From Promethearchaeota archaeon (GTDB lineage: Archaea > Asgardarchaeota > Lokiarchaeia > Sigyniarchaeales > SOKP01): a DNA stretch of 44,622 nucleotides. Both the position numbers and the translations under genes were made by a program. The stretch lies in NCBI GenBank assembly GCA_019058015.1, contig JAHLWH010000104.1, positions 1 to 44,622 of the forward strand, in the 5' to 3' direction. The notes under the pieces are model-generated. The model made no database searches and was not told the DNA's origin. It worked only from the letters and a program-made list of their open reading frames with translations. This document shows, piece after piece, positions 1 to 44,622 of this stretch. Position 1 is the first letter of the stretch; each line of letters begins with the position of its first letter.

Positions 1-186
1 CAATTATATTATATGCATTTGTAGAATTAAATTGAAAGTAATTGTTGTTATTAAAAAAATACATATTTGGTGGTTGTGATTTTCCAATTTGGAGCAGAAA
101 AAAAGAAGTTAGAATAGTTGAGAAACTTAAAAACCATATTAAATAGACATGTTTATGATATGGCATTTTGTTAATTAGTAAAATTT

Positions 187-702
187 TTAATATTCAATTC
201 CAAGGCCGGCTTGTATTCCATATGTTGAGAAGTAATGTTTTATCATCTTCATTTCAGTTATGAGATCTGCTCTTTCTTTTATTTTGGGATGTATTTTTTG
301 CCCACCGGTTAAAATTAATTCAACTTTTTCAGGTTTTTTTTCAATCAAATTCATAACGTCATCAATCTTGATTATATGCATTTCAAGAGCAACTCCAATT
401 TCATCAAGTATCACGAGATCATAGTTATCGCTCATAATAATTTCTTCTGCATATTTAAGGGCTTTTTTACCTTCTTCGATATCAATTTTCTCCGGTTTCA
501 TTATTAGATCAATTCTTCCAAACTGGTGTATTTCAAAATTTTCAATTCCTTTAACGGCATTTAATTCTCCGTACTTTGTGTTTCCTTTCATAAATTGAAT
601 CATATTTACCTTAAATCCGTGTCCTGAAGCACGTAAACCAAGACCTAATGCAGCAGTAGTTTTTCCCTTTCCTCTACCAAAATATAATTGAATTAAACCC
701 AA
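187..702 (-). CDS. cobO: cob(I)yrinic acid a,c-diamide adenosyltransferase (CobO/BtuR family)
   Basis: GRGKGKTTAALG P-loop, IQFMKG, YDLVILDEI, ELILTG and ADLITEM..IKH motifs; TTG start. Confidence 0.93.
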   Translation of the reverse strand: MGLIQLYFGRGKGKTTAALGLGLRASGHGFKVNMIQFMKGNTKYGELNAVKGIENFEIHQFGRIDLIMKPEKIDIEEGKKALKYAEEIIMSDNYDLVILDEIGVALEMHIIKIDDVMNLIEKKPEKVELILTGGQKIHPKIKERADLITEMKMIKHYFSTYGIQAGLGIEY

Positions 703-1561
703 TTTTGACCTTTTTTGAATAATTATCGACTCCTTTTTTTAATAATTAGAATAAATGCAAGTTATAATAATGCAAAATTATCTGTACTTTAAAAATTTTC
801 AATGAAATTATTAAAATTGTCTTATATTTCCAAATTAACTCTTTAAAAATTAAATAGAATTTTAAAAGAAATAGAAATAGGATTTTAATTTTTATATTTA
901 AATAATATTAAAAATTTCAATAATAAAAATCCGGAAGGTAAGAAAGGATTGGAATGCAAGAGGAAAAAGGAATTATAATTTAAGAATCAATTACCATTCA
1001 ATATTAGCGGAGGAATAAATTATGGCAAAAAATCCATTATTTCCAATGCATCCCAATTTTTTTTTATAAAATTTCTTACATTATATCTATATCCCAATCT
1101 ATATTTAAACTTTTCTCCAAAAAATATGAATGTTTGAAATGATTAGAGAATAAATTGTAATTATATTTCAAAATTAATTGAATTAAAATAGAGTATTTTT
1201 ATATAAATTCAAATAAATAAAAGAAAAAAAGAAAATAATCCATAATTCTTAAGAAATTTAAAAATTTTTTTTTAAGTTTACTGCAGACAAAAATCGAAGC
1301 TTTTTTGAATTTTAAATTTGTTTTTATTTTGATTCATAATTTTCGATTTTTCGAGAAAATGGGTTGGTTTATTAACGCATTATTAATCCTTATTATTTTT
1401 CATAATTTAGAGGAAAATAAATTTTATATGATTTATGAAGAGAATTTAAATTATTTCTATAGAAAAAAGCAAATATTTTAGTTTCTTCTGTTATAGATAT
1501 CTGATTTTTTATGTAACATTAAGTTGGAAAATAAATTAAAAAAGAATTGATTTAATTTATG

Positions 1562-2104
1562 TTATGATATCCACTTCTTTTCAGAAGTTTTTTTTATGAA
1601 TTTTAGAGAATATACAAAGATTATAACTAAGAGTGTGAACGTTATAAAGCCAATAAGATAATACCAACGTCCAGCAAATCCACCTACTTCTACATACAAG
1701 TACCAGAAAATCCAGAATATTAATGCTCCCAACATTACAAAAAATATATCCCAAATACTATTTAGTATAGAATCACGGCGATTTTCAAATTTTTTACCTG
1801 TATACCAGAAAATTGTATTTTCAAATATTTCCCAGACAACTGCAACTGCCAATGTAAGAAGAAATACACCCCATAATTCAAAAAGTGGGGGAAGTCCATA
1901 ATGTTGATATAAAGAATAACCCAAAGAAATAATCAACCATGCCATTACGCCCATTGCAACATGACCAATTGAATATGAATCTAATGGGGATACTCCTACT
2001 TGTGAGATATCTTGTGCAACTGAAGGTGCAGTTAAATCAGCATAGCAGAAAGGACATCCATTTAAGTTTTCACCTATTTCAGCCTCACAATGAGGACATT
2101 TCAT
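1562..2104 (-). CDS. Zinc-ribbon-fused membrane protein, DUF2585-like
   Basis: N-terminal CPHC...CPFC; about 4 TM helices with SIGH, WEIFEN and DSILNSIWD motifs. Confidence 0.65.
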   Translation of the reverse strand: MKCPHCEAEIGENLNGCPFCYADLTAPSVAQDISQVGVSPLDSYSIGHVAMGVMAWLIISLGYSLYQHYGLPPLFELWGVFLLTLAVAVVWEIFENTIFWYTGKKFENRRDSILNSIWDIFFVMLGALIFWIFWYLYVEVGGFAGRWYYLIGFITFTLLVIIFVYSLKFIKKTSEKKWIS

Positions 2105-2182
2105 AATTTAGAACTCACATATTTTTTATTGATATATTACTTTATTACGGGATTATTTAATTTAAATCATTGTTATTCAGTT

Positions 2183-3052
2183 TTATTGGATCCAACCTAT
2201 TCCAAACATTAAAAAGATCATCAATATTCCCGAATAAAACGCTAAACAAGCAAGTATTTTCCGTATTATATTACCTTTAACTCGAGAGGTTAAATATACT
2301 CCAATTTGAGCACCAACAATTCCTCCTAATGTCCCAAAAATTGGCCATAACCATGAACTTGTGTAAGAGCCCAATAAGAGATGAACAACTAATCCAAACA
2401 ATGGACTCATTATATTACCTAATTCACCTGTAGCAGCAGCTTCTTTTGGTTCTAAATCGAGAAGTATCATTGAAGTGGTATCAACAGTGCCACCACCTAA
2501 ACCTACAAGCCCTGAAATTAATCCGCCAGAAAATGAACTAAAAGAGACAAAAGCAAAACTTTCAATACGAATTTTTTTTCCCTTAATTGTAGTTGTTGAT
2601 TTTAATGCATCATTTGAATTCTTAGGCAATACATTTATAGATTCATTGTTTTTAGAGATATGCTGAGTACTCACTTCAATTTCCTTTCTCTTAAAGAGCA
2701 AGATACTCAAAATCATTATTACTGAGCCACAAAGACCAGCTAAAATATTGTTAGTTACTACTAAAGTAATAAGGCCGCCGACTATCACCCCTGGAACATC
2801 CCAAATACTATATAATAACGCTAATCGATAATTAACCAATTTTAATTTCATATACCTAATTGACGCGCTTATTACTGTCCCAGTCATAAAGAATAGTGAG
2901 ATAACAATAGAATCTTTAACAGGAAATCCAAAAATAAATATAAAAGTAGGCTTAATTAGAATGCCACCGCCTAGACCCACCATTGAAGCGATAGTCCCTA
3001 TACCGAGACCAAAAAAAATCGCAAGAAAAGCAAATTCGTCCCCAAGTGGCAT
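2183..3052 (-). CDS. Sulfite exporter TauE/SafE family membrane protein
   Basis: Duplicated G(L)GGG motif in each half; about 8 TM helices. Confidence 0.88.
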   Translation of the reverse strand: MPLGDEFAFLAIFFGLGIGTIASMVGLGGGILIKPTFIFIFGFPVKDSIVISLFFMTGTVISASIRYMKLKLVNYRLALLYSIWDVPGVIVGGLITLVVTNNILAGLCGSVIMILSILLFKRKEIEVSTQHISKNNESINVLPKNSNDALKSTTTIKGKKIRIESFAFVSFSSFSGGLISGLVGLGGGTVDTTSMILLDLEPKEAAATGELGNIMSPLFGLVVHLLLGSYTSSWLWPIFGTLGGIVGAQIGVYLTSRVKGNIIRKILACLAFYSGILMIFLMFGIGWIQ

Positions 3053-3170
3053 TATAGCTGAATAAATTACTCAGAGTTAAAGAATTTTTGGATAAATTAT
3101 TACTTTTAATCAAAAATTTGAAAAAAAGATTAATAGATCATTTTTCTATATTAATTGAGAGGAAATTTTT

Positions 3171-3974
3171 TTGGTAAATAATGTGAAATATAAAGAATTT
3201 TATGAACAACATAAAAATTTTTCATTGAGAACATTATCAGAATATTATCTATCTCCAGGTATAAGGTGTAAATTCGACTTACTTCTTAAAAATTTGGGAT
3301 CAAAAAGGAAATTTACTAATGCTTTAGAAATTGGATGTTCTGGCGATTCATTTCTTTATTTTTATGAAATGATTATTCATAAATCATTTTTAGATATAGC
3401 TATAACTCCCTTAAAACAATATATTCCAAAAAATAGAAAATTGCAGAATAAACTTGATTATAAAATGCATCCAATTTGCGTTGATATGGTTCAGCTGCCA
3501 TATCAAGCAAATCAATTTGATTTAATTATTGCTTTAGATGTGCTTGAACATATAAAAAATGATAAAGCTGCCATAAAAGAAATTAGTAGGGTTATAAAAC
3601 CCAAAGGAATTGTAGTAATTACCGTACCTCACCGAAAAAAATATTATACTCAACAAGATTTAATTATTGGTCATTATCGTAGATATGAAATAAAGGAATT
3701 GAAAGATATGTTTGAAGTTAATGGCTTTAAAGAAATTAGAACTTTTGGAATTTACGGGCAATTGATGAAAATTTCTGAAATTCAAGCAGTAAATCCAGAT
3801 AAAGTTGAAAAAAATTTAATTAAATTACGAACAAAATATAACGATAATCCAGTTTTTAGAAGTTTTTGGAAAAAGTTCATTAAATTCAGTTCGATTTTGA
3901 TGAAAATAGATGCTACATATCGTCCTTTAAGAAGTGTAATGAATATATCTATGTTTTTCCAAAAAAACGATTAA
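3171..3974 (+). CDS. Class I SAM-dependent methyltransferase
   Basis: ALEIGCSG, FDLIIALDVLEH, RVIKPKG..VITVP and GHYRRY motifs. Confidence 0.88.
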   Translation: MVNNVKYKEFYEQHKNFSLRTLSEYYLSPGIRCKFDLLLKNLGSKRKFTNALEIGCSGDSFLYFYEMIIHKSFLDIAITPLKQYIPKNRKLQNKLDYKMHPICVDMVQLPYQANQFDLIIALDVLEHIKNDKAAIKEISRVIKPKGIVVITVPHRKKYYTQQDLIIGHYRRYEIKELKDMFEVNGFKEIRTFGIYGQLMKISEIQAVNPDKVEKNLIKLRTKYNDNPVFRSFWKKFIKFSSILMKIDATYRPLRSVMNISMFFQKND

Positions 3975-4028
3975 AGCTTTATTCTAAAGATTAAAAAACC
4001 ATAAAAGAAAAGAATCACTTAACGAGTT

Positions 4029-4838
4029 ATGGACTATTATTGGTATACTATTCTTTTACTCTTTTTAATTGGAATTCTAATAGGCACAATTGCAATTTTA
4101 TCAGGGATTGGGGGAGGTGTCATATCAGTCCCATTGATGACTATACTTTTTATGTTGAGTGAAGATATTGCAGTTGGAAGCTCAACGCTAATTATTCTTA
4201 TTTCCTCAGGTTTTGGATTTATTTTACTCAAGAGACAAAAGAGGATAAACATAAAATTATGTTTAATATGTTCAATATTCACTATTATAGGAAGTTTAAT
4301 CTCTACTATTTTATTTATCATATTTCCAATAGATAATTATCTATTGAGGTCGATTTTTGCGTGTGTAATGATTTATGTATCAATCAACTTAATATTCAGA
4401 AAAGATCCAGCAAACAAAAATAAAAATTCAAATGAAAGTGAAAATACAAGCGAGAGTTTTTCACTAGAGTTTAAAATTCATAAAAATATTTTAAAAAAAG
4501 GGATACCTTTATTTCTTTTAGCAGGATTTCTTGCAAATTTATTGGGAATTGGAGGAGGAATTGTTAATACACCAACTTTACACTATATATTTCAATTTCC
4601 AATCTATTATGCAACTGCTAATTCAACAGGTATTATCTTTTTTACTTCAATTTATAATGTAATAGTTAAAATAATGTTGGGAAAGGTTGATTTCATCATC
4701 GGAATTCTAATGGGGGCGGGAGGTCTAATTGGTGCATATTTTGGTGCAAAAATATCTCAAAAAATATCTCGAAAAAAACTAACAATAATTTTAGCAATTA
4801 TTTTATTAATTGGTTCAATAAGAATGTTTTTTCCTTAG
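4029..4838 (+). CDS. Sulfite exporter TauE/SafE family membrane protein
   Basis: GIGGGV..VP and LGIGGGIVNTP repeats; about 8 TM helices. Confidence 0.9.
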   Translation: MDYYWYTILLLFLIGILIGTIAILSGIGGGVISVPLMTILFMLSEDIAVGSSTLIILISSGFGFILLKRQKRINIKLCLICSIFTIIGSLISTILFIIFPIDNYLLRSIFACVMIYVSINLIFRKDPANKNKNSNESENTSESFSLEFKIHKNILKKGIPLFLLAGFLANLLGIGGGIVNTPTLHYIFQFPIYYATANSTGIIFFTSIYNVIVKIMLGKVDFIIGILMGAGGLIGAYFGAKISQKISRKKLTIILAIILLIGSIRMFFP

Positions 4839-4920
4839 GAATAGAGTTTTCTATCTGAATACCATAAAGTACTAATAACATAATAGTTTAATTTCTAATT
4901 AAATATAAAAAGTGATGTAA

Positions 4921-5751
4921 ATGTCCCGCAGGATTGATTTATTAAGACTTGATTACACTTTTTCGGTCATTGTTCCCCTTCTTATCGCAATTTTTATCAA
5001 TAATTACCTAATTTGGAACCATATCGATATTATAGTAGGATTTGTAATGCTCGCAATTACGGGTAATACTTGGAATGATGTAGTGGATATGAGAGATCCT
5101 AATGAAATAGAAACACTTGAAAGAGTTGAGGGGTATCATTGGAAGGAAATATTTACAATAGGTTTAGTTACATTTGTTTTGGGCTTTACATTATTATTAA
5201 GGACATGTTTTGAAAAATGGATCAATGGAATCCTTCTTTTCGTAATAATCATCTTGGTTTTATTATACTGTGTAAAATATAAATCAGTTCCAATATTGAA
5301 TCACATTTTACTCGGAGCTTCTCATATCATATTACCATATTTTATGATAAAAATAGACCATATTGGAATTCCCTTAACCGAACCACTTATGAGTGGAACT
5401 GAATGGTTTTTAATGTTTGCATTCTTTACTTTCGCAATAACTGGTCAATTTGTTCATGAGGTTATAGATGGGGATAGTATTACAAGATTTTCTTTAAAAA
5501 CTCAGCAAAAAATAATCTGGGTTTCATCAATCATTACACTTATAGTAGCAGTCTGTACATTTATTGTCTATCCTGTTATCTATTTTATTCCATTTATTCT
5601 TTTCCCAATCGGAACATTGTATACATTTAGACATCCCACAAAATCAACAAAGGGTGTAAAAGATGTTGGTATTTTGATGGGGAATTTCCTTCTCATTTAT
5701 TTTGTTACCCTAATTATTATGCAGATGAATGGGTTTGTTATTCTTCTATGA
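4921..5751 (+). CDS. UbiA-superfamily prenyltransferase-like membrane protein (divergent)
   Basis: Multi-TM; Asp-rich motif NDVVDMRD and second motif HEVIDGD. Confidence 0.7.
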   Translation: MSRRIDLLRLDYTFSVIVPLLIAIFINNYLIWNHIDIIVGFVMLAITGNTWNDVVDMRDPNEIETLERVEGYHWKEIFTIGLVTFVLGFTLLLRTCFEKWINGILLFVIIILVLLYCVKYKSVPILNHILLGASHIILPYFMIKIDHIGIPLTEPLMSGTEWFLMFAFFTFAITGQFVHEVIDGDSITRFSLKTQQKIIWVSSIITLIVAVCTFIVYPVIYFIPFILFPIGTLYTFRHPTKSTKGVKDVGILMGNFLLIYFVTLIIMQMNGFVILL

Positions 5752-5855
5752 AATTTTCAAAATTTCTTTGAATAAATTATTTAGAAAAATCAAATCTTTA
5801 AAAAATTAATAGAACAATCTTTATTAAAAAGAATTTTATTATTGTTATCGTTAAA

Positions 5856-6893
5856 ATGAAAAGAGAGTTTATTATAAGAGGGCAATTTCAGAAGAAGTTA
5901 AATAAAGAAATCACTCAATGTTTAACTTGTGAACATCAATGTAAGATATTTGATGGTAATTATGGAATATGTAAAACAAGAAAAAATATCAAAGGTGAGA
6001 TTTTTTCCACTGTATATGGAAAAATATCATCTCTTTCTTACAACCCAATTGAAAAGAAACCATTTTTCCATTTTCATCCGGGAACCACTGCAATAACTAT
6101 TGGAACCTTTAGTTGCAACTTTGAATGTTTTTGGTGTCAAAATTGGGATATTTCAAAACAAAGTCAAGACAATTTTAATTCAAAAAACCTTTTTATTTCT
6201 CCTGATGAATTAATTAAATTAGCAAAATCACGATCAAGTGAAGGCACTTCCATCTCTTTTAATGAACCAACACTATTATTTGAGTATTCTTTGGAAGTCT
6301 TTAAATTGGCTAAAAAGGAGGGGCTCTACAATACGTATGTTACTAATGGATATATGACAGAAAAGGTTCTTAGATCACTTGCTGAAAATGGTTTAGACGC
6401 ATTAAATATAGATATTAAGGGAAATCAGGAATTTGTTAAGAAATATTGTAAAGCTGATGTTGAGAAAGTGTGGAGAAATGCAAAGTTAGCAAAAGATTTA
6501 GGAATGCATATAGAAATTACAACATTAGTAATCCCAGGGATGAATTCTGACCATGACACCTTCAAAGAGATTGCTGAAAGAATAAACAGAGATTTAGGTA
6601 ATGAAACTCCTTGGCATATAAATCGGTTCCATCCTGCTTATAAATCACTCGAATATGGAGCAAGTAAAAAAACTCCAGTGAAAGTGCTCGAAAATGCATA
6701 TGAAATAGGAAAAAAAGTTGGATTAAATTATGTTTATGTTGGAAATGTTCCTAGTCATAAATATGAAAATACTTATTGTCCAAATTGCGGGAAAATGGTT
6801 ATTAAAAGATATGTATTTGATATAAATAAGTTAAATTTAACTAAAGATGGAAAATGTGCTAATTGCTATTATGATCTAAAAATTAAATTATGA
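5856..6893 (+). CDS. amrS: AmmeMemoRadiSam system radical SAM enzyme (PflA-like)
   Basis: N-terminal CxxCxxxC, NPIEKKPFFHFHPG, CNFECFWCQNWDIS, SFNEPT, and C-terminal YVYVGNV..ENTYCPNCG. Confidence 0.9.
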   Translation: MKREFIIRGQFQKKLNKEITQCLTCEHQCKIFDGNYGICKTRKNIKGEIFSTVYGKISSLSYNPIEKKPFFHFHPGTTAITIGTFSCNFECFWCQNWDISKQSQDNFNSKNLFISPDELIKLAKSRSSEGTSISFNEPTLLFEYSLEVFKLAKKEGLYNTYVTNGYMTEKVLRSLAENGLDALNIDIKGNQEFVKKYCKADVEKVWRNAKLAKDLGMHIEITTLVIPGMNSDHDTFKEIAERINRDLGNETPWHINRFHPAYKSLEYGASKKTPVKVLENAYEIGKKVGLNYVYVGNVPSHKYENTYCPNCGKMVIKRYVFDINKLNLTKDGKCANCYYDLKIKL

Positions 6894-7001
6894 AAAAATA
6901 GAGAAAATTTAATTAAACCTTTTTATGAACAAAGAATAGATTTATTTTACTGTTAGGATGTAAGACTGTATTTTTCTTGAATGAAAAAACTAAATTTAAT
7001 A

Positions 7002-9197
7002 TTACACATTTTCAGATTTTTTTCTCTTATTATCTTTTAATAGTGTATCAGCTGAGATAAATGAAGAACTAGTATCATAATGCTTTTCCCTCTTTTTTTT
7101 CCTTGTTTCATATTCAATTGGAGTTGATTTAAACCGAACTTTTGATTTTAAATAATATTTAGGATTTAACTCAGATACAAATTGTGATAATCTTGCTGTT
7201 TGTTTTCCCTTGAATCCAGAAATAACAGAAGGAGATATTAAAAATAACTGATCTTTTGCTCTAGTCATTGCTACATAAAATACTCTACGTTCTTCCTCTA
7301 AAGCATCCTCATCACCCACTACTCTATGAGACGGAAAATAATCTTCGGAGAGCATTGGAATAAAGACAATCCGCCATTCTAGACCTTTTGCACGATGAAT
7401 AGTTGAAAGAATTAATGGTTTTTCGTCAGTTTTTTTAGAACCCAATAATGTAGTTCTTGAATCTAATTCGGATACATTCAAACTCATTTGTTCCAAAAAT
7501 TGTTGGATTGTCTTAAAACCACCAGCATAAATACCAAGTTGCTTTAAATCATCTAAACGATCATACCAATCAGTATATTTAGATTTTAATGGATCTTCAA
7601 GTAATTCGGTAAGATTCAAGATTACTTCAGAAGGTTTATCTTCGCGGGAAAGGGCGATTAATTGTTTTATATGAACTCTAAGGTTTCTTAGACCATCTTT
7701 TGGAATTCTTTGTCCTTTCAATTTTCCGGAAAAAAATGTTTTATTTAATATGGCTTCGATGGGATGCTCAGTCTGTGATATGGCACTAAAAATTTTTGAA
7801 CCAGAGGTTGTACCAAATCCAGGGATCATAGAAAATATTCGAGACCATGATAACTCATCATAAGGATTCTCAATTATTCGTAGGTGAGCAATCAAATCTT
7901 TGATATGCGCCCTTTCAAAAAATGATACACCTGATCGTACTTCATACGGTATATTTTTTGCTTGGAGTTCTAATTCAATCTTCATAGAATGAAACCCAGC
8001 ACGATAAAGGACAGCCATTTCATGTAATTTAAAACTTTTTGAACGCAATGTCAAAATTTGGTTGGCAATGAATTTTGCTTGATCTTCATCGTCTCCCACA
8101 TTAACTTGATAAGGCTTTACTCCATTACGTCGAGTGGTTCTCATATCTTTCTTATATTGCCTTTTATTGTATTGAATTGAATTATTTGCTAAATCAAGAA
8201 TTTCAGGAATGCTGCGATAATTATAAGTGATTTTATAAACTTTACAATTACTTAACTTTTTTGAAAAATTTAAAATATTCTGAAAATTTGCTCCTCGGAA
8301 TGCGTAAATACTTTGAGCGTCATCTCCAACAGCCATAATATTATGTTCAGAATTTTGTGAAGCTATTTTGTGAATGATATCATCTTGGATATGATTTGTG
8401 TCTTGATATTCGTCAACTAAAATATATTTTATATTTTTTGCAATTCGTTGAGCAAATGATCTTTCATCTAATAATAGATTCCAATAGACTAACAAATCAT
8501 CGAAATCAACCAAATTATCTTTTGCTTTTTTCTTTTTGTATATCTCAAATGTATCATTTAATTTCGTGAGTATTTTATTACTATCAAATTGCGGATATTT
8601 CCAGAGTATAACTTCTTGAATAGATTTATTACAATTAATCGAATATGATAAGATTTTCTTACACATTTTTGAAGTTGGAAAGCGTTCTTCAATTTCTTTC
8701 ACATTTATTTCATCAATTGCCAACTTCATAAGTGCATTTGCATCGGATTCATCCATTATTGTATAATTTGGTTTCAAGCTGAGTGTTTTGGTATATATTC
8801 GAATAAATCGATTGGCCATAGAATGAAAAGTTCCAGCCCATATTCCTTTCGGTCTTTTACCAAGTAATTTTTCTACACGCTTGATCATTTCTTTAGCTGC
8901 TTTATTAGTAAAGGTAACAAGCATAATTTCAGATGGGTGAACTCCATTTAATAATAATCTAGCAACAGAATAAACGATAGTTCTTGTCTTACCTGAACCC
9001 GCTCCAGCGATTACTAGCATTGGACCTTTAATATTATTTACTATCTCAAGCTGCTCCTCATTTAGTTCTTGTTCAAAATTTATTGTATTGTATTTTTTTA
9101 TTAGTTCCTTACCATTTACAGAAGTATCTTCAACTTCTTCGTAAAATTCAAATATAAACTCTTCTGAAAGATCTTTAGAGTCCTTGTTTTTACTCAT
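7002..9197 (-). CDS. ATP-dependent SF1 helicase, UvrD/PcrA family
   Basis: AGAGSGKT, TFTNKAA, LVDEYQD, VGDDAQSIYAFRGA, NYRS, TIHRAKGLE and EERRVFYVAMTRAK motifs. Confidence 0.95.
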   Translation of the reverse strand: MSKNKDSKDLSEEFIFEFYEEVEDTSVNGKELIKKYNTINFEQELNEEQLEIVNNIKGPMLVIAGAGSGKTRTIVYSVARLLLNGVHPSEIMLVTFTNKAAKEMIKRVEKLLGKRPKGIWAGTFHSMANRFIRIYTKTLSLKPNYTIMDESDANALMKLAIDEINVKEIEERFPTSKMCKKILSYSINCNKSIQEVILWKYPQFDSNKILTKLNDTFEIYKKKKAKDNLVDFDDLLVYWNLLLDERSFAQRIAKNIKYILVDEYQDTNHIQDDIIHKIASQNSEHNIMAVGDDAQSIYAFRGANFQNILNFSKKLSNCKVYKITYNYRSIPEILDLANNSIQYNKRQYKKDMRTTRRNGVKPYQVNVGDDEDQAKFIANQILTLRSKSFKLHEMAVLYRAGFHSMKIELELQAKNIPYEVRSGVSFFERAHIKDLIAHLRIIENPYDELSWSRIFSMIPGFGTTSGSKIFSAISQTEHPIEAILNKTFFSGKLKGQRIPKDGLRNLRVHIKQLIALSREDKPSEVILNLTELLEDPLKSKYTDWYDRLDDLKQLGIYAGGFKTIQQFLEQMSLNVSELDSRTTLLGSKKTDEKPLILSTIHRAKGLEWRIVFIPMLSEDYFPSHRVVGDEDALEEERRVFYVAMTRAKDQLFLISPSVISGFKGKQTARLSQFVSELNPKYYLKSKVRFKSTPIEYETRKKKREKHYDTSSSFISADTLLKDNKRKKSENV

Positions 9198-9323
9198 TTT
9201 TATTTTTAATTAATGCGAAATATTTTAATAAATTATTAGTCTGTGAAGATTTGTTAATCATATAATGTTTAATTTAATAAATAATTGGGTTTTATAAATA
9301 TATTTGATAATAGGTGTTTAAAG

Positions 9324-11402
9324 ATGACAATAGTTTCATTTTGGGGAGGTGTTGGGAAAATTGGAGGCAACAAAATTCTTATTTCTCCTGAGAATATAAA
9401 TAAAAAGTCTATTCTACTTGATTTTGGAAAAGATTTTAGTAAGGAATACCTTGATACCTTCTTAAATCCTCGAAAATTCAATCTTATTGAGGATTATATA
9501 ACTTTAGGGTTTATCCCGGAACCTAAACCAGGTACACCGTTTCATGGTCTTTATAGAGAGGATTTATATTATTTTAAGTATAAAGTAAGTGCTGCTACAA
9601 AAGTAAGAGAACTAGGAATAATTGAATCAGATAATAATAAATTTCTAAATATTCATATTCCTTGTAAAAATATTAAAGTTCTTGAGGCAAAATACTATGG
9701 AAATCCACAATTTGGCTACAATATTAGCATAGTATTCAGTATTGAGTATGGAGGGATACGAGAAAAAATAAATCTAACACAAAAACATTTAGATAAATTT
9801 ATTACATTTTTTAAAATTGATGAAGACAATTTATTTACTCTTATATCGAAAGCGGGACTTGATGGTGCGGAGGAAATTAAGGAATCATTGAATATAATTA
9901 TTAAAGCATTTGGAGATAAATTAACCAAAATAGACTGTAGTTTTTTTAATGAAAAATGGTATATTTTCAATATTTCAGGTGAAGTTAATAAACAAAAATA
10001 TGATTATAAGCAAAATTATCAGCGTAATTATGAAATTTGGAATAAAAGATTTGGTTATGATCCTATAGGTGAGCCCCAAATTAGCCATGTGTTAATAACT
10101 CACTCTCACTCTGATCATGTTTCGGACATAAAGATAATAGATCCCCGGGTGATTAATGTTAGTAGTAAAATCTCTAAGGAATTTCTCGATCATTTTAAAT
10201 TTATTCAGAGCGACACTTTTTCTGGAATTACTCAATATAAAGAAAATTTCATATTAGTTCCATACAGATCTGATGAAACAAAATTGAGGAGAGGATATAA
10301 AAAAGATATCGAAATGAAAGAGAGGAGCTTTATTACTTTAAATTCAAATGAAGAATTAACTTTGGATTATTTTTTAGGTGAAAAAAAAGTTACAGGGGCA
10401 TTTAAAATAAAATTTCATGAAGTAGATCATTCTACCTCTGGAGCTGGAGCATATTTAATTGAAGATATTGAAAATAATAAACGTATAATATATACAGGAG
10501 ATATTAGAATGCATGGCCCATCGAATCTAAAACAAAAAACATTAAATTTTATAGAGATTGGAAGAAGATTCGAGCCAGATGTTCTAATATGTGAAGGAAC
10601 TAATATTAGTAGCTCAAGAGAGAAGGGAGAGGTTGAAAGTGAGGATATATTAGAAGAGAAAATAACCAAAATAATTGAAGAAACAAATGGTTTAGTTATG
10701 TTTGCTTGTTCCTTGAGAGATTTAAGTCGAATTAATTCATTTTTTAAAGCAGCTAAAAATAATAGAAGAAAATTAGCAATTATGCCAAATACTTATAAAT
10801 TAATTGAAAGATTAAATTTCGCCCTAAAAGATAAGAAATATAACATAAAGGGAGATTATTCGAATATTCCACCTTTAGATAAGGATTTAGTTCCTTACCT
10901 CTCAAGGAAAGGTTGGGGACTATATGAGAAAGAAGATTATACATATTCTCCTGCAAGTAAAAATATGTTTGAAGAGGAAACAAAACAAGATTTTGAAATA
11001 AATAATCAAGTTAAGCTAATTATCATCGACGAAATCGCAAACAATCAAGAATTATACGTAATTTATTTACCTTTCTGGTCGCTTTTTAGTTTGATAGATT
11101 TACATCCCGTTCCAGGAAGTGTTTTCATTCATTCAAAATCGGAACCTTTTGAACCGGAAATGGAATTAGAACATGAAAAGCTAATGAACTGGTTGAAATT
11201 GGTCAAAATCGAAGAGAGAAACTTTTATCAAGTACATTGCTCCGGACATGCAAGAAAAAAAGATTTAGAATATATTATTAATCAAATTAAACCAAAAGTT
11301 GTTTTTCCAATTCACACACAATTTCCTAATTTATTTTTAACATTGAAACTAAATGATATAAAAACTATAATTCCAGAATATGGAAAAAAATATATTATAT
11401 AA
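9324..11402 (+). CDS. MBL-fold/beta-CASP ribonuclease (RNase J-like) with N-terminal insertion
   Basis: GGVGKIGGN, LLDFG, THSHSDH, VDHS, YTGDIR, CEGT, HCSGHA and FPIHT motifs. Start moved from 9285 to ATG 9324 because AGGTG lies just upstream and the family N-terminus begins there. Confidence 0.88.
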   Translation: MTIVSFWGGVGKIGGNKILISPENINKKSILLDFGKDFSKEYLDTFLNPRKFNLIEDYITLGFIPEPKPGTPFHGLYREDLYYFKYKVSAATKVRELGIIESDNNKFLNIHIPCKNIKVLEAKYYGNPQFGYNISIVFSIEYGGIREKINLTQKHLDKFITFFKIDEDNLFTLISKAGLDGAEEIKESLNIIIKAFGDKLTKIDCSFFNEKWYIFNISGEVNKQKYDYKQNYQRNYEIWNKRFGYDPIGEPQISHVLITHSHSDHVSDIKIIDPRVINVSSKISKEFLDHFKFIQSDTFSGITQYKENFILVPYRSDETKLRRGYKKDIEMKERSFITLNSNEELTLDYFLGEKKVTGAFKIKFHEVDHSTSGAGAYLIEDIENNKRIIYTGDIRMHGPSNLKQKTLNFIEIGRRFEPDVLICEGTNISSSREKGEVESEDILEEKITKIIEETNGLVMFACSLRDLSRINSFFKAAKNNRRKLAIMPNTYKLIERLNFALKDKKYNIKGDYSNIPPLDKDLVPYLSRKGWGLYEKEDYTYSPASKNMFEEETKQDFEINNQVKLIIIDEIANNQELYVIYLPFWSLFSLIDLHPVPGSVFIHSKSEPFEPEMELEHEKLMNWLKLVKIEERNFYQVHCSGHARKKDLEYIINQIKPKVVFPIHTQFPNLFLTLKLNDIKTIIPEYGKKYII

Positions 11403-11410
11403 TGAAATTT

Positions 11411-12379
11411 TTATTTCTTTTCTTTTTCGAGCGTTTCAATTTTTTCGATTTTTGCTTGGAATCTTGATAAAATAATTGTCGCAATCGTAATTGAGATTGC
11501 TCCTATAAAGAATAAGATGTAATTTTGAAAAGATTGCTGAAATATAAATAATCCTGCAATTAAAGGAACAATCAGATTTGTTGTATTTGATATAGGAAAT
11601 ACTAATACTGCTTTTCCTCTCTGTAATCCCGCTTGAACAAATGTATATCCAATTATATTAAAGATAATTAATCCCCACCAGCAAATAAATGCCCAAAGAT
11701 GGTACATTTCGAACCAAAATATTCCAAAAAAAATTTCAAAAATTCCTAATAGAGGAATTGTAAAGAATTCACCACTATTTAATGTTAATACTAAAGCACC
11801 CGAGAGTATTGAACCAATCGAAGTTATTAACCCAGCAATTATCATTATTAAAACACTTTCAACACCTTTTCCTTTATTCCTTAAAGCAATAAAAAAAAGT
11901 CCTATTGAAGTCCCAATTAATAATAAGTTAAAAAGAATTAACGACAATGCAATGTTTAAAATATCTATAAAAATATCTGAGACTTGAGCAAAAGCAATCA
12001 GAATTATACCTCCAATCATTAATGTAAATGAAATAATTTCGATATATCCAATTTTTTCATTCAACTTTTTATGAGCAAAATAAACTAATATAATTAAACC
12101 AACACTCGTTATTGGTTGTGTAACAACAATTCCCACTAAATTCTGAGAAATGAGATATGGTAAATATCCTATAATACCTAAGAAGAATCCAATTGCCCAA
12201 TCTCTATTTTTAAAAAAAGAAATAAATGATTTTACAACACTTTTTACTCCTTGATCAAAATTGATATCAGGTAATCCTTGTAAAAGTCCTTTCTTATTTA
12301 AAATAATAGAATAATTAAAACAAAAAGCTGCTATAATTGACAAAGTAATTCCTGAAAATATGGTGAAAGGGTCGATCAT
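11411..12379 (-). CDS. DMT-superfamily (NIPA/EamA-like) membrane transporter
   Basis: About 9-10 TM helices; VVTQPI, LNEKI and QAGLQRGKA..VFP patterns. Confidence 0.7.
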   Translation of the reverse strand: MIDPFTIFSGITLSIIAAFCFNYSIILNKKGLLQGLPDINFDQGVKSVVKSFISFFKNRDWAIGFFLGIIGYLPYLISQNLVGIVVTQPITSVGLIILVYFAHKKLNEKIGYIEIISFTLMIGGIILIAFAQVSDIFIDILNIALSLILFNLLLIGTSIGLFFIALRNKGKGVESVLIMIIAGLITSIGSILSGALVLTLNSGEFFTIPLLGIFEIFFGIFWFEMYHLWAFICWWGLIIFNIIGYTFVQAGLQRGKAVLVFPISNTTNLIVPLIAGLFIFQQSFQNYILFFIGAISITIATIILSRFQAKIEKIETLEKEKK

Positions 12380-12484
12380 GATAATTGATAGGGTTGGAAT
12401 GTTTAAAATATTTTATAAAAACTCTAAATGGAATAAAATTAAAAAATAGAAAATATTTTAAAATTAGCAAATAAAATATATTCA

Positions 12485-13288
12485 ATGGAAAACAGAAGCG
12501 AAGAAAATAAAGTAGTAGAACAAAAGGAAAAAACAGTAGAATTACCAGTTTTAACATATTTTGGATTAAATATGCTTAGTTTTGTAATTCCACTTTATCC
12601 GTGTATGGGGCTCTTTCTTTTATACCTCTTCATAATGAATATATTATCGGTAGATATGATATGGATGTTTTTAATTATTCCTTCGTTGTTTTTATTGCTG
12701 CTTTATATTTATATCATTTTATTAATTGAATTTGCTGCAATTTTAGTTAGGAGATGGAATAAAAAAAGTCCCCCTCAAGAAGGAGTTTTTCCAAGAATGT
12801 TTATAGATAAAGAAACTCCTGAAACTCGTATAATTAAATATTATCATTTAAGAGGATTTATAATTAAATTTCCTGTATGGCTATCTGGGAAATCTCCATT
12901 TCCTTGGTTACTCAATAGGGCTTTAAGAAGAATAGGCCATAATAAAATTGGTAAAAATGTTATAATGGAAGATGTCTTTGTGGGATTAGAATTTACTGAT
13001 ATTCAAGATAATGTTTTTATGTATCCTTCAACGGCAGTGTCGTCTCATTCGGTCAATTCAATTTTTGGCTGGCTCAATATGTTTGTAGTTAAAATCAATG
13101 AAAATTCAGTAATTTATCCAGGAAATATTTCAGGATGTGGAGCTTTAATTGATAAAAATTATGTTATTTTTCCAAATACAGTAATTCACAAGCATTGGAA
13201 AGGGAAACCGAATGAGTTCCTTTATCAAGGATCCCCCGGGAAGCCACTTACTGGAACCTATAAGGGAATAGAAGAAATAGAAAAATAA
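12485..13288 (+). CDS. Membrane-anchored left-handed beta-helix (hexapeptide) acyltransferase-like protein
   Basis: Two N-terminal TM helices, then hexapeptide-like KIGKNV, IQDNVF, KINENSVI, IDKNYVI; YQGSPGK ending. Confidence 0.65.
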   Translation: MENRSEENKVVEQKEKTVELPVLTYFGLNMLSFVIPLYPCMGLFLLYLFIMNILSVDMIWMFLIIPSLFLLLLYIYIILLIEFAAILVRRWNKKSPPQEGVFPRMFIDKETPETRIIKYYHLRGFIIKFPVWLSGKSPFPWLLNRALRRIGHNKIGKNVIMEDVFVGLEFTDIQDNVFMYPSTAVSSHSVNSIFGWLNMFVVKINENSVIYPGNISGCGALIDKNYVIFPNTVIHKHWKGKPNEFLYQGSPGKPLTGTYKGIEEIEK

Positions 13289-13318
13289 TGATTTTTTTAT
13301 TTGCTATTTCGAAATGAG

Positions 13319-13693
13319 TTAATTTGGATTAAGTTTATTTTTCACATAAGTTATTAATTGATTACCCGAAAATGGCTTGACTAAATATCCGCAAGCACCC
13401 AATTTTTTAGCTTTTTGAATATCTTCATTAAAATTTTTTATTGTAAAACAAATCACAGGAATATTTTTAAAGCGATCGTCATTTTTTAAATCTTCTAACA
13501 CAGAAAAACCAGATTTTTCTGGCATCATAATATCTAAGAGGATTAGATCAATATCATTGTATTTTTGTTCGATTATTTCTAATGCTTCTTTTCCATCATA
13601 TGAAGGTATAACTTCGAAGTCATCATCCTCGAGAATCTTTTTTGTGAGCCTTACAGTATCGCGTTCATCATCAACAACAAGTATTTTTTTCAT
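13319..13693 (-). CDS. Single-domain response regulator (REC)
   Basis: ILVVDD, DLILLDIMMP..SG and GA.GYLVKPF motifs. Confidence 0.95.
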   Translation of the reverse strand: MKKILVVDDERDTVRLTKKILEDDDFEVIPSYDGKEALEIIEQKYNDIDLILLDIMMPEKSGFSVLEDLKNDDRFKNIPVICFTIKNFNEDIQKAKKLGACGYLVKPFSGNQLITYVKNKLNPN

Positions 13694-13835
13694 AATGATC
13701 CATAAACCTGCCTAAATTTGAGTAATAAAACATAAAAAATTAATTACTTACGTTTATCTTAGAAGTATAAGATATTTAAATATATTAGAAAATCTGGTTT
13801 TCTGTCTCAGTGTTTCAATGAAATTATATATTATT

Positions 13836-14615
13836 TTAAATTTCTTTTAATAATTTAATTAGGAGTCTAGGATTATCTGTAAAAATTCCATCTACTCCCA
13901 TTTTAATATACTTTTTAAATGACATTTTTCTATTTACTGTCCATACGCTGAAGAAAATATTATTTTCATGAGCATAGTTAATCATTTCCTCATCAGCAAA
14001 AAAAAAATAAGGATGAATCGCATAAAATTTATGTCTAACTGCAAAATCAACTATTGCTTTCCGATATTTGGAGTCTAAAACCCAACCAGGCTTAGTTATT
14101 TGAAGTGATCCTGATTTTAAATTGGGATTTAATTGTTCGAATAACCCAGGTTGCGGCGAATGCAGTGAAGCTAATTTTATATCTGGATTTAAACCTTGTA
14201 ATTTAATTAATTCTTCTAATCTAAATGAACTTACAAATACTAAATCCATTAAATCATACTTTTTTAGAAGACTATATAATGGCTCAATCAATCCAAGGGA
14301 ACACATTTCTATTTGCAGCTTTGTATTTCCCCTCTTGAGATTGATGACTTCTTCCAGTGTAGGAATTTCAGCATCTATTGCTTCATTACCGCAATTTAAT
14401 TTTTTTAATTCACTGAGTGTCATATCTTTAATTAATCCATCATAACCGGTAGTTCTTTTAGTATTTTCATCGTGCATTATGACAATTTCATTATCTTTGG
14501 TTAAATGAATATCAAATTCAATATAATCAGCCCCTATTTCTACAGCTTTAGAAAAGGCAATTAAAGTATTTTCTGGAGCTTCAGAACTTGCGCCTCTATG
14601 TGCCATAACCAACAT
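13836..14615 (-). CDS. Glycerophosphodiester phosphodiesterase (GlpQ/UgpQ family)
   Basis: AHRGAS..PENT, IEFDIHLTKD..MHD, IPTLEE, VWTVN and GVDGIFTD motifs. Confidence 0.94.
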   Translation of the reverse strand: MLVMAHRGASSEAPENTLIAFSKAVEIGADYIEFDIHLTKDNEIVIMHDENTKRTTGYDGLIKDMTLSELKKLNCGNEAIDAEIPTLEEVINLKRGNTKLQIEMCSLGLIEPLYSLLKKYDLMDLVFVSSFRLEELIKLQGLNPDIKLASLHSPQPGLFEQLNPNLKSGSLQITKPGWVLDSKYRKAIVDFAVRHKFYAIHPYFFFADEEMINYAHENNIFFSVWTVNRKMSFKKYIKMGVDGIFTDNPRLLIKLLKEI

Positions 14616-14870
14616 GTTTAAAAATAAAGTAATTATTATTAAAAAATTTTTTAATTTGAAATAAAGATTGATCGTTCATTAATTTATAACGAATAACAAG
14701 TTTTATATACCGGATTTGCCATAGAAATTTTTTAGGTTATAAATTTTATGGTTAGTATTAGATAAATTTAAAAATAATTATTTATATAAAAAGCAAGTTA
14801 AATAATTTGTAAAAATAATAATTGTGGATAAAAAAAAGAATTTATAATAGAAGAAAATTGGTGGAGACAA

Positions 14871-15125
14871 GTGAAATTTTGCCCAAAGTGCAATAATATT
14901 TTGATTCCGATAAAAGGGAAAAACATTTTACTCTGTAGAGCATGTGATTATGAATATAAATTTACAAGCAAAGATGAATATAAAATAATTAAAAAAATCC
15001 AACATTCAGAGAGCGAAAAGGCTCCAATTGTCGTGGAGAAATCTGAAATGCATAAAAAAATCTCTGAAGATGATAGAAAAGCTTTTGAAGAATTCTTTGG
15101 GAAAATGGAGAATCCAACATACTAA
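14871..15125 (+). CDS. RpoM/TFS-like protein, N-terminal zinc ribbon only
   Basis: MKFCPKCNNILIP...LLCRACDY; GGTGGAG upstream of the GTG start; no C-terminal zinc ribbon. Confidence 0.75.
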   Translation: MKFCPKCNNILIPIKGKNILLCRACDYEYKFTSKDEYKIIKKIQHSESEKAPIVVEKSEMHKKISEDDRKAFEEFFGKMENPTY

Positions 15126-15281
15126 TTCGTGTCTCTAGGTTCAAGATTATTAATAGTTTATTTCTTCTTCATTTATTTAGCATAATTTTATTTCAATCTG
15201 AAATAAAAAGATTATTAAAATTATAAAATTTAATTCAAAATAATGAATATTTATTTTAATTAATTATTTTAACGATTTTAA

Positions 15282-15665
15282 ATGTCAGAAGAAAAACCTA
15301 AAAGAATGAAAGGATTTGCAGGTATTGTATGGAAGCTAGTTGAGCCCTTGAATTCCATGGAAAAATTTAAAGAAGAATTTGCAGATGTTAAAGTTAAGAT
15401 ATTAGTTAATCCTAAAGATCAAAAACGTGCTGTTCTAATAAAAATTGATAAAGGTACTATAGATGTTGAAGATGTTAAAAACGACAAAGAAACCTTGAAA
15501 AATTTAAAATATGATGGCTTATTTGAAGCCCCTTTTAATCTATTAGCTAAGGTTTTTGAGGAGGGGTTGTCTACAGGCACTTTATTGAAAAAATGGATCA
15601 CACGGAAAATAAAGTTGCGTGGATTGAAAAAATTGACAATATTTGGGAAACTTATGGCACTATAG
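15282..15665 (+). CDS. SCP2 sterol/lipid-binding domain-like protein
   Basis: 127 aa; IKIDKGTI and W.TRKIKLRG.KKL C-terminal pattern typical of the SCP2 fold. Confidence 0.65.
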   Translation: MSEEKPKRMKGFAGIVWKLVEPLNSMEKFKEEFADVKVKILVNPKDQKRAVLIKIDKGTIDVEDVKNDKETLKNLKYDGLFEAPFNLLAKVFEEGLSTGTLLKKWITRKIKLRGLKKLTIFGKLMAL

Positions 15666-15727
15666 AAATAAAATTTCAATTAATTAATATCTTTTAATAA
15701 AAATTCTTTTTATTTTTTAATTAGAAG

Positions 15728-16147
15728 TTATGTTTTAAATTTAAAAATAGACATCAAACTAATCATTTGATCACTAAGTTCCTGTTCATTTAATTTTAAA
15801 AAAGATTTTAGCATCACTTCTTTATCTTGAGAGGAAATATCTTCAAACAATTCTAAAAATTGTTGGATATAAATGTCTTTTTGGTTAGGATTATTATTAA
15901 TTTGAGAAATGATTCTTTCAAAAATTTGTTCTTTTTCAAGTTTCATTATTGTCTTACTACTAATTTGAGTAAACTCTGAAAAGAAATCATTTTTTAGAAG
16001 GATATTATTGTAGATATCTTCAATCAACGCATCCTTAGAAGGAATGTCTAATTCATCCAAAGAATCAAAAAAATCAGAATATTGACTATTGATATTCTTA
16101 ATTTTAGAAAGAATTAATTTGATTTTTTTCGAAATATTATTTTCCAT
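15728..16147 (-). CDS. Hypothetical alpha-helical protein
   Basis: 139-aa ORF with ATG start filling a gene-sized gap; no recognisable motif. Confidence 0.65.
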   Translation of the reverse strand: MENNISKKIKLILSKIKNINSQYSDFFDSLDELDIPSKDALIEDIYNNILLKNDFFSEFTQISSKTIMKLEKEQIFERIISQINNNPNQKDIYIQQFLELFEDISSQDKEVMLKSFLKLNEQELSDQMISLMSIFKFKT

Positions 16148-16258
16148 TTGCTTAGAAATATAGTATTTTTCTAATATAATTTTTACTTACTATGCAAATT
16201 ATCTATAGAAATATTTTTAAAAAAATCAAGAAAAAAGGAGAATTAAATTGGATATTTC

Positions 16259-17278
16259 CTATTTAATATAATCTAATGTTTCACCTAAGGCAAGCCTACA
16301 TAAATCACTGAGTAAGTAATTTTTCAAACCGTTTCTTTGAACTTTTGAACCTAAAGATTCTTTGCACATTGGGCAATTATATACACATGCTTCTGCTCCA
16401 TATTCCAACATATCATTAATATTTTTAGTTTGAGTTTCCCTGGTTAATTTCTTCTTGCCCAACATTAAAAAAGCACCTGCACAACATAATGCATTTTCTC
16501 TATCGTATTTTCGCGCCACTCTTTCAACCCCAATTAATTCACAAATTTTATCGATCCATTTATCGGTTTCTGGTATAAATCTATTAGAGCAATTCCGTTG
16601 ATAAGCTATTTTTATCTTGAGTTTTTTAATTTCTGTTTCATGTTCTTTTAAGTAATTATAGAGATATTCAAAAAGGTGTATTGGTTTAAATGGTACCTCT
16701 ATATTATTTCTTGGGCAATAAGATGCAAAAAAACCATAACATTCATCATGCCAGCATATAAGTTCTTTTACTCCATGCTTTTTTATGTTATCAATTATGA
16801 TGGGAGCTCTCTCTTTTATAATGGAATCTCTTGCGATATGATGATACATTAAATTACAGTAGAAATCAGTACCACTAAGATATTGTAAATTGTCAAATAA
16901 TTGTCCTTGCATTTCATTTTTACTTTGGTTTCTAAATGTACATTTACTAAATACGGGTTTGTTTGGATCAATTTCTTTAATTCTGACTTCATCATGAGGT
17001 GCAAATTGTTTAATTATTCTTTCAAGTAAAGTTGGATCAACATTTAATGAATTATATTTTTCTTGCAATTCCACAATCCTATCAAATGGTCTCGCATTTA
17101 ATTCACAGTATTCTTGACATGCAAAACACGTTACACATTCACTTAAAATACGTGAATTTTCTCCATTAACCATTTTCATAATCTCAACTTTTGCATCTTC
17201 CTTACTTATATCAATAAATTGACACTTCATTAAACAACTCTGTGTATTACAACTTTTACATTTATCTCCTTCTAACAT
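16259..17278 (-). CDS. CCG-domain Fe-S oxidoreductase (HdrD/GlpC-like)
   Basis: N-terminal ferredoxin-type Cys clusters (CKSC..CLMKC, CVTCFACQEYC); ALCCAG and CVYNCPMC motifs. Confidence 0.85.
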   Translation of the reverse strand: MLEGDKCKSCNTQSCLMKCQFIDISKEDAKVEIMKMVNGENSRILSECVTCFACQEYCELNARPFDRIVELQEKYNSLNVDPTLLERIIKQFAPHDEVRIKEIDPNKPVFSKCTFRNQSKNEMQGQLFDNLQYLSGTDFYCNLMYHHIARDSIIKERAPIIIDNIKKHGVKELICWHDECYGFFASYCPRNNIEVPFKPIHLFEYLYNYLKEHETEIKKLKIKIAYQRNCSNRFIPETDKWIDKICELIGVERVARKYDRENALCCAGAFLMLGKKKLTRETQTKNINDMLEYGAEACVYNCPMCKESLGSKVQRNGLKNYLLSDLCRLALGETLDYIK

Positions 17279-17469
17279 TTCCTAAATCACGCTACATTTC
17301 AATTTTTATAATTTTTATTTTGAATTTTTATGAATTTTAATTAATTTTAATTTAACTTAACTATTATTTAATAATTTGTACATTATATTAACTAAAAATA
17401 AATATAAATTAAAGGTAATAAGCAAAAATAATAAATAGTAATTATATTATTATCCTTTTGTGATTTATT

Positions 17470-18324
17470 ATGAGTCTAAAAAATCCATTTACCGGTTTTA
17501 AAATTCGAATGGAAAAAATGCTATTTAAAGGAGAATTAGGAGAAAAAGCTTTATTTCTTGCAGTCGATCAAGGGTTTGAACATCGCTCAGATTTTACCAT
17601 TCCAGAAGCGGCAAACCCGGATTATGTCATGACAGTTGCAGATAAAGCTGGAATCCCACTCATCTTACATAAAGGATTATATATTAGATATGCTGATCGT
17701 CATCCAAATCTCCCAATGGTAATAAAAATTAATGGAAAAACTGAATTATATAGTGATAATCGTGCTCCAAGAGGAGGTCTTGATTGTTCTGTTGATGAAG
17801 CTTTAGCTTTATGTCCAACATTATGTGCTGTTGGATATAGTCTTTATGTTGGAGGACAGGATGAGACGTCCCAATTAACTGAACTTGCAGATATCATAAG
17901 AGAGGCAAGAATTTTTCAGGTTCCAGTAATTGTGTGGGCTTATATAAGACAACATCCCCGCAAGAAAGATGAGGAAGGTTATTGGGAAAATGTAAGATAT
18001 GGTGCAAGAGTTGCGTTTGAGCTTGGTGCAGATATGGTAAAACTTTATTATCCGGGAGGAGAGGATGGTCTTAAAAAGTTGAAAGAATATGCTCAAGGAA
18101 TTTATTGTTTAATTGCAGGGGGGGCAAAATTGGATACTGTTGAACAGGCATATAAAACTGCAAGTGAAATTATTCATATTCTGGATGGAATGGCAATAGG
18201 TAGAAATATATTTCAAGATTCCAAACCAATAAACAAAGCTCTGGGATATAAAGCCATTTTTAAAGGAAAATCAGTAGAAGAAGCTCTCAGAATATATAAT
18301 TCAGATAAAATTCCTGTTCTTTAA
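17470..18324 (+). CDS. Class I (DhnA-type) fructose-bisphosphate aldolase family protein
   Basis: AVDQGFEH, VIKING, VWAY, ELGADMVK (Schiff-base Lys), AGGAK and AIGRNIFQ motifs. Confidence 0.88.
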   Translation: MSLKNPFTGFKIRMEKMLFKGELGEKALFLAVDQGFEHRSDFTIPEAANPDYVMTVADKAGIPLILHKGLYIRYADRHPNLPMVIKINGKTELYSDNRAPRGGLDCSVDEALALCPTLCAVGYSLYVGGQDETSQLTELADIIREARIFQVPVIVWAYIRQHPRKKDEEGYWENVRYGARVAFELGADMVKLYYPGGEDGLKKLKEYAQGIYCLIAGGAKLDTVEQAYKTASEIIHILDGMAIGRNIFQDSKPINKALGYKAIFKGKSVEEALRIYNSDKIPVL

Positions 18325-18505
18325 TAAAATTAATTATTAATTTTTCTTTTTAATCTTTTAAGCAAATTTCGCTTCATTATTTATTTACCTAATTTTTCTC
18401 AAAATAAATAATTCCAAATCCTAATAGAATTATTGAAGATATAAAAATAAAAAAAAATCAAAATAACGATTATTGAAATATTAAATAGTTTCCATAAAAG
18501 AATTA

Positions 18506-18913
18506 CTATTGAGCAGTTTGTTCTTTTTCAATTTCTTTAATTTGAGAATAAAGTTCCTTTATTTTGGTATTTAGATATTTTATTTTCGCTTTTTTATCAA
18601 CTTGAATTTCTTTACTTTTTTCTTTTAATGCAGTGGCTTTTTCTCTTTCATTCGTTTTTATATCATTAGATAATTTTTTAACATTTTCTTTAGCATTTCC
18701 AAGTTTAGTTTTTACCTCATCTAAATGTTTTTGAGTATTTTTAATCTCTTCTTGTGCTATACTTAGTTGTCCCTTTAATTCTGAGATTATTGGATCAAAA
18801 GTAGAATTAATTTCAGACTCTGCAGCTGTAGTTTTGGTTAATGCCTCAGCTTCAACCTTACCTTTCTCACTTTCTCTTTCTGCTATTTTGTTTCTTAACT
18901 CCTCAATTGACAT
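18506..18913 (-). CDS. Coiled-coil hypothetical protein
   Basis: K/E-rich heptad pattern throughout. Confidence 0.7.
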   Translation of the reverse strand: MSIEELRNKIAERESEKGKVEAEALTKTTAAESEINSTFDPIISELKGQLSIAQEEIKNTQKHLDEVKTKLGNAKENVKKLSNDIKTNEREKATALKEKSKEIQVDKKAKIKYLNTKIKELYSQIKEIEKEQTAQ

Positions 18914-19128
18914 AGGATTATAGCCTGCATTTTTAATTTTAATATTACATTTTATGATTTATTTTAAAATGTTATGATAAGGAATTTATTGAATAATTTA
19001 TATAAAATTATTTTGATTTAGGAGTATTCATTTATCACTTTATTTAAAAAAAAATTCGGAAAAAAAGCATTTTATATATAAAAAATAAGATAGAAAATAA
19101 AGAATATAATTTTAGGAAGATCATTCCT

Positions 19129-20616
19129 ATGAATGCTAATCAATATGAAAAAACTCCAATTAAGTTTGTAATGATAATTCCAAGTTTCTTCAATATTGAT
19201 GAAGATTATCAAAAACCTATTTATTATTATAATTTTCCTCTCGGACCATTGCAAATAATCGCTTTATTATTGGAGAGGAAATTAATAAAAGAAAAGATGC
19301 CAAAAATTATTGACATCCGACGTGAAGAAGAATTAAATCCTGATGGATATAAAATTTCCGAATATAAAAAAGATGAATTTAAAAAGTTTTTCAAGAAAAT
19401 TATAAGTAAATATGATCTTCTTGAATATGAGTTTATTGCACTAAGTTGCTATACTTCTGCCGCATATTTACAAACAAGGTTGATAGCCTCTATTTTAAAG
19501 GAACTAAAACCAGACATCAAAATAATTGTTGGTGGATACCATCCTTCTGCAGTTCCAAATGATTTTTTATTTCAAAATTCACCGTTTGATTTTGTAATAA
19601 GAGGTGAAGGAGAAAGTTTTTTTTTAGATTTATTAAGGAATGGTAATATAATTAAAACTCCAAACCCGAGAGTTATAACACCTGAACCAATAGATATAAA
19701 TTCCTTGCCATTCCCAGATTATCTTGGATATTTAGATATGTATGCCGATTTTAGCTCAAAAATGAATTTTGAACTTTTTGTATCAAGAGGTTGTCCCGGA
19801 AATTGTTACTTCTGTGGTAGTAATTTTAGATTTAGAAATTTAGAATATATTAAAGCAAAATTGTTTTTTACGGAACTATATAGTATTGCTCAAAAAAATG
19901 GCGTTAAAAGATTTAATTTCTCAGATCAATGTTTTAATGCACTAAAGTATAAATATAAATGGCTTGAATTAATAAAAAAGAACAAATTAAATGAGGATAT
20001 GGAGTTCTCTTGTCAAGCGAGAATCGATTACTTTAGTAAAAAGATGTTAAAAAAATTTCAAGAAGCAAATATGGTTGTAGGATATGGTCTCGAGTCTGTT
20101 TCTAAAGAAATGTTGGTTAGAATGAATAAAATATCAATAAAAAATGTTAATTCTTATATAAAAAAAACTCATGAGATAATAGAATTTTACAAACAGCACG
20201 CTAAAGTAAGATGCAGATTAAATCTTTTAATAGGTTATCCAGGAGAGACGAGAGAGACATTTTTTGAAACTGTGAATTATATAAATAATGATTCAATTCA
20301 TAGTTTGATTGATATAGGCCCAACACTTTATTCATTATACCCAAACTCATTTGTATATCAACATAAAAATGAATATGTTCAAAATTATGGAATTGAATTT
20401 ATAGATGAATATTGGAAAATTAAAAATTTGAACCCATTAAAAAGTTCAGTGATAAGACCTTCAAGAGATTACTCCAAAGAAGATATGATCCTAGATTATT
20501 TCACTGAATATAATAAAATTCTATATTTAAATGAGAGAGGGGGCAAGTTACTTAATAAAATTCAAAATCAAAAATGGAGAACTTTCTTTAAATCATGGTA
20601 TGATGAACTTCATTAA
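19129..20616 (+). CDS. B12-binding radical SAM protein
   Basis: FPLG, IIVGGYHPS, IRGEGE, SRGCPGNCYFC, GLES and IGYPGET motifs. Confidence 0.92.
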   Translation: MNANQYEKTPIKFVMIIPSFFNIDEDYQKPIYYYNFPLGPLQIIALLLERKLIKEKMPKIIDIRREEELNPDGYKISEYKKDEFKKFFKKIISKYDLLEYEFIALSCYTSAAYLQTRLIASILKELKPDIKIIVGGYHPSAVPNDFLFQNSPFDFVIRGEGESFFLDLLRNGNIIKTPNPRVITPEPIDINSLPFPDYLGYLDMYADFSSKMNFELFVSRGCPGNCYFCGSNFRFRNLEYIKAKLFFTELYSIAQKNGVKRFNFSDQCFNALKYKYKWLELIKKNKLNEDMEFSCQARIDYFSKKMLKKFQEANMVVGYGLESVSKEMLVRMNKISIKNVNSYIKKTHEIIEFYKQHAKVRCRLNLLIGYPGETRETFFETVNYINNDSIHSLIDIGPTLYSLYPNSFVYQHKNEYVQNYGIEFIDEYWKIKNLNPLKSSVIRPSRDYSKEDMILDYFTEYNKILYLNERGGKLLNKIQNQKWRTFFKSWYDELH

Positions 20617-20836
20617 ATTTGTAAGGGTAAAATAAAATATTCTTGGATTTCAAACTTCAAGGTAATTGTTTAATTCATTTTATTTATTCAATAAAGGCGG
20701 TTAGATGGTTATACAAAATAATAATAAACATTAAAAATTGAAAATTCATTTACAATATTGACTAACACGAATAATGTATATCAGTAAATAAACTCCTCAA
20801 ATTTAATCAAAATTAAAAGCTAAAAAGTTCTTTAAA

Positions 20837-23602
20837 ATGAAAGCAAAAGAGGAAATTCCATCAGAAATAAGTATAAAAATTGAAAGTAAAGATCTTGAAA
20901 GAATTGCAGAATTAGTTAAATCCGCAAATTATTGTTATGATTGCAATCGTTGTGTAAATGTGTGTCCAGTTTCTATATATGGACTTTTTTATCCAAGACA
21001 ACTTGTTAGTGACTTTTCAAATTTTTCAATTGAAGAAACAATTAATAATTCTAATATTTGGAGTTGTTTAACTTGCGGACAATGCGTAGAGTATTGCCCG
21101 ATGTCTAAAGAAAATGTCGGAGTAAATTTTTTTGATATTATTTTGAATCTTCGGAAGATCGCTACGGAATCTGAAAAATTGAAAGAGGAGAAATTGGAAT
21201 ATACAACGCATGGTAGGTTATATGCAAATTTACCTTATTTAATGGCAAATAATCAAATAGAATTCGAGAATAAACTCGGTTATTTGGATGATACAGGTTT
21301 AAAAGTGGCTAATAAGGGAGATATTGCATATTTCGTTGGTTGTATTCCATACATAGATAAGATATCCCCATGTAGAAGAGCGTGTCCAGCAGGTGTAGAT
21401 ATACAGGGTTATATCTCATTTATTAGAGAAGGAAAATTTCAAGAGTCGCTTGATTTAATAAGAAAGAGGATTCCCTTTCCGGGTGTGTGTGGACGAATTT
21501 GCCCTGCTCTTTGTGAAGATGTTTGTAATCGTGGGAATATAGATAAACCCGTTGCTATTAAAGCATTAAAAAGATTTGTTGCTGACTGGGAAATAAAAAA
21601 TGCCCCTTTAAAGAATATTATACCACCTAAACAAACTAAAAAAAAAGTAGCAATCATTGGTTCAGGACCATCTGGTATGACCGCAGCATATTACCTTGCA
21701 AAAAAGGGATATAAACCAACGGTATTTGAAGCATCACCATTTAAAGGAGGAATGTTAAGATTTGGTGTTCCAGAATACCGTTTGCCCCAAAGAATCTTAG
21801 ATTATGAAATTGAATATATTGAAAAGAGCGGTGTTGAAATTAAAACAAATACACCAATAGGACCAAAACTGACGTTTGAAGATTTAAAAAAAATGGGCTA
21901 TGAAGCTATTTTTATTTCAATAGGGCTTCAATATAGCAGAAGAATGAGAATAGGGGGAGATGATCTTAAAAATGTTATCGGAGGTATAGAATATCTTAAA
22001 AATTATAAATTATCAGATAAAACCTCAAAAAAATTTGAAGTGAAAGTTAAAGATAAAATAGTTGGAGTTGTAGGTGGCGGAAATGTTGCTATGGACGCCG
22101 CAAGAACTTCTGTGAGATTAGGTGCTAAAAAAGTAATTCTCATTTATCGACGATCAGAAAAAGAAATGCCCGCATCGAAAGAAGAGATTGAAATGGCAAA
22201 AGAAGAGAATATTGAATTTCAATTTTTAACTAATCCAGTAAGAATTTTAGGGGATAAAAATGGTAATATTTCTGAAGTTGAATGTATCCGGATGAAACTT
22301 GGAGAACCTGATAGTTCAGGTAGAAAAAGACCTATTCCTATTGAAGGTTCTGAAATCAAAATGAAAGTTAATGTTTTAATACTTGCAATAGGTCAGGCAG
22401 CTGACCATGAACCTGTATTAGCTGCTGAACATAAATTAGCAATTGATAAAAGAGGTAGTATTCAAATCGATAAATTAATTTTAGAGACAAATATTCCTGG
22501 TGTTTTTGCTGGAGGAGATATAATAGGTGGTGAGGGAATAGTCATTAGAGCAATAGCGAATGGATACGAAGCAGCCATTTCAATTGATCGATATCTCAGA
22601 GGTGTTGATCTAAAAGAAGATAGGTTCTTTAGAGAAGATTTAAGACCCGCTGCTCTACCTAAAAAACAAATTGAAGTCTCCCAAAGAAGAGAGATGCCAA
22701 TAATTCCAGTAGAAGAAAGAATAAAATCTTTTAATGAATGTGAAATTGGACTTTCGGAAGAAGACGCAATTCAAGAAGCTCATAGATGTGTTTTATGTAA
22801 TATGTGTTCTAATTGTGATTTACCTCATGATTTATTACAAGAATCGCTTGAAAAGGGGCAGAAATTTAAATGTGTTTATGGAAAACAATCATTTTATGAT
22901 TCTGCTGATAAAATAGATTATTTAAGAGTTCCAAAAACTGTAATAGGTATTTTAAATCAAAATGGAATAATTCCTGTAGTTTTAGAGGATGAAAAATGTT
23001 GCGGACATGATAATTATTGGACAGGTGATATGGATACTTTCGAAAAACTTGCAAAACATAATGTGCATTTATTTAAAAATGCTGGAGTAAAAACTATAAT
23101 TTGTAATTGCGCAGAAGGATATTATATGTGGAAATTTGTATATAAAGATCTTTTTAAAGAAAATAATGATTTTAATTTTGAAGTCTATCATATTAGTGAA
23201 TATATTCTAAAAGAAGGATTATTAGATAATTTAAAACTCCCTAATTCTGATAAAATTTTAGTTACTTACCATGATCCTTGTAGACTTGGAAGAATGAGTA
23301 AAGTTTATGATGCTCCCCGTGAAATATTGAATAAAATTCCATTTGTCGAATTAGTAGAAATGAAAAACAATAAAGAGGATGCTCTTTGTTGCGGTGTCGC
23401 TGCTAATTTGTCTTGCAATATTTACTCAAAAAAAATACAAGGCGAGAGAATTAATCAAGCTATTGAAACTGGCGCAAAATATATGATTCTTAATTGCCCA
23501 AAATGTTTAACTCACTTTAATTGCTATTTACATGAAAATCCAGCAATAGATTTTAAAGTTATGTGTTTAATCACTTTCCTTGGTATGCTATATCGTTATT
23601 AA
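20837..23602 (+). CDS. HdrD-like (ferredoxin + CCG) protein with inserted GltD/NfnB-like FAD/NAD(P) oxidoreductase
   Basis: CYDCNRCVNVCP, CLTCGQCVEYCP, YFVGC; insert with CRRACPAG, CGRICP..CE..C, IGSGPSG, GGGNVAMD, YRR, FAGGD; then KCCGH, YHDPC.LGR, LCCG, CPKC. Confidence 0.88.
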   Translation: MKAKEEIPSEISIKIESKDLERIAELVKSANYCYDCNRCVNVCPVSIYGLFYPRQLVSDFSNFSIEETINNSNIWSCLTCGQCVEYCPMSKENVGVNFFDIILNLRKIATESEKLKEEKLEYTTHGRLYANLPYLMANNQIEFENKLGYLDDTGLKVANKGDIAYFVGCIPYIDKISPCRRACPAGVDIQGYISFIREGKFQESLDLIRKRIPFPGVCGRICPALCEDVCNRGNIDKPVAIKALKRFVADWEIKNAPLKNIIPPKQTKKKVAIIGSGPSGMTAAYYLAKKGYKPTVFEASPFKGGMLRFGVPEYRLPQRILDYEIEYIEKSGVEIKTNTPIGPKLTFEDLKKMGYEAIFISIGLQYSRRMRIGGDDLKNVIGGIEYLKNYKLSDKTSKKFEVKVKDKIVGVVGGGNVAMDAARTSVRLGAKKVILIYRRSEKEMPASKEEIEMAKEENIEFQFLTNPVRILGDKNGNISEVECIRMKLGEPDSSGRKRPIPIEGSEIKMKVNVLILAIGQAADHEPVLAAEHKLAIDKRGSIQIDKLILETNIPGVFAGGDIIGGEGIVIRAIANGYEAAISIDRYLRGVDLKEDRFFREDLRPAALPKKQIEVSQRREMPIIPVEERIKSFNECEIGLSEEDAIQEAHRCVLCNMCSNCDLPHDLLQESLEKGQKFKCVYGKQSFYDSADKIDYLRVPKTVIGILNQNGIIPVVLEDEKCCGHDNYWTGDMDTFEKLAKHNVHLFKNAGVKTIICNCAEGYYMWKFVYKDLFKENNDFNFEVYHISEYILKEGLLDNLKLPNSDKILVTYHDPCRLGRMSKVYDAPREILNKIPFVELVEMKNNKEDALCCGVAANLSCNIYSKKIQGERINQAIETGAKYMILNCPKCLTHFNCYLHENPAIDFKVMCLITFLGMLYRY

Positions 23603-23845
23603 TTATTTCTCTATTTTCCTTTCTTAATATATCCTATTAATTAACAGTTTGCAAGAAAATATCTGATTTTACCATATAATTAACAAATTAGTCTTTTGTA
23701 AAAATTAATTTAATTTAATAATGATTAACAATAAATCTTAATTATTATATATTTCAAATGTAAATTATTATCATACGACATTCTTCTATAGAGAAATGTC
23801 TAAGTTAATAACATTTGTAAAGAAAGTAAAAAAAAGTGTAGAAAT

Positions 23846-25717
23846 ATGACTTTAGAAGGATATACACAAGAAAGAGTTAATATTCATTTAGATACGGGCA
23901 AAATTGAAAGGGGCTCAATTTCGGAAGAATTTTGCATTAACTGGATTGGTGGATACGGTTTTGGCGCAAAGGTATTGTGGGATGAATTAAAACCTGGTAC
24001 TGATCCATTAAGTCCTGATAATATTTTAGTATGGGCAATTGGACCATATCCCGGAACTTTTCTACCCACAAGTTCTAAATATGGACTTTTTGCTAAATCC
24101 CCCCTTACTGGACTTTTCGGTATGGCAATATCTTCAGGAAGCATTGCCCAACAAGCAAGAAGAGCTGGTCACAACTTAATTGTATTTTATGGTAAAGCAG
24201 AAGAACCTGTATATATCATGTTTGATGATGGAGATATCCAAATTCTCCCATGTAAGGAGATTGATCTATGGGGAAAGGGTGCTTGGACATCTGATGAGAT
24301 ATTGAAGGAACATTTTCATGACTCAAGACTCTCTGTAGCTGGAATTGGACCAGCAGGAGAAAAACTTTCTAAAATTGCATGTGTTACAAATGATAGAAAC
24401 AGACAAGCAGGAAGAACTGGAATGGGTTGCGTGATGGGGTCAAAAAATCTTAAAGCTATATGTTTTAGAGGAACTAAAAGCATTAAAGTTGCAGACCCAA
24501 AAAAGTTTTATGAATTAGGAAAAGATTTCGTTAAGCGCTCAATTGGAACAGCTACTTCTAAATATAGAGAATATGGGACACCAAGTGGATTGGTTTCATA
24601 CAATGACATGGGAATGCTTGGAAATTACAATTTTAGAGAAGGTTATTTTGATAAAATGGATAAATTCTCAGGACAGTGGCTTGATGAAAATTTAGTTGTG
24701 AAAAAAGTTGCGTGTAGTCAATGCCCAGTGGCATGTGATCATTTAGCAAGGGTTCCTAAGGATCATCCTCTATGGGCAGGAGCAGTTGGAAGTATGGATA
24801 TCGAAAATATATACTCATTAGGGTCAAACTGTGGTCATAATGATTGGTACGCGATAATTAAAGCCATAACACTTTGTGATGACTTAGGAATGGATACTAT
24901 TTCAGCTGGAACAACAGTAGCTTTTGGCATGGAATGTTTTGAAAAAGGAATCATCAAAAAAGAAGATGTTGGATACGATCTATCATTTGGAAATGGAGAA
25001 GCAGTAGTAAAAATGATTGAAGAAATGGGAAATAGAAGTAGTAAAATCGGTGATATTCTTTCCGATGGAAGTCGTGTTGCCGCTCAAAAACTTGGAGGAG
25101 ATGCAATGAAATATTCTATGCAAGTTAAAGGTCTTGAATTCCCAATGTTCGATATTCATGGTATGTCAAGTTTTGCTGTAGGAGTAAGCGTCTCAATAAG
25201 AGGAGCATGCCACTTGCGAAATGCAGCATATGGATTGGACGCTAAAGGGAAATTCGATCGTTTTACATATGACAAACCATTAGAACGAGGTAAAGCAATT
25301 AAAGCTGTTGAAGATGAATACGCCGTAATCGATTCTCTTATAATTTGTAAATTCACCAGAGGCATATATGCAGATAAACAAGACCATTGTGATATCTATA
25401 AAACTGTAACTGGATATGATATGACTCCAGAAAAATTAATGCTTGATGGCGAAGCAATCCTTAATTTATCAAAGTGTTTCAATATCAGAGCAGGCGCAAC
25501 TAAAGCGGATGATTACCCACCCGAAAGATTCTTTACTGAAGCACCAACAAGAGGTCCAGCAAAAGGTGTTACACTTAAAAAAGCAGGATATACTAAGGTT
25601 TTGGAAGGATATTATGAAGCAAGGGGTTGGGATAAAGAAGGCGTACCTACTGATGAAACACTAAAACGATTGGGGTTAGATTTTGTAATTGGAAAACTAA
25701 AAGGAGGTAAAAAATAA
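23846..25717 (+). CDS. aor: Aldehyde:ferredoxin oxidoreductase (W/Mo-pterin AOR family)
   Basis: KSPLTG, IGPAGE, AGRTGMG.VMGSKNLKAI, CSQCPVAC, DDLGMDTIS, VKGLE, RGACH and YY.ARGW motifs. Confidence 0.95.
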   Translation: MTLEGYTQERVNIHLDTGKIERGSISEEFCINWIGGYGFGAKVLWDELKPGTDPLSPDNILVWAIGPYPGTFLPTSSKYGLFAKSPLTGLFGMAISSGSIAQQARRAGHNLIVFYGKAEEPVYIMFDDGDIQILPCKEIDLWGKGAWTSDEILKEHFHDSRLSVAGIGPAGEKLSKIACVTNDRNRQAGRTGMGCVMGSKNLKAICFRGTKSIKVADPKKFYELGKDFVKRSIGTATSKYREYGTPSGLVSYNDMGMLGNYNFREGYFDKMDKFSGQWLDENLVVKKVACSQCPVACDHLARVPKDHPLWAGAVGSMDIENIYSLGSNCGHNDWYAIIKAITLCDDLGMDTISAGTTVAFGMECFEKGIIKKEDVGYDLSFGNGEAVVKMIEEMGNRSSKIGDILSDGSRVAAQKLGGDAMKYSMQVKGLEFPMFDIHGMSSFAVGVSVSIRGACHLRNAAYGLDAKGKFDRFTYDKPLERGKAIKAVEDEYAVIDSLIICKFTRGIYADKQDHCDIYKTVTGYDMTPEKLMLDGEAILNLSKCFNIRAGATKADDYPPERFFTEAPTRGPAKGVTLKKAGYTKVLEGYYEARGWDKEGVPTDETLKRLGLDFVIGKLKGGKK

Positions 25718-26214
25718 TGCCAAGACATGAATTTATTGTTGTTGATCCAGATAAATGTATTGGTTGCGAACTTTGTGAAACAGTTTGTTCATTTGTGCAT
25801 GATGGTGAATTTAACCCACTTCATTCCAGAATTAAGAGAGTTCGTATTGAACCGATAATCAATATTTCTCTATCTTGCCAGAAATGCGAGGACCCTGATT
25901 GTGTCAATGCTTGCCCACAAAAAGCATTAGAAAAGAGCGAGAAAAATGGATCAATTTTAGTTGATGAAGATAAATGCACTGGTTGTGCTTTTTGTATTCG
26001 TGCTTGCCCTTTTGGAGCAGTGTCTATGAGTACCGAAACTGGGAAAGTTTTAATTTGTGATTTATGTGAATCTATTGAATATGAAGAGCCACAATGTATA
26101 GAATTTTGTTCTAGAGAAGCTATTTCCTTAAAGACTGTTGATCAAGTGGGAGATGAAAAACGTATCGATGCCGTTAAAAGACTTTTAACAGAAATGCTAG
26201 CAGAGTCAAAATAA
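25717..26214 (+). CDS. 4Fe-4S dicluster electron-transfer subunit (AOR partner)
   Basis: CIGCELCETVC, CQKC..PDCVNACP, CTGCAFCIRACP and CDLC motifs; TAATG 1-nt overlap with aor. Confidence 0.93.
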   Translation: MPRHEFIVVDPDKCIGCELCETVCSFVHDGEFNPLHSRIKRVRIEPIINISLSCQKCEDPDCVNACPQKALEKSEKNGSILVDEDKCTGCAFCIRACPFGAVSMSTETGKVLICDLCESIEYEEPQCIEFCSREAISLKTVDQVGDEKRIDAVKRLLTEMLAESK

Positions 26215-26393
26215 TTTTTTATCTTTATTTTTTTTCTTATTCTTTTATTTTGAAATTGATTAGATAAGAATTTTTCTTTAATAAAAAACTGATATCAAAA
26301 TCTTATCGTTTTTAAAAATTAAAATAAAAAAATTTGAATTAAATTAAAAGCTAAGAATTTTAGAAAAATTTCAATATAATGTTTTAGTGAAAT

Positions 26394-28085
26394 TTAATAA
26401 ATTTCATCTTCTCCTCTTTTTTTGGCTTCCTCATCCTTTAAATCCTTTCGAAGTACCTTTCCTACTAATGTTTCAGGCAGTTCTTTTCTAAATTGGATGA
26501 TTTTAGGGACTTTATACGGAGATAGACTTTGCCTGCAGAATTCTCTTATTTCATTCACCAATTCATCACTTTCCTTATAACCATCTTTTAACACAACATA
26601 GGCTTTTACCTTTTCACTACCTGGATTGTCTGGATTAGGTATTCCTATAGTAGCGGCGTTTGCAATGGCTTCATGTTCAAATAGGATATCTTCAACTTCT
26701 CTTGGGTACACTTTAAATCCACTAACGATGATCATATCTTTCTTTCTGTCTACTATATAAAAGTATCCCTCCTCGTCCATTTTTCCTATATCTCCAGTTA
26801 AAAGCCAATCACCTTTTTTTTGATTAGCCGTTTCCTCAGGTTTATTCCAATATCCTTTCATAATTTGAGGTCCTTTCATCATTATCTCTCCCGATTCACC
26901 TATAGGCATAATCTTAGTATAATCATCAACATCTACAATTTTAACTTCGGTATCAGGAATCGGAAGCCCAACGGAACCAATTTTTCTTGTTCCTTGTATC
27001 GGATTAACATGTGTTACAGGCGAGGTTTCAGTCAATCCGTATCCTTCAATTATCTTGCCTCCCGTTCTTTCTTCAAACTCTTTAAGAACTTCGGGTGGCA
27101 TAGGTGCAGCACCTGTATTGCAGATTCTGATAGATTTTAGATCTTTAGCATAATCTTCCAGGTCATCTCGTTCTAATAAACGCATGTACATTGTTGGTAC
27201 GCCAGGAAACATTGCTGGTTTAGTTGATCGAATTATTTCAAATAAAGATTTCTCATCACGAGGGTCAGGATTTAAAGCGATAGTACTAGCATTATATATT
27301 AGAGAATTCATACAAACAGTCATTCCATAAATATGGAATAACGGTAAATTGGTGAGTGCCGTATCTTTCCCCCTTTGTATCTCCGAAGACATCCATGCAT
27401 TAGTAGCAACACAATTCGATACAAGGTTATAATGTGTAAGCATTGCACCTTTAGGTAAACCAGTTGTTCCTCCAGTATATTGGAGCACACAAATATCCTC
27501 TTTAGCATTAGTCTCAAATTTTGGTAAGTTTGGCTTTGTATCATTTATTAATCTTACAAATTGTATAGTTCCAGCTATTTCTGGTGGATTTCTCGGAGCG
27601 TTTGGAATATAATCCATTGCATTAGTAATAATTACATGCCTAAGTCGTGTTCTATCTCTAATTTTATTAATTTTATCAAGTTGTCCATCCCATGCAATAA
27701 TTATTTCTGCACCAGAATCATTTAATTGGTATGCCAATTCAGGTTCTGTATGGAGAACGCTACATGCTGTGACGATTCCACCTGCTTTTTGGATACCATA
27801 AAAACTAAAGAGAAATTGAGGAAAATTTGGAATCATAATCGCAACAATATCACCTTTCTTTACACCTAAATCAACGAGAGCTGTAGCAAGTCTATCAGCA
27901 ATATCTTTAAATTCATTATAAGTTATTTTTCTCTTCATAAACCAAATTGCGGTTTTTCGTCCGAAATCTTTAGTGGCATCATCAAGAAATTTATAAATAT
28001 TATACTCCGGGTAATCTATTTGAGAAGGGACATCTTTATCATAAAACTTTAACCATGGCTTCTTTGCATATGGGTTTTCACTCAT
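26394..28085 (-). CDS. Long-chain fatty acid-CoA ligase (FadD/LcfA-like)
   Basis: QYTGGTTGLPKG, LPLFHIYG, EGYGLTE, TGDIG..DRKKDMI and GKVLR motifs. Confidence 0.95.
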   Translation of the reverse strand: MSENPYAKKPWLKFYDKDVPSQIDYPEYNIYKFLDDATKDFGRKTAIWFMKRKITYNEFKDIADRLATALVDLGVKKGDIVAIMIPNFPQFLFSFYGIQKAGGIVTACSVLHTEPELAYQLNDSGAEIIIAWDGQLDKINKIRDRTRLRHVIITNAMDYIPNAPRNPPEIAGTIQFVRLINDTKPNLPKFETNAKEDICVLQYTGGTTGLPKGAMLTHYNLVSNCVATNAWMSSEIQRGKDTALTNLPLFHIYGMTVCMNSLIYNASTIALNPDPRDEKSLFEIIRSTKPAMFPGVPTMYMRLLERDDLEDYAKDLKSIRICNTGAAPMPPEVLKEFEERTGGKIIEGYGLTETSPVTHVNPIQGTRKIGSVGLPIPDTEVKIVDVDDYTKIMPIGESGEIMMKGPQIMKGYWNKPEETANQKKGDWLLTGDIGKMDEEGYFYIVDRKKDMIIVSGFKVYPREVEDILFEHEAIANAATIGIPNPDNPGSEKVKAYVVLKDGYKESDELVNEIREFCRQSLSPYKVPKIIQFRKELPETLVGKVLRKDLKDEEAKKRGEDEIY

Positions 28086-28235
28086 TTTTTAAGTTTTACC
28101 TCTTATACTGTTATTTTATTTTAATGATAGGTATTAATTTAATATTTAATTAAAGACAAATAAATAGTTTTACTTATATAAAAAAACAATAAAAAATGAA
28201 TACATCTATATTTTATTTAAAATCAATAATTTTTT

Positions 28236-29576
28236 TTATTTTTCTGTAATATTATCAAGCGCATTTAAAGCAGATTCACTCACATAGTCGAATTTATCAT
28301 GTTCTAAATTTTTTAATCCGGTGATAACTTCTTGATTATCAACACCAATTTTTCCTAAGGCTTCAGAAGCTCTCCATCTAACATCAGGTTTCTTATCTTT
28401 TAATGACTCAATTAAAGCAGGAACTATTTTAGCAGCAAATAGACCAATATTCCCTAGAGAAAGTGCCGCTTCTCGTCTTACTATACTTTTTGAATCATTT
28501 AAAGCTTCTTGTAGAGCAATTATAGCATCTTCTGAATTTAGACCTATTCTTCCTAATGCTCTTGAAGCTTCTACCCGAACTGAACTTTTCGAATCCTTAA
28601 ATGATTCAATCAAACTTGGGATTGCAGCTGTTGCATTAATACCCATTCCCCCAATTGCAGAAATAATAAGAATTCTCATTTCCTTATTTGCTACTTTAAG
28701 TTCTTTGATTAAAGTAGAAATTGCTTCTTTACCGATACTACGAAGTGCATCAGCAGCTTTTCCACGAACATATTCAACCTTGTCATGTAGTAAAAATGAT
28801 AATTTTTCAAGTATTTCGGGATTAGCAAGTTTTAATTCTCCTAAAGCCTCAATTGCGCCCTTTCTAACGATAGGGTTTTTAGAATTTATAACTTCCAAAA
28901 TGGCTGGAACTGATTCTTCCCCTATCATTGCAAGGGTATCAATAACTCGATATCGTACCCTCCAATCTGGATCTTCAAGTGCCACTATAAGAGATGGAAT
29001 TGCTCTTGTAGAACCTTCACCAATCCTGCTTATTGCATGAGCAGAGGCATTTCTAACAGCCCAACCTATATCTTTTAGGCTATTCATTAAGTCGGGAATA
29101 GCATTATAGGCATCAGGACCTATTTTTCCAAGTGATTTAGCGGCTTCTGTTCGAATTTCTTCATTTTCATCATTTAGACTATTCATCAAATTAGATATTG
29201 ATTCTTGACTAGCGAAACCTATTTTTCCAAGAGAAATCACAACTTCTTTTCGAATCGACATTTCTTTATTATTAATATACCTACATAACTCGGGGATGGC
29301 ATCTTTTGCTGGAGCTCCTATTTTTCCTAATGATCGCGCAACTTCACGACATATACTCCAATCGTCATCTGCTAAACATTCCGCTAGATTGGATACTCCC
29401 AAGGTGGCTTTTTGACCAACTTCACCTAGTGCTAATACAGCATTAAATCGAATTGATCTAATCTCACTTTTTAAATATCTGATTATATCATTTATAACAG
29501 ATGGATCTTTTTCAACCCGTGCAACCACCAAATCAACTTTAGCATCTCTTAACAATTTTTCTATAGGTGCTGACAT
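28236..29576 (-). CDS. HEAT (PBS-lyase-type) repeat protein
   Basis: Roughly 13 tandem ~31-33-aa repeats, consensus L.D....VR..AA.ALG.IG; GGAGG RBS. Confidence 0.93.
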   Translation of the reverse strand: MSAPIEKLLRDAKVDLVVARVEKDPSVINDIIRYLKSEIRSIRFNAVLALGEVGQKATLGVSNLAECLADDDWSICREVARSLGKIGAPAKDAIPELCRYINNKEMSIRKEVVISLGKIGFASQESISNLMNSLNDENEEIRTEAAKSLGKIGPDAYNAIPDLMNSLKDIGWAVRNASAHAISRIGEGSTRAIPSLIVALEDPDWRVRYRVIDTLAMIGEESVPAILEVINSKNPIVRKGAIEALGELKLANPEILEKLSFLLHDKVEYVRGKAADALRSIGKEAISTLIKELKVANKEMRILIISAIGGMGINATAAIPSLIESFKDSKSSVRVEASRALGRIGLNSEDAIIALQEALNDSKSIVRREAALSLGNIGLFAAKIVPALIESLKDKKPDVRWRASEALGKIGVDNQEVITGLKNLEHDKFDYVSESALNALDNITEK

Positions 29577-29587
29577 TTTTAACCTCC

Positions 29588-30301
29588 TTATATTCCCAAA
29601 TAAACCTTTTTTATTCGTGGTTCTCTTTCAAGTTCTTCTTTAGTACCTCTAATTTCGATTTTTCCTTCTTCAAGAACATAAATATTCTCGCTTACAGCCA
29701 TAGCTAATACTGCGTCTTGTTCAATTAATAAAGTGGTTGTACCTTCATGTTTTATTTTTTTAATAGCTTCGAAAATCTTTGTTTTTACTTTTGGAGCCAA
29801 TCCTAAAGAAGGTTCATCCATTAAAAGAAGCTTTGGATTAGCCATCAATGCGCGACCTATTGCAAGCATTTGTTGTTCTCCCCCACTGAGGGTTCCTGCT
29901 CGCTGTTTTTGACGTTCTTTAAGACGTGGGAATATTTCGAATATAAAATTTAGTAGTTCATGATATTTTTTCTTATCTTTAAGTGAATAAGCTCCCATTT
30001 CAAGGTTTTCAAGAACGGACATATCATAAAATAATCTTCGACGCTCTGGACAATGAGCTATACCCTTTCTAGCAATCTGATAAGCTTCCAACTCATCAAT
30101 CCTTTCACCCAGAAATATAACTTTCCCCCTATCAGGTTCCTCTAAACGGGATATTACTCGGAGCAGAGTTGATTTTCCTGCACCATTTGGCCCAATAACA
30201 GCATCTAATGATCCTTCTTCAACTGTTAAGTTAATTTCTTCAAGGGCTTTTGCTTTATCATAATAATGGTAAATTTTTCTCATCTCAAGCAAATACACCA
30301 C
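29588..30301 (-). CDS. livF: HAAT ABC transporter ATP-binding protein, LivF-like
   Basis: GPNGAGKST, LSGGEQQMLAIGRALM and MDEPSLGLAP motifs. Confidence 0.92.
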   Translation of the reverse strand: MVYLLEMRKIYHYYDKAKALEEINLTVEEGSLDAVIGPNGAGKSTLLRVISRLEEPDRGKVIFLGERIDELEAYQIARKGIAHCPERRRLFYDMSVLENLEMGAYSLKDKKKYHELLNFIFEIFPRLKERQKQRAGTLSGGEQQMLAIGRALMANPKLLLMDEPSLGLAPKVKTKIFEAIKKIKHEGTTTLLIEQDAVLAMAVSENIYVLEEGKIEIRGTKEELEREPRIKKVYLGI

Positions 30302-31025
30302 CTCTACCTAAATATGCTTCAAGTACAAGTTTATGATTGGCAACCTCCTGAGGGGGCCCATCAGTGATGACTTTGCCTTGATGCATAGCAATCACTCTTG
30401 GAACTAAATTCATTAATTCGCGTAATACATGCCCTGTAATAAAAATTGTAACACCTTCATTACTTAATCGTCTTATTAACGCATGTATATGTTCCTGTTC
30501 TTCATAAGAGAGACCACTGAATGGTTCATCAAGAAGAAGTATCTGGGGATTAGTACCTGCAGCTTTACCAATCTCAAGTCTTCTCAAATCACCGTGAGGT
30601 AATATAACTGGTGGGAACCTAGCTTTATCTATAAGTCCCACTTCGGAAAGAATTCTACTCGCATACTGATCAATTCCTACTTTCTCAGCAGCCTTCTTAC
30701 CTCTCGGTGAAAGACATGCAACAGAAACATTATCAAGCACTGACATATAATGAAATGATCTAACTAACTGAAATGTTCTCACAAGACCCAAATTTACAAT
30801 TTGGAAAGGTTTTAACCCAGTAATATCCATCCCATCAAATCTGATTGAGCCCGCGTTAGGTTTTTCAAATCCAGAAATTAAATTAAAAACAGTAGTTTTG
30901 CCAGCACCATTTGGACCAATAAGCCCTATAAATTCTCCTCGTTGTATTTCAAAACTGAAGTCGTTAACAGCTGTTAATCCACCAAACTTTTTTGTTAAAT
31001 TTTTAACTTCCAAAATTACTCCCAT
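30285..31025 (-). CDS. livG: HAAT ABC transporter ATP-binding protein, LivG-like
   Basis: FGGLTAV, GPNGAGKTT, RTFQ, LLDEP and EAYLG motifs. Confidence 0.92.
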   Translation of the reverse strand: MGVILEVKNLTKKFGGLTAVNDFSFEIQRGEFIGLIGPNGAGKTTVFNLISGFEKPNAGSIRFDGMDITGLKPFQIVNLGLVRTFQLVRSFHYMSVLDNVSVACLSPRGKKAAEKVGIDQYASRILSEVGLIDKARFPPVILPHGDLRRLEIGKAAGTNPQILLLDEPFSGLSYEEQEHIHALIRRLSNEGVTIFITGHVLRELMNLVPRVIAMHQGKVITDGPPQEVANHKLVLEAYLGRGGVFA

Positions 31026-31069
31026 TTTCTAAATCAACATTTTCTTTTTTTTTTATATATATATACCTT

Positions 31070-32194
31070 TTATCTTCCTAATAAGAAATCATAAAATTCT
31101 CTAAGATGTTCCAAGGCTGGCTTTAATATTCCTTGTTCAGCAAAACGGATCATAATTACTAAGATGATAGCAGAAATTAATGTTGGAAAAAACAGAAAAA
31201 CTGTACCCCACATTCCCAAAGGTTTAAATAATTCATTTAGTATAACCCAATAGACAAAAGCTCCCAAAACAGAACCAGATATTGTAGCGAGCCCACCTAA
31301 TGCTACCATAACAATTGCATAAAATGAGTAGAGAGCTAGAAAAACCGAAGGATTTACAGCTCTTGAATTCAACGAAAAAAGTGAGCCAGCAATCCCAGCA
31401 AAAAAACCACTAATCATAAATGCAATTAATTTATATTTCGTTGTATTGATACCTGAGGCATCCGCAGCTGATTCATCATCACGGATTGCTTTAAATATAG
31501 TTCCAATATTTGATTTAATAATAATGATTAAAATAACAAAAGAGATTATCATAATAATCAAAATGTAGAGGAAAGTTATAATAAGGTCTTCTGACATTGC
31601 GGGAAGTCCTGAGATTCCTTCTGTGCTTCCAAGAATGTCCTTTAATTCCCCCGACATAAATAAATTAAACAAAATTAAACTAAATGCCATGGTTCCTAAT
31701 GCTAAATATGGTCCTTTTAACCTAAGACAGGGAATGCCAACAATCAAACCAACTAATACAGCCACAACAGCCCCAATGATCATAGAAAAAAACCAAGGTA
31801 ATCCAGCCATTTTAACAAAAGCTGCTGCGACATAAGCCCCTACTCCGAAAAAAACGGAATGCCCAAAACTGGTCTGTCCCGTAAATCCCGCCAAGAGATC
31901 CCAACTGGCAGCAAAAATTGAAAAAATCAAGAAAGAAATTAAAATAGTTGTAATGTAATCATCCATAGTAATAAGTGGAATAAGAATCGTGCCAATTATA
32001 CATAATATAGTTAAGCTTCCTCTGAAAGTAAAAATCCACTCTTTAAAACTTTTTACTTGATGAGGAATTTCTTTATATAAATTTCTAGTCGCTCTTGGTA
32101 TCCCTAGAAAAAAATTTTTAGAACCCGATACAGCATCAGAAAGTTTCCTTCTAATTTTTTTAGGCAATTTTTTATTATACCTCCTTCTTTCCAA
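31070..32194 (-). CDS. livM: HAAT ABC transporter permease, LivM-like
   Basis: GFTGQTSFGH, LRLKGPYLAL and AIRDDE.AA.ASGI motifs; start uncertain (TTG). Confidence 0.9.
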   Translation of the reverse strand: MERRRYNKKLPKKIRRKLSDAVSGSKNFFLGIPRATRNLYKEIPHQVKSFKEWIFTFRGSLTILCIIGTILIPLITMDDYITTILISFLIFSIFAASWDLLAGFTGQTSFGHSVFFGVGAYVAAAFVKMAGLPWFFSMIIGAVVAVLVGLIVGIPCLRLKGPYLALGTMAFSLILFNLFMSGELKDILGSTEGISGLPAMSEDLIITFLYILIIMIISFVILIIIIKSNIGTIFKAIRDDESAADASGINTTKYKLIAFMISGFFAGIAGSLFSLNSRAVNPSVFLALYSFYAIVMVALGGLATISGSVLGAFVYWVILNELFKPLGMWGTVFLFFPTLISAIILVIMIRFAEQGILKPALEHLREFYDFLLGR

Positions 32195-33038
32195 GCAAAC
32201 CTTGAGGTCTAACTAAAAGCATAACTACGATAACTAAAAGTGGAAATACTGTAGCTAAAGTTGGACTAATAAAAACACTGCAAAACGTTTTTGCATACCC
32301 CATAATAAAGGCTCCAAGGACACATCCTGAGGTACTTCCCATACCTCCAAAAACAGTAACTGCAAAAGCGCTTAATAGAAAACCCCATCCCATATCAACT
32401 GTTATAGCAGAAGTGGGAGCATATAAAATTGCAGCCATACCTGCAAGAAGAGCAGAGATCATAATAGTTATCATAAGGATTCTATCTGCATTAATGCCCA
32501 TAAGCAACGCTGCTTCACGATCTTGGGAAACAGCACGAATTGATTTTCCTATCTTTGTTTTGCTAATAAATAATCCAATCAAAGATACAAGAATTAAAGA
32601 TCCAATTATTACAAAAATGAACTGAATTGGGAACGTAACTCCTAAAAACTCTATGCTACCGAAAATAAAAGGAGAAATATAATGTGGTTTTATTCCAGCT
32701 ATTACTTTTACAAACTCCTGCATGAAAACGGCAAATGCAAATGTAACAATCACAACTCCTATGTGAGAGCCTTGTAAAGGTTTTATCAGAGCTAGATAAA
32801 TAACACCTCCTACACTTATTGCAATAATTAATGAGAGTATTATACTAATTATAAGATTAATAAATAAAACCCTAGAGGTTATGTAAAATACATAACAAGT
32901 AATTAAATAAAATGCACCGTGTCCTAAATTCAAAACACCACCTACACCATAAACCAAAGAAAAACCTAAAGCAAGCAGTGCTAATACTGACCCTTGCACT
33001 GTTCCAAAAATTAATACATTCTCAATTTGAAATATCAT
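32175..33038 (-). CDS. livH: HAAT ABC transporter permease, LivH-like
   Basis: ALGFSLVYGV..VLNLGHG, GKSIRAVSQDREAALLMGI and VFGGMGS motifs. Confidence 0.92.
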   Translation of the reverse strand: MIFQIENVLIFGTVQGSVLALLALGFSLVYGVGGVLNLGHGAFYLITCYVFYITSRVLFINLIISIILSLIIAISVGGVIYLALIKPLQGSHIGVVIVTFAFAVFMQEFVKVIAGIKPHYISPFIFGSIEFLGVTFPIQFIFVIIGSLILVSLIGLFISKTKIGKSIRAVSQDREAALLMGINADRILMITIMISALLAGMAAILYAPTSAITVDMGWGFLLSAFAVTVFGGMGSTSGCVLGAFIMGYAKTFCSVFISPTLATVFPLLVIVVMLLVRPQGLLGKKEV

Positions 33039-33464
33039 ATCAATTCATGCTCATTTAATCGTTATTTATGGTAAAATTTGATATTATTTTTATTACTTTT
33101 TATTTAACTTAAAGCTTTAAAAACGTTTTCTTTTTCTGATTCAAGAATTTATTATAATTTATTGACATTATTTAGAAATTCTTTTACACACATTTGTTTA
33201 TTTTTCTTAATAACACTCTTTTTTTTCATAAGAATTATTTTAAATCGTTAAATAAATAATTTTAAGGATATCAAAAATAAGTGAAACAATAAATTGTAAT
33301 AGATAATAAAATTTCATTTCTTTTGAGATCAGCTAATTCTTTTTAATTTTTAAGCATAAATTCTGATTTTGAGATAGATAAATTAATAAAAATGGGTAAA
33401 AAGAATAGTTGATATTATTAATTTAAAAAAAAAAATAGAGTTAAATTTGTCTTTCTTGTTAAAT

Positions 33465-34850
33465 TTAATCGTTGATACCCCAAGATGGATATGTTATAGG
33501 TGCTGTTACAATAGAGTCTGGATAAAGAGCACCAGCAGTTGTTATGACCTCCTTTACTCCGCCCGCTTGCCATTGCACGAATAATCCGGTGCCATATGGC
33601 CAACCTGCCATTACATCATGAGATTCTGTAAATGCAAATTTGAGTGTCGACACTGAAGTTGTACTTGGATTTTCAGGAGTAATTGTCTCCAATTGAGCCA
33701 CAAGGTCATCAGAATCAATGGAATCACATGCTTCAATCACGTCTTTCATCATATATATGCTGTCATAGGAACCTACGGCGATATAAAGAGGTGATTCACC
33801 AAAATGATCTATCCAATTATCCCAAAACGCAATTGAAGTTGGTGTTTTATTGGTACGAGCTAATGTTTGCATTACTATTTCGTGTTCGCAACCGCCATTT
33901 GTATCAAACCAGTAAGAATCCAACTGTGCTTGAACATTAATACCAGCAATAAGACATTTTGCTTCAATTTGTGCATATTGAGTGGATAAAGTAATCCCTG
34001 TCGTTCCAGATATTATGGGAAGAACTACTTGAGCTCCAAGATCTTGAATACCTTGCCACATTGTGGCGTAATCTTCTGATGTAGCTGTGATTGAATAAGG
34101 TATATCATCCAAAATCTCCCAACCGAAATAAGGTAAGTAAGTCTTTAGAACGCCATCCATTGGAAGTGTCCAGTCAAGATCCTCTCTAACAATCACAACT
34201 TTATTAATTGGTTTACCTAATTCTGCCGTCATGATTCCACCAAGTACAGCAAAAAGAGTAATAATTTGTCCTCCTAAGATTGAGGAGTTAGTAGGCATCG
34301 TTCGGAACATATATTTATATGTGTCGTAGTCATCAATAACCTGTTGGCAGAAAATATCTGTAGATGCACCAGTATTAATAAAGAGAATTTTTTCATCCAT
34401 TACTATTTCTTGGTATGCTAATAACGACTCCGTTCTGAATCCACCAATGATAAAGTGGGGTTCATGTTGTGTCATCATTTTCGTTGCGGCAGTTGTTCCC
34501 TTGGTTATATCGAGCTGGGCGTCGGATTCAAAGGTATCCTCAGCTACAAGTCCAAAATAATACGTGTCAGTGCCGATTTTAAAGCCACCTTCTGTATTTA
34601 TCTCATCTGCTGCCAAATAACATCCATACCATGCACCTTCGCCTTGTATATCAGTTAATGAGCCCAGAACTCCGATTTTAATTATTCGATCACTCGCAAC
34701 ATCAGCTGGAGCTCCAGGAGTAACAAGAATACCCGTTTGTACTGCTCCATATTTAGGTGCCAAAAAAATTATTCCGAGTGGAATACCTACACCAGCGATA
34801 ATAGCAATTATAACAACGACAATAATTATATTTCTAGTTTTTGTTTCCAT
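33465..34850 (-). CDS. HAAT ABC transporter substrate-binding protein (LivK/PBP1-like), N-terminal membrane anchor
   Basis: N-terminal TM helix; IKIGVLG, A.DEIN..GG, IIGGFRTE and YMFR motifs; upstream of livHMGF. Confidence 0.88.
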   Translation of the reverse strand: METKTRNIIIVVVIIAIIAGVGIPLGIIFLAPKYGAVQTGILVTPGAPADVASDRIIKIGVLGSLTDIQGEGAWYGCYLAADEINTEGGFKIGTDTYYFGLVAEDTFESDAQLDITKGTTAATKMMTQHEPHFIIGGFRTESLLAYQEIVMDEKILFINTGASTDIFCQQVIDDYDTYKYMFRTMPTNSSILGGQIITLFAVLGGIMTAELGKPINKVVIVREDLDWTLPMDGVLKTYLPYFGWEILDDIPYSITATSEDYATMWQGIQDLGAQVVLPIISGTTGITLSTQYAQIEAKCLIAGINVQAQLDSYWFDTNGGCEHEIVMQTLARTNKTPTSIAFWDNWIDHFGESPLYIAVGSYDSIYMMKDVIEACDSIDSDDLVAQLETITPENPSTTSVSTLKFAFTESHDVMAGWPYGTGLFVQWQAGGVKEVITTAGALYPDSIVTAPITYPSWGIND

Positions 34851-35154
34851 ATTTCATATCACTTTTTTAAAAATTTTTTATTGTTATATCGATTTAATAT
34901 TCATTTTATCTCTATTTAAATATTATCACATTTTTATTAAAAAAACATATTTTTGTTTGAAATTCATCAACAAATTTTATCATTTATGAGGATATAAAAA
35001 TATTCAATCAAATTTTTGTAAAAATGCAGAGATATTTAGGAGATTGATCAATTTTATGATAGAAATCCCACTAAGTTCCCAATAATAATTTCCATTTGTT
35101 AGAAGCGAGATTTCCTAAAATTGAAGAAAATATAAAAAGAAAAATTTTAATAAA

Positions 35155-36432
35155 TTAATTATTAGATTCATTAATCAAATAGCCGATACAAATCTTTAGT
35201 GCATTTGTGAGTGCAATCTTATTTACTATTTCTATATTATCTGTGGGTTGATGATAGAAAGACAAAAATTTGCTGAAATCCATTGATGCAAAAGTTGCTG
35301 CCTTAATTTTAACTTTAGAAAATGCAGTTGCGTCAGTTCCCCCACTAATTTGTCCTATAAGTTTCTCTATAAAACCAGAACCAAATGGTTTAATATTAAG
35401 ATCAACCAGATCAGCGGATTTATTTATTTTTTGCACTACTTCTGGTGAATGTCTCGTTCTTGTTGTAGGTTCATATTCTATTATATAAAATTTTTCATCA
35501 CTCTGAATGCCGTCCATGTTTATTATTTCTGCATTTCTTTTTTTTAATTCTTCAAAATGACGTGCTACATAGCGATAAGCACCCCTTAAGCCAGCTTCCT
35601 CGCATCCAAATGAGATTAAACGAATTTCTGTGTTATTAGGAATAATTTGTTTATGAATTTTAAGATATTTTCCGAGACCTAATATAACAGCAACAGCACT
35701 AAGATTATCAATAGCTCCTGGTACTTTATTCGCTTTTTCGCCACTTGATACGAAAAGAAATAACCCAATAAAAGCAGGGATGCCAATTATAAAGAGAATA
35801 ACTGTAAAATTATAAAATAACGCATATTCCAAGTTAAAAAATATTATGATAAATATAATTATTGAAACTATTATCCATATAAACAATACACTCAATCCCA
35901 AAAAAATAATAATTACATACCCAAACTTTAAATATCGTAAAAGGTTAAATTGTAGAGCACTATCGAGGTGTCCTGAAAAAATAATAATTTTTTTAAATTC
36001 TCCTTTTGCTTTAATCTTTCCTACGACGTTTTGCGAATCCTTTTCTTTAAATAATTTATCTATAAACTCTCGATAATTAAAAAATTCGTTCCAAAGTATC
36101 AAGAATGCAAAGATATTAAGAATCACAGCGATAGTAATTACTAATATACGTGAGAGCAAATTTGGTGCAATAAATGGCATTAATAAAAAGTTTAAAATTG
36201 AGATGCTAATTAGTAAAATGTCAATCCTTATCCACCCCAAAAAAGCCCGTGGGTGACACTTAAATGGTTCAACATTAACTTCATCACAAGTCTTTTCAAG
36301 TTCTTTTTTAATATAATCGGCTGCTTGTGCTTCTGCAGGACTACATGGCATTCTTGGTCCAAATTTATCTATAATATCTTTTATAACATTATACATATAT
36401 TCGGAATCATCATTTGAAATTTCAACTTTCAT
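35155..36432 (-). CDS. Membrane-embedded M28-family metallopeptidase
   Basis: GPR.PCS, GHLDS, GAIDNLS, GCEEAGLRG, GGTDA and YHQPTD motifs; 4 TM helices. Confidence 0.9.
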   Translation of the reverse strand: MKVEISNDDSEYMYNVIKDIIDKFGPRMPCSPAEAQAADYIKKELEKTCDEVNVEPFKCHPRAFLGWIRIDILLISISILNFLLMPFIAPNLLSRILVITIAVILNIFAFLILWNEFFNYREFIDKLFKEKDSQNVVGKIKAKGEFKKIIIFSGHLDSALQFNLLRYLKFGYVIIIFLGLSVLFIWIIVSIIIFIIIFFNLEYALFYNFTVILFIIGIPAFIGLFLFVSSGEKANKVPGAIDNLSAVAVILGLGKYLKIHKQIIPNNTEIRLISFGCEEAGLRGAYRYVARHFEELKKRNAEIINMDGIQSDEKFYIIEYEPTTRTRHSPEVVQKINKSADLVDLNIKPFGSGFIEKLIGQISGGTDATAFSKVKIKAATFASMDFSKFLSFYHQPTDNIEIVNKIALTNALKICIGYLINESNN

Positions 36433-36486
36433 TATTATCGCAATAATTATGACTATTAAAAGATAATTAGATTTTCTTTAATAAAA

Positions 36487-36494
36487 GAGTTTAA
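36487..36494 (+). repeat. Left copy of 8-bp target-site duplication GAGTTTAA
   Basis: Immediately outside the left TIR; identical to 37853-37860. Confidence 0.85.
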
Positions 36495-36517
36495 GGTTAT
36501 TTTTAATTTCCCTTGTT
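36495..36517 (+). repeat. Terminal inverted repeat at the tnpB 3' side, GGTTATTTTTAATTTCCCTTGTT
   Basis: Reverse complement matches 37830-37852 at 21/23, including 18 contiguous bases. Confidence 0.87.
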
Positions 36518-36650
36518 TTTAATTAAAATTTAATTCTATTTAACTATTTTTGCTATATAGCAATAGAATATGGGTGTAACCCCACACCCTCTATCCCATC
36601 CGCAGAAACTGCATTTGGGACTACTTTTTTAATTATATTATACCCTGCAT
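36495..36650 (-). ncRNA. Putative TnpB omegaRNA (reRNA) scaffold region; boundaries approximate
   Basis: GC-rich hairpin on minus strand ATAGA-GGGTGT-ggggtt-ACACCC-atat-TCTAT (36563-36594) overlapping the tnpB 3' end, where omegaRNAs are normally encoded. Confidence 0.5.
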
Positions 36651-37740
36651 TCACATCAGCATTGATAAGAATTCCTTTTTTGCTCTTAAAAAGACCTCTG
36701 TTTACTCGCCTTCCCATATATTTTTTATGCCTTTTGATGGGTTCCTTATCCAAAAAACTGCATTTGGAAGTAAAAGACTCCCCATCGATAATAATATCAA
36801 TACCAAATAATTCTGATTTATATTTAATTTGACTTATTAATTTAAAAAAAGGTATTTGAACGAACTTCTGATTATTAATCCTTCCAATGTTCACTTTCTG
36901 CTTCCATGCTCTATTATAACTGATTATTATTGTTCCGAAATTGTTTTCAATACAATAATTGATAACTTCTCTTGAAATCTTATGAAATATATCGTTTATT
37001 TTGTTGTTACGTTTTGCTGTAATCTTTTGCAATCTGTTAGTCTCAGACTTAATTCCTTGTTTATCCTTAATTGATTTTAATTCTGCAATTCTTTTATTAT
37101 AGAATTGATTTACGGATTTCACAATACTGCCTTTAATAATAGTGGGTTTTAACCCAACATTATTTACAATAGTTACAATATTGCTTATTCCTAAATCAAT
37201 TCCTATAAACCTATCCTTATTTAAATTTAAATTATCTATTTCTTTCAAATATATAATCTCTAAATTATAAAATAATCCTTTAGGAATTATTCTTACTTGA
37301 TGTAATTGGTTTCTTATTCTAGTTTTAATTGGAGATAAATTTACTTTTTCAGGAAAATGTAGATAACCATTTTTAATCCTACATTGTTGATTCGTGAAAA
37401 TAATAATAAACTCACCATTTTTCTTCTTATATTTCGGGGGCTTAGGCCTCCCTTGATATTTTTTTGGATGTTCCTTCCATTCTTTTATGGAATTAAAGAA
37501 TGATTTCCAATTCTTATCTAATAATTTTAATATTTGCTGGGCTGTTTGTGATGGCAATTTTTTATACGGTTCTTTGTCTTTTAATATAAACTATAAATCG
37601 TAATATCTCAACCAATTACCCAGATAAAAAAATTCTTGTCTAACATAATAATTTGCTAGATTATATAAATTCTTAGACAAATAACATAAACAAGAAAAAT
37701 CCCCCCTCTTCTTCATCTGTATTTGTTCAGTAAGCCTCAT
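36553..37740 (-). pseudogene. tnpB: RNA-guided endonuclease TnpB, 395 codons, interrupted by in-frame TAG at codon 50
   Basis: Reading from ATG 37740 gives MRLTEQIQ...SKNLYNLANYYVRQEFFYLGNWLRYYDL*FILKDKEPYKKLPSQTAQQ, in frame with the called ORF; TAG at 37591-37593; GIDLG, ESFTSKCS and INADVNAGYNI motifs. Confidence 0.88.
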
Positions 37741-37767
37741 TAGTATAAAATATAATATTTTTTCGTC

Positions 37768-37775
37768 TTTATAAA
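37768..37775 (-). promoter_or_regulatory. Candidate TATA box (TTTATAAA) for a leaderless tnpB transcript
   Basis: 28-35 bp upstream of ATG 37740 and inside the element; the AT-rich background weakens the call. Confidence 0.35.
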
Positions 37776-37829
37776 TAAAAAGAGAGCATAGATTTATCTT
37801 AAAATATATTCAAAAAAAATTTAATGAAT

Positions 37830-37852
37830 AACAAGGGAAATTAAAAAATACC
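37830..37852 (-). repeat. Terminal inverted repeat at the tnpB 5' side, AACAAGGGAAATTAAAAAATACC on + strand
   Basis: Inverted partner of 36495-36517. Confidence 0.87.
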
Positions 37853-37860
37853 GAGTTTAA
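37853..37860 (+). repeat. Right copy of 8-bp target-site duplication GAGTTTAA
   Basis: Immediately outside the right TIR; identical to 36487-36494. Confidence 0.85.
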
Positions 37861-37892
37861 TAAAAAAAGAATTAAAATTGTTTTAGATTTCA

Positions 37893-39413
37893 CTAATTAA
37901 CAACATCTTTCAAAACAGGTTGAGTTGCTTCAACGAAAAGATGTTTGGAAGTATTAAGTGAACCATTGTATACAATCTTAGAGATCACCATTTCAGAAGG
38001 ATAATATTTTATTCCAGGAGGATATGAACTATCTTTCCAACCCCCTAAAGCTGTACTAATATTAGCCTGCATCGGTTCATTATTAATATATATGCTTCCT
38101 GCCTGCAATTCGTTGACAAATCTTTCAATATTTTCTGGAGGAGTGTACACTACAGCACGCATTCCATAGTTAGAATGATTTGCGAGAAAAATAGCATCAT
38201 CAATATTTTTAGCTTTAGTTACACTTCTTACGGGACCAAAAGCTTCTTCACGCCACAGAAAAGGAGCCTTATCAAAATCAAGTATATTTCCGCGAGGAAT
38301 CTCTACTAAAGTTGGTTTATAAAAAAGGCCATAGCTTTTCCCGGTATCCATTTTTTCAGCACCACATAAAATTTTTACACCCTTATGTTTTGTGGCTTCA
38401 CCAACCATTACTTCCATCATCATTAATATTCTCCGAGATCCAAGAGGTCCAATATCTGTGGACATATCTCTAGGGTCTCCCATCTTTAATTTTTCAATTC
38501 CTTTTAGCAATAATTCAATATATTCATCATATATATCCTGATGTACAATTATTCGCTTCATTGAAAAACATTGTTGTCCTGAATTTGTATAGGAAGCAAT
38601 TACATTCCATTTAGCCACTAATTCTAAATTTACTCCGGGCATTACGATTCCTGCATCATTTCCAGCACTTTCGAATATAAAATTTTTGAATGGAAAATTT
38701 ATCATATTAACTCCAAGAAACTTCTGGGTATGTTTTTTTAAAACTTCAGCGTAATCGATTAGAATCTGTTTTGCTGTATGCGAAGCGGCTACGCAAACAA
38801 TATTTTTAATTAATTTTGATTCAATAAATATTTTGGTTGCAAAGTTGCCAGGACTAATCACCAAATCATATGCTTCATTAAACGGAAAATCACTCTCATT
38901 AATTCTTTCTATACAATATTTCATTGTCAAGGGACAAGCTGTGGAAGGTTTTATAATAGCAGGGTTTCCTGTCATAAAGCTTGATCCCCAAAAGTACATT
39001 GGTAGACTCATAGGAGTATTACGGGGAGTTATACCTATAGTTAATCCCATAGGTTGATATTTTATATGTGAAACTTGTCCACTTTCAAGATCACGTTGTG
39101 TTCTGTCTTTTACCAAATCGATAAACCAGTCAACATAGGAATATCCCTTTTCAATCATAGCAAATTCCCATTCTGAATAGCGAATGGGTAATCCTCCTTC
39201 AGCAACTATGATATCTTTAATTTTTTTCTTTTCCTTTAGTAATACATCAGCTATATCTTTGATTACATCAATTCTTTCTTCTAATGTGGTGTTTAAGAGT
39301 TTTCTTTCCCACTGAACTGTTCTTCTAATCTTATTAAGAATTGTCTCTTCAGTGTCTGCTTCAATAGAGTCTATTACTTCCCCCGTATATTTATTTAAAA
39401 CATCTAATTTCAT
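37893..39413 (-). CDS. Aldehyde dehydrogenase family protein (divergent)
   Basis: ITPRNTP, GNPAIIKPS, FESAGND (general base), SGQQC (nucleophile), EEAFGPV and ANHSNYG motifs. Confidence 0.92.
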   Translation of the reverse strand: MKLDVLNKYTGEVIDSIEADTEETILNKIRRTVQWERKLLNTTLEERIDVIKDIADVLLKEKKKIKDIIVAEGGLPIRYSEWEFAMIEKGYSYVDWFIDLVKDRTQRDLESGQVSHIKYQPMGLTIGITPRNTPMSLPMYFWGSSFMTGNPAIIKPSTACPLTMKYCIERINESDFPFNEAYDLVISPGNFATKIFIESKLIKNIVCVAASHTAKQILIDYAEVLKKHTQKFLGVNMINFPFKNFIFESAGNDAGIVMPGVNLELVAKWNVIASYTNSGQQCFSMKRIIVHQDIYDEYIELLLKGIEKLKMGDPRDMSTDIGPLGSRRILMMMEVMVGEATKHKGVKILCGAEKMDTGKSYGLFYKPTLVEIPRGNILDFDKAPFLWREEAFGPVRSVTKAKNIDDAIFLANHSNYGMRAVVYTPPENIERFVNELQAGSIYINNEPMQANISTALGGWKDSSYPPGIKYYPSEMVISKIVYNGSLNTSKHLFVEATQPVLKDVVN

Positions 39414-39443
39414 ATAAAAACCTCATTTCTTTTTATTATTCTT

Positions 39444-40448
39444 TTAATTTTCTTTATTTTTTTCTATATATTCTTTATACCATGTGACAGTTTCTCGCAA
39501 ACCTTTATCAAAAGGAGTAATTTTATATCCTAATTTATCAATAGCTTTTTGCGATGAATATGCCCAATTATATGTTGCCATTCTTATTAGTGCTCGGGTC
39601 ATATAGGGTATTTTTTTAGTTATTTTTGCTTTAATTTCGCATAACCATCCATAAAACATAGCCATCCACATTGGAAATTGCCGTGGCTTTTTTACTTCGG
39701 CTATTTCTGCAATTAAATTAAGATAATCTTTAGTTGAGATAAATTCACCGCCAATAAAAAATTCTTCACCAATTAAATCATCTCTGTCAATAACATTTAC
39801 CATTGGTACAATAATATCCTTTACATAAGCCATACTAAATTGAGAAACTGATGTCTTAGGAATTCCTAGAAGTTTTCTTAAAATAACATCTATTGTTAGT
39901 TTTCCATAAAAATTGAAATCACCAGGACCGTAAACAAATCCTGGATAAAAGATGATTGTTTTAAGTCCTTGTTCTTTATATTCTTTAATTTTTTTTGTAC
40001 TATAATATTTTGATCTCTCATAATCTATAAAAAAATCAATATTACGTTCATAAGTTTCGAAATTAGGAACTTCATTGCCAACAGGATAAGGTCCGATAGC
40101 AAAAAATGAACTAACGTAAATTAATTTTTTTTTTTTTTCTAGTGCTACTTTCGCAATGTTTTCGGAGCCATTGATATTAATTTCTTCGTAAATAGATTTA
40201 TTTTTGGCCCAAATTTGAGTGTTTGCAGCGAGGTGATAAATTATATCAATATTATCGACAGCTTGATATAAACTATCAATATCTCGAACATCCCCAATAA
40301 TGTATTTAATATTTTTTAGATCATTAAATGGTTCAATATTACTAGTTTCTCTTATAAGAAGTTTTAAGTTATGTCCTAATTCATGTAAATGCTCAACTAA
40401 AGGAACACCAATGAATCCAGTGCCACCAGTTATTAAGACATTAGTCAT
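39444..40448 (-). CDS. NAD-dependent epimerase/dehydratase (extended SDR, HpnA-like)
   Basis: TGGTGFIG, IYHLAA, YVSS, YERSK and VYGPGD motifs. Confidence 0.9.
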   Translation of the reverse strand: MTNVLITGGTGFIGVPLVEHLHELGHNLKLLIRETSNIEPFNDLKNIKYIIGDVRDIDSLYQAVDNIDIIYHLAANTQIWAKNKSIYEEININGSENIAKVALEKKKKLIYVSSFFAIGPYPVGNEVPNFETYERNIDFFIDYERSKYYSTKKIKEYKEQGLKTIIFYPGFVYGPGDFNFYGKLTIDVILRKLLGIPKTSVSQFSMAYVKDIIVPMVNVIDRDDLIGEEFFIGGEFISTKDYLNLIAEIAEVKKPRQFPMWMAMFYGWLCEIKAKITKKIPYMTRALIRMATYNWAYSSQKAIDKLGYKITPFDKGLRETVTWYKEYIEKNKEN

Positions 40449-40606
40449 TTTAGTAGATATCTAAAATTTCATTCAAGAAAATTAAGAGGGTTATTTTCAA
40501 ATTATTAAATTCTCGTTATTATTTTATTAAAAAGGTTTTCCGAATTTTCATAATATTAAAGATTAAAATTTATTCTAATTTCTCTTGTAGGAATTATATT
40601 AAAATA

Positions 40607-41479
40607 TTATATACTTGCAAAAACAAAAGCAATTAAGCCGAGAAAAGCCCCTACTTTTAAGAATAAGCTTATTTTTTTAAAATCGGCTGTCTGTAGATTA
40701 CTTTTAATAGACAATATTAACGCATAAATAACGATAATTATTCCAAAAATCATTGAAATAAAAAACAAAATGGGATTTATAATTGGTGTAAATATAGGTA
40801 AGCTAAAAAAGATTATAGCCAAAATATCACAGACTACAGAGAATTTAGCGGTTTTTTCAATTCCAATCTGAATTGCTAAAGTCTTTATTCCATATTGTTT
40901 ATCTCCTTCAATATCTTCACATCCTTTTATAATCTCGCGAGAAAGTAAAAGAAAGAAACAGGTTAAAAAGAAATAATAAATGTATAGTGGAATTATTGAA
41001 CTATTCAAAATCGCGCCATATATTAATCCTATTGAAAATGATAAACTAACAACTAAATTTCCTAGAAAACCTTGTTTCTTACCCCATTTAGCATACACCC
41101 ATCCTAAAAAACCGAAAAACATTGCAAATACTATATTGAGAAAACCCAAATTAAAAATTATACTATGAATGATTGATAGTGCTACTCCAATAGTCAATAC
41201 TACAAAAAAAAATATTTTTGCTTGCTTTAGAGTTATTGATCCTCTTGGAATTGGACGTTCTGGGCGATTAATTTTATCAATTTCGATATCATAGATATCA
41301 TTAATTACCATCCCTGAACCCGCAATTAAGAAATATGTTAATACACCTAATATTAAATTTATAAGTAGAATTTCAATGGATATTCCTGTTCGAGTATTTA
41401 AAATGCCAATTATTACAGTAAGTGCTCCCATAATACAATTTATGGGTCTTAAAATTTCTATAGCATCCTTGAATTTCAT
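40607..41479 (-). CDS. Digeranylgeranylglyceryl phosphate (DGGGP) synthase, UbiA family
   Basis: LRPINC, INDIYDIEIDKINRPERPIPRG and REIIKGCEDIEGD motifs; directly downstream of GGGP synthase. Confidence 0.93.
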   Translation of the reverse strand: MKFKDAIEILRPINCIMGALTVIIGILNTRTGISIEILLINLILGVLTYFLIAGSGMVINDIYDIEIDKINRPERPIPRGSITLKQAKIFFFVVLTIGVALSIIHSIIFNLGFLNIVFAMFFGFLGWVYAKWGKKQGFLGNLVVSLSFSIGLIYGAILNSSIIPLYIYYFFLTCFFLLLSREIIKGCEDIEGDKQYGIKTLAIQIGIEKTAKFSVVCDILAIIFFSLPIFTPIINPILFFISMIFGIIIVIYALILSIKSNLQTADFKKISLFLKVGAFLGLIAFVFASI

Positions 41480-41504
41480 AAGAGCAACTCTACTTTTATT
41501 TCAT

Positions 41505-42326
41505 TCAATATTTTTCATAATTTTTCTCGCAAAGCTTACCACAGGATTTAATCTCATCGATGATCTCTTTCAGTGAGGTTCCTTTATCATTAAGAGTATT
41601 ATTCTCGAGGAAAGTGCCCATGACAACGATATCTGCTCCATTTTCAATAAAAATTCTTGCATCTTCTTTATTATTAATTCCCCCACCAACGATTATCGGA
41701 ATTTTTAAATGATTTGATGCCATTTTAATAATCTTTAAAGGTATTTTTTCAGAACCAGAACCCGATTCTAAATAAATTAATTTAAATCCAAATAATTCTG
41801 CAGCAAGAGCATAAGCTGACGTTAATTCTGGCTTGTTTCTTGGTAATAATTTTGCATTTCCAATCCACCCTGCAGTTGAACCTGGTTCGATTATTAAATA
41901 AGCCATAGATATACATTCTAAATTAGCTAATTTGATTGGCAAACATGCAAGGGCTTGCTGCCCAATAATAAAATAAGGATCTTTTGAATTTAATAAAGAC
42001 ATAAATAAAATTGCATCCGCCTTAGGAGAAACATTACTTATTCCTCCTGGAAAGATAATTACGGGAATAGTTACCTTATTTTTTATCATTTCTATGGTCT
42101 TATCTACGAACTTGACATCAAAGGCTGTACTTCCCCCAACCAAAATTGCATCAGTTCCAGCATCTTCAGCATATTTAGCCATTTTTGCTGCTCGCAAAGG
42201 AGTTTGATGTAATGGGTCAGGATCTATAAGAGAGAAATGAAGTGCCCCATCTTCATTAATTTTATTAATGATATATGTGTAAGTCGTTTGTTTTTCAGAT
42301 TCTTTTACAACTGTATCCATGATCAA
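41505..42326 (-). CDS. Geranylgeranylglyceryl phosphate (GGGP) synthase
   Basis: HFSLIDPD, DAILVGGS, IFPG, FMSLLNS, YLESGSG and VGGGI motifs. Confidence 0.95.
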   Translation of the reverse strand: MIMDTVVKESEKQTTYTYIINKINEDGALHFSLIDPDPLHQTPLRAAKMAKYAEDAGTDAILVGGSTAFDVKFVDKTIEMIKNKVTIPVIIFPGGISNVSPKADAILFMSLLNSKDPYFIIGQQALACLPIKLANLECISMAYLIIEPGSTAGWIGNAKLLPRNKPELTSAYALAAELFGFKLIYLESGSGSEKIPLKIIKMASNHLKIPIIVGGGINNKEDARIFIENGADIVVMGTFLENNTLNDKGTSLKEIIDEIKSCGKLCEKNYEKY

Positions 42327-42457
42327 TCATATTGTAAAACAATTAAAGATTTTAAAAGCTTTTAAAATCAATACGAATATTATTTTTGTGAAATATATTA
42401 AGAGGATTGATATAATTAATAATTTAACAAATATAATTACTTTTAATTGATGTAAAA

Positions 42458-43849
42458 ATGGAAAGTCTACTTAAATCATATGATGTAATAGTCGTTGGTG
42501 CAGGAACCGGAGGAAGTACTGCAGCCCGATTTGCATCTCAATATGGGCTCGATGTATGTTTGATTGACAGCAAAAAAAGGGATCAAATTGGAGATAAGAT
42601 CTGTGGGGATGGAATTGGAACTGAAATTTTTGAATTTCTGAACATCAATCCACCAAAAGGAGAAGAATTAGCATGCCACATAAAAGGCGCTAAATTGTAT
42701 TCTCCAAATTTAAAAAAATGCATAATAATGCTTGACCCAAAGCAAGCAGGATATGTTGTCAATCGATTAGAATTCGGTCAACGATTATTAAATGAAGCAA
42801 TTGATGCAGGAGTAAAGCAATTTTTAGATAATACTATGGCGTTAGATTTATTATATAAAAATGGAACAGTAAATGGAATAAAAGTTAAATTAAGCAATGG
42901 AGAAAAAGCCGATCTGCACTCAAAAATAATAATTGATGCAAGTGGATTTTATTCTCCATTGAGAAGAAATATAAAAAGTTCGATAATTGAGAAGGAAATT
43001 TCTAAAAAGGACTCAATTTTATGTTATAGAGAAATTGTAGATTTTGGTCTTGAAAATCCAAGAGTTAATGATCCAGATTATATATCAATTATTCTTGATC
43101 AAGAAAAAGCACCTGGTGGGTATATTTGGTATTTCCCGAAAAATGAACACTCAGTCAATATAGGATTAGGTGTTTTTATGGATTTTAAAGGTAAAGTTAA
43201 AGAATTATATCGAAAAAATGTATTTGAGAATTATGTGAAGACTTCTGAATATAAGATAATATCTTCAGGAGGAGGGGTTGCTCCTGTGAGAAGGCCAATT
43301 TGGTCTTGTGCAGACAATGGGATTATGTTTATTGGAGATGCTGCATGTCAAGTCAGTCCACTTCATGGAGGAGGGATTGACCCTTCAATGCGAGGTGGAT
43401 ATTTTTCAGCACTTAGTGCAAAAGATGCAATTGAAAGCGAAGACTATTCTATAAATGCTTTATGGAATTATAATTATAATATAATGACTTCTATTGGTGC
43501 AGAATTTGCAGCGCTCGACCTGTTAAGAATTACTTTACAAAATCTTTCTAATGAAGATTTAAATTTTGGATTAGAGAAAGATTTATTTACTGGAAATGAA
43601 ATATTAGAAATTGCTTCAAAAGGAACAGTTAAATTATCTCTGGTTGATTTAGTTTCTAAAGCGATTAAAGGTATATCTCAACCTAAACTGCTATTGGATT
43701 TAAATTATTTGAGAATTAATATGAATAATATCTCGAGTCATTATAAAAAGTTTCCAAAAACAATGGAAAAATTTGAAGAATGGAAAGAAAAAACACAACA
43801 AATTTATGGAAAAATAAGAAAACCTAACCACCATAATAGTTCCACATAA
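42458..43849 (+). CDS. Geranylgeranyl reductase family (digeranylgeranylglycerophospholipid reductase-like)
   Basis: VGAGTGG, KICGDG, IDASG, PGGYIWYFPK and IGDAA.QV.P.HGGGI motifs. Confidence 0.92.
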   Translation: MESLLKSYDVIVVGAGTGGSTAARFASQYGLDVCLIDSKKRDQIGDKICGDGIGTEIFEFLNINPPKGEELACHIKGAKLYSPNLKKCIIMLDPKQAGYVVNRLEFGQRLLNEAIDAGVKQFLDNTMALDLLYKNGTVNGIKVKLSNGEKADLHSKIIIDASGFYSPLRRNIKSSIIEKEISKKDSILCYREIVDFGLENPRVNDPDYISIILDQEKAPGGYIWYFPKNEHSVNIGLGVFMDFKGKVKELYRKNVFENYVKTSEYKIISSGGGVAPVRRPIWSCADNGIMFIGDAACQVSPLHGGGIDPSMRGGYFSALSAKDAIESEDYSINALWNYNYNIMTSIGAEFAALDLLRITLQNLSNEDLNFGLEKDLFTGNEILEIASKGTVKLSLVDLVSKAIKGISQPKLLLDLNYLRINMNNISSHYKKFPKTMEKFEEWKEKTQQIYGKIRKPNHHNSST

Positions 43850-44111
43850 AGTTCAGGCGGTCGCCGTCTTTCAATTCAGCATCAAGCCCTCCTTGAAACC
43901 TAAAATGGATGCCATTTATTGTTAAAACTAAGTCTTCTACCATTTCTTCCATATTTTCTTTAAAAAGTACTTCTCTTAAAGGTTCTCCGTTTCTTTCAAT
44001 CAAATCTAGAAGTAATTCTCTTAGAGTTATGGGTTTATCTAATTTGATCTCCATATCCCATCGTTGCATAATTGTAATAAATGGAGCTGAAAATATTAAA
44101 GTAACACTCAA
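43824..44111 (-). CDS. MoaD/ThiS/SAMP ubiquitin-like protein
   Basis: Beta-grasp pattern ING...LKDGD and C-terminal GG; TTG start. Confidence 0.85.
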   Translation of the reverse strand: MSVTLIFSAPFITIMQRWDMEIKLDKPITLRELLLDLIERNGEPLREVLFKENMEEMVEDLVLTINGIHFRFQGGLDAELKDGDRLNFMWNYYGG

Positions 44112-44276
44112 TATATTTCATATATCTGAAATTTAAACTCTATGAAATCATTATTCATTTCTCTTTTAATATTTTTATTTTATAAAAAATAAATATTCAA
44201 GAATAAATTCTTCTGACTTATCTATTGAATAATTAATAATTATTAATAATTTTAGATTAAAAAAATCCTAATTTTA

Positions 44277-44622
44277 TTATTTTTGTAATGCATTTAAAGC
44301 AATTTTTGTAGAAACTTCTGCTTGCTCAACACTAACCATGCCTATTGCCACAGAACATATATTATGTTTAGAAATATATTCAAAAGCTTTTTGCGGTTTT
44401 ATTTTTCCTGTTGCCAAAGTTTTCATTCCCAAGAAAGAGTAATTTTTATTTTGGTTAACCAGTTCTTCTAATTTCTTTTGATCATCCATGAAAATCCCAT
44501 TTACGTTAAATGGAATTAAAAACGCTTTAACATTTAATGAATTTTCAAAAGCATATGTTAGAGTGGAAATGGGGTTATGAGCAGCTATTCCTGGAATCAC
44601 ACCTCGGGAGGAGATATCATCC
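44277..44622 (-). CDS. 3' part of a hypothetical TIM-barrel (aldo/keto reductase-like) protein, truncated by the window edge
   Basis: PGIAAH.P, PFN..G..MD, GMKTLA.G and AIGM motifs; appears to run off the window end. Confidence 0.6.
   Translation of the reverse strand, partial: DDISSRGVIPGIAAHNPISTLTYAFENSLNVKAFLIPFNVNGIFMDDQKKLEELVNQNKNYSFLGMKTLATGKIKPQKAFEYISKHNICSVAIGMVSVEQAEVSTKIALNALQK

Follow-up and report, generated by a model that had tools for sequence, protein, structure and literature searches.

A family of tnpB elements in Promethearchaeota is very probably non-autonomous and moved in trans: tnpB is the only gene carried, and a cassette derived from IS607-type elements lies between ends of the DDE type. 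The copy considered here in detail is located in the window, the whole stretch of 44,622 nucleotides of Promethearchaeota DNA that was analysed. Direct reading places this element at positions 36495-37852 (1358 bp), with ends that match as inverted repeats in 21/23 positions and with two copies of GAGTTTAA flanking it. The element, its right end (RE) and left end (LE), the terminal inverted repeats (TIRs), the target-site duplication (TSD), and the neighboring genes are arranged as follows:

35155..36432, minus strand: M28 peptidase, flanking gene (Pfam Peptidase_M28, 84.5 bits)
36475..36621, minus strand: candidate omega/reRNA, consisting of a conserved structured region, then the RE, then the presumed guide in the flank
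36487..36494, no strand: TSD on the RE side (the guide-RNA end), GAGTTTAA, or TTAAACTC in tnpB orientation
36495..36517, minus strand: RE TIR, GGTTATTTTTAATTTCCCTTGTT read inward; the end in tnpB sense is ...AAAAATAACC
36553..37740, minus strand: tnpB, 395 codons with one in-frame TAG at 37591-37593; matches in Pfam and NCBIfam, colinear with intact paralogues
37830..37852, plus strand: LE TIR, AACAAGGGAAATTAAAAAATACC on the plus strand
37853..37860, no strand: TSD on the LE side, GAGTTTAA
37861..37863, minus strand: TAA, which is TTA 5' of the TSD in tnpB orientation, candidate target-adjacent motif (TAM; TTA in 17/18 insertions)
37893..39413, minus strand: aldehyde dehydrogenase, flanking gene (Pfam Aldedh, 266 bits)

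The ends and the flanking repeat are as an earlier note on this DNA had described them, with 23-bp TIRs matching in 21/23 positions and an exact 8-mer on both sides. The inverted similarity of the ends reaches 48 nt at 79%, and the TIR pattern occurs at only two places in the window, which are the ends of the element; the expected number of TIR matches with up to three mismatches was 0.00 (100 shuffles). Identical 8-mers at the spacing of the TSD were found at 3/43,248 window positions and in 177/2,000,000 random genome samples. Empty sites exist in two genomes of the same genus as the window genome: G004 contains a single GAGTTTAA (G004:C12:93473-93480), and G001 has the empty site as a variant. 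A contig from metagenome run X10 (2567 nt, depth 48) likewise represents the empty allele, as it links position 36486 to 37853 with 8 ambiguous letters and skips exactly 1366 bases. Because the 8-mer is single at the empty sites of both genomes and of the metagenome contig, the duplication in the window is real, and the empty allele that the earlier note had envisaged does exist. The TAA at 37861..37863 is also present in the G004 empty site and is thus target DNA and not a part of the element. For the window element, its ends, duplication, and empty alleles are established. This copy inserted long ago between the peptidase gene, whose start codon is 55 bp from the TSD, and the aldehyde dehydrogenase gene.

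The element family was found mainly in one family of the Promethearchaeota (Asgard), and the named carriers are designated Promethearchaeota archaeon, which bears out the guess of a probable Asgard host made from the sequence. A 19-nt core (up to one mismatch) is present in 82/151 genomes of the order and in 77/131 genomes of family f1. The window genome itself contains two more copies, C64 and C267, which have a length of 1358 bp each and share 92% and 89% identity, respectively, with the window copy. Both are colinear with it to the very tips and have unrelated flanks; the homology among the three copies ends exactly at the TIR tips. For the TSD counts, 16 complete two-ended tnpB copies were taken. 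Ten of them have TSDs that match in 8/8 positions and differ in sequence from site to site (two of these ten needed a shift of the LE boundary by 1-2 nt), two match in 7/8 positions, and four have none. The TIRs of these 16 elements match in 18-21/23 positions. The LE tips differ between copies (GA, GT, GG, TA, and CA) and the core is kept. Short tnpB-free derivatives, ranging from 125 to 836 bp, were detected as well, so that both kinds of relatives anticipated earlier, tnpB-bearing copies with the same ends and different TSDs and short copies devoid of tnpB, are present.

As had been stated, tnpB is the only gene within the window element, where it is the sole long ORF; a correction is that this copy has an in-frame TAG at 37591-37593. 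This stop is private to the window copy: C64 and C267 have TGT or TGG there, and most metagenome copies have TGG at place 37592. Incorporation of pyrrolysine or another form of read-through is ruled out by the TGG or TGT codons in the paralogues and metagenome copies. The gene is under purifying selection (dN/dS 0.08-0.30, 9 pairs). The predicted protein matches the Pfam domains OrfB_IS605 (PF01385, 71.8 bits) and Cas12f1-like_TNB (PF07282, 29.5 bits) and the NCBIfam model guided_TnpB (168 bits, cut-off 100). Judged by these matches, TnpB has the domain architecture of a guided nuclease, which in the window copy is shortened by the stop. Among solved structures, only distant Cas12f proteins matched. 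The RuvC motifs GIDLG and NADVN are present, and at the position of the canonical glutamate, which is E in Cas12f, G or S is found. A glutamate at an alternative site, within the motif E-x-[FY]-TS-[KQR], is conserved in 25/25 relatives, in which the canonical one is absent. Of the degenerate zinc finger a single Cys remains, and the alternative glutamate is located 5 residues before it.

The tnpB stop codon is 58 nt away from the RE tip, and a guide RNA is predicted to be made from the 3' region of the gene. The conserved structured region at 36533-36621 comprises putative stems at 36593-36621, 36572-36589, and 36533-36569. RNAalifold, applied to 19 sequences, predicted 21 base pairs at the 3' end of tnpB, 7 of them with compensatory changes. 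Among RNA runs, none was listed that contains the locus. Across 19 family members, the last 20 nt of the RE hardly vary, and the guide-RNA scaffold probably has its 3' end in the ...ATAACC tip of the RE. In IS607 elements, the right-flanking base belongs to the scaffold (PMC10711439). Following the TnpB/IS607 model described in the same source, the presumed guide would extend from 36494 down to approximately 36475.

The phylogenetic position of TnpB is among IS607-type relatives. Fifteen TnpBs with the RE of the family form one branch (support 90/91, 94% of bootstrap trees) that adjoins relatives whose IS607 serine-recombinase gene is either intact or decayed. The right ends of these IS607-type relatives likewise read ...ATAACC followed by T, and four of them in genome G000 have a T after ...AACC or ...AATC. 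At G000:C45, an intact 217-aa TnpA is encoded upstream of a tnpB paralogue. By eye, the RE of the family resembles the right end of the closest relative without TIRs as far as some 35 nt from the tip, where a repeat of the transposase type takes over.

Related genomes contain a distinct insertion sequence of 1.5 kb that shares the 23-bp ends and encodes a 420-aa DDE transposase similar to those of IS6 and IS1. The autonomous DDE element that the earlier note had proposed to look for is hence represented by the complete copy L235:562-2054 in G010, and by copies in related genomes only. The TIRs of this complete copy are GATAATTTTTAAATTCCCTTCAC and GATAATTTTTAATTTCCCTTCAT. The window RE matches the latter in 19/23 positions; at the extreme tip, GGTTA in the RE stands against GATAA in the transposase element, a difference in 2/5 positions. 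The TIR core is identical in 19/19 positions in L235:562-2054 and in many copies at contig ends. Contig ends of G117, G009, and G089 carry the DDE element in high copy, and in G089 its 8-bp TSDs could be recovered in 6/6 cases, as six left and six right contig termini pair one-to-one by their 8-mers; the complete copy in G010 has no TSD (3/8). G117 carries both the DDE element and the tnpB element.

The transposase matches Pfam DDE_Tnp_IS240 (PF13610) with 36.2 bits (cut-off 27) and scores 42 and 38 bits against the NCBIfam models for IS6 and IS1 (cut-offs 125 and 100). Residues D139, D197, and E359 are invariant among 16 homologues. A basic insert of about 140 aa separates the second D from the E, and a zinc finger similar to those of IS1 and IS1595 is also present. 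The homologues fall into 76 clusters, some of which are named DDE-type transposase in Asgard MAGs. With IS6 (IS26-like) and IS1 elements the partner has in common the IS240/IS6-type DDE domain, the 8-bp TSDs, and short TIRs beginning with G. It differs from them in the length of 420 aa, the basic insert, and NCBIfam scores that are far under the cut-offs, and these sequence features place it outside the canonical members of IS6 and IS1.

In the window's own assembly, tblastn with the 420-aa protein gave spurious matches only, and this absence is weak evidence as the assembly is 94% complete and consists of 283 contigs. Inverted pairs of the 18-nt terminus in this genome (at most 4 mismatches and a spacing of 60-6000 bp) were tnpB copies only, and among its repeated ORFs (self-BLAST, 71 clusters) 0/40 were transposases by Pfam and 16 were without a family. 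A scan of metagenome contigs with the transposase yielded one locus, which is cut at the contig end. No element carrying both tnpB and the DDE transposase was seen.

Mobilization in trans is deduced from the shared ends, the equal TSD length, and the co-occurrence of both elements in G117, and the 420-aa DDE transposase probably mobilizes the tnpB elements. According to this model, the nuclease cassette (tnpB plus the 3' guide-RNA scaffold) would descend from IS607-type elements and would now reside between 23-bp inverted ends that match the separate 1.5-kb DDE insertion sequence. The IS6/IS1-like transposase, supplied in trans, would bind the shared ends, cut an AT-rich target with a stagger of 8 bp, and join the element to it, and gap repair would produce the 8-bp duplication. 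The RE appears to be a compromise between the core of the transposase repeat and the IS607-type ...ATAACC tip. Against the model, four of the 16 tnpB elements and the one complete DDE copy are devoid of a TSD, the RE tip departs from that of the transposase element and the LE tips vary, the window's own assembly yielded no DDE transposase gene, and the two genes were not seen together in one element. The suggestion in the earlier note of a non-autonomous, DDE-mobilized element thus gains support from a DDE element with shared ends and 8-bp TSDs.

Alternatively, an IS607 serine recombinase (TnpA) from another locus of the genome could move the element. The intact TnpA at G000:C45, the TnpB lineage, and a right end of ...ATAACC followed by T, which is common to IS607-type elements, would be in line with such a mechanism. 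However, it is highly improbable, because IS607 elements are described as having neither TIRs nor TSDs and as recombining at a dinucleotide (PMC6188088; PMC10711439), whereas the 8-bp duplications of the family differ in sequence at every site and the ends agree with those of a DDE element whose duplications have the same length. The other explanation, which had been offered along with the DDE hypothesis, was a one-off landing of an IS1341- or IS607-type tnpB element in a small MITE, the TIRs being irrelevant to the movement of tnpB. An event of this kind may describe the start of the family, as the similarity of the RE to the relative without TIRs switches about 35 nt from the tip. As an account of how tnpB moves it is rejected and hardly credible: 16/16 complete copies from many genomes end at the TIR tips with different duplications, the homology of the three copies in one genome stops exactly at these tips, and no internal boundaries of the IS607 or IS605 type were found in common with tnpB homologues outside TIRs. 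Asgard Cas1 as mobilizer (mentioned in PMC10691335) was set aside, since the data are explained by a DDE element whose ends are identical and whose TSDs have the same length. Movement in trans by the DDE transposase remains the preferred mechanism.

TnpBs that are associated with DDE transposases and bounded by inverted terminal repeats were published in 2023, together with solo TnpBs whose movement is apparently in trans (PMC10691335), and the novelty that the earlier note saw in such an association was therefore overstated. Altae-Tran et al. (2023; PMC10691335) distinguish the TnpB branches DDE-1 to DDE-6 and also describe solo TnpBs whose ends match. The present family resembles these DDE TnpBs in the inverted repeats around tnpB and in the distance of the 3' end to the transposon end, which is <250 bp there and 58 nt here, and it resembles the solo tnpB elements in the likely movement in trans by a transposase recognizing the same ends. 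The DDE partners listed as published in a 2026 review (PMC13565253) are ISL2, IS630, and IS1031, whereas the partner identified here combines an IS6-type DDE domain (PF13610) with an IS1/IS1595-like zinc finger. A further difference to the published DDE TnpBs is that the two genes were never found in one element and that the hosts are Promethearchaeota. The tnpB family thus has a partner of a type outside the list in that review, although it may be contained in the supplementary tables of PMC10691335.

Fanzor elements in non-autonomous TIR/TSD transposons from eukaryotic hosts and viruses (Bao and Jurka 2013, PMC3627910; Yoon et al. 2023, PMC10711439) are similar in that the nuclease is carried alone between TIRs with a TSD, that the gene for the guide RNA (predicted here) crosses the TIR and reaches the flank, and that the catalytic glutamate (putative here, 25/25 relatives) occupies an alternative position just before the zinc-finger region. 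In the published Fanzor pattern this glutamate is 6 residues before the Cys, in contrast to 5 residues and a degenerate zinc finger here. The host is prokaryotic instead of eukaryotic or viral, and RuvC-I reads GIDLG and not DPG, so that the alternative glutamate alone is in common among the defining traits of Fanzors. With IS607 elements of the same genomes the family shares the neighboring TnpB clade and the ...ATAACC end followed by T, but those elements have a serine recombinase and lack TIRs and a TSD, whereas here tnpA is absent from the element and both TIRs and a TSD are present. The size of about 1.3 kb, tnpB as the sole gene, and the lack of autonomy are reminiscent of IS1341-type (IS200/IS605) elements. 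The IS200/IS605 group, including IS1341, is characterized by subterminal hairpins, has no TIRs and no TSD, and inserts by means of a Y1 transposase 3' of a fixed short motif. The 23-bp TIRs of the family, and TSDs matching in 7-8/8 positions in 12/16 complete elements, do not agree with that group. With the TIRs and the TSD length of an autonomous insertion sequence and no transposase gene, the tnpB element is MITE-like.

The junction at the guide-RNA end has a peculiar sequence. TTA is found 5' of the TSD at the RE junction in 17/18 insertions, and the first duplicated base is T in 18/18. TTA|T occurs in a single orientation relative to tnpB and is not mirrored on the other side, where TAA follows the duplication in 3/14 cases (by eye). 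The transposase element has TTA|T at 4/31 flanks (33 listed minus two misclassified rows; Fisher p = 6.5e-9, computed on 4/33) and TTA at 10/31, and TTAT occupies 1.4% of genome positions. At C267 and C64, the stretch lost beside the RE terminates in TTA, and the new flank follows directly. The short derivatives contribute two elements only, a 172-bp element with TTA|T and a 125-bp element with CTA|T. This bias of the RE junction suggests a TAM of TnpB.

There is roughly an even chance that TTA is indeed the TAM, with the guide-RNA scaffold taking in an invariant T as its first base of flank, and that the bias arises from homing or drive. A new allele, arisen by insertion or deletion, would then persist mainly if its guide matches a competing allele with TTA upstream; TnpB would cut this competing allele, and the element would be copied in. 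The orientation-specific TTA and the fixed T argue for this reading, as do the low frequencies of TTA|T at the flanks of the transposase element and of TTAT in the genome and the RE-adjacent deletions at C267 and C64 that end in TTA. The T shared by the IS607-type relatives in G000 would fit a flanking base that belongs to the scaffold (PMC10711439). On the other hand, TTA|T is a subset of the T-rich flanks that the transposase element prefers, too, and drive requires several genome copies or gene flow. Alternatively, the altered RE tip (GGTTA for GATAA) could cause the transposase to join the element preferentially at TTA^T, TnpB having no role. This explanation, which we consider rather unlikely, would conform to the standard DDE geometry with an attack of the RE 3' end between TTA and T, and the transposase element does lean to T-rich flanks. 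The deletions after TTA at C267 and C64 would also fit a repeated attack by the RE; deletions flush with one element end are a known behavior of IS26. However, the two ends of the transposase element itself show TTA|T at only 4/31 flanks, and a two-base change of the tip is not known to yield a four-base target preference. The 172-bp and 125-bp derivatives are compatible with either explanation.

Both Cas12 and the eukaryotic Fanzors descend from TnpB, whose proposed role is the restoration of the transposon after scarless excision by IS605 or IS607 transposases. According to the 2026 review, this role fits DDE transposons poorly, and such pairings are rare in prokaryotes (PMC13565253). Dozens of natural insertion sites are available in the present family, along with empty alleles and a partner transposase that can be identified and is of an unlisted type, so that it becomes directly testable whether and how TnpB helps a transposon that makes duplications. 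The strict, orientation-specific TTA|T can serve as a prediction in a TAM assay. For the question of how nuclease-only elements with TIRs and TSDs arose, the Asgard host is of interest, as is the Fanzor-like arrangement of the putative catalytic residues; nothing in these data demonstrates an ancestry to Fanzors. It is a serious, if slightly doubtful, prospect that TnpB is not passive cargo but may decide which DDE-mobilized insertions survive or where they land. TnpB and its guide RNA could drive those alleles whose new guide adjoins TTA in the competing allele, or TnpB could steer the transposase to TAM sites. If true, this would be a natural case of co-adaptation between a nuclease and a transposase in archaea outside IS605 and IS607, with a chimeric end used by the transposase as well as by the guide RNA, and with a Fanzor-like alternative glutamate in the archaea closest to eukaryotes.

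The window carries a 1358-bp transposon whose ends and flanks, read directly from the sequence, are:

36487-36494, first copy of an 8-bp target-site duplication (TSD), GAGTTTAA
36495-36517, first terminal inverted repeat (TIR), GGTTATTTTTAATTTCCCTTGTT
36495-37852, the element, with tnpB on the minus strand, its right (guide-RNA) end at 36495 and its left end at 37852
37830-37852, inverted partner, matching the first TIR at 21/23 positions
37853-37860, second copy of the duplication, GAGTTTAA

Re-reading bore out the earlier note, which had described these TIRs, the repeated 8-mer and tnpB alone inside. The inverted similarity continues to 48 nt (79%), and the TIR pattern with up to three mismatches occurs in the window at the two element ends only (0.00 expected from 100 shuffles). 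Among 2,000,000 random draws from the genome, 177 gave identical 8-mers at the spacing of the element. The gene, the sole long ORF in the element, matches OrfB_IS605, Cas12f1-like_TNB and guided_TnpB (168 bits). That it stands alone was correctly described, but an in-frame TAG at 37591-37593 had been overlooked; because other copies have TGT or TGG at this codon (TGG in most metagenome copies), the window tnpB is nonsense-mutated.

In two genomes of the same genus, G004 and G001, the peptidase and aldehyde dehydrogenase genes are separated by intergenic DNA alone, with one GAGTTTAA in G004 and one GAGTTCA variant in G001. A 2567-nt contig (depth 48) from the cold-seep metagenome run X10 links 36486 directly to 37853 and omits 1366 bases, which correspond to the element plus one 8-mer, the 8 letters being assignable to either side; a weak joint like this one occurs in run X5. 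The empty allele sought in the earlier note is therefore present in G004, as a variant in G001 and in the X10 contig, and the 8-bp duplication is real. Single metagenome contigs also omit 89 nt (run X6; window 36960-37050) and 66 nt (X10; 37432-37499) within tnpB. They may represent internally deleted copies in natural populations, although the shorter side of each joint, at less than 30 letters, makes this weak.

When one genome per species was scanned for an exact 18-nt match, 78 loci were obtained: roughly half belong to MAGs with the title Promethearchaeota archaeon or uncultured archaeon, and the others are chance matches in bacteria. Of 151 genomes in the order, 82 contain the 19-nt core with at most one mismatch; the counts are 77/131 in the main carrier family and 4/19 in the other families. 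Both TIRs are present in 16 of the 18 complete tnpB elements examined; the left end is degenerate in the other two (L121, L131). Other copies with the same ends and differing duplications, which the earlier note had looked for, do exist: ten of the 16 have a perfect TSD, every sequence different (two scored after moving the left boundary by 1-2 nt), and two match at 7/8, while four (C64, C267, L138, L251) reach at most 4/8. Likewise, the anticipated short derivatives occur with duplications, at 836 bp (7/8), 779 bp (8/8), 172 bp (8/8) and 125 bp (7/8).

In three related genomes, many contigs break approximately 50-200 nt inside an element with the tip GATAATTTTTAATTT(A/C)CCTTCAT, whose interior consists of a leader followed by an ORF other than tnpB. 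A complete copy in genome G010 (L235:562-2054, 1493 bp) has 21/23 TIRs and encodes a 420-aa protein that matches Pfam DDE_Tnp_IS240 (36.2 bits, cut-off 27); scores against the NCBIfam IS6, IS1 and IS1/IS1595 zinc-finger models are weak and all below cut-offs. There are 76 homologue clusters, mostly on contigs of 1.4-2 kb, and the named ones are annotated as DDE-type transposases in Promethearchaeota, Helarchaeota or Lokiarchaeota MAGs. D139, D197 and E359 do not vary across 16 homologues, and K366 hardly does. In genome G089, six left-tip and six right-tip contig ends pair one-to-one via identical flanking 8-mers, giving perfect 8-bp duplications in 6/6 insertions; the single G010 copy has none (3/8). 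One genome, G117, holds both kinds of element. The DDE transposase with matching TIRs that the earlier note had proposed looking for was thus found in related genomes, though not in the window's own assembly. The shared TIR core (19/19 identical) and the 8-bp duplications of both elements support that note's interpretation of a non-autonomous tnpB element mobilised by a DDE transposase, the underlying observation being confirmed. Some 20 nt past the TIR, the right ends of tnpB elements resemble that of the transposase element (about 13/16 by eye; L092, L132, L235), and the left ends show no comparable likeness; the resemblance may be chance in AT-rich DNA.

IS200/IS605 and IS607 elements are described as having neither TIRs nor TSDs (PMC6188088, PMC13565253), whereas the window element has both and, on these features, belongs to neither group. 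Altae-Tran et al. (2023, PMC10691335) report DDE-transposase-linked TnpB branches, all with inverted terminal repeats, and solo TnpBs with ends matching those of elements that carry a transposase; a 2026 review names ISL2, IS630 and IS1031 as DDE partners (PMC13565253). TIR-bounded TnpBs, DDE-linked or solo, are thus already published, and the partner transposase is newly identified here. A Promethearchaeota partner of IS6/IS1-like type, encoded by an element of its own, goes unmentioned in the text consulted, and literature searches on TnpB with TIR/TSD, Asgard, Lokiarchae or IS6 found no paper describing this family.

The window's own assembly, G000 (3.84 Mb, 283 contigs, 94% complete, 29% G+C), carries two further full copies with intact tnpB, on contigs C64 (92% identity) and C267 (89%). 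Each is exactly 1358 bp, colinear with the window copy up to the tips, and lacks the duplication. Two partial copies at contig ends and two solo ends were also found. At the C267 site, three relatives have 24 nt in the element's place. The C64 site (C64:6217-7574) is a small variable spot with three alleles: the element in G000, about 715 bp of other sequence in G001 (L064), and neither in G004 (L062). The G001 segment is unrelated to the element and resembles part of an opposite-strand gene. The partner transposase was not found in the G000 assembly. A decayed remnant in G004 (C10:600992-601400, L237; two pieces, 40-50% identical, three stop codons) indicates that the partner was formerly present in the genus. 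The failure to find the transposase, this lone remnant and the dS of 0.3-0.5 among the three G000 copies suggest that the tnpB family is not moving in G000 at present. Many housekeeping genes (PCNA, Glu/Gln-tRNA synthetase, DHDPS, malate/lactate dehydrogenase, lysine aminomutase) occur twice in this assembly, on different contigs at 80% or higher DNA identity, compatible with strain mixing or contamination (stated as 3.4%). Four repeated ORFs of 430, 837, 805 and 157 aa (C212:11782-13071, L164; C232:39-2549, L165; C212:3-2417, L167; C188:799-1269, L166), with 4-5 copies each at 80% or higher DNA identity and no Pfam family at E <= 1e-5, could be novel mobile elements or gene families.

TIRs are absent from the other TnpB paralogues of G000. 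Three of these are IS607-type. At C45 (~353-2500, L009) a 425-aa tnpB directly follows the gene for an intact 217-aa serine recombinase, which has a MerR-like N-terminus; only decayed recombinase remnants accompany tnpB at C203:13433-16248 (L010) and C54:1-2250 (L005). A 17-nt imperfect inverted repeat lying close to either end is common to the two recombinase-linked elements, whose right ends reach 5 nt further (TAACC). Right ends finish in ...GATAACC then T in non-TIR paralogues, and in ...AAATAACC then T in TIR elements. A maximum-likelihood tree of 25 TnpBs, rooted at midpoint only, places the 15 with the family right end on one branch (support 90/91, in 94% of bootstrap trees) adjoining the non-TIR relatives, with the recombinase-linked pair outside. 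The canonical RuvC-II glutamate is missing from all 25, which have GYN where Cas12f has E, and a conserved E stands immediately before the zinc-finger remnant in every one. Fanzors and certain IS607 TnpBs are described as having this alternative-glutamate arrangement (PMC10711439); the 25 TnpBs have GIDLG, not DPG. The gene is under purifying selection (dN/dS 0.08-0.30, 9 pairs). A conserved fold is predicted for the 230 nt leading up to the right end (21 pairs, 7 with compensatory changes), of which the final 20 nt are nearly invariant.

In tnpB orientation, 17 of 18 insertions have TTA directly before the duplication and one has ATA; all 18 have T as the first duplicated base, and there is no mirrored motif at the opposite side. 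This TTA^T is found at only 4 of 31 flanks of the transposase element (33 rows less two misclassified ones; Fisher p = 6.5e-9, computed on the 4/33 table), and TTAT occupies 1.4% of genome positions. At their left junctions the four TSD-less elements retain TTA^T plus 8 nt, and T follows their right ends. Comparison with the relatives shows that DNA beside the right end was lost: the second copy of the duplication together with 24 nt at C267, and together with about 715 nt at C64. At both sites the lost stretch terminates in TTA immediately before the new flank, at C267 in two of the three relatives' sequences. Junction counts and these deletion endpoints together indicate that the right end is always joined at TTA^T (ATA in 1/18). 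The explanation we favour, on the basis of this analysis, is that TTA would be the target-adjacent motif of TnpB and T the fixed first flank base of its guide scaffold, a flank base in this role having been reported for an IS607 TnpB (PMC10711439). A transposase that acts on the altered right tip and prefers TTA^T sites appears a less favoured explanation. If TTA is indeed the target-adjacent motif, an allele would persist only when its guide enables cutting of the competing one. The TTA^T regularity is the aspect of this family most deserving of a test.
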